The notes below the pieces were generated by a model. It searched no databases. It was not told the origin of the DNA and was given only the letters and a program-made list of their open reading frames with translations. From the NCBI GenBank assembly GCA_965153455.1, contig OZ234494.1, forward strand, positions 806,001 through 870,000: a stretch of DNA of 64,000 nucleotides, written 5' to 3'. This DNA is from Sphagnum compactum. Lineage: Eukaryota. The translations under genes were made by a program, and so were the position numbers. Within the stretch, counting starts at the first letter, position 1. The number at the start of each line of letters is the position of its first letter. Below, in pieces: positions 1 through 64,000 of this stretch.

Positions 1-699
1 CAACAAGCTAGTCATTTATCATGCAAAGGTCTTACTTGTAGGTAATTTGCAAATATTTGAGACTCTCCTAATTTAATGATTATACAATGACTTCAACAAA
101 CTATATTGAACTTGAAAACCATGTTTAGGTAGGAATTGGGTTTGTTTTTCCTCCAAAATTTACAATGTACACACAAGTTGTCTACAAAAACAACTGCATC
201 AATTAAGTTGCAGAAAGACTTTTGAGCTGAAAAGGCTTTATCATTTTCAATGGGGTTAATATATACATCAGAATTTGATGGATCCCATAAGATCCCAGGA
301 GAGTGAAAAATGATTTTTAAAAAAAAGTCTCAAACGCCCAACTTCTCATGATTTCAATTGCATTGATGAGAAAGAAGACATATGCTGTTATGTATATATA
401 TATAAAGATATATAAAGAGAGACATAGGGAGAAGACGATTGCATTTAAATTGACTCTTTCAAATTCACCTTCATAAAAACAAAAAAAAATGAATGTAAAG
501 AAAATAAAAAAAACCCATAAGGATAACAACAATGAAATGCAAGTATGTTATATGTGGCATGTGATTGATAAAATTTTCATTACCTAGAATTAAAATAATA
601 GACTTTGTACAGTGCCATCAATTGAAGTAAAGAAAGTTATGTTTGTGCTGCATGCATACGGTCGATGTGTTTGTCTCTACTACCACAGACGACGTCTTT

Positions 700-1125
700 G
701 TCCGTCCTTCCTTGGCGTGAACTGCAAACAACAACAGCTTCCACCCATCCAACAAAGACTCCGTAAACGGCGCTCTTCATGAGCGCATTCTCGATCTCTT
801 CCCATCATCATGGGGCCCATAGGATAGCCGTGCTCCACCCATCCACCAAGGACTCCTCAAACGGCGCTCTTCATGATGTGTCTCCCTTCCCATCATGGGG
901 CCGCATAGTGTACGTACGTACGTAGATGTCCGTCCTTTCTTCGCATGCATGACAACCAGTTGTTCCCATGATCAACCAAGTGCTCCTTAAACCAGGCTCT
1001 TGATCATGATGTGAATTCTCCATTCACATCACGCGGGTGGGCAGTACGTCGCTCTTATCATGATGTGCATTCTCTCTTCACATCACACGGCCGCCCCGTG
1101 CGTCACTCGAAGCTCTTAAACTGCT
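700..1125. repeat. Diverged local tandem repeats (~110-bp units) built on the motif TCCACCCATCCA..GACTCC..AAACGGCGCTCTTCATGA..TTCCCATCAT
   Basis: The motif recurs near 740-815, 835-900, 960-1030 and 1050-1090 with progressive decay. GTCCGTCCTT occurs at both 700 and 928. Confidence 0.6.
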
Positions 1126-2494
1126 TCATCGTATTGAAAGGCCATCATCCAGCCCATTTGCAACATCACACTTTCCTCATTTCCTCTTCTTCACCGTCTG
1201 CGTTTTGCATTCCAGTAGCTTGTCTATTCGTTTGTTTGTTTGCTTTCTTTGGCGTTCGTTCGTTCGTTTGCTTGTTTGCTTTAGCGAGCAGCTTGAGTAT
1301 CGAAGTCTATTACTTAGAGTATTTACCTACTTCATGTCTCTGCCGATCCTCTCAGTCATACTCGATCCGCATCTGACCGACTCGCCGGTAAAGGAATGAG
1401 AGGATTATCATCTCTGTTTCGCCTGAGGTCGGGAATAAAATTACGAGCACTATGTTGTGTTCTTGGATTGCTTGTAGTTCCATTCCCTATCTCGCGAGAA
1501 GCAGAGAGGACAATCCTGGTGGTTCATAGCTGCAAGGTTGCCTCTTTGTTCGAGGTCGGGTAGCACGCGGATCAACTCATGTTTCAGGAATTTCGCATCT
1601 TCCTCCATGCTTGATCGATGAGGGCGCTCTAACGTGCATATGGTTTGCAAGGTATTACATATACTTTCTTTTAACTTCCCGTGAACCAGAATGTCTTAAG
1701 CTTGTTGCAGCGTGACTGTTGCTAGCTGTGCATGCTGAGGAGCCTCATGCACAGAAATTGCCTTGTTACTTTTTATAAGACTATATATCGCTGGTTGAGA
1801 AAGGATCTGCTATAAGACAATGCATTGTGCGGGATCAACTCTGGGGGGCCAGGTCTTTATTTTTGTAATCGTGGATATGTTCTCCTTGCTGTTGAGATCT
1901 TTTTGGTGTCTGTATACTAATGAGGGAAATTTGCAGTTACCTTGTACGTTTCCTGCGTCTTGGAGTTTGGAGTGTTCAATAGTGAAATATGGTATGTGCT
2001 TCGACTAGCGATCTGTGTGTTATGATCTGGGTTGGTTCTGATTTCATGGCACCTGACAGACGATAGACGAGGCGGAAATGGGGGTTTTGGGTGCAGGGGT
2101 GCGGAATCAATGCTTGAACTATGTCTCTTTTTTGAATCAGAAGCAAGACGTGCTGGCGGTTGGAATGCCCTTACATATCTTGGCTAAAAAAATTCCTCCA
2201 TCTTGTGGACAGCACCAGTAGTATGGATATAGCTTCAATACATTATAAGCAGTTTGGTGAGACTTGTACAATGTAAACTCATCATGAATGATGGACAGGA
2301 ATCTTGGTCAGCTGCATTTTGTATATAAATCTCTCTGGGACTGTCCAAGCTCATGAACAATGATAGGATTTCCATTTTTCAGCTTCTCCTTCTGGACATG
2401 TCTTTTAGTTCTGTGGCCGAGTCTTCTGTTTCAACTATGGTGCTTGTAATTGATATTCACATTTGTTTACGTATAAGATCATGAACTGATTTAG

Positions 2495-2790
2495 CGCCTA
2501 CCTACTTATGGTTATGTACGCCTACCTAGTTTATATATATATATATATATGTTTCAAAATATAATTAATATGCCATGTGACAAATTTTGATTGTGCCGCA
2601 TGTCACAATTTCGAACCATCATTAACAATCATAATGGACAATGGAGATCAATGTTTTAAAAAACAAATAATTTTTATGTCAAAAAACTTCATAATGGCAC
2701 ATGTTAAATTTTAATGGATGAATGATAATTGATGATGTTAGAATGACATCATGGGTGTAGTTATAACGGAATTGCATAGTAGTTGAAAAT
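2495..2790. repeat. Dispersed repeat segment, probably a DNA-transposon end; inverted copy at ~59830-60130
   Basis: ATATGCCATGTGACAAATTTTGAT...ATGGAGATCAATGTTTT...CATAATGGCACATGTTAAATTTTAATGGATGAATGA matches the reverse complement of 59890-60060. Both copies are flanked by CCTA/TAGG microsatellite-like runs. Confidence 0.65.
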
Positions 2791-5700
2791 AAGTTCCAAG
2801 GTGTTGATAGCAATGTCACTTAACAAATTAAGCAAAAAAAATGTAAGGAGATGACAACCAATTTTCAACATTATTCACAATAGGCATATATGGGTAAGAC
2901 CTTGGATCGTTAAGTTGGTCTAATGGGCCATTTAGTGTATGCCCAAGTTTATTTTGGTTTGGCCAAGAGTGACACAAAGTGGTTGCTTTCAAAATATTTT
3001 ATTGGAATTCCTTTTGCAATCTCATCGATAATTTTGTTTTGTCCTTTATGTATCATTGGATAGTAAACCCACCTTGTCAAATAGAAAAATATTGTTGCAA
3101 TTATAATTTTCATGTTTTAGATTTGAAAGACTGTGGAGTGTTATGGTGGGTGGAAACTTTTGCTGAAATGGCATGCAAGTGCTAAAGTTTACATATTGTT
3201 ATATGCACGGCTTAAATTTTAAACTTATTGTTTATACACCTTACTGGTCAATGCATGGTTTTCTCTATGATCTAGTGATGAGGAACCTGCTCTCTCAACT
3301 CTCACTTTCTCTTTAGTTATCCATGGAGGTTTAGGGTTTATCATAGCAAAGCATGAGGTTGGCTAATGTGACCTAGGACATGAGTTTTTGATACCTAAAT
3401 ATGAATTTCATTAGCCTTCTTAAAGTTGGAGAACCCCTTTGCTTTTATTGTTGTACTATTTGTATCCAAAATCAATGATCAAGTGCAGAGGTTCGGAATC
3501 TGCTACATGAGCATGCCTATGGAACATATTAAAAAATTGTATCATTTGTCAAACCAAAGTAAAGGATGTTATTTCGTGTGAATATTCAATACAATTCATA
3601 TAACTGGTAAATCCATAAAGTCAAACTTACAACAATGCCATTTTTGTATATTTGGTTGTTTCTTGTAGGCCACACCTTGCATAGTCAATTTTTCTCAAAC
3701 CTTGAGGAAAAGATAATGTCTTTTGAACTTCATGTTGTGTGTCCTTGCAAAGCTTTGTGCAAAGGTGGGAGAAGCGGCTGCACAAGGCTTGGAGGTACAT
3801 GAGTTGCATCTAAATGGGCCTTAAATCCATAAGGTAGTGGGGTGCATTCACAGTATAATGAGCCACACCCAACTCTTTTGTTCCTTTCAAAACGACAAAG
3901 GCTTGGAATTTGAAATTGAGATGGCATGCAACCATTGCACAAAATTTATGGTTTAATCACATATTTGACTTGTACAATATATTTTTATAATAAAATTTAG
4001 TTTCTTTGAATTACAACTTATGTTTATATTTATCCAAGAGTTATTGGAAAAAAATTACAGATTCTAAATTTTGTAATTTGTTTATATATCAATTCCAATG
4101 ATGATCCAAAATCATGTAAAGTCTAATAATTATTCAATCTACATGAATATAATTTTTTTTCAAACAAATCTAGATTAATTTTGATCATTATTATGTGACT
4201 TATTTAGGACCTCATGATTGGTTACAAGTGTTTAATTAATCATTTTCACACTAAAATGTTGATATAATTGATTCATATTTTTATATGTCATTCTTGAATG
4301 TATATTACATCACACTATGTAGATTACATGAAAAACATTTAATCTTAAGTTAAATTAAAAATTGACAAATGTGTTCTTTAGTAATGGTTATACTTGCAAT
4401 GGTTCATTATATTGTAGACTTGCCTAGTGATGCCTAACATGTCTTTAACTATTGGAATTGATTGATGGGTTTTATGGATGGGGAATTGGCAAATCTGGAG
4501 GAGTTGTTACTGCTAATACATCTTTCAATGATGGGTGGGCTACAAATCGCAATTCATAAAAGGTTTGTGTTAATTATTTAAGTGTAATGAAAAGAACAAG
4601 GTGGAAGCAAGAGTGGCGGAGGCCAATGGGTTCAAGCCAAGTTTAGACGATACAGAGCTTCTTGTAAAGGGGTTTGAAAAATTGATCATCCATGTGGAGA
4701 AAGTTTGTTATTGTAAGTTGTCATTGATCCTTGAAATCTCGGGTTTTAGTTTGGGTTTCATGGTGACTAAAAGCTAGTAAGTTCCTTGTGAAGGCTAACA
4801 ATAACATAATGTATTAAATTTAGGCATATTTTTGGTCTCATTTGCCATGTGCAAATTGGTATTTCTTTGTAGAGTTTTTCATAAAAGACTTTGTTTAATT
4901 GCAAAAGGTTGGAATCATGGTGTTGGATGTTTTTTATGCAAAACATGCTTATGACGTTTCTATGTGCTGGAAATAATTGCAAAGGTTCCTAACTTTGGTA
5001 AGTTGTGTGATAATTCAACTATTTGATATAAAGGTGATAAATAACTTGACAAGTATATATATAAATGGGCTAAAATTATTAATTGTCCCATTGATTAATG
5101 AGGGATAGTTTTGGTGGGGCTCATGGCAAATTAATTTTAAAAGTATTTATTGTGGTATCTTACCCATTTGTGAACATGCATAACCAGGTACAATTTTAAT
5201 TTTTTTCCATTTTCCCATTGGCATCCAATGACCTGCTAATCATGAATGTTGCAAACATAATGTTCAAGATGTTATTCTACAAGATGCAGTGACAAATGGT
5301 GGGTGAAAATAAAGGATAGACCTACTTGCAAAGTTTGCCATAAGACATGACCACTACAAACCTTACCCTAGGAAAGGAAATGACAAAGGAAGGAAGATAA
5401 GATTAAGGATTAATTTGCTTGCAAGGAACACCGAGACCTTTCAATTTGCCACGTTTTATTCTTTAGGAAGTCTTGCACCCCAATCTTTCCTATGGTTACA
5501 AATGTCATGGAAAAAACTATCAACGTATGCACATATTAAGCATTAGCCAACATGGTAGTTTAATACCAACCCCATCAAAAGAGGAGAATATATTTTCTTG
5601 AACCAAAAAAGAACTGAAATCTCAAGTTCAAAATAACATCCATGTATATGTATGACAAAGGTCCCAAACCCCCAGGATAGAATACTTGCAAATCCAGACC

Positions 5701-7452
5701 CTATATGAAGACCCCCTTATGGTGATTGGAAGGAATAGGGGGGGGTGGGGGGTTTCAAGGAAATTGCAAGTGCTCAAATTGCATTTGTGAATGCTGAAAG
5801 ATTCAAACCCTAACATATGTGGAAGGCCTAACATCATTTAAGGCAATTTTTTTGACCCAATTCTTTGATTTTTTTTAAGAACCCTGATTAAGGATCAAAA
5901 TCAATTTTATGGTTTTTTTGAACCTTCGGTCACGAGTCACAACTAGTTTATTGATTTTGAAAACCATCAATCAAGGGCATACTATCCCTTACCTTCATTT
6001 CTTGGTTCCAAGTTCAATAAATGATAACCACCAAATGCTAAAACAAACTTTTAAAAATAATTTCATTTATTTAACCACAATATATAATATGTTTTTCTTT
6101 TTCTTTTTAATGATTTGTATTAAGGTTTTTCTTTTCAAATTTCTGAGGTAGGTGGATTAGCAATCATTAAAAATAGGATTTAACCAAATTTGGCCACAAA
6201 TTATAGAGCAAATTAGATTTTCTTTTGAAATCATGCTATATAATATTTTCAAGACATCCTAGAAATTATGTCTAAATTCTCTTAAAAATAAGGTTTTCTT
6301 CAAATTTGGGCCATTTCTTCAAAAAACCATTTGTAAGATTTGTACCCTCTTTATTTTTCTTACCAAGCAGCAAAATTTTCTAAAAAAATAATTTGTTGGT
6401 TTGTAAACAACAAGGTTTATAGGATAATTGTAAAAAATATACACAAAGATATGGGGTATATCAAGTAAGCTTATTCCTAATGATGAAAAAAAAAAAGCTT
6501 ACATGGCCAATCAAATTGTTAAAATGCAAGCCTTGAATTTTTTTTGAGTTAACTTCAGTAAGTTGGAAATTAAATGTTGTAATAACATCATGAACTTGTA
6601 TCAAAAAATTTATTCAAGGTGTTCATTATATTAACAAACAAGATTATGGCACATTGTTGTTTGTTTATTTTCCTAGTAATTGTTTTGTCAAATGCTAATT
6701 TCTACAGTTTTTCATCCTAGATTATGCAATAATGTAATCATATAATGTTTTAAACAAGTACCAACCCAATCATGGAGGTAGTCATGGAGTAGGGTTTATT
6801 AGTATTCTATGAATATGAATTCATTCACTCATTGTATTAGTTAATTTTTGTAACTATTAAAAATTTTCAAAAAGAAAAGATATTGTTTGATACACATGTT
6901 TGCACCATGCATTACACCATATACAAAAATATGTAATACTACATTACATTATCTATCATTTTGCATTTTGAATTTAATTCTTTATTAATTTAAAAAAGAT
7001 AAAATGCAAATATAATCTTCTTTTTTTTGTGAGATTCTTGAATTGACATTAAATAATTTTCAATTAATCCAGAGCTTTTTTCCCCAGTCATTGGGTTATA
7101 GTGTTTCAAATATCATTTGTTGATACCATTGTTATTATTTGTTGGCATTTTGTCATTCCTTGTCGACATTCCAATCTTTTTGTTATTTCCCATCTTTCAT
7201 CATCCTTGGTGTTATTATCATCCTTCTGTTGTTTGAATGTGTTTTTGTTACTGATTGAGCTTAGGTCATTCCCGGATCAAAACATCATGCTAATTTGAAT
7301 TTTGATTAAAGATGTTCAAATTTGAAAACGTTTGTTAATTTAACACCCCATCTTGCACTAGCAACAACTATAATGATTTAAAAGCTCAAGAAACTTTGAA
7401 AATATTAAACATGTCAAGTCTTCATTAATTTTTAAGAAGACCAAAGTTGAAA

Positions 7453-7496
<44 letters not shown>

Positions 7497-8266
7497 ATTT
7501 AAAAATAATTAAAAGGAAGAAAAAATGATTTACCCATTCCAAGGAGAAAATGGTTAAAATGGGCAAATTGAAAATGTCCAAAAGTCATGTGTGAAGATAT
7601 TAAAAAATTGTTAGATGTTGTTTCCCCTTAAATATTAATGAATATGATAATTATTCATTAATATTTATTAAATATAATTACTTTCATAAACAAAAAATTG
7701 ATAAAATATAATGTAAACATGTCAATTTTGATAAATGGTTTAATGAATATTTCATTTTCAATTTCGATTTGGATATGTTTCTAATTTTGATTAAAAGGTG
7801 TCCATTAAAATAATACAAAAGTTTTTATGATTTTAATGTTTTAATGTTTTTTACATTTTATTTAATTAATAAATTTTAATTAATGTAAATTTATTATAAT
7901 ATTAAAATTTCGATTAAAACCATTATTAAATTGAAATCACAAAAAAGACAAAGTCTTAATAGTTGTCAATAATTTGGTTTTAAAATTGTAATTATAAAGA
8001 AATTCATATTGATTTACTTGTAAATTGATTTTCAATACAAATCAAAAACTACTATCATGTGAAATCTAATGTTACCACTTGTTGAAATTATGAACATTAT
8101 ACAAATTAATCAATGTCAAATCTATTAAAGAATGTATGGATATAGAGTGTGATTTAATGGTTTAAAATACACCAAAACATGTTCTTCCTTTCATATTAAA
8201 AAAAAATGTTGAAATTTAAAGACATGTAAGACAATTTACAATCATGATATGTAAATTAAAAAATAA

Positions 8267-9190
8267 CTAGTTTGAACCCCGTGCCTAATGCACAGGTGTG
8301 TAATTTCAACAATGTTTGGTTCATGTTTTAGTTTTTTTTTATAACTTTTATCTTCTTTTTTTTAATGTGTTTTCTGTTTTTTATTATTATTTTGTATAAT
8401 AAAAATAAAGTGTTTCTTTTTCACTTTTGTATTTTTGTTGATTTGGGTGCAAGTTTGAAGTTTGGAGAAAGAAGACACACCTCATTCTTTTTCAAGTAGG
8501 GTTTTTCTTCATTATTATAAGTTTTATTTTTTCTTATTTTCTGCTCTTTATTTGGTTTTTTTCTTCTTTTTTAATTTTTTTTCTTTTAAAATGATTTTAC
8601 CTGTACTTCCCTTTCCTTGTTTCATTTGTTTCCATTCCTTTTTCATAGTTTTTGTGTTTTTACTTTTTTTTGTTTATGTTTGTTTCATGTTTTAAATTTT
8701 TCTATTCTTATTTTGTCTATCTTCATTTTTTTTCTATTTTTATGCATTTATTTATTTATTTAGTTTCTATTTTCTTTTCCAAAAAAATCTAGTGTTTCTA
8801 ATATGTTTTATAAAAAAAAATTATTTTTGTTTGATTAGATGCAAGTTTAAAGTTTGGAAAAAGAAGACAAATCTCATTATTTTTTTTCAAGTATCGTTTT
8901 TTTCCTCTTTCTTTTGCTCTCTGTTTTGTCTCTTATTTTTTGTCATCTACTTTTAAATTTTCTTTTAAGATTATTTTATTGTATTTCCCTTTTTTGTTTC
9001 ATGTTTTAAGTGTTTACAAAAAGTTTCTAATTGTTAAAGTGTTTTTCTGTTTTTATTTGTTTTTTTAGTTTTTTCCCCTTTTAAAATATATATTTGTTCT
9101 GTTTGGATGGATGACAGACGGATGACAGGATGGATGACGGACAGATGGATGGAAAGCTTCATTTCATCCCGACGTCCTTTACTATATGTA
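8267..9190 (-). mobile_element. Non-autonomous Helitron-like element
   Basis: On the minus strand the end reads CCTGTGC-ATTAG-GCACGGG (hairpin), then GTTCAAA-CTAG|T, the canonical Helitron 3' terminus. The other end has a (TCCA/TCCG)-type microsatellite and a degenerate TAYATATAGTAAAGG start. There is an internal duplication (8440-8500 vs 8830-8890), and the same terminus recurs at 39063. Confidence 0.7.
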
Positions 9191-9682
9191 ATTAATTATG
9201 ATTCAATATTCATCTTTCAAAACATAAATGAAATTTTATTAGCAACCTATTCAGCTTCAACATGTAGTTGAATGAAAAGGTGAAACACAAATGCACTTGA
9301 ATGTGAAATGTGCATCCTCAATTTGCACCCTTTTGGTCATCTTTGGAAGGTCCTTAGTCCCAATGTTGTTTGCATCGTCCAAGTGATTTAACCTTGAAAT
9401 TTGAATGTGATCCAATGTGTGTAGCATAGCTAGGCCACATAAAACACACTAATTACTACCTCAAGTCGAACTACAATCTAAGTACATCACATTCTAGTCG
9501 ATACAATCCAACAATATTTACACTCAAAAAAGGAGATTTTCCACTTCCTTCAGGGGAGATGTTTGCTCTATTTATTCGAGTTATGGTTGGGTTTCGGGAT
9601 CAAAATCCTAAGACAAAAATCTAGACTCTCAAGTGAAAGTCTGTCTCTCTTGACTCCATCATACACACTTAGTAGATGGGAT

Positions 9683-12600
9683 TTATACCTTCCCTGTGTA
9701 CTTAAAGTGCAGATCATAATCACGCCGCAATGTCATCAATGCACTCCGTCTTCCACCCTCTGCAATTTGCAAAACCCAACTGAGAAAACCTCCCACATAT
9801 AACAAGATATAAACAATGACCATCCTTTGTCTTTGGCATGCTGACAATGCAATCAATCCAATACAACACAAAATAAAGATTGAATCTCATTAGTGTTAGT
9901 CATGCAAAAAAAATGAAAAGCAGTTCCAGAAACTGCCAAATCCACACAATCTTCTGGAAAATCAACTTTCTTGCCAGTGAAATCTCCCCTGATGTCCTCC
10001 AATAGGGGCTAGCTATGAGATTCTAGAATATGACTTGGACCCATTAGAGGCATACCTCCAAAAGCCGCATGCAGTTGCTGAAGATCATTTGTGGAGCAGG
10101 CATCAAGCAGTGCATATGCACCTGGTCGTAGTGCACTATCCACTTCTCTGTCCAAATTGAAAAGAGCACATAGGGGTGAGTTATTCAACTATCACAAAGT
10201 CAATATGGTGTACTTAGTGCATAAAAAACTTCAGATGAGAATATTTGCTGGCAAATGGGAAAGAGAAGGCATCAGCAAACAGACGATATAATTCCAGACC
10301 TGTTGAGGCTGACTCCAGAAGCACCATATCCAGAAAGAACATTTAGATAGTCAGCAAGAATATGGCAGCAGTATTTCCCCATCGTCTCCTTATGCTCCCC
10401 CATCTGCAGCATCACCCAAAAAGAAGATCAAAGGACTGGCCTTTCACAAATGCAAGTCTTCAACCAATACACAAAGAGAATCCACCAAAAGAATTAAATT
10501 TCATGAATATTGAGAAATAACGAAAGCCAGTACACAGTGAGAATCAGCCAAAAGAACCATGAAAAATTACATAAGTACCAATGATTCTGAGCCCTGCAAA
10601 CAGAAACCACATCTTATTGTGACTAGTTGTAAGTGTACAGTGACATGACAATGGTTCCAAAGATGACCTCTTCGTATACTCGCCGCAACCAACTTGCACA
10701 ATGAGCAGCGCTAGCAACTGTGGAGACTGAAGGAGGAACATTCTCAAGTGAAATTGCCCAATTGGGGGCTGTTAAGCACTGTAGCAAAACCCGCGCAGAC
10801 TCTCCAAGCAAAGCCATGCTGTGTCCACATTCCCTGCTCGCCCCAGCCTTCCCATCACATGTCATCCTGCAGTTGTTACTGGCATTTGTGCAAGCATGCT
10901 AAGTCAGAAAGTACAACATTCAGAAATGTTTGATGATGAAATACTTGCCTCAGATGATGACGAAGAAGTGCACAGAGTAGCCGACAGCATGCAACATACA
11001 GTGTAATAACGTTCTCACTGAAGACTCCTGTGAATGAATCTTTTGTAACAGATCTCTGTTGTGATCCCCCTGCTTGCAAGTGCAAATTCTGCAGTGCCAT
11101 CAATTTTGCCATACCCTTTTCACAAAAGGGCCTGAAGAGTGAGGCAGGGCACTGGAGCCCAAGAGCCACATGGCAGGCCCTCATTGGGAAGATCACTGCA
11201 CGAGATGCCAGCCTTATCAGGACCTCCAAACTTTGTAGAACTACAGACACTGAATTCACCTTAGTGAAGCTCCTGCCTACTGCATCAGGTTTGTGTGTAT
11301 CTTCTTCAATGAAAAGAGAGGGTCTTTGTAAGTGCACTATCAAATTGAACAGAGCTCCAAAGAATGTTGGGCAATGGTTGGCCAACAAGTGCAATCGGGT
11401 TTTGCCTGCATAATCAAAAACCAGCCCACAATAGCAGTAAGTGCTCTCATTGTCTTGCAAAGTTGGAGGGATCTCAGACCTTGAGTTTCATATGCCCTAA
11501 AAGATTCTGAATTGCAAAAGCAAAAAAAAATGTAAAAATAGCCTACCTGAAACAGCCTGCAGGGCAATTCCCAGGCAGTCCACGCCTGCTGCAACAACAG
11601 CTCCAGCTTGTCCTGGGTGAAGGCCATCACCTGGATTGGACTTGACCCATACTCCGGCCATTGCTTTCTCAATAGACTGTAAGGCAAGTACCATATGATG
11701 CCTTGGAGCAAATCTCAATAGCCTCTCAAATGACCCACTTAGTGCAAAGGCTAAATGCTTTGAGGAACAGGTTTCTGAAGCACTTGTGTCACACCCTAGT
11801 TCCAGCATCCAGAAACTTTGAGCATGGCTGCTGTCCCAATCACCAGTTGTAATTCTTTTCTCCAGCTCAAGATCAAATTGTCGGGTGCTGCCTCTTGAAG
11901 GATTCTTGGAGTAGGACTTCACAACACCCATCAGGATCAAATGCAAGTCAACAAGCTTGAGGAAATCCAGAGGTGCAATGAATGGCCTCATACATGGCAG
12001 AAAGCTTCCAACTGAATCAACATATTTTACAACCCCTACAACCCAATTCAAGTCCATGTCATGCCCTGATTGAATCTGTTGTGCTGCTCCAGATAACAGC
12101 CAAAATGCAGCTCCCAAGTGATCATTCATGGAAGGAGGAGGAGAAGTTTTCAGGTCATCAAGTTGAGCTGATGAAGCAGAGTTTGAGAATGAAGCAAAAG
12201 GAGAAAAAAACAAGCTTCGAAGTCTGACAAGTGCTGCCATGGCAATGAATAGCTCACCAACAAGCTCTGATCTTTCCCTCATTTTTCCTTCCAGAATGCT
12301 TTGCAGTAAAGAAACCTGTGCAGAATCTGAAATTCCCCCAAAGCTTTCAATGTCCATGCCTTCCCTCTCCAAGAAATGTATATCAAATTCTGTCTGCATA
12401 GGCTCTTTTTCTTTACCCTCGTCCTCAAGAGCTTCTTCTTCATCCACCAGGTTCTCCACCATTTGTTCAACTAGCATCTCTTCATTGCTTGGTGCCTCAT
12501 CAGTACACATCAAGTGTTCACCAACAACAGCATCCTTTTGATTTACTTCTCCAAATTCTGTCTCTTCCATGTTTTTGACCACACTGAAATCAACACCCTC

Positions 12601-15600
12601 ATCTTCACTCTGGATACCAGACTGGGTAAAAAACTGAAATCCTTTGGCTCCTTCAGGGACCAAAGCTTGAAGCAAGCTTTGCACCAAAACTTGCTCAACT
12701 TCTTCAATCACAAGCAACCAAGTCTCTGGAAGCTCGGTTTTCCACACCAGTGGACTAGTCTTTGAGTTTCGACACTCCTCATCAAGGCTTTCCAAAGCCA
12801 GGGTCATACTCCAGAGAAAGCTACTGATGGCTGCTACTGGCACAAGCATTTCATACCACTGGGAAGAAGTTCCTCTACTTTGAAGGAAAATTTTCTTGAG
12901 TTTGTGTGCTCGGTTCAACAAAACTGAACACAACACAATGAGTGGTTCCTCGCAATCCACTAAACTATGATCCCTCAACTTTTTTTGTTTCTTGGCTGAT
13001 TTACTTGAGTGAGTTTGATGCTGGGTTACAAGAGGAGTTTTTGAAGTAGCCACTGAGGGAATTTCGGTTGATGACTTTGGACACAAGAGTGATCTCACCT
13101 CCAAATTGCAGATCTTCCCAACTGTTGACTCTATGATGGCGCATGTGCTCATCAGTAACGTATAAAGGATGCAAGTATCTTCTTGACCACGTATGCCACT
13201 TGTGTGATATGGCATGATCCAATCATCCATAAGATGATGTTGTTCCTTCACATAAGATCCCTTAAACACCTCGTCCAACAGGTATGATGCAACAATCTGT
13301 GGGACAAACAGTAGCCAATGAGAGGCCTTTGCACTACTGAAGAATGTTGACAGGTGTTGTGATTCTCCCCCCATATCAACCAAGCATTTGAGTGTGTTGT
13401 GGCAGGCACAGATGGCGATGAAGAAGCGACCGGGCAATGATGGAACCTCTGTCATTTCATGTTGAGGCGACTGTCCTGACTGACAACAGGCCACATGGTG
13501 CATGCTCTGAAGACTGTCAACTAAAAGCCTGCCACAAAAACCAAATGAAAAATTGATCAATCCCAAGCTGGAGAATTTTGGGTCTAACAACTCAAACTGC
13601 CAACACTTTCCCCTTGCAACAACAACAAACCAGACAACAAATACCATTTAACTGTCAGACACTGCAACGAGATGCCCTATGCAGACACATGACTTTTTTT
13701 CTGAAGGAAAAAACAACATGAAAGATTTGTTTACCACTGACATCATCAAAAGGAGAAACACCCAAACTTCCAGGATAAGGAACTCACTTTTCAACTCCAC
13801 AAATAACAGAACTGCACTGCACAGTATCCAGAGGATGTAGGTAACCCGAAGGAAGCAATGATAGCAGCCCAATTAACCTTATCAATTGACCAAATTCTTC
13901 CAGTTGAGCTCCTGTCCAAGATTCTGTCCAATTGGGTGACCGTGAATACATTGAGCTCATGTCGATAGGTTCCTGAGATCCCATTTGTGCTTTCAGTCTC
14001 TTCTTGAGAACTGCCCACTCCAGAAATTTGGACTCTGGTGATCTCCTCTGATCAACCACATGAGAATCCAATGGCTTGCACTTAAAGACCCTTAATGATA
14101 AACGCTTCACCTCTTCAAGAAATGCAGATGCAAAGACTTTGCGCAGGTCCTGGGGAGATGGTACGAGCAAAATATACCAACATGGTGTTAAGTATGGTCA
14201 AACATGAGGCCTAGAAAAAATGAAAGATGGAACAACATATGCTTGTGTATTTTTTGTCAGTTGTTAGACACACACCTGCTTACAAGTGAAATATAGAAAG
14301 CTTAACCTAATATGTGGTGATCTAGATGAGGAGGAATAAACAAGGAACCACAACAAAGAACAAAGGAGTTAAAGATGGGTTTCTATTGAAACCTCATTTT
14401 CAAAGAAGGCAACACTTGTAAGTACTTCCAGGGTGATGTCCTCCATGCAAATATGTGCAGAACCTTCGGTTTTGAAGGACCCAATCTTTGCCCTGAAACC
14501 TTCAGCAACTTGAAGCAAAATGGTGACAAATTGCTTCAAATGGTCTTCACTGGCATATGATGACCATACATCTGTTGTTTGACAAAAAAGGCGCCACCTG
14601 GAAAATATTAGATTAGTTCAGTAAAGCAGGGTGGAGACTCCTACTACGCTCTTCCCAGCCGAGTAATAAAACCAAAAGAAATGCAAAGCCATAAACTAAA
14701 AACTAGCCTGCTGATATGACAACCAAATGCACCGACAAAAATCATAGAAGTATGAACAGAAGTGAGAAACACACACTGTTCTGCTGACCGATTGTGTGTG
14801 TGTGTACAAGATGGAGAACAGTCTAATAAAGTGTTGGAAAAGAGAAGCTGGAGGGCAACACAGACAGGCACACATAGTACAAACCTAGCCACCGGTAGTG
14901 TGGTGGAAGTCAGGGTTGCCACAACAGAGTCCCACCCACAACTGCTTTCCTGGCCCATTCTATTGCTCAATTTGTGGACATCATTTGAATACACCTCAGG
15001 TTTGAGATCATTGAGCCCTTTCAATAAAAAGGCCACCAATTTTGTGCCCTCTCGATGAATTGATCGAAGCAACTTAGCAAATCTCTTTGTTGATCCATTA
15101 TTGCCTGACAAAAACTTCACTGCCTGTTGTTTCTCATGAAGGTCCACAAGGCTTTGTAACACAATCAAGTTGAGTGTGTACTGCAACTCAGGCACCCAGT
15201 CAAGCACATTTCCTCCAGATGACTTTTCAATCCGCTTCACAACTTTGGAAACCTTGACATGGCCTCTTTGAATGGGGCTAAAGAAGCCACTTCCTTTCAG
15301 CAATGCTATGATTTCAGCCTCATGGGCAGTCAGGTCAAGCACAGGCTCAAAAACTTTGGCCCTTGCTGTCTTCGCAGCCTTTGGCGCCATGAGGGATACA
15401 CACTGCCTGTGCAAACTTCGTGCAGCTGCGAACAATCGGAGTAGGAAAACTGATCTCCATGCGAGTGGAATACCATCAGCAATTTGTGGCTCTTCTTCAT
15501 CTGTATCACTTGGATCCTTGACTTGTTTCACATCTTCAAGACACCCATCCACCAGTTTTTTCAATGATGGACTGAGTACATTGATGAGTAAATCATTCAC

Positions 15601-18600
15601 TGCCCTTCCTGCAAGTAGGCTGAATGATACTGTGACATTTACATTGTTAAGAGAACAAATGTAGAGCTCAGTTAACCCTTTCATAATGCTATGAATGTTG
15701 TTTTCAGCTCCTTCATCCTCTTGATCATCAAATGTCTTGAGTGTTTCAGAGATGTCTGCTGACAGCTTCTTCAAAAACTGCATAATCTGACCTTCTGGAA
15801 GCTTCAATACAACCATCCCCATTGTAGCCAAAAAGGGCTTTGCACAAACAAACTTTTCCACACAATCTGTCACTGATTTGAAAGGCAGAGAACTTCTTAA
15901 ACTTCTTAATGTGACACAGAGATAAAAGATTGGAATGTCCACCTGGAGACCCAACAATAATGTCACCAGTTAAAAGAATAATTCCAGAGATATGGGCAAG
16001 ACTCAGAATGACCATAGGAACATTAGTTAGTAGGAAACACCAGTATCCTGCTAGTTTCTTTGCATATCACAAGTGTAGACATTGTAGAAAACACAAAGAC
16101 AAGATCAACTCCAGACCCACAACAGGGAACAACAAAAGAGAATAGAAAAGACCTGCCTGTCGCAAGTCACTGTAGATATCAAGTAGTCGACAACCGAATT
16201 TCAAGGCTTCTGTAAATATTGCTTCAGAGGAGGACGTATCAAGGCCCAGCATTTGGAACACAAATGTCCACAAATTTGCTACCTTTTCTTCAAACACATG
16301 GTACTCCAATTCAACAAGGTGATGGAGTGCAGAAATAACCTCCTGTGACAAAATACCAATTTCCTTCTGTCCTCCAGGTTCTGCAGATCTCATGTTCTTT
16401 TTTTGGGGGAAACTTGGACTCTTTGCCTTCAATAAAGCTGTCATTCCCACTGAAATCACTGAATTGTGGACTTCTTGCAAGAAATTGAAGTAAGTCAGTC
16501 CAGGAGTGTCTTCAATGGGCTTATAGGCATTAACCTCATTTCCTGCCTCAAGAAGTGAATTGACTGCTTGCAGTAACGAATGCATTTGCAGTAACTGAGG
16601 TCCATGCTGTCCTGACTCATTGCCATCATGACCCATGTCTAATACAAGTTGTTGCAAGTCCATAATGATTGGACTGAGAAGCTCGGCAAAAACATGAAAT
16701 ACTGCCTCACTCTCACCACCACCACCACCATGTTTTCTTGAAGCAGTCAAATCAGTTGTCTCCTCAGTCTTATCTACTACAGCTTCTTTAGCAGACTTTT
16801 TGTTTGCAATGTCATCTTTCCCTACTTCAGGATTGTTACCTACCAGAAAGAAGAAACACACCACACAAAATTAGACATAAACATCATACGTGGTCCTGGT
16901 CAAGTCATCACATTGTGAAGCACTTTGCACTTGAAAGACTCAATGTGATGGAATATCCATATGAAAGGATAAAGCCCTAATCTTACAGATAAGTCCATTG
17001 CTGAGGTACACCTTACACTACGAGGGTATTGACAGGACAATCAAAATATCTGATGTGATTGCGTCACACACTCACATACACCATCAGCTCAACTGCACCC
17101 AGGTTTACGGTATAGGGCTTGGGGTTGACCCTAAAACCCTGACCCTTCCTAAAAACAGCAAAAAAAAAGTAGGTCAAAAATTTGGCAACACTACCTGTGA
17201 TATCTCCATCTGGTTGCAGCTTTCCTTGACCCCGAACACCAAATACATCCTCAAATAAAGCCATCTGTTGTGCTCTCAAACAAAAGGCATACTCCTTAAA
17301 GAGAAACCCAAGCCCTTTTAACGCTTCAAGATTTCCATCTTTCTTGAGGTTGCTAAGTTTTTGAAACAATGCCATGTGATAGCTCTCTGACCGATTCCTC
17401 TTCCCCTCCACCCTCTGCTGCTCTTGCTGCATTCCTTTGACTCCTCTTAAAACCGTGCAAACTTCTGAAAACCCCTGGACAAGACTCGGATGAAACAAAC
17501 CAACTGCCAAGATTTCTTTGGCTGCTTTTACAATTCGTGACTGCAGCGATGATGGCCCCTCCTCTTTCTTGGGAGCTCGACTACCCGTGCCCCTCCTTCC
17601 AATGATTGTCAGCAACGGCTCTAGTAGCCTTGCAACAGTCACCTGAAAAACAAGTCTTGAATTTGGGTGCGATGTAACAGTCCTTACAAAAGCTTCAACA
17701 ATGATTGCAATAAGATGTTCTAAGGATGATGGGTGGTCCTTTGGCTGCCCAAAATTTTTCTCAAACAGTGCAAGAGCCGCTGTAGTCAAGGAAACCCAGT
17801 TATCTAGGTCGGCCCTGAAGGAACGCACATAAACAGATAGCAATAGTCTAACAACTTCAACTAACTCAATCATCAATTCGCCCATTGACTTCTCTGCAGA
17901 AGAACATGATGAAAGTCCACTATCAGCATGCACTAGAATTGCTGTTATTTGACGCATAAGTCCCTGAGAAATGCTTGTATTCTGATGCAGATAACCTGAT
18001 GACAAACACCACTTGAGAATGGACCAGTATCGGGGATCAAAGTGTGCAGAGAGCCCATGCTGTCGAAGCCCAGATTTGGAAGACTGAATGATGGACATCT
18101 CAACCCAGTTGAACACAAAACTGGCAACTTGGGGTGCTTTCATCCAGCCGGTCGCATTATTATGATCGCCTCCATCATGATCAAGAAAAGCACCAGTAGT
18201 TGCATTGTTGTGTGCACTTTGGGCTTCAATGAATTCCATTACAAGCTCAACCTTCCTGCTCCACAAAACATCAAACCATTGTCAACTACTGGATGTTATG
18301 ATCCATCTACGTCCTTCCCTAGGAGAGTTGATGAATCAATCAAACCCCAGAACCCTTTTAGACATGCTTAGGGTTTAGGGTTTAGGGTTTTGAGGCTCAG
18401 GGTCCATCATATGCCTCTCTCTGTTATAAAGAGATTCATCTGCTAATACAATAAAGGCGCAGTACACTCCAACAAACCAACAATGGGTGAATAACAAATC
18501 AGTAGGGAAGAGAACTTGATACACACAAAAACGACACACGTTCACAAGCAGCAGCAACCCTAAACCCATGCAACGAAAACAAAACAACGTGAATTTCACA

Positions 18601-19056
18601 CCTCTCTGAAGTTGTTGTTTGTTGCCGCAGAGCCTGAACAAGTTCAAGATTAGAATTCACAGAAATACGGCCGTCCTCCTCAGTTTCTCTTACTTGTTCT
18701 TCCACAAGCTTAACCTCCTCCTCCTCTTCCTTCTTCTTCTTCTTCTTCTTCTTCTTCACATTCCCTGTCGAATCCTCCAACGAGAAAAGACTCGAATCTG
18801 CCAATTCCTTTTGCTCCTCATCCTCCGTCTTGCTCACCTTTTTCCTCTTCTTACTCCTGGAACTTCCAGGAACAGAAGAAGAAGATTCAGGAGGTCCAGT
18901 ATTCGCCATTCTAAACTCTTCTTTCTTAAAAGAAGTTGAAGTTTCGAGTTTTGTCTTCGAACCCTTCTTCCTCTTCTTGTCCTCTCTTATCGCTTCCGGA
19001 GCTAACAGAACCTTGATTGGGTTTTCCTTCTCGGACAAGGCAGCCATGGGGGACAT
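9683..19056 (-). CDS. URB2: Nucleolar pre-ribosomal-associated protein 2 (Urb2/Npa2 family), ~2233 aa. Exons: 19056-18602, 18255-17195, 16839-16157, 15942-14885, 14597-14393, 14149-13788, 13528-11547, 11405-10949, 10833-10668, 10403-10300, 10147-10056, 9759-9683
   Basis: The long minus-strand ORFs join in phase at splice sites (sum 6702 nt). The C-terminus EVDSALRPGAYALLDACSTNDLQQLHAAFGEGGRRSALMTLRRDYDLHFKYTGKV* is the Urb2/Npa2 signature. The start could be 19056 or 19047. Two introns need GC donors. Confidence 0.9.
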
Positions 19057-19295
19057 GAGAAGCAGCACGAAGAATGGGAAAACTCAGGAAACAACGCGAG
19101 AGACAGAAGAAGACATACAGTGATTTAGGGTTAGGGTTGGGACCAAAGGGATTAGGGTTAGGACATACGTTTGTGTTCTTGTGCTTCTTCTGTGATCAAA
19201 ATCCTGAGTCCTGATCTCTGTCTCGGTGTTGGAAGAGATTTGATTCTTCGTTGCGGAATTTGAAGGGCTCGTTTGAGCCAAAGGTGAAGATCAAC
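19057..19295. promoter_or_regulatory. Compact bidirectional promoter/5'UTR region with telo-box-like (TTAGGGTT) motifs
   Basis: Only ~240 bp separate the divergent ATGs of URB2 and the L28 gene. TTTAGGGTTAGGGTT lies at ~19124 and ATTAGGGTTA at ~19151. Confidence 0.65.
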
Positions 19296-20257
19296 ATGTC
19301 CTCCGCTGCGAGAGTGGTAATGGGTCGTGCCAAACGAGGACTTTATGCAGGCAGACATATCCAGTTCGGGAACCAAGTCAGTGAAGACGGTGGTAACAAG
19401 TGAGTTCGTTCTTCTTCAACCTTCCTTCATTACAACCCCCGACCTAAATCGTTCGTGGTTTTTCATACCTTCCTTTTTTCTTGAATCTCAAGCGGTTTCT
19501 CGTAGCGCATATCATATCTGAATTCATGTTCTGGTCTTCCTTCTTCCTCTTGCTTGCTTACTCCTGTGTGACAGATCAAGTATTCATGTTTTTCTCGACC
19601 TAGGGTTAGGGTTTAGACCCCTGACCCTTCTGGGCTGGCCTGATCTTGCCCCCATTCCCTTTGAAGAAGTTTTGGAAACAGGTTGAAGAGGGCACTTCAT
19701 ATCTGAATTCATGTTCTGGTCTCCTTCTCCTTGATTACTTCTGTGTGACAGATCAAGTATTCATGTTTTTCTGGACTTAAGGATTAGGGTTTAGGCTTGA
19801 GTGGGTCTGGCCTCCTGGGCTCGCCTGATCTTGCCCCCGCCCCCCCCCTCCCGTTCAAGAAGTTTTGGAAATAGGTTGAAGAGACTCTTCTGCTAAGCAT
19901 ATCTAGGTGGGTCATGACAGAACAAGGAGAACATGGAAGCCCAATGTGCAAACCAAGCGGATATTCAGTTTTGGACTGGATCGACATATCCGCATGAATA
20001 TCACCATGCATGCACTTCGATGCATTGATAAGGCAGGGGGTTTTGATGAGTATGTTCTTACAACTCCTGACCACAAGCTTGACAATGATCAAGTCCGTGA
20101 ATGGAGGTCAATCATTGGAGCCATCTATGCTAAGCTTTACAATGTGCAAATTTCTACTTTGACAGTTAAACCTGGTTGTGAGGGTCAAGTTCCTCGCCAC
20201 CTTCAAGCACGGCTAAAAGGGGTCAGGTTAGAAGATTTGGAACCCCCAAAATTGTAA
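19296..20257 (+). CDS. Mitochondrial large-subunit ribosomal protein L28 family (bL28m), 146 aa. Exons: 19296-19399, 19921-20257
   Basis: The spliced product MSSAARVVMGRAKRGLYAGRHIQFGNQVSEDGGNKTRRTWKPNVQTKRIFSFGLDRHIRMNITMHALRCIDKAGGFDEYVL carries the L28 motifs. The GT-AG intron is in phase. Confidence 0.93.
19513..19883. repeat. Tandem duplication (~185 bp x2) inside the L28 intron
   Basis: CATATCTGAATTCATGTTCTGGTCT...CTGTGTGACAGATCAAGTATTCATGTTTTTCT...AGAAGTTTTGGAAA.AGGTTGAAGAG occurs at ~19513 and again at ~19698. Confidence 0.85.
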
Positions 20258-21289
20258 GCAGTCGACTTGAGGGAGCCAGAATCACTAAAGTCACTGAGTC
20301 TCAGCAATTTTTTTCCAGAAAACTCATTGATTTTTTGTAGCCTTGAACTCCTATTCTGTCATATGGAAACAAGGAAGATGACATATGTACACCACTGGAT
20401 GTCACCACTGTGTGGACTCTTATGTCAAGGGCTCCCAAGTTTCCATTGTATCACATATGCTCATCTGGCTGTGTGCACAACAGCAAAGATAAGTTTCATG
20501 TTTCCTAATCGACTTCCTCAGTGCTGCATTTTTACAAACAGATGTGCTCTAAATGCAGTGTGCACTTTGAGTTGGAGGTAACCTGCCCTGGCTCTTTGTT
20601 CTAAATTGTCAGTGCTTTTTTGCAATGGCAATATCTTGGTTTTTAGTTCTCCCTCCACTCTTACTGTTGTATCCTAGGATTATCTAAGACTACAACATGA
20701 CCACTTCCTCAGGACAATTACCTTCATCATGTGTTATTGTGGAGATTTCTGTGAATATATTTTCCAGTGGCTTTAGCAGACGTGCTGCTTCCATGTAGTC
20801 ACCAATGGTGTGCTTCATAGATATGTCCGTTGTAGGAGGCCTCAACCACAACCCTCTATATATGTCTCTCTATGCCTCAGGTTTAGATGCTTGCTTGTGC
20901 ACAGGGAAAAGCTAAATTGAAATGAAGCTTTACCCTCACAGAAATACTTATTGATTTTTTCAATTAGCTAATATGTCTCTTGAGTGGCAGCCAACATCAT
21001 GACTTGAGTCTTTTCCATTGCTCTTGAAAATGTGGCAAACACTCAGGACACAGGTTATGATTTTTTGCAAATTATTGTATACTATCGGTCTTCATTTGTT
21101 TTTCCTGTGCTGTGTATCATTCTATGTTGTTTCTTCCTATTGTGTGTGCACCTAACAAAAAAGCACAGGAAGACTGAGGCATTAACAAAAAAGCTGACAT
21201 TTTTCACATAGGAAGACTCCAGCCATGATACTGGCCAGTATTATGGCTGAGTCATCCTGTTGCTTCTAGACTTCTGCCGGCAGAAATTT

Positions 21290-21607
21290 AGTACACAGGT
21301 TAGTGGTTATACTGACCTATATATCAGTCCCCACTGTGGGGAACTTATGAAGTCAGAGGGGCAAGTTGTGATAGATAAGTCGCTATCATACATGTTACCT
21401 TTGATGGTCCCTGAACAAGTGAGAAACTGTCACTTTTGTCTGTTCTGTTTGTTTCCATTTCTCCGTTCGAGTTCATTCCTTCTGTGTTGTTCCTTCTTCC
21501 TGGTGCTGGAAGTCCTTAACAGGAAGACTTTCTTTGACTTCAAACAAAAAGTTTAAACCTTGTTCTGGCTTTCTTAATTAGGAGTATCAGGATTTCATGA
21601 GAGTCAT
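21290..21607 (+). repeat. Dispersed exon-like element, copy 1 (copy 2 at ~34535-34873, partial copy at ~35290-35440)
   Basis: Collinear shared blocks: GGTTAYACTGRCCTAT, ATGAAGTCAG, TGATAGAT..GCTATCATACATG, TTGATGGTCCCWGAACAAGTGAGARACTGTC, AGTCCTTA, TTTCTTTGACT, GAGTAT..GATTTC.TGA.A.TCAT. Confidence 0.75.
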
Positions 21608-22072
21608 TCTTTGATTATTGTCTACTTCAGGATCTATCTGCCTTTTGGCAGGTAATGAAGGCAGTAGGACAGGGGTAGGAAAGCTGATGATTATGAGTGA
21701 CACTTGTAATGTTTACATGACTACTCTCATTCTTGTTAGTATAGTGTCAGTTGTGTCAGTTTCACTTGAACTTTCAGAAAGGCTTATTTACCAGTGTTGA
21801 GTGGGTATTTGTTTCCATTAATACCCATCAGTTCCAGTTTTCGATAAAATCATAATCGGTCCATGGGTTCTGGTTAGTTCAAACATCTAGAAGAATCTTG
21901 AAGGTTTTTTCTCTGCAATCAATGTCACCAATATGCAATTTGTTTGCTGCTGTCAAATTTGTTAGTTTATCTAGAGATTTCACATTGCTAGAATATGAGA
22001 ACTAATTTGTACACCAACATCAACCGCTCCCTCTCACTCTCTCACACATACCCATTGTGTTCCTCATGAAAT

Positions 22073-22355
22073 TTATTTGAGTAACCTATCAATTGAGTTC
22101 TGAAGTAGAAGTTTCTTCATAAGGCGGTATTTTCTGGTCAACTGTAAGTGCTCGCTAGGAGGTGAGAGATCTAAACATGGTTGCTTAGTCTCACATCTAC
22201 TACTCCTACTACCCTGCTCTAGCAATACTCTGTCTTCATCAATTGTGGTGGGAAACGACCCTAACATCTGAAGGCACCGTAAGCTGACTGATAATTTTGC
22301 AATGAGCAAAGGTCTAGCTACTGTCTGTCCGGAGTCAGGGGAAGGAACTTTCTTC
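22073..22355 (-). pseudogene. Orphan terminal exon resembling the C-terminal Rubisco-LSMT substrate-binding region of SET-domain methyltransferases
   Basis: The frame CLQMLGSFPTTIDEDRVLLEQ...HLQLTRKYRLMKKLLLQNSIDRLLK* fits the FPTT.EED..LL / YR..KK.LL pattern, with a plausible acceptor at 22356-22357. I found no upstream SET exons. Confidence 0.6.
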
Positions 22356-22483
22356 CTTTACAATATATAATTACCTCATTTTCAACCCTAATAACTATCT
22401 ATCTGTGATTCTTATAACTACCTCACTCCATTCCTAATAAATAAAGAACACGCCACAAAGAAAAAAAGAAAGGATCCAAGTCC

Positions 22484-23336
22484 AAACAAGAGACCACACT
22501 CGAAAGTGCAGAACACACAATGGTGAGCCCTAAGAGCAGAAAACATAAAACCAAGGACCTAAACAAGAGACCACATTCGAAAGTGCAGAACACATAATGG
22601 GGAGCCCTAAGAGCAGAAAACATGAAACCTAGGACCTAAACAAGAGACCACACTCCAAAGTGTAGAACACACAAGTGGGGAGCCCTAAAAGCAGAAAACA
22701 TGAAACCTATGACCTAAACAAGAGACTACATTCAAAAGTGCAGAACACACAATGGGGAGCCCTAAGAGCAGAAAACATGAAACCAAGGACCTAAACAAGA
22801 GACCACATTCGAAAGTGCAGAACACATAATGGGGAGCCCTAAGAGCAGAAAACATGAAACCTAGGACCTAAACAAGAGACCACACTCCAAAGTGTAGAAC
22901 ACACAAATGGGGAGCCCTAAGAGCAGAAAACATGAAACCTAGGACCTAAACAAGAGACCACACTCGAAAGTGCAAAACACACAATGGGGAGCCCTAAGAG
23001 CAGAAAACATGAAACTTAGGACCTAAACAAGAGACCACACTCCAAAGTGTAGAACACACAAATGGGGAGCCCTAAGAGCAGAAAACATGAAGCCTATGAC
23101 CTAAACAAAATACTACACTCGAAAATGCAAAACACACAATGGCGAGCCCTAAGGCAGAAAATATGAAACCTAGGACCTAAACAAGAGACTACACTCGAAA
23201 ATGCATAACACACAATGGGGAGCCCTAAGAGCAGCAAACATGAAACTTATGACCTAATCAAGATACCACACTCGAAAGTGTAGAACACACAATGGGAAGC
23301 TCTAAGAGTAGAAAACATGAAACCTAGGACCTAAAC
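22484..23336. repeat. Minisatellite, 77-78 bp unit, ~11 copies
   Basis: The unit AAACAAGAGACCACACTCGAAAGTGCAGAACACACAATGGGGAGCCCTAAGAGCAGAAAACATGAAACCTAGGACCT starts at ~22484, 22561, 22638, 22716, 22793, 22870, 22948, 23025, 23103, 23179 and 23256. Confidence 0.97.
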
Positions 23337-23484
23337 CCATCATCAACAGTTGTGCAAAAAGATGGGCGAAAAACTTGAAAAGACACCAAGCTTAGAAGTA
23401 GCCTCTCTAGCCGCCACAACTGCCTGATGCAAGATAGTGGTAGCCTCAATAACTATCTCTTGTCCTATGACTATCATAGCCTAT

Positions 23485-23709
23485 GGTCAATTTTCACATT
23501 AAGAAAATGAATAATTATTATTTTTCAACAAATAAATTCGTTCTTAAAATTTGAAATATATTTTCCCATCATCTATTATAATATTGTGATCTCAGAATTT
23601 ATTCAGAGTGTAACCTATGATAATTAGGATGATTTTCAACATGTCAACTTCACATTTTCACAAATTTTCATTTCACTATTTTGAGGATTATTTAATGACA
23701 AAATTGACC
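23485..23709. mobile_element. Tourist-like MITE (~225 bp)
   Basis: Terminal inverted repeats GGTCAATTTTCACATTAA ... TTAATGACAAAATTGACC resemble the termini of the adjacent Harbinger element. Confidence 0.55.
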
Positions 23710-24559
23710 TTAGGATAAAATATTTCACCCCTTTCTTTTACCCACCAACATGGATATGAAAAGGCAAATTAACACATGTGCCTTTCCATTTCCATGATAT
23801 TTATATTAATTGAAATTAAATTTAACATTTAAATAAATAATGATGAATTGTTAATCATCATATGGGAACATAATAAAGGTCGGTTCAAACCTATGGATAC
23901 GCTTCTACTATTTGTAGGGTATTTTTTTGAGCTTGTTTTTTCATCATCATTTTGATGTTTTCTTTGTAGGAAGTTTTTCTTTGTCTTATGATTCATCAAT
24001 AACATTCTTTCATTTCATTTGCAAATCATCTTGCTCACAATTCTTTTTTTGGGGTATTTTGTTTCAATTGTTTATGAAAGTTGTTCAGGAAAGCTTCTTG
24101 ATATCTTTGTAATTCATTAATATTTTCTCTTTTTATTTCCTTTTGGCATTTTCTGCAAGGTTTCGTGATTCAACTTTGTTTTTTCCAACATCAACATTTT
24201 CATGTTGAAGTCTCTTTGTTTCATTTATTTTTGTTCAACATAATGAGGCCACTACAAATTGTTCTACTTACGTTGCTTTTTCAACTTGTTATTCAAACAC
24301 AAGATTTGTTGATTCCTATTCATTTCCATAATGAGTTTGGGTCTAACTTTTTTTATTTCTTGCATGAATTATAGTTATTTCCTTTTGATGTCAACAGAGA
24401 TATGAATTGCAAGTTCATGTTTGAAACAATGGTTAATGCTTTGATTTTGCATGACTACATAATTTCTTATGTTGATGAATTGTTGTTAAATCAAAAATTT
24501 GGTGATTGGATTAAGATTAGATTGATTACTCGGTACTTTCAATTCCTTATGATTCAATA

Positions 24560-27160
24560 TGAAGATAGAAGGTGGATTGAACATTTTCAGGTTAGTAGAA
24601 CTTTTATGGGGCAATCGACCGAAATATTAAAATAAAAAATGTAAAAACATGATACAAATTATAGGTGTGCAATTCCAGTGAACATCAAAGTAGCTTGTGG
24701 ATTGTACAAATCAATTCATGCATCATAATATTTACAATGTAGTGAATTTTTTACTATACGCAAATCAATAGTTCATTTAATGTTTCGCAAATTTGTATAA
24801 GCGATAAATGAAAATTTCAAGAATCATGTTCAATGGCCTAAAGGTGACAATCTACTATAGATCATGGAAGGGTTCAAGGACTTATTAGGTCTACTAGGTA
24901 TTCAAGGTGCAATAAATGTTGTTCAAATGAATTAAGCTATTGCATGAGCATAGAGCATGAACCCAAAGCCTAAAATTAGAACTTGAGATGCTAATATGTT
25001 TTTTCTCCTATACACATGCAAATAAAACCCAAGAATTTAATCACAAAATGAATGTTATACAAGTAAACATGGGGATGAATGTAAACATTCATTTTCATTA
25101 TGGATGAATGATTTTTTCACTCATCTAATGTATGGATGATTTTTTTTTGAATTTACATGTTTTTAATACATAAAACTTCCATCAAAATTATGAATGAATA
25201 TTTTATTTTATCATTAAATTTTTATCAATGAATTTTTTTACCTTCAACTTCATGAAACACAATTTAATTTTATATGATATAACATTTGTTGAATAATATA
25301 ATGTAAATTCCATTATAAATGTATTTGATGGCTATGGTTTAAAATGTCATTATTTTCAATGTGTTTGAACTATATACTATTATCACGCTAACATCCACCC
25401 CATGGTCGTCTTAAAAAAATAATTAAAAATAATTATATATATATATATATATATATTGTTGAACAAATTGACCTAGTGTCATTGGTGACAATGGGTTCGT
25501 TTTTCCTTTCCAAAGGTGCCACAACTTCCTCAAAACTATTTATAAGCGTTGTGGATGACAATGGGGGATTTCTTTTCATTATTTTGCAAGGTGCCACAAC
25601 TTTCATAAAATCTAACTAGTGTTGTTAAAAAAATGGGTTTTGAATGTTTTAAATATCTTTAAACTGCCTATTGTTGTCACTATTACAAAATGTGGGTGTA
25701 GTTCATTAATCCCCGTTCATTAGACTAGTGAATTCATTATTTCTTCATTGGTCCCCGTTCACTACAACAAGTAAATTCACTCAAAATCTAGTGAAATCAC
25801 TTGGCATACCAGGACACATTTTGTTATAGTGTATAGATGATAATGTGTTTTTGAAATAAATTAAAATTTAGTTTTAAGCACCTTAATTAACTTTCTTCAA
25901 ACAACCTACTATCATAGATGACAATGAGGTTTTTTTATAATAATAATTTATTTTTAAGGTGCCTAATTTTTCACAAAATACATATATATTGTTGTTGACA
26001 ACAATGGGGGTGGAGGAGGGTTTAACATTCATCCCATGATATATATTTTTTAATGTTTAACATTATTGTTGAAAATGATTTTTCAAACAAAATTTTAAAA
26101 ATTATTGTGGTGCCATCATCATGTTTTCCCCTATAGTCACATTATCCATCATTATTAAATAACATTCAAATTTGAGATATTAATATTTGGACAACAAATG
26201 AAGATGGATGTAAATAATTATTTATTTATTTATCTTCCAATCATGGATGAATTTCATCCAATGATTTATTTATTTAATCCAACTCATTAATGAAATTCAT
26301 TCATGAAAATGACATTCATCCATATGAAATCAATTATATATGGAAACATTCATCCATGTAGGTGGATTAAAATCACATTAAGTTTTAAGCTCCAAGCTTA
26401 GGTTTTACACTCATGCACAATCCATCCTCTTGCTCAAATTCTTGCACAAGCCATCCTCTTGTTCAAATCCATATCCAGAAGCTGAAATCACATGTTTTTA
26501 CAGCATATTACTATTCTTTTAAACCCGAAGCCTACAATATGCAGTTGTAAACCATTGTTGATCACAAGAAGTGGTTTCTTAATGTCTTCGTGGGGATGTC
26601 AAGGTCAATGAATGATGTGAGGGTTATATGCCTATCTTCAATTTATCATAAGGCTACTTGGGGAGATTTATTTAATGATCGCAATTTGCATGACAAATAA
26701 AGCCATATGTGATCAGAGATAAAGGTTATTCACCATTTCCATGGTTGATGGTATAACAGAAGCAAACATGGGTTAAACATTTGATTTTGGAAGCACTTTA
26801 TAATAAACAATTTTCTCATGCTTGAGTTATAATTGAAAATGCTTTCGGCATACTCAAGAAAACATTTCAAGAGTTAATGATCAAATCCAATTTACATGTT
26901 AGTTTTTTCTTAGATGTGGTTATATGTTGTTGTATCTTATATAATATGATTTTGAGTGGTAAGGATGCAAGCATTAATGAGTTGATGCTCCAATTGGAGA
27001 TAAAAAATGTGGGAAAAACGAGACGTGGTGTCACATGACAATTTATAGATTTAACTGATTAGGTAAGTGGGTTTGACATTGAAGTTGCCTTGCAGTGGGA
27101 TGAAATTTTAAGGGTGAACCAGAGGATTGCATTACAACAGTACCTAAAGGATCAAATATT
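24560..27160 (+). pseudogene. Harbinger (HARBI1/DDE_Tnp_4-like) transposase pseudogene, split by an insertion
   Basis: The reading AIPVNIKVACGLYK...WPKGDNLL*IMEGFKDLLGLLGIQGAINVVQ resumes after the insertion as IHIQK...YNMQL*TIVDHKKWFLNVFVGMSRSMNDVRV...RDKGYSPFPWLM...VIIENAFGILKKTF...CCILYNMIL, with several stops and frameshifts. Confidence 0.85.
24929..26458. mobile_element. Non-autonomous TIR element (Mutator-like) nested in the Harbinger transposase
   Basis: A 10-bp direct repeat TTGTTCAAAT flanks it (24919-24928 and 26459-26468). Its ends are degenerate long inverted repeats, including GGATGAA/TTCATCC arrays. Confidence 0.65.
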
Positions 27161-27392
27161 AAGAAATTGTAAATGTGGTTGAAGAAATGCATGCAATTTT
27201 ATTTTTTTTGATTTGTGATTAATTGACATGGTATGTAGAACATTAGAAACAAAAAGGTAAGACAATGCTGATTTGGTCAGATTGAATTGAATAGATCTGT
27301 TAGTTGTGATCCAAATGCAATCATGATCTTCATCAATGTTTAGCAAATTCTTATAATGCTACATCCTATAATTTCAAACACTTTATGAATCA

Positions 27393-28400
27393 TTATGTAG
27401 CATTTTCTTCTTCCTCATCTAAAAAATTAGGTAAAATAATTAATGGGGGAATGAGTTTCGAATAAGTGATGAATGCATGGCACATAACCATGCTCAAGTT
27501 TGAAAGGACATCCACCAGATTATTACTCATTTGGTGCACTTTTTTATCTCTTGCTTTGAAGTAATGTAAATGCTCCTTGAAATTGTGATTTTGGTTTTCA
27601 AAGCGATGTTGTTTAATTTCAAGTTGCGCAACATTGATCTTCTCCATTGCATCCACCAAAATTTGTTGTTTTTATTGGTAGATTCAATGACAAGTGAAAA
27701 AAAAAAATTATGTTTTTTTTTCACCCTAGTATTGTCGTGTGCACATGTTGTAAGAGACTTATCAAGATTGATGATAGGAAGGTTGCGAGTATTATTTAGT
27801 AGCAGTTTTGTTTCTTGATAAAATAAGTTGATGAAAGTTGCATATCTTGTGCCACGATTGTTGCCATGATTATTTGCAATTAGATCTTGGGAATCATTCA
27901 AATTATCTTGTGATTGGAAATTTTCATTCTCATCTTGTGTTTTTGGCACAATAGGTACTAGTCCATGAATTTCGTCGTTTTCTCCATTAACATTTTTAAC
28001 ATGCAATGGTGTAATGACATTCCTTTCCCCTTGAAATGCTTCAATCAATTCATAGATCTTTATATTGAATTGACACGATAAATGAAAATTTTCTTTCTCA
28101 TCAAAGGATAGATCCCAAAAGCAGGTATGACTTCTAATTTTCTTGTGATAATTAGCGAGTTTTGTGTAATTGGAATTCAGGGAATTCCACTTGTTTTTGC
28201 ACATGGTGCCATTCCTTGTAAACTTGTTCTTGGTCTTTTGTTGCAGGTCTTCAATAATCTTGTCCCAACACTACATAGAAACAGATCATACGTGCTAGAG
28301 GATCCACAAGTTGTTTTTGAACTACTTGTTCTGCATGTTACATGCATGTAGGAAATTAGTGCAAGCACCTTTGTATGCTCCCAATTGCAATGTCATTGAC
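27393..28400 (-). pseudogene. Harbinger Myb/SANT-like (trihelix-type) DNA-binding protein gene, frameshifted
   Basis: NGTMCKNKWNSLNSNYTKLANYHKK...FWDLSFDEKENFHL...FNIKIYELIEAF fits the C..KW..L...Y trihelix helix. The coiled-coil C-terminus continues in a shifted frame (27393-27659). Confidence 0.8.
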
Positions 28401-29691
28401 GAATACTTGCAAATTTTCCACTTCCACGACTATGCCCCACTTTGCTACCACTATGACTTCTTCTTGGACCATTAACTGATCACCTTGCTTGTAAACACAC
28501 TCCTGCTTCTAGTCCAACTTGCGGTTGTTTTCTTGTTTGTGTTTTGGCTTGGAATTGTGATCCTACCTATGATCTTGCTTGCAATCAAACTTGCGAATGT
28601 GTTCCTATTTACACTCATAGCTATGAATTTCCTCTTGCTTCTAAATTTGCACCTACTTGCGAAAACCTTTTGGAAAATGATGCCATTGCACCAAAGCTTC
28701 ACAACACAAGATGTTCATCTTCTTCACAACTGAACATCAACAAACCTTTTTCAATTGTCATGATGTTCGTTTAACATCTTAATTTTTGAATGGTTAATTA
28801 TCGATGTAGATAGAACCGCAAATGAGTGGGAATCCATGATTTTGACAAAATTTTATCAACACATTATTGCTTTTACCACTACTCTTTTTCATATTGATAA
28901 ATAGTGTCACATTGGAATTCAAGTCACCTATCTACTATGATTATGCATATATATGAATAGTGTTAGGTTATTAATGATTTAACGAATGTGTTGTTTGTTG
29001 GTGTGAATTGACCTCAAGAAGCGAAATCATCATTGATAGTGCATTACAATGCGAAGCACAAGTTTATAAGGTCAACCAAGATGTTTAAAACTTTTTAAAT
29101 AGTTTGAATTCCTATATCGAAGATTGAAAATGTGTTAATTAACTAAACATCTTTTACATTAACAATAAAAGGGGTTTTTTTCTATAACATCATTGGCAAG
29201 GATATCAAGAAATATATAACAATAAATGTTAAGGAGTTTAAATGGAGTATGGATTTTTTTTTGACATTCTTGTTATAGTTTGTGTTTTAAGTGCACATTT
29301 GATGAAATCTCTAGTCAAATTGAAATTTCATCAAATTATGTTATCCAATCATAACAAGAAATCCCAAAAATAAATTTGTTACATTTGATGAAATCTCTCT
29401 TTGATTTTTTTTTTTAAATTTAAAAAATGTCAAAAAAACCACCTACCCTCCCCCAAAAAAAAAACAACAGTCTTTCAAATTTTCAGGTTGTTTTGAAAAA
29501 AAACTTGCCAAGATGATGTCGCAAATCCCCCCCCCCCCCCCCCGCCCCCCCCCAAAAAAAACATTTGAAACAACCATTCCAAATGTCATCACAAATATCG
29601 AATTCCTACACCCAAAACATACCCTCCAAAAATACCAATATGTATGTGGCATTGTTTACAATGAACCAAAAAAAAAAAAAAAAAAAAAAAC

Positions 29692-29805
29692 TACATAATA
29701 ATAATATGTGACAAAATAATATTACCCACTTTCAATGCCAAGGCCCAAGACTATAAAATATCATTAACCTAGTAATATTATTTTGTCACATATTATTATT
29801 ATGTA
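29692..29805. repeat. Perfect 34-bp inverted repeat with 46-nt spacer
   Basis: TACATAATAATAATATGTGACAAAATAATATTAC (29692-29725) and its exact reverse complement (29772-29805). Confidence 0.92.
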
Positions 29806-30048
29806 ATATATTTAATATGTACATATGTAGATAGATTTATGAATAAATTATTAATATAAAAATAAATAAATAAAATTAAAAAAAGAACACTAATTTGATT
29901 GATAAAGAGTTAATTCCCAATAGGGCAGATGAAAGAAGAAAATGTCCAGTAAATTAAAGGGGTTTTAACTTTTTACCTTAAAAAAAAAGAGCAAACATGA
30001 GTTAGGTTTTATACTTACTTTTACTATTACCTATTGCCAGAAATATCA

Positions 30049-30084
30049 TCCGTCCGTCCGTCCGTCCGTCCGTCCGTCCGTCCG
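30049..30084. repeat. (TCCG)9 microsatellite at the edge of a GC-rich promoter region
   Basis: Read directly. It is followed by a GC-rich region and a TATA-like CCTATAATAA at ~30226. Confidence 0.95.
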
Positions 30085-30674
30085 TGGAAACCGCAATCCT
30101 AACCGTCCATTGGCCCCACCCTCTTTTCAGTTCCATTCAGTTCCCGCTCGTTTCAGTTGGACGGCGCCCGAGACCGGGTCACTGGCCAGTCCGGTACTCA
30201 CTCTTGAAAGCTCCCACGACGACAGCCTATAATAAGGTTCCGCCTTCCGAACCTGCTAGGTATCGACCGGCCTCAACCCGTCTCCGTTCGCAGGCAGCCG
30301 GTCGCCTCCCCGCCTCCCGCGCGCGCGCTCGTTTGTTGCAACTTCCTTCTCGCACGTTCTCTCTGTCTCTCTCCCTCTCTCTTCTCCCTTCCGCTGTTCG
30401 GTTCGTGCGGGCGGTTTCGTGACGGGAGTTTTGCAGATGCTTTTTCGTTCGGTTGTGTTTGTCTCGGCGGCGTTTTGAAGCTCGGGCGGAGGATTGTATC
30501 CGTGTTTTTCCCGTTGTTTTTTTTCCGGCGCTGCTGCTGCTGCTGCTGCTTGCTGTTTAGGGTTTGTTTCTCCTTGAATAGAAAAGGAGACTGGGGTATT
30601 GGGAGAAGGAGGGAGGAGTAGAATCAAGAGGATCTTCGGTGGTGGAGAAAAGCAACAGTGGACAGGAAAAAGAT

Positions 30675-33600
30675 ATGAGCTACGCGGACGACGAAGGAGT
30701 GAACAGGCCAAAGCTTAGTCTGCAACCGCGTGGATCCACAGCTGATAATATGTCATCCGCATCTCCAGCCAAGACCAGTAGGGTGAGTGTGCGCTCCTTC
30801 CTCAGACTCCGATCTGTGATTTTTGGTTCTGGAGTATTGCCAGAAAATTTCAGACGATGTCATTTATATGTGCCTGTCGGTCGTCGCATGGTTTTGCATG
30901 CTGGGACCCTAAAAATCAGGTCTAGGGTTAGACTTTGCTTGGTTTATGGTATGCACGAAGGTTTGCCGTCAGGGTTTGATCTCATTCAGTGGTTTATCTA
31001 TTTTGCTGTTAAAACCACGCATGCATTCTATAATGCATGCAAATGTAATGGTTTCAGACGAGCACAATCTACTTACAGTGATCATGAAAGTTTTGCACCG
31101 AGCCCCTCAATGTTGGGGATACTTAGAGTTGCTGTGCTTTCTTTCTCTGTGATATAGCCGAATCCGTTTGGTGCTGCAAGACCACGGGAACAAGTTATTG
31201 CTGAAAGAGAAGGGAAAAAGGAAACAGAGGTTCTCAAGGAGCAAGCTCACAAGGAATGGAAACCCAATGTAAGACACACTGTATCTTTTTTGAACCTATA
31301 TTTTCACATTTCCATTTTTGAATCAGAGTAGAAAAATACAATGAAGTGATGACTGCTGTCATGATACAAAATGTCCTCATCTGGCAACTCTGCATAACTT
31401 GCAAGGGTTTTGAGTGAGTGCTCTGTTCATTCATCTGTCAAAGGCATGGCATCCAGGCTTTGTGATCATGAGTGGATAATATGTCAGTGAACCTAGGTCC
31501 CTTCACTGTTTTGGATATTTCTGAAATTTGTCTAGTACAGACATTAATGGCATGATTTACATAACTGATCTTCTAGCTGGACATTTTTGTGTTTTAAGTC
31601 CTTGACAAAACCTGTTTTGTATAGAGTTATGCTAGGTGCACTGAATCTTGCCATTGCTTCTGGAAACAAGACAGAAACTCAGCACACAGTTCTGTTTTTG
31701 GCTAGAATTACCATGACTGACTTCATTGGCTACTTTGTCACAGGACACAGACAATTGTGTCACTGCTATTCATGATGAAGGTCATGGTCTGATACTTTGT
31801 GAGTGACACTCAGAGGGTCATGACTGCACTCATTCTTGTTGTTCAGTTTTGGTTGAACAGACACCATAGTACCATCCAAGTGTTTCTGTGGAGCTTTCCC
31901 TGCAATCTCATAGATAGGAGGTATATGCTAGTTTGTACAAAATTGTGGATTGCAGCTGCTATATTATGTGATTGGAACAATTAGCACCTATCGTAATAGT
32001 TTCTAATGTGGGGAATATGTGTGATCTGCTTGTTTTTCAATTGGGAGGGCAGTTGGTTTTGACTGAACAACAACGTGAAGAGAAGAAAGCAGCAGAAGCA
32101 GAGCTGGCTTTCTCTAAAAGTGAGCTTGAAAAAGAAGTGGATCCAGTGAAGTCAAAATTCCTGAGAGAGGAGGTTATTGCCATGGAAAAAAGACTAGATG
32201 AGCTCTTGTTGTCATTTGAGGTACATCCTATTGCAGAAATTTCTATGTTGATTTTCTTAACAAAATTTGAGGCCTGATTGACTTAACAATTTCCCTTTGC
32301 AGCATAAGTGGTGCTGCATGTTCATATGCATGGATAGAGAATTTCACAATGAGATATATTTTTGTGGGTTAGGACAGTGAACTTCTTGTATCTTGAAAGA
32401 ATCAAAATGGGGAGGCCCTTGGTGTGTTCCAGTTCCCCACCTGGTCTTCAAGTTGTATGCTTTCTGTGTCTTTTCTGGGTAACGTGTGTTGCAGGTGTTG
32501 GTTGTCCACAGTTTGTGACTTTGTACGGCATTTGCATATTTTAAGATTGGACTGATTTTCACAAAATCATTCATGCAGAAAATGGCAGTTCAAACAGCAC
32601 AATCAGGTGGGGCAAGACGACCTCGTCGGGATGAAGATCGAGCACCTGCAGCAGCTGCTGCTCCTGCATATGCTGGTGATGTGGAGGGGTATGGAAATTT
32701 TAGCAGGGGCCGGGATCGTGATTCTGGTAAGGGAAGCTCATACGGCGATACATGGGGAGGAGCAAAGGGCAGGTCAGGTGCTGAGGGATGCTACAACTGT
32801 GGAGAGGTTTGTAGCTGTTCTTGCATCCAACCATTTTGTGTGAACTTAGTCATTTGAACCTGGTGGTTTCATGTTTTGGTATGCTTTCATGCAAGAAGCA
32901 GAAAGTGGTCTTTCTTCTCCTGGGAGAAGGGTCAGAGAAGTGATTAGAAGTGAACAACAGGGTCCCAAATATTGCAATCCCAGAGGTGTAACCTGCTGTG
33001 CAGTGAACCTGAAATTTGAAAGTTCTAGAACTGAGTTGGATCAGAACTTGGTCTCATATGGAATTGAAGAGTGTTGAAGGGAGGCAGTAACCTTAGAGGA
33101 GAGAGGCTCTCAGCCACATGTGTTTGCCAGATGACTGTATCAGAACTTGGTCTGAATATGGAATTGAAGAGTGTTGAAGGGAGGCAGTAGCCTTAGAGGA
33201 GAGAGACTCTCAGCCACATTTGGTTGCCAGACCACTGTATCATTCTCCTTTTAAAGAGTTTTCTTGCCATGGAGTTTTCTTGCTTCATGATGGCTTTACA
33301 CTCAAGGTGCACAGTATGAGTGTGTTTGTGGACTGATAATGCAGCCATTTTGGAAGCTGAAGTTTGTGTGATTGCTTGACCTCAGGTGGGCCACTTCTCT
33401 CGTGAATGCCCAAATGCTGGAACTGGTGGTGGTGGTCGAGCTGGTGGTGGCTATGGTGGAAATTTCGGTGGTGGCGGAGGGGGCCGAGGTGGGGTAAGTC
33501 GTCCTTGCTACACATGTGGCCAAGAGGGTCACTTCTCCCGTGAGTGTCCCCAGGGTGGACAGTATGGATCTCGTGGTGGAGGAGGCGGCGGCGGTGGCAG

Positions 33601-33793
33601 TAGCTATGGAGGAGGAGGCTATGGCAGTTCATATGGTGGTGGTGGTGGTGGTTATGGGGGCAATACTTATGATGATGGTGCTCAGTATGGTGGCAGTCAA
33701 GGTGGCAGCTATGGCAGCAGTGGTTACAATGATCGCAGTGGTTACTCATCTGCTGCCCGTGGAAGTTATAATCGGCAAGGAGAAGATTGGTAA
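30675..33793 (+). CDS. 340-aa protein with plant eIF4B-like motifs, a coiled coil, two CCHC zinc knuckles and a Gly/Tyr/RGG-rich tail. Exons: 30675-30782, 31158-31268, 32053-32220, 32579-32806, 33386-33793
   Basis: Five phase-0 GT-AG joined exons total 1023 nt. Motifs: RPKLSLQPR and PNPFGAARPREQVIAE (eIF4B-type), CYNCGEVGHFSREC and CYTCGQEGHFSREC (CX2CX4HX4C). Confidence 0.88.
33040..33242. repeat. 99-bp tandem duplication in intron 4 of the zinc-knuckle gene
   Basis: ATCAGAACTTGGTCT..ATATGGAATTGAAGAGTGTTGAAGGGAGGCAGTA.CCTTAGAGGAGAGA..CTCTCAGCCACAT at 33040 and 33139. Confidence 0.9.
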
Positions 33794-34534
33794 TCCACAT
33801 TGGATCTGTAGGCAGTAGGAGAAAAGTCCAGCTGCTGGGTTTTGGACACATCGGTTCACTGTGAGTGCATCGTTCAGTTTCATTGTGTAGCTAGAGGTAG
33901 TTAGAATGCTTTCTGATGAAATGGGAGTTTACTTGTGGGCTGAAGTTAACTCCCACTATGTGTTAGTTTCTTTTATGATTTCATTTCCTTTTGTGCCAGG
34001 AAATACGGAAGCTAAGGCCTAGTTTTGCCTACTGTGATTTTTGGAAATTCTGGTCATGCTTGCTGCCTCACAATAGTTTTTGGTTATGTGTGTGGTGTGC
34101 CCAGTTCTAATAAGTTGCTCTTTTGCAAAATTTTCAAGAATCATGGTGAAACTTTTGATAAGTCTCAGGACAGAAAAAGTGTCTACATGAGCAGTATAGT
34201 CGAAGGCTTCACTCTGTGCCTCTGACTGCAGGGACTATGCCATTTGTGCTGAGAAAAGAATATGCAGTTATCTGGTTAGCTGTGAACAGATTGGAGACTG
34301 AAAACCACTGTTGCTATCACCATGGGGTCAGTTTGTGACCCTCTGAAGTTAAAAAAACTGAATGTTTTATTTGTCTTTGAGCAGGAAAAGCTTGTAAGAC
34401 ATGGATGGTTCAACATGCTAGCATCCAAGTTGACTTAAAGGGCAATGATAGCAATCTAAGCAGTAGAGTTGCTCTAAGGGTGTGTAATTTCTTTGAGAAG
34501 GAAGTGAGCACACCTATTTTTTGTTATGCTGAGA

Positions 34535-34873
34535 GTTATGTACAGTATCTCAGAAACTCAGTATGTGGGCTTCTTGGTTACACTGGCCTATGCCTCCTGT
34601 AGGGAGCTGATGAAGTCAGTGCACAAATCTTGATAGATTAGCAGCTATCATACATGATAGTATTGATGGTCCCAGAACAAGTGAGAGACTGTCCCTGTTG
34701 TTCTCCCTGCTAGTTTTATGGTTCTTTTTGTTCTAGTTCTTGCCTTCTATGTTATTCTTCTTCCCAGTTTGTCAGTCCTTATCTGTGAGTTTTTCTTTGA
34801 CTGAAAAGGAACTCTTTTTTTTGTCTGTCCCTGGTTTTTGTAGTCATGAGTATGGAGATTTCTTGATACTCAT
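34535..34873 (+). repeat. Dispersed exon-like element, copy 2 (homologous to 21290-21607)
   Basis: Same collinear blocks as copy 1. The exon-like frame here has a frameshift and a stop. Confidence 0.75.
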
Positions 34874-36817
34874 GAGAAGTATTGTCTCAGTGATGGGCAG
34901 TGATCATGAGAAGAAGTGTTTTTTATCCTTACTATGATGGAGATCTATGTATGTGTGTATACTACTGCATGCCGGAGGCTATTAGTTTGCACAATCACCA
35001 GAGGTTTGCTTCACAAATAGATTGCTGTCTGGTGTTTCTGCCTACAGAATTTTCAGAAGCATTGTTTTGAGGAATGCTTAATCCTACATTGGGAGCTTTT
35101 CAAAGCCAACTTATTCTCAGAAACCCATCTTCTTTTTCTCTCCTTTCTTCCTCTTTTCTTGTTTGGTTATTTTTTTTGTTTTCCTGTCTGTTGTGTTTTC
35201 TGGTTGTCTCTTCTCTTTTAGGAGTTTTAATTCTTTTCCGTCTTTTGCTGTGCTTGTGATAGAAACTCTACATGTTGGGTAATGTTTGGAGGCTGATGAA
35301 GTCAGTGAGGATGTTATGGTAGGTGGGTGGATGTGATACATGTTGCTGATGAAAGTAGGGAAGTCAGTGAGAGTATTATGATACGTGGTCAATAGTCAAT
35401 ACCATATGTGTTGCTGTTGAAGGTCCCTGAATATGTGTGGCTGCCATTGTTGTTCAACCTGCTCTTCAGTCTTGCAGGTAATATGGACGGTGCTCAAGAT
35501 ACATATTGCTAGTGAAGGTAACTGAACATGCACTGACTATCGCTGTTTTCTAACCGATCTTTGGTTTTTCTGCTAATGTTTTTGCTAGCTCTATTCTTTA
35601 GGGTTAGGTCTCCCTGTTACTTGTTTGCTGATATGTTGTCAAATCTGAAACCTCTATAATGTCATCTTTGGTTTATATCTCTCAATCAATGTTGAATCGG
35701 CACCCAGAGTATATCCAGTATGTAGATCAATGCATTTTTTCTTACATGGACTTGCTATAGTTGTCAGATAACTTTTGGTGTCCTGCAATAGTAAACCCAA
35801 CCTCTAGTCCCAGCCAAGTTTGGAAATCATAGATTCTGTTTCTGTTTCTGTAACTGTGAGAAAAGCATCCTCTCTACATAGTGTTAGCACAGTCACACAA
35901 GCTAACAAAGCTTGTGGCCTATTGGTCCTCAATGCATTGGACAAAAATGAATGCAGCCATAAAAGCATTATGAGAGTTGCTCACAAAATATCTTATTATC
36001 AATTTCATGGTGTTGTTACAGAATTGACAGTGAACTCAGAATATACAACAACAAAAATCTGCATCCAGAAAATGGGCATTCACTTTTTCATCAATCCCTT
36101 ACCTCTAAAACTGTGTAAATCCTCTGCCCAAAATTCTCTAAAAGAAGACAAACATATGCACCAACTCTCCATGCCATGAAACTTCTTACCAATACGGCTC
36201 CACCAGAATGCAAACACCTAGAACCAGGAAGCATTCTCAAAGCACGGATGTCTGAATGTATTCTCACAGGAGCGAAAGATGGGTTCATCAGACTGAGAAT
36301 AAATAAATTGTATATGTAGTCTCCTAATTTAGGGTTACAGTTTGGTGAAGGGTTTTAAAGTTTCATGCTATTAATGTTGATGGAAACAACTCTCAAACAA
36401 ACAGTTCACAGTTTACACACACACAATCCCTCACCCTGTTATCAGAGCTAATTACAGCAAAGTGGAGCCTAGATTGAGCTTGACGAACTATATGATTATC
36501 ATCAAGAAGGTATAGCTGTATGGAGCTCAGGAATGGATCTTAAGTAACCCCTTGAAAGACTCATCAATTTTTTTTGCCTCTTAAAAAGCAACATAGGTCA
36601 TGCTTGTTAAGACTTCATTGATATTGAATGTGTGTGGTCCCTATAAGCAGAGGAGGCACCGTGGCTTGTCCAAACTTTGTGAAACATTTGAGCCTCTACA
36701 ATATCTCAGCCTTGCATGTAGATCACTGCTGCCTACTTCTTGCTTGTGAAAAGTTCTTGAAAATCAGCCTGCCTGCCAGCATCTGCAATGTTCCCAAAAA
36801 TGCTTCAGCCTGGTGTA

Positions 36818-37778
36818 TTATGCTCCTCGAGCTTCTCGTCGTGTGGCATCATGCAGAATATCAACATCAACTCCATCTGGAGGAAGTTGCACATATCGTA
36901 CCACTGACCCTCGAATGAAGCAGTTCTTTACTGAAAGCTGCAAAATCCAAACCACCAGTGCAGGTAGGTAGGTGCTACCAGAAGAATGATTCTGGCAAAT
37001 TCAGGACTTATTTACAGTGCAAAACCTTAGAAAATTACAAAGTGCAAGTGGAATATGAAAAATACAAAATGAATCAATGCTTTACTAAAAGCTGCAGTAT
37101 CCAAACAACCAGCAGGTAGGGTGGGTAGGGTTCCCCAGAAGAATGATTCTGGCAAATTCCGGACTAACACTGCAAAACCCTAGAAAAACCCTAGAAAATT
37201 ACAAAGCACAAGCGGAATAAGAAAAAAAAGAAAAACAAGGGACGGACGACAAAAACCCTTGATTTGGAGGAGAAAGTGCGAACCATGTGCGGGTATTTGG
37301 CTTCGTCGACTACGCGAGTATTCTCTAGTTTGATGTTAAGGTACTGATCGACCGAATGCAAGATACCGGTGATAGCCAAATCATTCTTGAGCTCTACTGT
37401 CACCACCTTCCCAACCAGCTCCTTGAAGTACGAGAAGAAGAGCTGTTGTCACAAACAGACACACACACACCAACCAACCAACCAAACAAACAAACAACCC
37501 CTTTCTTTCAGTTCAGCTGAGCTTTCTTTCTTCATACATATATGTGACATGTATGTGGCGTTTTTTTTTCCCCACCCCTCTCTCTAACATAACAACACAC
37601 TTTTCCTCCAAAGAAACACCTCCGCGATTCATTCGTATACTACCCTAAACCTAAACCTATTGCGAAAACCAAACCACGCCCGAGAATAGAGAACAAGCAA
37701 TAAACTCGCTGAACTTCACCTACAAGTGCTGGTTTCAGGAGAAATAAAAAACAGCGAGTAGAGAAAAATTGTTACCAT
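36818..37778 (-). CDS. LSM2: Sm-like protein LSM2, 93 aa. Exons: 37778-37776 (ATG only), 37442-37284, 36937-36818
   Basis: The spliced product is MLFFSYFKELVGKVVTVELKNDLAITGILHSVDQYLNIKLENTRVVDEAKYPHMLSVKNCFIRGSVVRYVQLPPDGVDVDILHDATRREARGA*. Both introns are GT-AG. Confidence 0.97.
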
Positions 37779-39065
37779 GTTGCTCGAGCTGTGTAGCACC
37801 AGTTCAAACAGCCGATGTCGCCGTGTTTTCTTCGCAAAAAACTCGGATTTTGTTGTTGTTGCAAAACGCAGTAACGCAGTCGCTCCTTCTCTTCAGAAGA
37901 AGACGGTCTTCCCTCGTCTTTTCCTCAACCCAAGTGCTAACCGAGATCCCAGGACTCAATCCAGATCTCAAAAAACACATCTCCGTGTCCCGTTCCAAGT
38001 CTTGTTCCAGGTCTTGTTCCAAGTCTTGTGAATTTTCGGTCCCACGCAGTTCTTTTTTTGTCAATGGAGCTGAAGTGGCGATCGTCCAGAAGATAATTTA
38101 GCCATATTTGGCTACATATTAGATTTGAAAGTAAAAAAATCAGAAGCTTTCTATATTCTTGGCTACCTGCTGGAAAGTATCATATTTTTTTTAATGGAAA
38201 ATACTTTATATAGGTCGAAATCATATTTTTTCAAGTCGAAATTTGGCGAAATGAAGGCATTCGGGTTTTTGCAAAATAAAATGTGAATTTAAAAAATGAA
38301 AATTTTTCCTTCTTTCAAGGGAAAAAGAAAAGAAAAAAAAAAGGAAAAAATGAAGAAGAAAATCTTGTTTTGACATACTAAAGGCTTTTTGAACAGGGCT
38401 TTAAATTTTTTTTTAAAAAAAAACATTTAAAATTTCAAAATTCCTCAAGTATGTCCACTGGCGAGGATCCCTAGTATTAATTAATTAGCCATTTAAATGG
38501 CTACCGTCCTAAGTGGTCTGTAGCAGTTTTACAAAAAGTGCTGCTACAAGTGGCGACCTAGGAAGTGCCTAGGGTCTAGATGTGGTTAATTTAATTATTT
38601 TTAATTCGAAAAATGGCGAAAATAATCCCATATAAATCCCCTACGACATTAATATTTATTGTTAATTTTTAAAATTTTAATATTAAAATAAATTTTAATT
38701 TTAAAAACAAAATTAAAAAAAAAAAAAAAAAACAAGAGGGGTGTGTCAGTCACACTGTGGCCTTGCCATTTACAATAATTAAAAAAAAAAGTATCTTAAG
38801 GCAAAAGAAGAAGAATTATGGAAACTCAAATATTTCACCAAAATTACAATCTTCCCAAAAACCATCCTCTAAAAAGAGACACAAAATCCTCCAAGATATC
38901 ATAACTCTATATATCTAATCTCTCAAGGTTTCCAACACAAGCCCAAAAAATTATTATCTTTCAAAAAAAATCCTTATATGTATTAAAAAAAAAAGACCTA
39001 TTATTATTACTATTATTATTATTATTACCCAAGGGGGGCCAAAATCCCCTTTAAAGCTACTACTA

Positions 39066-39745
39066 GTTTGAACCCGGTGCCTAATGCACAGGTGTGTTAT
39101 TTCAACAATGTTTTGTTCATGTTTTAGTTTTTTAAAAAAACTTTTATCTTTTTTATTTTTTATAATTATTATTTTGTATAATAAAAATAAAGTGTTTCTT
39201 TTTCAAAATCCCCTTTAAAGCTACTATGTGACTCTATAATGAATCTCAACACAATATATATATCCTTAAGGGCCTTGGAAAGCAAGGCCCAATAAAACCA
39301 ACTTGATTTGATTTGATGCAACAAGTGATGATGAGTGAGTGTACATACATCATACATACACACTTACTTGGGAAGTGAAGAACTAAACTTGGATGTGAGA
39401 CATGTTTGAACCCGGTGCCTAATGCACAGGTGTGTTATTTCAACAATGTTTTGTTCATGTTTTAGTTTTTTAAAAAAAATTTTATCTTTTTTATTTTTTA
39501 TAATTATTATTTTGTATAATAAAAATAAAGTGTTTCTTTTTCAAAATCCCCTTTAAAGCTACTATGTGACTCTATAATGAATCTCAACACAATATATATA
39601 TCCTTAAGGGCCTCGGAAAGCAAGGCCCAATAAAACCAACTTGATTTGATTTGATGCAACAAGTGATGATGAGTGAGTGTACATACATCATACATACACA
39701 CTTACTTGGGAAGTGAAGAACTAAACTTGGATGTGAGACATGTTT
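39066..39745. repeat. Recent 338-bp tandem duplication beginning in a Helitron 3'-end fragment
   Basis: 39066-39403 and 39404-39741 are nearly identical (I saw two substitutions), with GTTT microhomology at the junction. The first ~140 bp match the 8270-8420 Helitron end. Confidence 0.95.
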
Positions 39746-40075
39746 TTGCAGAGCCACATATTACTGCTCTGCTGATGACTAGCAAGCACCCGCTGCTGCT
39801 GCTGGGGATGATGATGCTCTCTTCCTTTTCTCATATATGAATGCAAAGAGAACTCCAAAGAATTTGTACACCAAAACCCCATTCATTATTGATTCCATTT
39901 TTGTCAGTGGAGGAAACCCAAAATCAAATAAAATAAATTAAAAATAAAAATCCCTTCCTTGCTTCTTTCCTTCCTTCCTTGCTTCCTTCCTTCTTTCTTT
40001 CTTTCTTTCTTTCTTTTCTAGTAGTAGTAGTACTATACTACCCAGTGGAGCAGGGAGTGTGCAGAGCTCCTACCG

Positions 40076-40564
40076 ATGATGGCTGCCATGAGGAGCTTAC
40101 AAGCAACAATTTTGCGACCACCCAACAATAACAACAACAACAACAACAACAACAACAATTCAGCAGGTGCGTCGTGGTGGTGGTCTTTGGCAGAATTTTT
40201 GTTCACAAACTGTGTCTTTTGCGAGAGTTTTTTTTTTTTTTTTTTTTGTTAAAAAGATTTTTGGGTTCTGCCTTCTTGTGGAGTGCTGTTGTTGTTGTTG
40301 TTGTTGTTGTTTCTCTCTTCTTTTCTCTAGTGTCGATGGAGCATACCGGGTGATGGGTCGTTTCCTGTTTCTCTTTCCTGAATCAAATCCACAAGGGGCA
40401 AGAAGAAAGAAGCCCAAAGTACTTAGTGTAGTACCCTTTGTGACAGAATTTCTCTAGGGTACCATGTCTTGGGGAAGAATTCTTGTTGGAATCTTATGAG
40501 GAGCGAGAAGATTTGATGTAGAAAGCTTTGGGAGACAATTATGGATGATGGGTCTCAATCAAAA

Positions 40565-40632
<68 letters not shown>

Positions 40633-43600
40633 TTTCTGTTTTCCTGAAGAGGGGGGAGTGGGTTTTCAGAAGGCAGACAGACCTTCCTAGTTTTATAACC
40701 TGGTGTGGGGGATGTGGTGGTGATGGTGCTTGTGGATGCTGCCTGCAGTTGGGTTGGATGGTGGTAGGGAGAATGAGAATTTGGGTATGGAGCTGATGGG
40801 TGTTGCCATACCTGGGTCAGCCAGGCAGGAGCTCCAAGTGGCAAGGATGCTGCATTGCCCTAGTACTTTGAACAAGCAAAGGGTGATGATGCTGGCTTCT
40901 TCTTCTTCTTCCACATTGGGTTGCAAGAAGAAGCAACGTGGTGATGCATTCTTTACAGAGGTTAGAGGACTCTCACTCACTCACTCACTCACTCACTCAC
41001 ACAGTGGACCACTGCCTTGTTGCAATGAACACAACAAGAAAGATGTGAATCTGATCGTCATAAATGTGTTTATCTGTCCTCAAACCCTTACTACTCTCAT
41101 CATGGATTTGGACATTGTCACTGACCACCAGCTTCAGAGTTTCTAACCCTAAAATCCTTGATGACAATCTATGACTAATTTTGTCGCAGTTTCCAAACAC
41201 AGAAGGAAATGGTTCATGGACTCTACATAAATAAAAAGGGAAGAAGAGGAGAAGAATCAGAGTGTGTATATATCTCATTGTTGTCACAAGACCCGTTTGA
41301 ATACAATCTGAAACCCTTTGTGGTGGTTTCAAACTTTTGGGGGTTTGTGTGCTGCAGCCTGCTGTAGCACGGTGTACTACGTTTGGTGGGCGGGGACTTG
41401 TGCCATCAAGGTCTAGCTGTACACATTACGTTTGCTGTGCTGACAACCAAAGGGTGAAGATTTTTTGTCCCAAGATTGTGTGTCAACTGTGGTGTGTGTT
41501 TGTCCCAAAAGGGTAGTTTTGTCTTGAGAGTAGTGTGGTGAAAAATGGCTGCTGAAATGGTCAGTTTCTACACTTATTTGTGGTGTTTTTTCTTGGGCTT
41601 GCAGGCCAGCAGCTCCTTTGTCAGTAGTGATTTGGATAATGGAGCAGAAGAGGAAGGCATTTGGGAGCGTGTTCAGTTGTTAGAAAGGCAAGTACTTGTG
41701 TTTCCGTAGGTTTGAAGTCAAGACATTAATAAAAAAGAAAAAGTGAAAAAAATTCCAAAGATGGGCTGCACTTAATTGCAGCTAAGGAAATTTGACAACT
41801 TTTAGTTGCTGTAGGTCCTCTATGTCTTGTTTTCAGACAAGTCCCATTTAAGTGAACTTTGAATGTATTTATTGTACTCTTGCTGCTGCTGTGCTCTGAG
41901 AGTTGTTGGTTGACGATGAGAACATGGCTTTGGACTTATGCAGGCAGTTAGGAGTTGCAGTTAGCGAGGAGAATTATGCAGAGGCTTCAAGGTGATAAAT
42001 CATCTTTATGCCTGTCCCCCCTGTCCTTGCTGATCCCTGTCTATCCATCTCTTAGCCCATGCATGCATGTATGAGTTGTACCTGCTACTGAATGCTCTCT
42101 AACAGCACGGATGGAAGGAGGAGGGCTATTGCAGCATGCCACAGCTTCAAAGCAGGCTATGTAATTCAAGCCCTAGGTCATGCTGCTTTCTGCTGAAGTG
42201 TGGTTCTGGAACTGTTGATCCTCTGCACACACTTCTTAGAGACCCTAGTTACCACAAATAGAGTGCGGTAGCCCACATGTGCATGGAAGAGGGATGGGCT
42301 TGGCAGGTTGCGGGACCAGATACTGGGCTTGAAGGGTCGCTTAACTCCTGCTGAGCAGGTAATGTTCACTGACCAGGGATTGCTTAATGAGACTGTGCAG
42401 TAATATTTGCTAATGAGCTAGAGGAATTGGTTTGGAGAATTTTGTCCTCCTGTGGCAGCTGAACCACATTAGAAGATCTTGATGCCAATGTCACTGATGT
42501 ATCTGTGATTGTTGTGGGCTTTGCCAGTTTTTGCTGACAAATTCAGGACGACTAACAAATGGGAGTCTAGGCCAGAGGATGACAGCAATTGCGGTCTGGG
42601 GACTCAATCCCCTCCCCTTTTTCTCATTTCACCTCTGATGTACTTGTATTCCTGGGTGTTGCAATCTGCATGAATATCATGTGTGCTATATAACGAAAGA
42701 ACTCATTTATGAGACTGAATCTGTGGGGTATGTATGGGTGGTTAGGCTATGGGTGATTTAGGGGACCATCGCACATTGCCTATACTTTTGAATGGGTTGC
42801 GTGATGAGAACCCCCATATAGTTGACCAAACTGAGAAGGTGCAAAGCAATTATCTCTCATCTACAATCATCAAATGACAACTTGTGCGAGCTTGAAGTTT
42901 GTGCCACTACTATCTTGGGTGTCAATCAATGTTTGTGGTTTTGAAGCTGATGAGTGGTCTGTTTTGTGAAGGCAATGTGGAAAATCTTCATGCGCTCTGG
43001 GATGGAAGAGGTTGATCAGCGACTACAGGTATAGAACATCATCCCCACTTTGTGATTTTTGTAACTATCTTTGACCCAATTAAAAAATCTATCTTTCGAA
43101 GATGTGCTGCTGCTACTCTTAGTTTGAACAAATGCTTTCCTTGGTCTGAGGGCGGTCAACTGAAAGCTTTGACAACATGAACTTGACTTATCTGGTACAC
43201 TGGCTTTCTTTTCTCATGTATGCATGTTGGAGATAATTGCAACATTTACTGTGAGGTCATGGAACTCTTATGCAGGAGGGGGTTGCACAATTGATCTCAA
43301 GGGATGGATACAGGCAAGCGGAGAGTGTCTTCACTGAGGTCTAGTCTCAAACCTGCCCATCAATGAATATCTGTATTTACATGATCCTTTGCCCACAGGT
43401 TCCATAAACAGGGCGACAGGGGGGGCTGATTCAAGGGTAGTGGCATCAATGCCCACAGATCATAAAAATGGCGCCCTCATTCGCTGAAGGATACAACAAG
43501 CGTGCCACAGTGTATTATCTCTTGCAGGCATGAAATTTGTTCTCTGATGCCACACAACACAATGCAGAATATGGTACTTCAGTGATTCTTCAGATGGATG

Positions 43601-44639
43601 GCAGCTTTGTGAATAAGGAGCAATATTTGATTTTGCTGTGAATTTGAGCACGTAGGCTGCTTTAAGAGTCTTACCTATCTTGATTCTTCCTGACCAGATA
43701 AAATTCTTTGGAACAGGAATATGAAGAAGCAATACAAGATTGTCGAAGCACGTTAGCTTTGAATCCATACCATTTTGGGGCACTTAGTGGTAAATTTCTT
43801 AAACCCTGATTTATCTCAACCCTTGTGAAAGACTTCTTGTGTTTTCCCCTCTTTTTGTTTTCTCGATGACACTCATTGCACTCATATACATTGGATGTAC
43901 CACTGGTGGTGGATTCCTAGTGTGGGTATGGATCATGATGACTACATGATTCTGCTGTGTTCATAGGTCTTGGGCTTTGTTATGCTGCCCTTCAAGATCT
44001 GGAGTCAGCACTCTTTTGGTTTGAGAAAGCATTTACATTGCATCCAGGTTTGCTTCTGGTAAGTTCTTTGAGCTCTGCACATCTCTCTCTTCTCATCTGC
44101 TCTATATGCTTAAATGATGAAGAACTAGGTCCTGTTTTTGTGAGGAGGTGGGTGGGTGGGTGAGTGATGGCTGCTACAGTGATTGGCACTGCAAAATACT
44201 AACATGTCTTCATTTATGCAATTTGAAGATTGAGTTATCCTCATGATATATACATAGCCATGAAGGTACTGTTTGTGTAGGTGGGTCCTCTCTTAAATAT
44301 AGCAATGTCTTCAACATTCTACAAAGTTTCTGACTGATGGGTTTGTGCTTGTAGATTGGCAAATACATTGAAGCTTTGAAGCAGGTAAGATAGAATGTTT
44401 TTTTCCTGCAAGAGTTGGATGTCTCTTTTGGCGGCTCCAATCCTATTTATGGTGCTGGTTAGCAGCAATGTATTAGAATTTTGGTTAAGAATTTTCATTC
44501 TGGTGGAATCTTGGAAAATTTGGAGTAGAGGAGAGACATATGGGGTGTTAAATCTCTTGGGTGGGGTGAATGGCATTTGTTCCAGAAGCTAGCTCAACGG
44601 AATGGAAGTAGTGAGACAAGGGATCGTGATAGCCAGTAA
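40076..44639 (+). CDS. 392-aa UVR-motif + HEAT-like + tetratricopeptide-repeat protein with a long, possibly organelle-targeting N-terminus. Exons: 40076-40166, 40749-40960, 41358-41453, 41605-41687, 41944-41991, 42307-42358, 42528-42593, 42746-42838, 42972-43028, 43276-43338, 43459-43527, 43717-43789, 43967-44058, 44355-44384, 44586-44639
   Basis: Fifteen small exons join in phase (1179 nt). Motifs: LERQLGVAVSEENYAEASRLRDQI (UvrB/C), AIAAMGDLGDHRTLPILLNGLRDENPHIV (HEAT), APSFAEGYNKRATVYYLLQEYEEAIQDCRSTLALNPYHFGALSGLGLCY (TPR). The N-terminal exons are less certain; an alternative ATG lies at 40787. Confidence 0.85.
40569..40630. repeat. (GA)n microsatellite (~31 units) in intron 1 of the TPR gene
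   Basis: Read directly. Confidence 0.95.
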
Positions 44640-45087
44640 AAAAACAGAAAGTTTGCTGACGACGGACACATTGTGTTTCAGATACTTGGTTCCAGCTTTG
44701 TATAAAGTTTTCTGTGAGGGTTATGTTGACATGAGTTGATCCTGGAATCTATTATAATCAATAGTAGTAACTTTGGGGTGATTGACTTGTATATGTTGCA
44801 ACTACAAACTATGTCTCTTAAAGTTTGTAGAAGGCATTCTCCCATTCGTCACTGGGGCACCCTGAAACCATCCACATCAACTTGGGAGTTGCTTGGATAT
44901 GATCAGACTCAAATGTTGCTTGCAGTACAGGGATATACTATCAACTAGAATTTATTGCTTGCACGATAGGAATGTTATGTTCTGTTTTATCAACCACCCA
45001 TTGAGGACTGACTGCAGGTGGAACGCTGTTCAAATATTTTAGCTGTATGTGTGCAACAAAGTGTCCAATGCTGAAAGTTGATGGTGG

Positions 45088-45264
45088 TAGTGTTGGGTGG
45101 GTTGGGTGGTTATGGACTTTTGAACATACCAGCTAGTACTAGTATTTGAACAAAATTTCATGTGAGCCATGTACTGGTATTGGATCTCTTTTAAAACTTT
45201 GATAGGAGCCTGGTCTTGGTATTAGGTATTAGGGTCCAAGGCTGATTTTTGGCTGGTATGGGGC

Positions 45265-45298
<34 letters not shown>

Positions 45299-45536
45299 GG
45301 TATTAAGATTTGTACAGCTCTGGTTGGAGCTGGTATTACCTCATGTCCCTATTAGCAAGGTACTGGTATGAGGCTGCTATAATCCCATGTTCTGACTTCC
45401 TACTCTCTACTAGGCCGGTGCCTGGTACAAGGCCGGTATTGCCTAAGATCATACCATTTTGATCAGTTCTTTGATACCGGGACCACATCAGTCTATATAC
45501 CAAGGTTGGTTCCAGCCTGTTACCCACCCAACACTG
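45088..45536. mobile_element. hAT-type MITE
   Basis: TIRs TAGTGTTGGGTGGGT ... ACCCACCCAACACTG with internal repeated CTGGTAT/ATACCAG motifs. No clear 8-bp TSD. Confidence 0.6.
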
Positions 45537-47053
45537 GTAATGAGTTCTAAACCAAGTTGGAGCTGATTCAAAGAGAGTGCTTTTCTTGGGAGGGCACATG
45601 AAATGTGCCGTTGTCAATGGTTTCAAAAGGCTTGGTTTGTTTGCTGTGATACTCTCAGTTAAGGAGGAAATATAGGTAAGCTGGAAGGTGTTTCTATTGG
45701 TAGATTTGCTAGAGTGTTTTGCCAGTCTCCAGACCAGCCCTGCACCAGAGATTGTATGAAGCTGATATTTCAGAGTAAGGAGCTGGCGGAAGTTATTGGC
45801 TCATATAACTGAACTGTGGGAGATTGAAAGGACTATCATGATTTTGTTTACAGCAGGTCCACCAGCGGCAGTAGAAGCTGGAGAGTTTGGACTTGAAAAT
45901 ATGCACAAAATAATATTGCTCTCCAAAAGGGTCAAGAAAGAAGTAAGATTTGGGTTTGATTGCCTGGTCATAGTAATAATTGGGCCATGCGGTAATGTTT
46001 GGTTTTGGCTCAGGAAAATGGTTTTACTCCTGCATATTCTTATGGTTCACTGAGGCTGGTGAAAGGTGCAGCAAAGCTGTGCATGTGCTAGAGAAGAGTG
46101 TAATAAATGTGATCTAACTGTGCGTCCCTGTTTCTGATTGGGGGATCATAATGATTGGTCCAGGTGGTTTGCTATTGTGGTATTCAAATTTTCAATTGTC
46201 TTGCACTTGATAAGCTCAGATTGTTTTTTACACTGATTATGATGGTTTGCAGAATTGCTAATTCTGCAAGCACAAGACATAAGTAAAATTCTTGTTTTGT
46301 AAATTGTTTGGGAAATTGCTGTCTTCACAAGAGTGACGCCGGTTATGAAAGTTGCAAAGGCCATTGCGAGTGAAAATTGGGAAAATTTGGAAAATTCTGG
46401 TTTTTCTGGTGCAATTTGGAAATTCTCAACAATTTTCTTTTTCTTTTTTTTTTTTTTTTGCTCCCAAAGAACAAAATTTTGTGAAGGAAATTAAAGAATC
46501 TTTTTGGAATATTCCACTATTTGACATGAAATCTTCAAAATTAATCAATTATTTAATTAACAGAAATATGTTGAAGCTGCCCTTGTATTATGATATATAT
46601 ATATCATGGAAATGTTTACCCGCATGATAGTTAACAAGGCACAGCTGCCTGGCCTCAAATCCTTTCTTTATTTTCTTTTCCAAATCTGGCAAATTATGTC
46701 ATGATATTCTTTTTGTATGTGTGAAAATCATAATTTTTCAGGTTAGAAAAAGTGAAAAAAATTGCCCCCAAAAAAAAGGATTTGAAAAAAAAAAAAGAGT
46801 AAATTGTGTTCACCATCAAGTCCCATGACACATGTGTTCACCATCAAATCCCATGACTTGATGATATGCATCATGAGCATTATGAGAAGTGCATTGAAAG
46901 CGAGTCTTTGCTGTTTGGGGGAGGGAAAAAAAATGAATAATTTTTTTTTTCAAAAAAATTAATTTGTTGTTTAAAAATTTGAAATGATTGAATTTTCCAT
47001 GATCTAGTATGATATATGGTCACATGAGTAGTGAAATTAACCTATGATAATTA

Positions 47054-47167
47054 TGATGATTTTTATTTTTTATTTTTTATTTCTCGTGATACCTAGAGGG
47101 TTCCCAGCAGATACCTGCCGGGTATCATGAGAAAAATGAAAAAATGGAAAAAAAAAAAAAATCATCA
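47054..47167. repeat. Short foldback element
   Basis: TGATGATTTT...TTTCTCGTGATACC pairs with GGTATCATGAGAAA...AAAATCATCA. Confidence 0.7.
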
Positions 47168-49789
47168 ACTTTTATGTCGTCTAATGCCCTTGATTGGCCA
47201 TTAATGCCCATGACCTTGGCCATTACATTACACAAAACAAGCGACGCATTGTGTAATTTTCCTGCCCCAGATCACACGGTCAACCAAAAATATTTAAAAT
47301 AGGAAATGTTCCATGAATTTTATTATAAAAATAAATAAATAAATAAATATATTAAAAAAAAAAAAAAAAAAAAACCCCGCCCTTTACAATAACACATGGC
47401 AACAAAAACAATTGAGTGTGAAAAATTGGCTATTGGCACAAAGAAAAGGGCATTTGGTACACACAAGTGCATGTGCCAGTGCATGTAATAATGTTGGATC
47501 CAGTGGAATAAATGGCAAGGATTTTTATTTTTATTTTTATTTTTTCTTTTCATTTCAAACTTTGAAACAATTGCATTACTTCCATTTATATGATGGGTAA
47601 GATGTGATCACTCAATCACCACCGTCTAATGAGTGACAATAATATTTTCCATGCTCGACAATAATTTCTGATTGGATTTTTCTTTTATTAAAAATAATCT
47701 TTTAGGGTTTGGGTGTTTGGTTTTTTTCTCCTCCTTCAAGAAGTTATCCTCTATATGTTATGATATATATATTAACACCCTCTATATGTTATATGTATTT
47801 TTTAGTATATAGCATTACTTGTGCACTTTGATTTTCCTTGGGTAGCCTTGGCCCAACTTAAGTTTTTCTCAAAAAAGATGGATGATGCCTAAATACACTT
47901 TGGACCCATGTCATGAGGTTTTGGGCTTGTAATGGACACTAGGTGCATGAGTGTATGGGGTTAAAGACGGGTATGCATAGGCCATTGAAATTAGTACCGT
48001 ATTTGGGATTAGACGCAAGGGCACTGGCCTCGTCTAAGTTGTAATAGTTCTACTAAATGTATTTCTGTTTAAACTACTTGTTATATACAATAACAACAAT
48101 AACAACAACAATAATAATAGTATTATCATATCATGGATTATAATAATGATGGAAAATAATAGTTTTGATGGTTGTTGTTAAATTGACCTGAAAAATATGT
48201 TTTCGAAAACAAAGGAAGAAATGAAAAAAATGGCCCTAATTTAGAACCAGATTTTTAAAAATAAAAATTTAAATCACCAAATTTCTACAACATGTTCTAG
48301 TAAGTAGCCAAAAATGTAAAATGATTATTAAAATTTTCTATTTTACATCTCGCATATATATCTAAATTTGGATAAATCTTCTTGCTGATGATCCCCAATT
48401 TGGCTATATCAGAAAATTAGAAAAAGAAAAGAAAAAGAAAACCCTGGAACTTGCTTTCAAGTTTCAATCAACTCCAACCACCATGGTTGTTTATTGGGTG
48501 TGAAATTATTTTTGCCAAAATGAAAAAAGAAAGTTGGGGCTATTACCCTACACAAAACATTTTGAGATTTTAAAAAAAAAATATCCACAAAAAAAAAGTG
48601 AGGCTTTTGTATTGGGTTTTACCAAATTTAGAAGAGGTAACCAAACAAGGAGCAAGATTACAAAATGTGTTTTTATTGTCGTACTTATTATGTTGTGATT
48701 TAGTGTTAAATCCTTCTTGAGATGCTAGCCAAGGATGCAACATTAAAAAAGTTGAAAAAAAATAAAAATCATTGACTCCAACCCACAATCATTAAAAGAT
48801 AATTTGTTTGATAATATATACATTCAAAAATGTAATTTAAAAAAAAAACATATTTAGCATACTACTAAATGCTAAATCATTCATTTCATGATCCAATTAA
48901 TTACAATTGGCCTAGATGTTGAGATATAAATCGAAATCTCGAGATCATAATTGAGGATAACACCTCACCAAGTTTTATGGATTCTTTTGGGAAACATTGT
49001 ACATGGGACTCTTACAATTTGCTACACACTAATGCACATTAAACAATTAAAGGTCTTATACTATTTGTGAAAATCCAGACGTCGATTTTTTTTTGAATGT
49101 ATGATATAAACTTAAAATAAAAACGCCCCCGAAAAAAACTTATTGGTAAAAGCCATAAACACTTAGATTTTTTATAATGTTTTGCCAAAATCCAGATGTC
49201 AAATATTTTTTGAGCTATGATATTATTAGCATGTCATAAAAACTATATACCTACTTGATAAAGACCATATTTCTACTTTTTTTTTTTTTTTTCAGACTAA
49301 TGATTTAGTGCATATTTTTAAAACATAGCAACAATGGAATTGTAGGTAATGATGGGAGCTCACTTAATGGATTACTAGCCAATTTTGGTATCTTAAAGTA
49401 TCATTAAGGTTGATGCCCTTTTTGAAACCCGTTTAGAGATTTTCCCTGGGCTAAGAACTACCCATTTGAAACCCTTCCACATTTATAAAAAAATAAATTG
49501 ATACCCCGTCAAGATATTAAAAGTTAGTAGGGTTGAATATTAGTAAGTTTCATTTATTGTGGTAGTTGCTAGGTAGGTTTTTTTTAAAAAAGAAAGGGTG
49601 GTTTCCAATCGTGCTACACAAGTAGAGCAACCCTTGAGTTCTTTTCTTTTCCTCTTTCATTTTCTTTATAAATAAGGACAATGTTTAGGTATTTCAAGGT
49701 ATGCGTAGTGCTTAAGTGTTTGTTTTCAATTTTTGCTTGGATTAATCATGGTAATCTTGTGCTCTTTCTTTGCTCATAGCTTGTATTAT

Positions 49790-50080
49790 TTCCTTGTTGT
49801 GCTCTGTTGGTGTTTGTTGGCACATGCTTGTTGTGCTCTATTGATGTTTTTTGGCGTGTCCTTGTTGTGGTTTGTTGGTGTTTGTAGGAACGTCCTTGTT
49901 TTGCTCTACTGGTGCTCATCAACGTTATTGCCTCCTTGTTGTGCTCTGTTGGTGTTTGTTGGCACATCCTTGTTGTGCTCTATTGATGTTTTTTGGCGTG
50001 TCCTTGTTGTGGTTTGTTGGTGTTTGTAGGAACATCCTTGTTTTGCTCTATTGGTGCTCATCAACGCTTATTGCCTCCTT
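49790..50080. repeat. GT-rich tandem array (~33-bp subunits, ~143-bp higher-order duplication) upstream of the hAT relic
   Basis: CCTTGTTGTGCTCTGTTGGTGTTTGTTGGCACAT... repeats at ~49792 and ~49935. Confidence 0.8.
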
Positions 50081-51819
50081 GTTGTGCTTCGTTGGTGCTT
50101 TTCATGGCCTCTCCTTGTTATGTTTTGTTATTGTTTGTCAATGCCTCATTGCTTCAAGTACCTCTTTGATCCTTGGTGTTCGTCAGTGCTTTTATGGTTT
50201 GCTTTGTTGTTGCTTGTTGATGCCTCCTTGCTTTGTTATATTGATGCTCTTCAAGTTCCCCCTTGCATTTTTCTTTGCAAGTGTGCAAGTTTGAAATTTT
50301 AAGCTTTTTTTTTTATTGCACACTAAAAGGTTTTCTTTGATTTTTTATTTTTTTTGGAGTTTCTTTTTTTGAGATGTTGTTTTTTTCATTTTTTTCATTT
50401 TTTATTTTCCTAATTTTATTTCAAATGTTTTTTTCATTTTTTTAAATTTTAATTATTTATTTTAATTAAACATGTTTTAGGAAAAATATATAAGAATCTA
50501 ACATGTCATATATATTTTGTCATGTATAGGAGTAGGATCACATTTGCAAAAACATTAATACATTAGAACATTTTTTTTGTGCATCTTTTACCTCAACAAT
50601 CTTTTAATAATCTTGTAAATGCTTGTAATTACTTGAACTACTTGTAATTGCTTCTATTCTTTGTTTGATGTTCTTTGGGTAAAATATTTAACTAAAACCA
50701 AGATCCATGACTGTGGTAAAATTTATACTTATTTCTAATTTCTCCCCCAACCTATTTAACATCTTTTAAGAAATGGAATCAAATCAATGAAAATGTGATA
50801 ATAATTGATGGTGAAAATGAAGGTATAAATAAATGTAATATGGAAAATGAAAATTTTAATGTCAGTTTTTAAATAGAGCAAAGTATAGCAAAACAAACTA
50901 ATGTAGATAAACCATTCCTAATGAAAGGAATGAAATGGAAAAAAACCTTCAAACATTGCATATCAAAGAAAAATATGGAGAGGTCATAATAAGAATGCAA
51001 TTTGTTGACAATTTGTTTTTATTGTGTAAATGATGACAAAAAAGTTGATCTTGAAATCTTCAAAGCATGATATATTTCTTATGGGCCTTTTGTAGACATT
51101 TCAAATGACTTTTTCATAGAAAGGAATTTTTGAAAGAATTTTTTTGCAACGTGTTTTGAAAAATATGTACAATGCCCCCAATAAATTACATTATTTGTGT
51201 GAAATCTTTTTGAAAATTGTTTAAAATGTATAGATACTGCCAAATTCTAAGTTTAAAAAAAAAAGATCAGAATTTCAAATCATGTTAAAATATGATAACT
51301 ATTTTAACCTTTAGTTTTTTGTAACATAAACCACAATTTTGTTCATATGTCATACACATTATGACCTATTTACATTTGGCAAGTGATTTTTGAAATTTGA
51401 ATATTTTAAAATTGTGTTTTGAAATTCTAAAAGTTTTAAGTACCACAATTTAAAAAATTATGAGTGGTTTTCATATGTGGATGGTAGGTTATTATCATTT
51501 CAATTTTTTTCCCATCAAATTTTTTATATTAAAAGAGTCCTGAGCCTAATGCTTTATAAAATTGATTTTTTGGTGTTAGTGTTCAAAAAACCTTTATTAA
51601 AACCAAAAGTCAATTTATTAAATTAAATGATTAAAAAAAATTCTTCAACACTCATATAAATCATTTAACACAAATTTCCTTGATCAACATGAAATTAAAG
51701 TGGCATTATGTAAATATGTTTGACAAAATTGATAGTTTTTCAATTGTTCAACATGGTTTTTTGTTTGTTTGATCGTGATCGCACCCTTTTCAAGGTTTGA
51801 TTAAGAACCTAAAGAAATG

Positions 51820-53410
51820 ACTATTGGGCTACTTGAAGCAAAATAAACTATTGGTCAAACTTTGGTCATGAATCTAACAAAATTGTTTGATCAATATGGA
51901 TTCAGAAAAAAACTATTGCATATGTGAAAGATGAAGGGTCAAATTTAACTACGTTCATTGCCTTGAAATCAATTATCAAATGTCAAGTTTAGGTTTAGAT
52001 TGAAGTTTCCAAGGCATTTGTTTTGGCCACATTTTTTTAAAGGCATGTCAATATGTTACAATTGATGAAAAGGCTTGCAAAAACCTTTGGTTAATTTTTT
52101 ATCAAATTTGCCCAATCAAATTTACAGAAATGGCCTAAAAAGTTGGGGAAAGGTAGACATGAATGGAACAAGGCATGTTTAATTCCAACATTCACCTTAG
52201 AAAATTGAATACTCCATTGAAGACAAGGTGAATTTTTTATCTTTTATAAATTACTTTTCTTCCTTTTTTTTAATTTATTTTCTTAGTCAATTATATTGCT
52301 TTGATACATATTTGACATTTGTTTAATTGTTGTAGGTTTGTTAATAAAATCATTATGTTCCAAGAAGCCTTGTAATTCAAAGATGTTATTATCCTTTCTT
52401 ACAATAGGTAGAATATTGTTATAATTAGTGGCAAGGTGCCCCTTCTTTTAATTTGGCACATTTCTCAAATATTGTCGATTATCTAACTTTTCTTGTTGTG
52501 AGATGATTTGTTTTAAACTAATCTAGTAGCCATTGGTTATTGTTTAATGCATTGCAATCTGCCATTACCATGTGCTTGAAATGTAAGGAAGAAGTTACAA
52601 ACCCACTTGCCCAAGTTAATTTGATTGATGATGATTTTGGAATTGCCTTTGAATTATTTTTTTTGCTACCAATATTAAGAAAGAAGTTTGTGGTGTTTTG
52701 GAATCATTCGTTTCTTTTTAAAGAAGATTTGACAAAAAAAGGTCTCATAACATGTTAAGTTTAATGTTAAACCCTAGATTAAAAGCCTTCGTTTAATATT
52801 TTTTTTATTGGTTGTGAAAAAGGGGTGAAGATTATCAAATAATATGATAGACGATCATTATATCCTACGATATTTATATGATTTTATTATTTACACTTAG
52901 TGGCAGAATTTGAAGTTGGTTTTGTAGATCAAATAGCAAATGCACATTTTAATTTTGATATTTTTGAACGAACTCCCAGCACAAGTGAGTCAATGACATA
53001 ACTTGTCACTTGGGAAATGTTGATTTTCAGACATTACCAGATGGATTCCAAGGAAATCAAATGCCCTCTTAAATGGGGGGAAAAACATGAAGTCATGTTT
53101 CCTCTTGTTGTTGTTTTGGCCCAACACTTTTTTGAAGCACCAAATCCTAGGGATTGTTTGATCACAAATTGAAATTAAAGGATTTTTTCTTCAACATGGA
53201 TACTTACAAACTTGAAATATGTTGTATATAATTAGAAAATTTAAAGAGATTGATACTTGTGAACAAAAACTAGCCAAATAATCCTAGAATTGATTGTAAA
53301 TCACCTTCCAATTTGGTAGAGCTAATTGAAAAGGATTTAGATTTTGAAGAAGAGTTTTAAAAAGTTGAAGGTTCTTTTAAACAAGATGAACTGTTGAACA
53401 TAAGCAGAAT
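51820..53410 (+). mobile_element. Decayed hAT-superfamily transposase
   Basis: Relic frames IAYVKDEGSNLTT...CFGHIFLKACQY...KLNTPLKTR and the dimerisation-domain-like IKCPLKWGEKHEVMFPLV...SQIEIKGIFS...ILTNL...LILVNKN*PNNPR, with many stops. Confidence 0.8.
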
Positions 53411-56361
53411 TTATTTAATTTTCATTTAAATGTTTTTTGGAAAAATAATACAAATTTCAAAATAATAAAACTTTTGATACCCGTTGTTTCAAAGTGCCAA
53501 TTCTCAGACAATTCATACCAAGTCAATTGTATGGGAGCATCGAGAGTATTGGTGTTCAGACACATTGAAGGGTAGGTTATGATGTGAAGCCAACCAATGA
53601 TGAGGAACTTGCAAAAGAAAGGTGTGAGGGAGGTATGAAAATGCCAAAAGGCAACAGAATATGATGTATATACGTCCTGCGCTAATGTCCAATGGTGTGC
53701 GGCCACATAAACGAGAGAGAGACGCCTCCCTCCTACAAAGGACTATGGAAATGTGCACAATACACCGTCTAGAAAATGTGGTTTCAACTAGCTATTGGGC
53801 ATGAGTAATAAGATTTTTCAAAAACAACACTTAATTGATATTGAAGTTCACATTTTTTTCCATTTCCAAGTTCATATCACCATAATTTATACAACCGAGT
53901 GGGATGGAGATTGATGGAAGTGAACAATGACAATGAACATGAATGCTGTGAAGAGAAACTCAAACATGATGAAACAAAGAAACACTCTACAATGCAAATG
54001 ATGTTCCCAGGTGAGGAGAGCTATGATTAAAAAAAACACTAACTGTGAAGAGTTCCCAAAGTTGGAGTGTTGTTATTATGTACATGAATTTTGTGATGGA
54101 ATCCAAAGTGGCCATCATCCATAAGGAAGATGTATGTATGTAGTGGAAGTGATAATCATCCATGGGGAAGATGTAATGAAAGTGCAAATCATCATCCGTT
54201 GGAAGATTTAGCCAAATCTAGGTACGAGTATCATCCTTTCTGTATTTTTGGCTACTTAATTACTGAAGCCAAATATACAAACCTGACCAGTTTTGTTTCT
54301 ACTTCTGGCAACTGAAACTCTAAAAAATCGCTTTCATCATCAAAAAAGAATTGGTACCTACTGTGTTTTACCTTTTCAGGTGCAGCAATAATTAAATTAT
54401 TTATGAAAATGCTGAATTTAAAATAATAATAATAATAATCTAAGTGTTCAAATAGTGAAATTTAAGTGAATTAAAATGGAGGAGGAAATACAAAAAAATT
54501 GGTGGAAGAAACCTAGGGTTTTTTTTTTTCTATAAATTGCCAAAATTCCATAAATGTTTTTTTTAAAAAACTGCCAAAGTGGATTTACAAAAATAATATA
54601 ATTATTATTTGGCACCGAAAGTGCCAAACCTGAAAAGGTGTTACAGTATTCAATTTCCCTTTTTGGCAGGGAATTTGCCAATAAAAACAAAAGGCTTAGC
54701 AAACACTCAATGCTTTGTAAGTGTACATGTAAAGAAAATTGTGTTGGAAAGAGAGAAGCTTATTTATCACTTTTTGCAGTTACAAAAGCACTTGGGGGAA
54801 GGGAGGGGGGCAGTAGTCTCTTTGTTTTTTTCCCTCTGGCATTCAAGCATTTGGTTGTGTGCTTTTCTCCCTTTCCACCAACTTAACTGACACAAAGAAA
54901 GAAACATTTTCCTCCCTCTCTCTCTCTCTCATGGGCCAGAGTGAACCAACCCTGAGCACATCACAAGGGATGGATGATGAATGGTGGGTGGACAGGAAAC
55001 AACACTAGTTCTATAGCTAACCACAGTGAATTAATTACCTTGGTTAGTGCTTCTAGTATGTACTGGATGAAAACCTGCCCTAGCCCTTTACATATGTAGT
55101 AACAATCCACATGCATTTTTACATAAGTGTTAAGTGGGTACCAAGCTCAAACCTTGGTAAAAGCAGTTAGATGTATGTATGTAGATGGTTAGTACATAAC
55201 TGACCACCATACTTAGAAGCTGTGGGACAAGAATACAATGGAAATGTGTTCCCTGTCCGCACTCCACACACCATCCATCCATCTTGCATGGTGTGTGATG
55301 CTGGGTGCTGCTGATTCTCACTCTGGCTTGTCTCTCATGCACTAAACAAGGCTAAGAGTAGGTCCACCAGCCAAAGTAAAATGGCATGTGCAGTTTGCTT
55401 TGGACAAGTACTGCCTTCTTCATGTGGAGTGAAAATGGGTTTTCCACTGTACATTGCCAGAAGATAGATACAGTGGACTCCACAAGGCTCGGTATGGCCT
55501 TTGATTGCCCTCGCCATTCTTGACTGTCAGGAGCATCTCACTAATGTGGCAGCAACTAACTCATTGGACAAGAGTTACTTAATCATCCTCTCTTTCATCC
55601 CCTATCCCCTCTCTGCTTTCACCCCCCTATCCCCTCTTTCAGTGGTATTCGCAAAGTAAGGAAATTTTATTAAATCTCAGTATGAAACGCTGAAACTCAG
55701 CATTTTATGCGCAAGGTTAGGTTCGAGAGTAATTATAGTAATCCTATAGGTAGGAGTAGTCAAAATATGTGTAGTAGCTAGCAGCGGAGGCGCTCAGGAA
55801 AAAGGAAAGAGGGGGATGAAACTCAGTTTACCATCAAAATTGGTGGAAAAACTAGTTTTTTGGGGTCCCAGTTATTTCGTTTTGTAAAATTTCATTCCCA
55901 GCTATACATTTGATGCCCTACTATAATGCTGAAACTGACCATTCTCGCCCCCTAATCGCCTGACTTTACGCACAACTTTAATATGTACTTCCCGGGGGGG
56001 GGGGCAGGCTGATGGGTGGGCACTGGATTGTACTGGACTGGACTGGACTGGGGTGGGGTTGGTTCAGAATGAAGCTACTACTATTTGTTGCAGACAATTG
56101 ATAATGAATGATATGCCTTTTGCAACTGGTTTCATTGGGCTTTGTTTTAAAGGTATGGATACAACAGGGCAAAGTCAATTAATTGATAATCATACCTCTT
56201 TTTTCCACAGACAAAGCAAGCTTCCTTTTTATCACTCACTTTTGACAGTTGTTGTTGATTAGGTCATAAACCCTAAACCTGTCATTCTTTGTAGGCTCTC
56301 TCTGGTTGTTAAAGGAGAGACTATGGAATGATGTAGTTTTTTCTTTTTTTTCTTCGTTCAG

Positions 56362-56762
56362 TTGCATGTAAAAAATGTTATGGTTGCATGTAAGAAATAA
56401 AAATTTCTTAACACATTTTGAGATTTAATTGTTTTTTTTAAAAAATTCTTTGTTTGGTCACATGTAAAAAATGTTATGATTTCATGTAAGAAATAAATTT
56501 ATTAACACATTTTGAGATTTTAATTTTTTTTTCATTTGGTCGCATGTAAAAAATTGTTGAAGTTGCATGTAAGAAATAAAATTTATTACCACATTTTGAG
56601 ATTTTTTTTCTGGTTTGGTCACATGTAAAAAATGTTATGATTTCATGTAAGAAATAAATTTATTAACACATTTTGAGATTTATTTATTTATTTTTCGTTT
56701 GGTCGCGTATAAAAAAATGTTATGGTGGCATGTAAGAAATAAAATTTATTAACACATTTTGA
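56362..56762. repeat. AT-rich minisatellite, ~80-90 bp unit, 5 copies
   Basis: TTGGTCACATGTAAAAAATGTTATGATTTCATGTAAGAAATAAATTTATTAACACATTTTGAGATTT repeats five times. Confidence 0.92.
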
Positions 56763-59599
56763 AGTATATTGGCAGATCATAATTATTTTTTTAAATGGTC
56801 TGAATTGCTAGAGTCCAATTTTGTAAAAGGGTGAATTTGAGAAGACCCCATCAATGGCTCAGATTGTCAGCGGTAAGATCGGACAGTCAAAATTAATCCA
56901 CTCCAACTGGGTTATGTACTGGAATGGCGCAAGGTCAGGCGCATTCCGAGAGTAAGTCAAGAGTTGAGCCCTGATACATAAGTTCCTTCAGAAATTCTGC
57001 TTATGCCATGAGTAAATAATTAACACTAGAGAAAGTCGAGTTTCATAGCTTTAGGGTTTAGGGTTTTTTCTTTTTTTTTTTCTTTCTGGTTTTAGCCTAG
57101 GACCTAAGTTTTGAAAATTTCTTAAAATTTCTTACTTTTTTGTTCCACCCAAATAATTGAAGGTGCATGTTATTTGTAATTTAGTTTTTTTTGCACCACA
57201 CATGGAATCAATTTTCAAAAAAATCATTTAAAAAAAAGGATCTGGATGTTATCAATTTTTGTGTCAAAGTAATAACCTTGGGTATCAAATTTTTTCAATG
57301 ATACCCATTTGTTACGCAACATAAGGATTCTTTATCAAATACACACTTTGAGAATTGCTTGGTTTATTGCCCATGTAGGTTTTAAGGTTTAGGATTTTTT
57401 TTTGGGCACATGAGCACGGGTACTTTCTTCTTTGGATTCTTTTGGCCACAATGTGTATATCTTGATTCAATGTGCTCACATTTCTCACTACCTTAGGTTG
57501 GGCATATAAGAAAATTTGAACCATTAACTATATTAACATAGATGTTTGCTTGTTTGGATCTAACCATATTGTAACCCTCCCAAATTGTGAGGCCCTTTCA
57601 CTTTTGGTAACATTGAAAAATCCCTCGACAAGATGATGTGCATGGTTGTCATTTCATAATTTTCAGACCAATGGAGCACAAGTTACTGAATTTAGAGTGA
57701 TTTTTGTCTTTAGAAATTAACTTTTAAGAAAATTTAATGGTCCTAGGGTTTATCGTTGAAGTGGGTTTAATTTCATAAACCCACTTCAACCGAAATAGGT
57801 TTGGGATGGGTGATCTTACATGAGGGTTAATGTACTTTGCCCACAATGGGCGGACCACTAGAATAAAATCAAAACTCAATTTGGGTTCTTACTAACCAGC
57901 CTAGTTCCATATAACACAGTTGAAATTTTACTTTGGTTTGATCTTATTCAATTGATTTCCAGCTACCATAAATGATGGTCATTATTCTCTGTTATAAAGC
58001 CTTTTCTCATTTATAATGGTAACATGCAACTAGATTCATAGTTTGTTCTTGAGTGTGGAAATATCAAATAACCTTTCTTTATTATATACATGACCTATTG
58101 TGACATGTTTCAAGGTGCATAAGAAAGTTTGAGGTGTTCTCTAGGGAGGTTCAAAATTGTTACCTCTCCATAGTTAGGTTGTGTAAACCAACCTCCCAAC
58201 AAGGAAAATAATAACTTGGTTTGCTAGTAATGTGATTATTTTGTGTGGTCCCCTAAAGGTTATTGTTGCTTTACAAATTCATAGCCAATCTCATTTTAGG
58301 TCACTTAATCTTACTTATCACCACTTGATGACAAACCTTACGATACTTCCTAATCCTATTTTCAAAATTAGGCTCCAAGTGGTACTACCCATTGCGTCAT
58401 GTTCCTAAGACCAAACAAACACTAGTCTAGATGTTACTGAGATGAAATACTATTGTGGTGCCCAACAAACACTAGTTCTTGGCCTAAAGGGCCCTTTCAT
58501 TGTCCAAAGCAAATCTCCACCTGGAAAGAGTACGTTGGCCTACCTTCTCTTTTGTTGTCTTGCACGATGTCCCAATTAAATGAGACACTTGTGAATATAG
58601 CCCAAATTTGACAAGGAAAAAAGGCCATAGCTTATTATCTTTCAAATACATGTGGTAAGTTGGTCTATTATCCAAGCTTTATAAGCCTAGCTAGAGGGTT
58701 GAATTGACCTCATCCTAAGTTTTGGGTGTCGAAAAATTCAAAAAATTATAATGGTCAATAAGGCTTTTTGAAGTGAAAAAGAGCTTCCCAAAAAGGCCGA
58801 ATTGAAAAAGAGTCAAATTTGCAATTTCACATCCCAACCAAGTGTTGGACAAGTATCACAAATAAACGTTGGTTCTCCCAATGAGATTGATGTTAACTGG
58901 TGGTTCTCACTTAAATGAGAACCACTTTGAAGAGAACTACCTAGGGTGTCATTTGGCGCCAATGTTGTGTGAGTACCTAGATTCAAGTGTTAGAATTGAT
59001 GGTTTTGGATCCAATGTCAAGAAACTTGTTTATTTTTGGTGGAAGAAGCCCTTGAATATCTTTTCGAGTTTTAATGTTTTAGATGGGTTTAAGGTTTCTT
59101 CCACTGTTTTCTTCTTGAAAGTTTTGTGGTAGTTTTTTGCTTTGTGACAATGCAACAACTCTTTGCTTGGTTTGTGTTGCTTTTTGTGAAGTGTTTTTTG
59201 TAAATTTTGGTGGTTTGTTGCAACTCTTTGCTTTGTGACAATGTGACAATTCTTTGCTTTGCAATAGTGCGACAATTCTATGTTTAGTTTGCATTGCTTT
59301 TTATTTGGTTCTCTTCACAAATTTTGATGGTTTATTGCAGTGTTTTTGCTTTGTGTGGTGTGTGGTTTGTTTAAGTGTTTTCACTTTGCATGGTGTGCAT
59401 TTTTGCTACAACATCTTTGCTTTGTGTAATGTGCATTTTGCTTTCGATTTTTGGTGGTTTGTTGCATAGAAATAAAGTTCTCACCTTACACAAGGAGTTA
59501 CAAAGAACAAATGATTGTGCAACTTTTTTGTTTTGTGTTTGTGATTTCTAGTAATCTATGCAACTCTTTGCTTGGTGTGTGTTGTTATTTGCTTAGTGC

Positions 59600-61700
59600 T
59601 TTCACTATGAGAACATGGGGTGATTTGCAACTAACTTTGCAACTAAGTTTTTTATTTACAATGATCATTTGCAATTCATTTGCAACTTAGTGTATTTTTA
59701 TGAGCGTGAGTGTTATTAAACAAGTTCCATGAGTTGCTATACAGATTCACACAATACATGTAATTCATCATATGTGAAATTATATACATATGCAACTCAT
59801 GTAACTCAGTTACAACTATGTAGAAACAACTATTGTGTAATTAATGCAATTAATTTACAATTACCATGGTAACGTCATGGTGACATTACTTTTCATTGAT
59901 CCATCAAAATCTAACACATGGCATTATGGAGGTTTTTGGATGAATTTTTTTTGAAATATTGATCTCCACCATCCATTATCATTGTTCATTTATAATGGTC
60001 TTAGATTCCACCACATGGCACCATCAAAAGTTGCCACATGGCATATTAATTGAATTTTGAAAATAATAATATATAAATGTTTATAGTAGCTTGGTAGGTC
60101 AATACATAGGTGCAAGTAGGTAGGTTGGTAGGTAAATTAGGCAAATAGGACATACTTACATACCTAAGCTACATACTTACTTACCTACCTACGTAGGAAG
60201 GTAAAAAAGTAAGACCAACTACTTATTTACCTAAATAAGCAAGTAGGTGGGAAAATAAAAAGGAATTGAACAATAAAATAACCTTTTAAAGTTCATTTTA
60301 TTTTTTTGGAACTTTTATCTTTTAAATTAAGTTTTTTTGAGCTTGTGCTAAATTGGCACATGTATTTTTAATGTGAACACACAAGAGAATACATCTTTAA
60401 ATATAGTTTGTGAGATGAGATTTAAGAACAAAACATATGAGTTAAATCTTTTAATTGTACATTAGTTACATTTTAGTTGCAAATTGAGTTGCAACTAGAA
60501 AATTAAATTCCCACGTTCTTTGTGTTTTTTTTTAAATTTTTGTAAATTGTGCAACTAAATAAGTAATTGTTTGATATTTATATATGCAAATTCATTATCA
60601 GTAATCAATTATCTGAAATAATATTTAGAATTATTTTTAATTATTTTTTAAATTCAAATAATTAATTATTTAGTTATCAGATAATTAATGATCTGAATTT
60701 AAATAAAATTCAGGTAATTAATCATTTGGATTCCCAAAATTACTTATTTGTATTATTTAATAGTTCATTATTTGAAACAATTATTTGCACTAGTTATCTG
60801 AATTTCTTATTTTAATTCAGAAAATTAGCTAATTAGTGAATTTAAATATTAATTTTTAGATATTTAACTCAGATAATTAATTTTTTGACTTCAAATGCTT
60901 TATAATTAGATAATTTATTATCAAAATTCTGATAATTACTCATTTGTTATCTGAATTAAAATAGTTAATTATCTAAATTAACTAATAATCTCATTATTTA
61001 AATTAGACTGATTACTCCATATTAATAAATTGATGAATTATTAAAATTTAAAGATTAAATATGAATTAGGTAGAAAACATAGTTATCAAATAATTTATAT
61101 GAATTTTGAATTGATGATGAATTATTTGAACATAATATTTTTGTGAATCAATTTATTTAAAAGATTAGTTAAGCACTTAATTATTTATAAATTAATTATT
61201 TGAGTCAATTAACAAACTAAATGATTGAATTAGGTTGATTAGTTTAAATCAATTGTTGGAAAATGAATTCATTATTGAATATTAAGGATCAAGTATGATT
61301 TTAAAGATTATTAAATTATTAAACATCTGAATAATAGTCACAAAATAGTGAAAAAATAATATTTCTATAATGGCAACATAGTGGTAATATAGTAGCACAA
61401 TTAGTTGTATCAATGGGAATCATAGTTGACAAATAATTACAAGTACGATATTTAATAAGTAGTGGAAATGTGTACATGTGGCATGATTGGATGTGCCAAT
61501 ATTGTACATTAGTTGCAACATATATAGTTGTTGATTGAATGTTACATTTTCACTAGTTGTAATGTAGTTGCCACATGCAATTAAAGTGCAACTTACCAAA
61601 AAGTCAAACATGATTGATTACATCTGTATGTATGATGTGCACATAACACTATTTACAACTAAATTCCAACTATAGTACAACTCTTTGATTTTCTGACTTG
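59600..61700. mobile_element. AT-rich non-autonomous element with TGCAACT/AGTTGCA-rich inverted ends and an internal low-complexity ATAATTAATTATCTGAA array
   Basis: TGCAACT clusters at 59620-59830 are mirrored by AGTTGCA/AGTTGT clusters at 61400-61600. It contains the repeat shared with 2495-2790. Boundaries are approximate. Confidence 0.45.
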
Positions 61701-62479
61701 GCATTTTATTTATTAATTACCCATATTTCCATGCTCTAGTTGTATATGATAAATTGTTTTGGAATTCTAGTTATAGGTAGTGTGGTTTTGGTGGACAACA
61801 TTCTCATAGTGTCTTTGTGATTTTTACTTGTTTGTTATAACATTATCATTTTACATGGTGTGTGGTTTGTTGTAGTGTTTTGTTTTGTGTGGTGTACATT
61901 TTGCTCTCAATTTTTGGTGGTTTACTATATCAAGATAAAGTTTTCACCTTTCACAAAGAGTTGCAAGGAACAAATGTGTGTGTGCATGCAATTGTTTCAT
62001 TTTTGGTGGATTCCTTAAGTTACAAGATCCATTTTTGTACCCAATTTTGAGGTGGTTTAAAAGCTCTCTAAGCTTTTGGTATCACTATGTTTGTGTAAGT
62101 GTTTCATTTTTGTTGTAACTTTGTGCAAACCTTTCGAAAAAAACCACCTCAGAATTGGAACCACATAAAATTGGATCTCAATGTTCAAAACATATTGAAT
62201 AGAATTACATTATAAAAAAACCACCTCAAAATTGAACCATGTATATTTGACATTTGCAAACATTTGTAACATAATTATATAAAATGGAATGACACCAAAA
62301 GCTTAGAGAAAGGTTTTTGAACCACCTTAAAATAAAATATGGTAATGAACCTAATAACAAAGTTACAATCTATGAAATTCTATATGGTTATATTACAATT
62401 ATTTGCAAGTTTGAGGTGGTTTTAGTAGTTCACTAGGTTTTTTGTTTCCATGTCTTTTATGCATGTAACTAAAAGGATG

Positions 62480-63560
62480 GCACTGATAAGTAAAACACTT
62501 GAAATGTTTCATGAACATGATGAATTTATGTCATCAACTAATGCTTCAATTAGATGCTTCAATCGGATGTTTGTATCATTGTAGGGTTACGGGCGAAAAG
62601 GCTCAAAACTCCAATGAAGATGTGATTTGCCCCAAGAATTTTCTTATTTCAAGAAACTCTTGAATACCAAAATGAAATTTCCATATGTTATGTATGGCAA
62701 CAAGTTTTACACTTGTTTTCTAAAGTGCTAATGGGTGAAACTTGGGTGGTGGCTCAAGTAATTGCCAATAAACAGCTTCTTATTGTTAAATAATGTGTTT
62801 AAAACCAAACTTGAATGGTTATTTTTAAATGCTCTTTCTTTTGTTTTCACTTTGTGCATTGCTATGAAAGTTGGTGTGACCAACATTGAAGCTTTGAATC
62901 AACCACTAGAATTTGTGATGATTTTGATTCAAAATTACAAGAATTTAAGCAAAGATGATGGTGCAAGTTGTGAGGATATTGATGCCATCTTTGGTTCTTT
63001 TAATGGTTTATAATCATTTTAACTCACAACATGTTGGTAATCATGTTTGACCCTTTTTACAAAAACATGAAATGTGTTCAAAACTTTGTGGGCAATTCAA
63101 TTGTTGCGGAAATTACTGTAGAATATGATGTGTCCTCTTTTATTGTTGGTGTACAATCATTTAAATCTTGCTAAGGAACATAACACCAATTACAATTGAA
63201 GATGATGATATTTTCTTTGGGCAAGTTGTGTTTGTTGGTGATGTAATCATTTCAACTTTGAAAAATGAACTACAATTATTTCAATGGTTACATGTGTCAT
63301 CAGTAGATCATGAAAACCCCTTGGTTTGGTTGGCACATGTGGTGTAGTTTTTGCATGTTTATTTCTTGGCTCATTAGTTCTTAACATTGTGGGGTCACAA
63401 ATTGAGATAGATTGGATATTTAATGTTGTTGGTGTCATCACAAACCTTTGGGGATTGAAAATTTGGATTGCTTCATTTTGGTGATGAAAAATTAACCTAA
63501 TGACTTTCATGTTGGTTGTGATGGGGCCCAAAAAGCTTATGAGTGTGATTGATTTTATTA
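62480..63560 (+). mobile_element. Second decayed hAT-superfamily transposase (C-terminal part)
   Basis: FDPFYKNMKCVQNFVGNS...EDDDIFFGQVV...LKNELQLF...ENPLVWL...GSQIEIDWIFNVVGVITNL...N*PND resembles the hAT dimerisation region. Confidence 0.75.
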
Positions 63561-64000
63561 CCTCAGAATTTATTATGACTGAAAATAAATTCATTGAAAA
63601 TTGAGGTTTTTTGAAAAAAGATTTAGATTTAGATTTCTAATTTTCTATAAGTGGGCATAAGCATGTTAAAGTAAGCCAAAAAATAAACCTTTAAATGCAA
63701 GAAAACATAATTGTCAATTTTGGAATTTTAAAAGTAGGACACATTATTTGAAAATTAAGACTTAAATTACATGAGCATATGTGGTATGATATGATTTTAA
63801 AAAAAAGCTTAAGATGTTTACCTTTTTTTCTAACCTATTTCATTCACTTTCTTGGTTTGGTGTTAATGTCCCATTTTACACAAAATAAACATGAAGTATA
63901 ATCATGACCTTTCATTTTTTAAATTCATTCTTATGGTTCATTCAAACAATGTTTAAAACATGTTTTACCATGTTACAAACACAAAATGCATTTTTAATTC

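Follow-up and report, generated by a model that had tools for sequence, protein, structure and literature searches.

An eIF4B core motif joined to two zinc knuckles in a Sphagnum protein: an apparently unstudied arrangement that green algae through conifers have retained

Results

A spliced and expressed gene

The window (the whole stretch of DNA analysed, 64,000 nucleotides from Sphagnum compactum) carries at 30675-33793 of its + strand five exons which, joined by coordinate, give a frame of 1023 nt, i.e. 340 codons and a stop. Borders were GT..AG at 4/4 introns. The parts of the locus are as follows.

5' UTR: 30389..30674, + strand; start approximate; rich in C and T, including a (GCT)n run
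Exon 1 CDS: 30675..30782, + strand; aa 1-36; RPKLSLQPR is aa 11-19, bases 30705-30731
Intron 1: 30783..31157, + strand; GT..AG; RNA-seq joint
Exon 2: 31158..31268, + strand; aa 37-73, PNPFGAARPREQVIAEREGKKETEVLKEQAHKEWKPN; eIF4B-type NPFG motif, then the helical region begins
Intron 2: 31269..32052, + strand; GT..AG; RNA-seq joint
Exon 3: 32053..32220, + strand; aa 74-129; the first helix of the charged hairpin and the greater part of its second helix
Intron 3: 32221..32578, + strand; GT..AG; RNA-seq joint
Exon 4: 32579..32806, + strand; aa 130-205; end of the hairpin, basic RRPRRDEDR patch, disordered Arg/Gly/Asp region with SYGDTWGG
Knuckle 1, first half (CYNCGE): 32789-32806, + strand; end of exon 4
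Intron 4: 32807..33385, + strand; GT..AG; interrupts knuckle 1; RNA-seq joint
Exon 5 CDS: 33386..33793, + strand; aa 206-340 and stop; Gly-rich spacer; Gly/Ser/Tyr tail with GEDW at its end
Knuckle 1, second half: 33386-33409, + strand; start of exon 5
Knuckle 2: 33506-33547, + strand; exon 5
3' UTR: 33794..34100, continuing past 34100, + strand; sense-strand RNA depth 17-43 up to 34100

The start of the 5' UTR was placed at 30389, the first base of RNA contigs from runs X1 and X2; depth in run X24 climbs from the 30427 bin. By sequence reading, a 13-codon uORF lies inside the 5' UTR at 30437-30478.

In the raw reads of X24, a stranded poly(A) RNA-seq run, sense-strand depth was confined to the exons and each intron was spanned. 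The joint 30782/31158 was covered by 95 reads with 52 starts, and 31268/32053 by 47 reads plus 45 more with one variant letter, which probably stem from a paralogue. Joint 32220/32579 had 33 reads with 20 starts, and 32806/33386, where the intron splits knuckle 1, had 16 reads with 14 starts. Several of these joints were carried by contigs of three further RNA runs. The annotated Sphagnum protein P0001 has identical junctions and is identical to the protein of the window at 331/340 residues. The intact five-exon, 340-residue frame described in an earlier note, made from the letters alone, was thus borne out by exon joining and by RNA-seq over 4/4 introns. A genuine Sphagnum gene, spliced and expressed, lies at this locus.

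An artefact, in which exons 1-3 and 4-5 are wrongly joined genes or the frame is a chance low-complexity ORF, is extremely improbable. Not one short read of X24 covers all five exons at once, and the other strand of the GGN-rich exon 5 also reads as a long ORF without meaning. Against this stand the 33 reads of the exon 3/exon 4 joint, which also occurs in contigs of two other RNA runs, and the strand-specific, exon-confined depth. In relatives the whole fused ORF lies on transcript-sized contigs of 1.2-1.3 kb, and the architecture is preserved from Chlorokybus to Ginkgo. Exons 1-3 and 4-5 are joined in one transcript, and the two-gene reading is refuted by the X24 joints.

Two introns have features of their own. 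A short, highly transcribed dispersed-repeat core occupies about 31697-31823 of intron 2, and at 31758-31812 the X24 depth spikes and numerous loose ends lie; the window contains no second copy of this core. An Rfam scan of the locus returned just two chance matches, both below threshold, which means that no known snoRNA accounts for the depth spike. Within intron 4, blastn revealed a tandem duplication of 107 bp, whose copies (33037-33142 and 33136-33242) are 92% identical.

Order of the protein

Along the protein an eIF4B core module (aa 1-137) is followed by a basic disordered region of Arg, Gly, Asp and Tyr, two knuckles and a Gly/Ser/Tyr tail. The linear motifs of the N-module are RPKLxLxPR and NPFGxA(R/K)PRE, and a helical hairpin continues directly from them. 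On the spliced frame the motifs noticed earlier were found in their places, RPKLSLQPR at aa 11-19 and PNPFGAARPREQVIAE at aa 37-52. The two knuckles of the earlier note were recovered as exact CX2CX4HX4C patterns at aa 200 and aa 246, with a Gly-rich spacer between them; the first is indeed divided by intron 4 (CYNCGE/VGHFSREC), at a joint backed by RNA-seq. Pfam zf-CCHC (PF00098, cut-off 20.8) scored 47.4 bits on exon 5 and 61.6 bits, in two stretches, in P0001. The tail (aa 263-340) consists of 42% Gly, 17% Ser and 14% Tyr, and the whole protein has 2 RGG and 8 GGY/YGG sites. Pfam scans detected no CSD, no RRM and no nuclear-pathway domain or motif.

The N-terminal module is related to eIF4B

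The Pfam profile eIF-4B (PF06273) scored 36.1 bits in P0001 at a gathering cut-off of 28; exon 2 of the window alone reached 21.7 bits. All five family members tested passed both the eIF-4B and the zf-CCHC cut-offs, with eIF-4B scores of 34.4-36.1 bits. The match corresponds to positions 240-283, i.e. 44/502 of the profile, and the canonical N-terminal half of plant eIF4B (profile positions 1-230) was not matched. By BLASTP, P0001 aligned with two places of the angiosperm eIF4B-like protein P0037: repeat 1 with 26/44 identities (59%, E 4e-10), and repeat 2 together with the coiled coil after it with 29/100 identities (E 2e-7). An HMM of the N-module (N-terminal 135 aa) matched the same two places with 34.3 and 23.1 bits. 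Accordingly, P0037 has two copies of the NPFG motif versus one in the Sphagnum protein.

Searched against 177,635 distinct PDB sequences, the N-module profile gave three rows at E<=10. The sole significant one was human eIF4B (6fec_u, residues 350-418, E 0.0052, 20 bits); the other two had E values of 3.6 and 4.6. With the whole-protein profile 19 matches were obtained, all in the knuckle region, and exon 2 alone had none among the PDB sequences at E<=10. The Pfam score above cut-off, the 59% BLASTP match and the human eIF4B match uphold the view that the N-terminal motifs are of the eIF4B type. In the ESM Atlas (scores 0.81-0.83, to be taken as leads only) the N-module was nearest a chlorophyte cluster, the canonical eIF4B N-terminal half nearest streptophyte eIF4B clusters. 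That the locus is a real gene of a conserved family with an eIF4B-homologous module is very likely.

Predicted structure and conservation

AF2, run with a 43-sequence alignment, predicted two helices at 78-100 and 104-137 (pLDDT 87-95). The knuckles were at about 70-77 pLDDT and the remainder, about 190/340 residues, was disordered. No other block of the family alignment is as conserved as the hairpin, and N-module and hairpin are better conserved than the knuckles; this distribution therefore points to a specific partner. Eight residues were invariant in 43/43 sequences (F40, G41, A43, P45, E47, E58, E88 and F128), and conservation extends to a basic RRPRRDEDR / RPSERRR patch behind the hairpin. 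A Foldseek comparison of the AF2 model with the PDB had no match at E<=0.001; what it returned were helical hairpins of a generic kind and peptides with knuckles. A homodimer prediction for two copies of the helical module (aa 36-140), in a run without controls, returned no answer (score 0.00) and speaks neither for nor against a dimer.

Distribution of the family

N-module and two knuckles occur together in Chlorokybus, Chara, bryophytes, lycophytes, ferns and gymnosperms (Ginkgo, Wollemia, Cryptomeria, Taxus); Marchantia gave one match. Judged by these sequences, the two knuckles are present from the earliest-branching streptophyte algae onward. Chlorophytes have the N-module and a Gly/Arg-rich tail and are knuckle-free. 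Sequence searches turned up no angiosperm orthologue with N-module and two knuckles. The earlier suggestion of a restriction to non-seed plants and algae hence fails for seed plants, as gymnosperms have the protein; for angiosperms no orthologue was found. A quick tree followed the species phylogeny (chlorophytes, streptophyte algae, bryophytes, lycophytes with ferns, gymnosperms); in it the transcript P0027 branched at the base of the seed plants. A full-length profile search had 7450 matches at E<=1e-3, mostly multi-knuckle proteins; in the best 150 of the 7450, which were used, the tiers of the family are visible, not every N-module carrier.

Whether the architecture is a characterised family was the remaining point of the earlier note. 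Our literature searches retrieved no study which describes the combination of module and knuckles or the family. In public databases the architecture does exist; its proteins are labelled 'hypothetical' or 'CCHC-type domain-containing', and both Pfam domains are already computed for them. The family is old, belongs to the green lineage and is apparently unstudied.

Chlorophyte orthologues

Orthologues were identified in, among others, Chlamydomonas (Cre06.g252850, the mating-type-locus gene 522875), Coccomyxa, Trebouxia and Botryococcus. Like the Sphagnum protein, they carry the N-module (family HMM, 123-151 bits), the basic patch RPSERRR and a tail rich in Gly and Arg. They differ in that all the named proteins have 0 knuckles and the tails are RGG-rich; core chlorophyte tails have a conserved QDR[YF] at their end, which the Pyramimonas tail lacks. 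Furthermore, most fall below the Pfam eIF-4B cut-off, and the 'eIF-4B' label of the Chlamydomonas protein is a Pfam-derived annotation, not independent evidence. In PMC11244166 the Cre06.g252850 protein came from a cilia preparation and was detected with a methylated arginine, R212.

One source gives the Coccomyxa orthologue a HABP4/PAI-RBP1 (SERBP1-type) name. We rejected it: P0081 had no Pfam HABP4_PAI-RBP1 match, and the domain was found in 0/12 relatives scanned at E<=0.01 and not in P0001.

Discussion

Comparison with known proteins

Canonical plant eIF4B shares RPKLxLxPR and NPFGxA(R/K)PRE with the Sphagnum protein (59% identity over 44 aa) and, more weakly, the coiled coil after its second repeat; it is likewise disordered over most of its length, with a high content of Gly, Arg, Asp and Trp/Tyr. 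Unlike it, the Sphagnum protein lacks the canonical N-terminal half and the second motif copy, its helical hairpin is tighter and better conserved, and two CCHC knuckles are added. It is also of a different size, about 340 aa as against about 520 for the complete P0037, 383 for P0188 and 395 for the truncated P0036. None of these three canonical eIF4B-like proteins has knuckles, in line with the earlier note.

Human eIF4B carries the motif once, beside its arginine-rich RNA-binding region; the weak match at 350-418 (E 0.0052) reads RPKLNLKPR ... IFGGAKPVD and runs into a charged helix. eIF4H ends with a very similar motif. Animal eIF4B and eIF4H resemble the Sphagnum protein in combining one structured RNA-binding unit with the motif and low-complexity regions. 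There, however, the unit is an RRM, where Pfam scans of the Sphagnum protein detect CCHC knuckles instead, and in the latter the motif is N-terminal, not C-terminal, to the RNA-binding unit.

The glycine-rich RNA chaperones with zinc knuckles (plant CSPs like PpCSP1/AtCSP, RZ-1, CNBP/Gis2) have CX2CX4HX4C knuckles, Gly-rich spacers and a Gly/Tyr/Arg tail in common with the Sphagnum protein. Yet CSPs possess a CSD, RZ-1 an RRM and CNBP seven knuckles, while the Sphagnum protein has neither domain and two knuckles. The eIF4B-like N-module, the defining and most conserved part of the Sphagnum family, is missing from the CSP, RZ-1 and CNBP families.

A possible accessory factor on mRNA

Taken together, the best explanation is an RNA-binding, eIF4B/eIF4H-like mRNA accessory factor, and we put its probability at roughly 45%. 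Such a factor would act on cytoplasmic mRNA. By analogy, its N-module may engage the targets of the eIF4B motif, i.e. RNA and possibly eIF4A, PABP or eIF4G; the link of the motif to eIF4A and PABP draws on general background and on animal eIF4B/eIF4H. In PMC4718061 and PMC4081068 we found no function given for the motif. Knuckles and RGG/GY tail would hold single-stranded RNA, where animal eIF4B and eIF4H use the RRM, and the outcome might be helped unwinding or mRNP assembly. Individual passages of the literature describe the corresponding animal parts: an arginine-rich second RNA-binding domain of mammalian eIF4B which contains Ser406 and Ser422 (PMC9598784), the C-terminus of eIF4H as the eIF4A-interacting region (PMC12709193, Fig. 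3 legend), and contacts of eIF4B and eIF4H to the N-terminal domain of eIF4A (PMC10948362). The role put forward in the earlier note, a chaperone linked to translation or an adaptor of condensates, is hypothetical. The specific mechanism as a translation cofactor is tentative and falls short of an even chance. Several points speak against it: the similarity is limited to 44/502 eIF-4B positions with the canonical N-terminal half missing, the motif is single instead of double, knuckles and Gly-rich tails are generic traits of nucleic-acid chaperones, angiosperms apparently lost the protein, and the Chlamydomonas protein came from a cilia preparation (PMC11244166).

A rather unlikely alternative is a general RNA chaperone or glycine-rich stress-granule protein in the manner of CSD proteins, RZ-1 or CNBP, in which the eIF4B-like motif is just an extra arginine-rich RNA-binding patch with no link to initiation. 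Two CCHC knuckles, a Gly-rich spacer, an RGG/GY tail and about 190/340 predicted disordered residues suit such a protein; the matching stretch of human eIF4B adjoins an RNA-binding arginine-rich motif, and in structural databases the C-terminal half of the profile finds nucleocapsid, TUT4/7 and Lin28-type knuckles. However, N-module and hairpin, not the knuckles, are best conserved, chlorophyte orthologues retain the module without any knuckle, and neither CSD nor RRM was found in the Pfam scans. Many proteins with CCHC knuckles are nuclear. The Sphagnum protein might accordingly be a nuclear RNA-processing factor for splicing, TRAMP-like surveillance or ribosome biogenesis, which uses its knuckles as ZCCHC proteins do and for which the conserved basic RRPRRDEDR / RPSERRR patch could serve as a nuclear localisation signal. 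This is improbable: the scans detected no nuclear-pathway domain or motif, and the sole homology outside the family is to eIF4B, a cytoplasmic initiation factor.

Evolution and significance

Among the core initiation factors, plant eIF4B is the one least understood; it lacks an RRM and bears little resemblance to its animal and yeast counterparts. Plants have no recognised eIF4H. It is conceivable, if doubtful, that the green lineage's original small helicase cofactor of the eIF4B/eIF4H type is this family and not the 'plant-specific eIF4B' of 520 aa. The family would then be the only eIF4B-type protein of chlorophytes, would have gained two CCHC knuckles at the base of the streptophytes for the job of the animal RRM, would have worked next to canonical eIF4B over hundreds of millions of years and would have been lost once, on the angiosperm stem. 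Were this so, the loss would explain the absence of the family from the model-plant literature. The apparent loss in angiosperms shows that the protein either is dispensable beside canonical eIF4B paralogues or has another job. Its apparent absence from Arabidopsis and crop plants explains why the family was overlooked.

The combination of an eIF4B core motif with two zinc knuckles thus seems, from sequence comparison, to be an unstudied arrangement retained across green algae through to conifers. It isolates, in a compact protein of 340 aa, the single motif common to plant and human eIF4B. With the motif beside a defined RNA-binding unit, the protein is a convenient minimal system for finding what RPKL/NPFG binds. 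The distribution (knuckle-less in chlorophytes, with knuckles from Chlorokybus to gymnosperms, none found in angiosperms) lets evolution serve as a clean experiment on how far the initiation machinery is redundant, and Marchantia and Physcomitrium are tractable hosts for knocking the family out.

Gene structure and expression

The gene is encoded on the plus strand by five exons, and every intron of the model has GT..AG borders.

30675-30782, +, exon 1
31158-31268, +, exon 2
32053-32220, +, exon 3, charged, with abundant Glu, Lys and Leu
32579-32806, +, exon 4
33386-33793, +, exon 5

The exons were joined by coordinate. The spliced frame comprised 340 codons and a TAA stop (1023 nt; G+C of the window 36%, no N). 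Residues 11-19 are RPKLSLQPR and residues 37-52 PNPFGAARPREQVIAE; the pattern CX2CX4HX4C starts at aa 200 and again at aa 246. Intron 4 cuts the first knuckle (CYNCGE/VGHFSREC). All these motifs, and the intron-split knuckle, had been read from the DNA in an earlier note and were found where it had placed them. Gly makes up 42% of the tail, Ser 17% and Tyr 14%; in the complete protein RGG sites number two and GGY/YGG sites eight. With exon 3 as a query we retrieved P0001, an 'unnamed protein product' of Sphagnum balticum of 340 aa with the same junctions. It shares 331 of 340 residues with the product of the window, which places the window in the genus Sphagnum, and served as a stand-in for that product at the protein level.

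In a single search, 24 public runs matched a 3.8-kb stretch around the gene, 13 of them recorded as RNA. The RNA runs contained 0.22-0.28 of the sampled words, about the expectation for exons and UTRs. Reads were examined from X24, a stranded poly(A) run under the same species label, and from three RNA contig runs. X24 contributed 750 reads, with depth on a single strand and confined to exons and UTRs, a segment of intron 2 excepted. The joints 30782/31158 (95 reads, 52 starts), 31268/32053 (47 reads), 32220/32579 (33 reads, 20 starts) and 32806/33386 (16 reads, 14 starts) were all seen. The junction of exons 3 and 4 is well supported; exons 1-3 and 4-5, which according to the earlier note might prove to be separate transcripts, thus belong to one. 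None of the short X24 reads spanned all exons; in relatives the whole fused ORF is carried on transcript-sized contigs of 1.2-1.3 kb. At joint 31268/32053 another 45 X24 reads had the first base of exon 3 replaced by C, and 309 reads were only 90-95% alike to the stretch. Both sets probably originate from a paralogue. The gene is real and expressed.

The exceptional segment of intron 2 has a core at about 31759-31812 (within the depth bin 31697-31823). Two metatranscriptome contig sets covered the segment to depths of 3757 and 5167, and the poly(A) raw reads to about 59. Numerous loose ends with varied flanks were present on both sides. The core had no Rfam match and no second copy within the window. 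Its appearance is that of a short, dispersed and transcribed repeat (MITE/SINE-like) or of an unknown small RNA.

A 13-codon uORF (ATG...TGA, 30437-30478) is located in the apparent 5' UTR; the RNA contigs begin at 30389. A (CCGT)n microsatellite (about 30046-30085) and a (GCT)n run (about 30530-30550) flank promoter and UTR. Intron 4 contains a tandemly duplicated unit of 107 bp (33037-33242, 92% identity).

Relation to eIF4B

Among single exons, Pfam recognized exon 2 as eIF-4B (21.7 bits) and exon 5 as zf-CCHC (47.4 bits); exons 1, 3 and 4 had no match. P0001 scored 61.6 bits for zf-CCHC in two stretches (cut-off 20.8) and 36.1 bits for eIF-4B (cut-off 28), the latter over aa 10-53 only, corresponding to profile positions 240-283 of 502. 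All five relatives tested behaved similarly. In BLASTP, P0001 was compared with P0037, an angiosperm eIF4B-like protein of 519 aa. Residues 11-53 matched its first motif copy (26/44 identities, E 4e-10) and residues 26-125 the second copy with the coiled coil behind it (29/100 identities, E 2e-7). A local HMM of the N-module, i.e. the eIF4B-type region of about aa 1-137, recovered both (34.3 and 23.1 bits).

A profile of N-module parts from 15 proteins was searched against all PDB sequences. Three rows appeared at E<=10. Human eIF4B (6fec chain u) alone was significant, with an E value of 0.0052; the sequence of its residues 350-418 is RPKLNLKPR ... IFGGAKPVD ... EERLQKEQEKLQ. This indicated that the motif is the piece common to plant and animal eIF4B and, together with the Pfam score of P0001, supported the eIF4B-type nature which the earlier note had ascribed to the N-terminal motifs. 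eIF4H, too, has this motif at its C-terminal end. The matched part of eIF4B lies at the mammalian arginine-rich second RNA-binding domain, with Ser406 and Ser422 (PMC9598784), and according to a review the eIF4A-interacting region of eIF4H is located at its C-terminus (PMC12709193).

An AF2 model from a 43-sequence family alignment had a mean pLDDT of 54 and a pTM of 0.28. A helical hairpin was confidently predicted (helices 78-100 and 104-137, block means 87-95), helices 46-54 and 58-73 were weaker, the knuckles reached about 70-77, and roughly 190 residues were below 50. Foldseek of the model against the PDB gave no match at E<=0.001. The N-module is homologous to the core motif common to plant and human eIF4B, to which a conserved helical hairpin is added. 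Its Pfam score places the protein in eIF-4B, but it lacks the full-length architecture; we therefore treat it as a member of an eIF4B-related family rather than as an eIF4B.

In the 1219-aa protein P0089 the NPFGEARPREEVLAEKGKDW-type eIF4B motif is matched six times; four of these matches are near-identical tandem repeats behind an unrelated N-terminal region. Evidently, the motif is a mobile, repeatable unit.

Distribution and evolution of the family

Two word-based searches were carried out with N-terminal queries. The Sphagnum query yielded 34 matches among 545 candidates. By precomputed Pfam assignment 25 had both domains, four zf-CCHC alone and five eIF-4B alone, these five being fragments, Closterium models and two canonical eIF4B-like proteins. 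The Ginkgo query yielded 28 matches among 372 candidates.

Lineages with the architecture
Mosses: Sphagnum (S. balticum, at least two loci; S. fallax, one), Physcomitrium
Liverworts: Marchantia, Calypogeia
Lycophytes: Diphasiastrum (two loci), Selaginella
Ferns: Adiantum, Pteridium, Psilotum
Gymnosperms: Ginkgo, Wollemia, Cryptomeria, Taxus
Streptophyte algae: Chara, Mesotaenium, Closterium, Chlorokybus, Mesostigma

Neither search returned an angiosperm orthologue; the angiosperm matches were canonical eIF4B-like proteins only, found via the short motif (Erythroxylum, E 9.5e-4; Cynara eIF4B3-like, E 2.6e-4). As the motif sufficed to reach these, the searches should also have picked up any angiosperm orthologue whose N-module is conserved. 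This is good evidence for absence from angiosperms, short of proof because the searches were word-seeded.

An exhaustive profile search produced 7450 matches at E<=1e-3, of which 44 passed E<=1e-30; multi-knuckle proteins and true members were mixed in this set. Among the matches listed (the best 150 of 7450), a further group with scores of about 100-155 bits aligned over the whole profile and consisted of chlorophyte proteins (Botryococcus, Symbiochloris, Parachlorella, Coccomyxa, Chlamydomonas, Trebouxia, Pyramimonas). With the N-module HMM, 80 of the 198 proteins collected scored 60 bits or more, 43 of these 80 being the building set of the model itself. Two knuckles were present in 29 of the 80, one in three, four in one and none in 47, many of the latter being fragments. 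All named chlorophyte proteins were without knuckles. Knuckles are confined to streptophytes.

A maximum-likelihood tree of 39 members, from a quick search and with SH-aLRT support only, followed the species phylogeny; in it the transcript P0027 branches at the base of the seed plants. The family is ancient and vertically inherited. In P0042, a Mesostigma viride model, the frame is lost directly after CYNCGEV, i.e. at the position of Sphagnum intron 4. This suggests that the model retains an unspliced intron and hints that the knuckle-splitting position may be old.

Several variants were noted. P0051 (JGI metagenome, 294 aa) combines the N-module with two CCCH fingers and two CCHC knuckles; P0043, P0189 and P0191 (JGI metagenomes) have four CCHC knuckles. 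The chlorophyte sequences between P0055 and P0168 (13 in the family alignment) end in QDR[YF], except for P0142 (RDRF). Moss members end in W, as does P0037, the only full-length angiosperm eIF4B-like protein in the set, and the last residue is Y, W or F in 25 of the 43 aligned sequences. Possibly this conserved C-terminus is a ligand motif common to these proteins.

Possible function

No functional study of the family was among the papers listed by our literature searches, and none of the papers found on plant eIF4B and zinc knuckles concerns this protein. A cilia methylome study tabulates the Chlamydomonas orthologue, Cre06.g252850, as 'Translation-related', with R212 methylated (PMC11244166). 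On the reading that we favour, the protein may act in the manner of a small eIF4B or eIF4H: its N-module would bind RNA or the usual partner of the motif, while single-stranded mRNA would be held by the knuckles and the Gly/Arg/Tyr tail, which would thereby stand in for an RRM. The chief alternative is that of a general RNA chaperone or condensate protein without a tie to initiation. Against this, the N-module is conserved more strongly than the knuckles and persists without them in chlorophytes. Both points favour a specific partner.

Neighbouring genes

Two further regions, both on the opposite strand, contain open frames.

10876-19083, minus, run of long open exons (716, 441, 405, 267, 203 and 194 aa)
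27527-28270, minus, open frame of 247 aa

One exon of the run matched Urb2/Npa2 below threshold (25.5 bits, cut-off 27.1); probably this is a large ribosome-biogenesis gene of Urb2/Npa2 type. The 247-aa frame had a Myb/SANT-like match (Myb_DNA-bind_4), likewise sub-threshold at 24.6 bits (cut-off 27).
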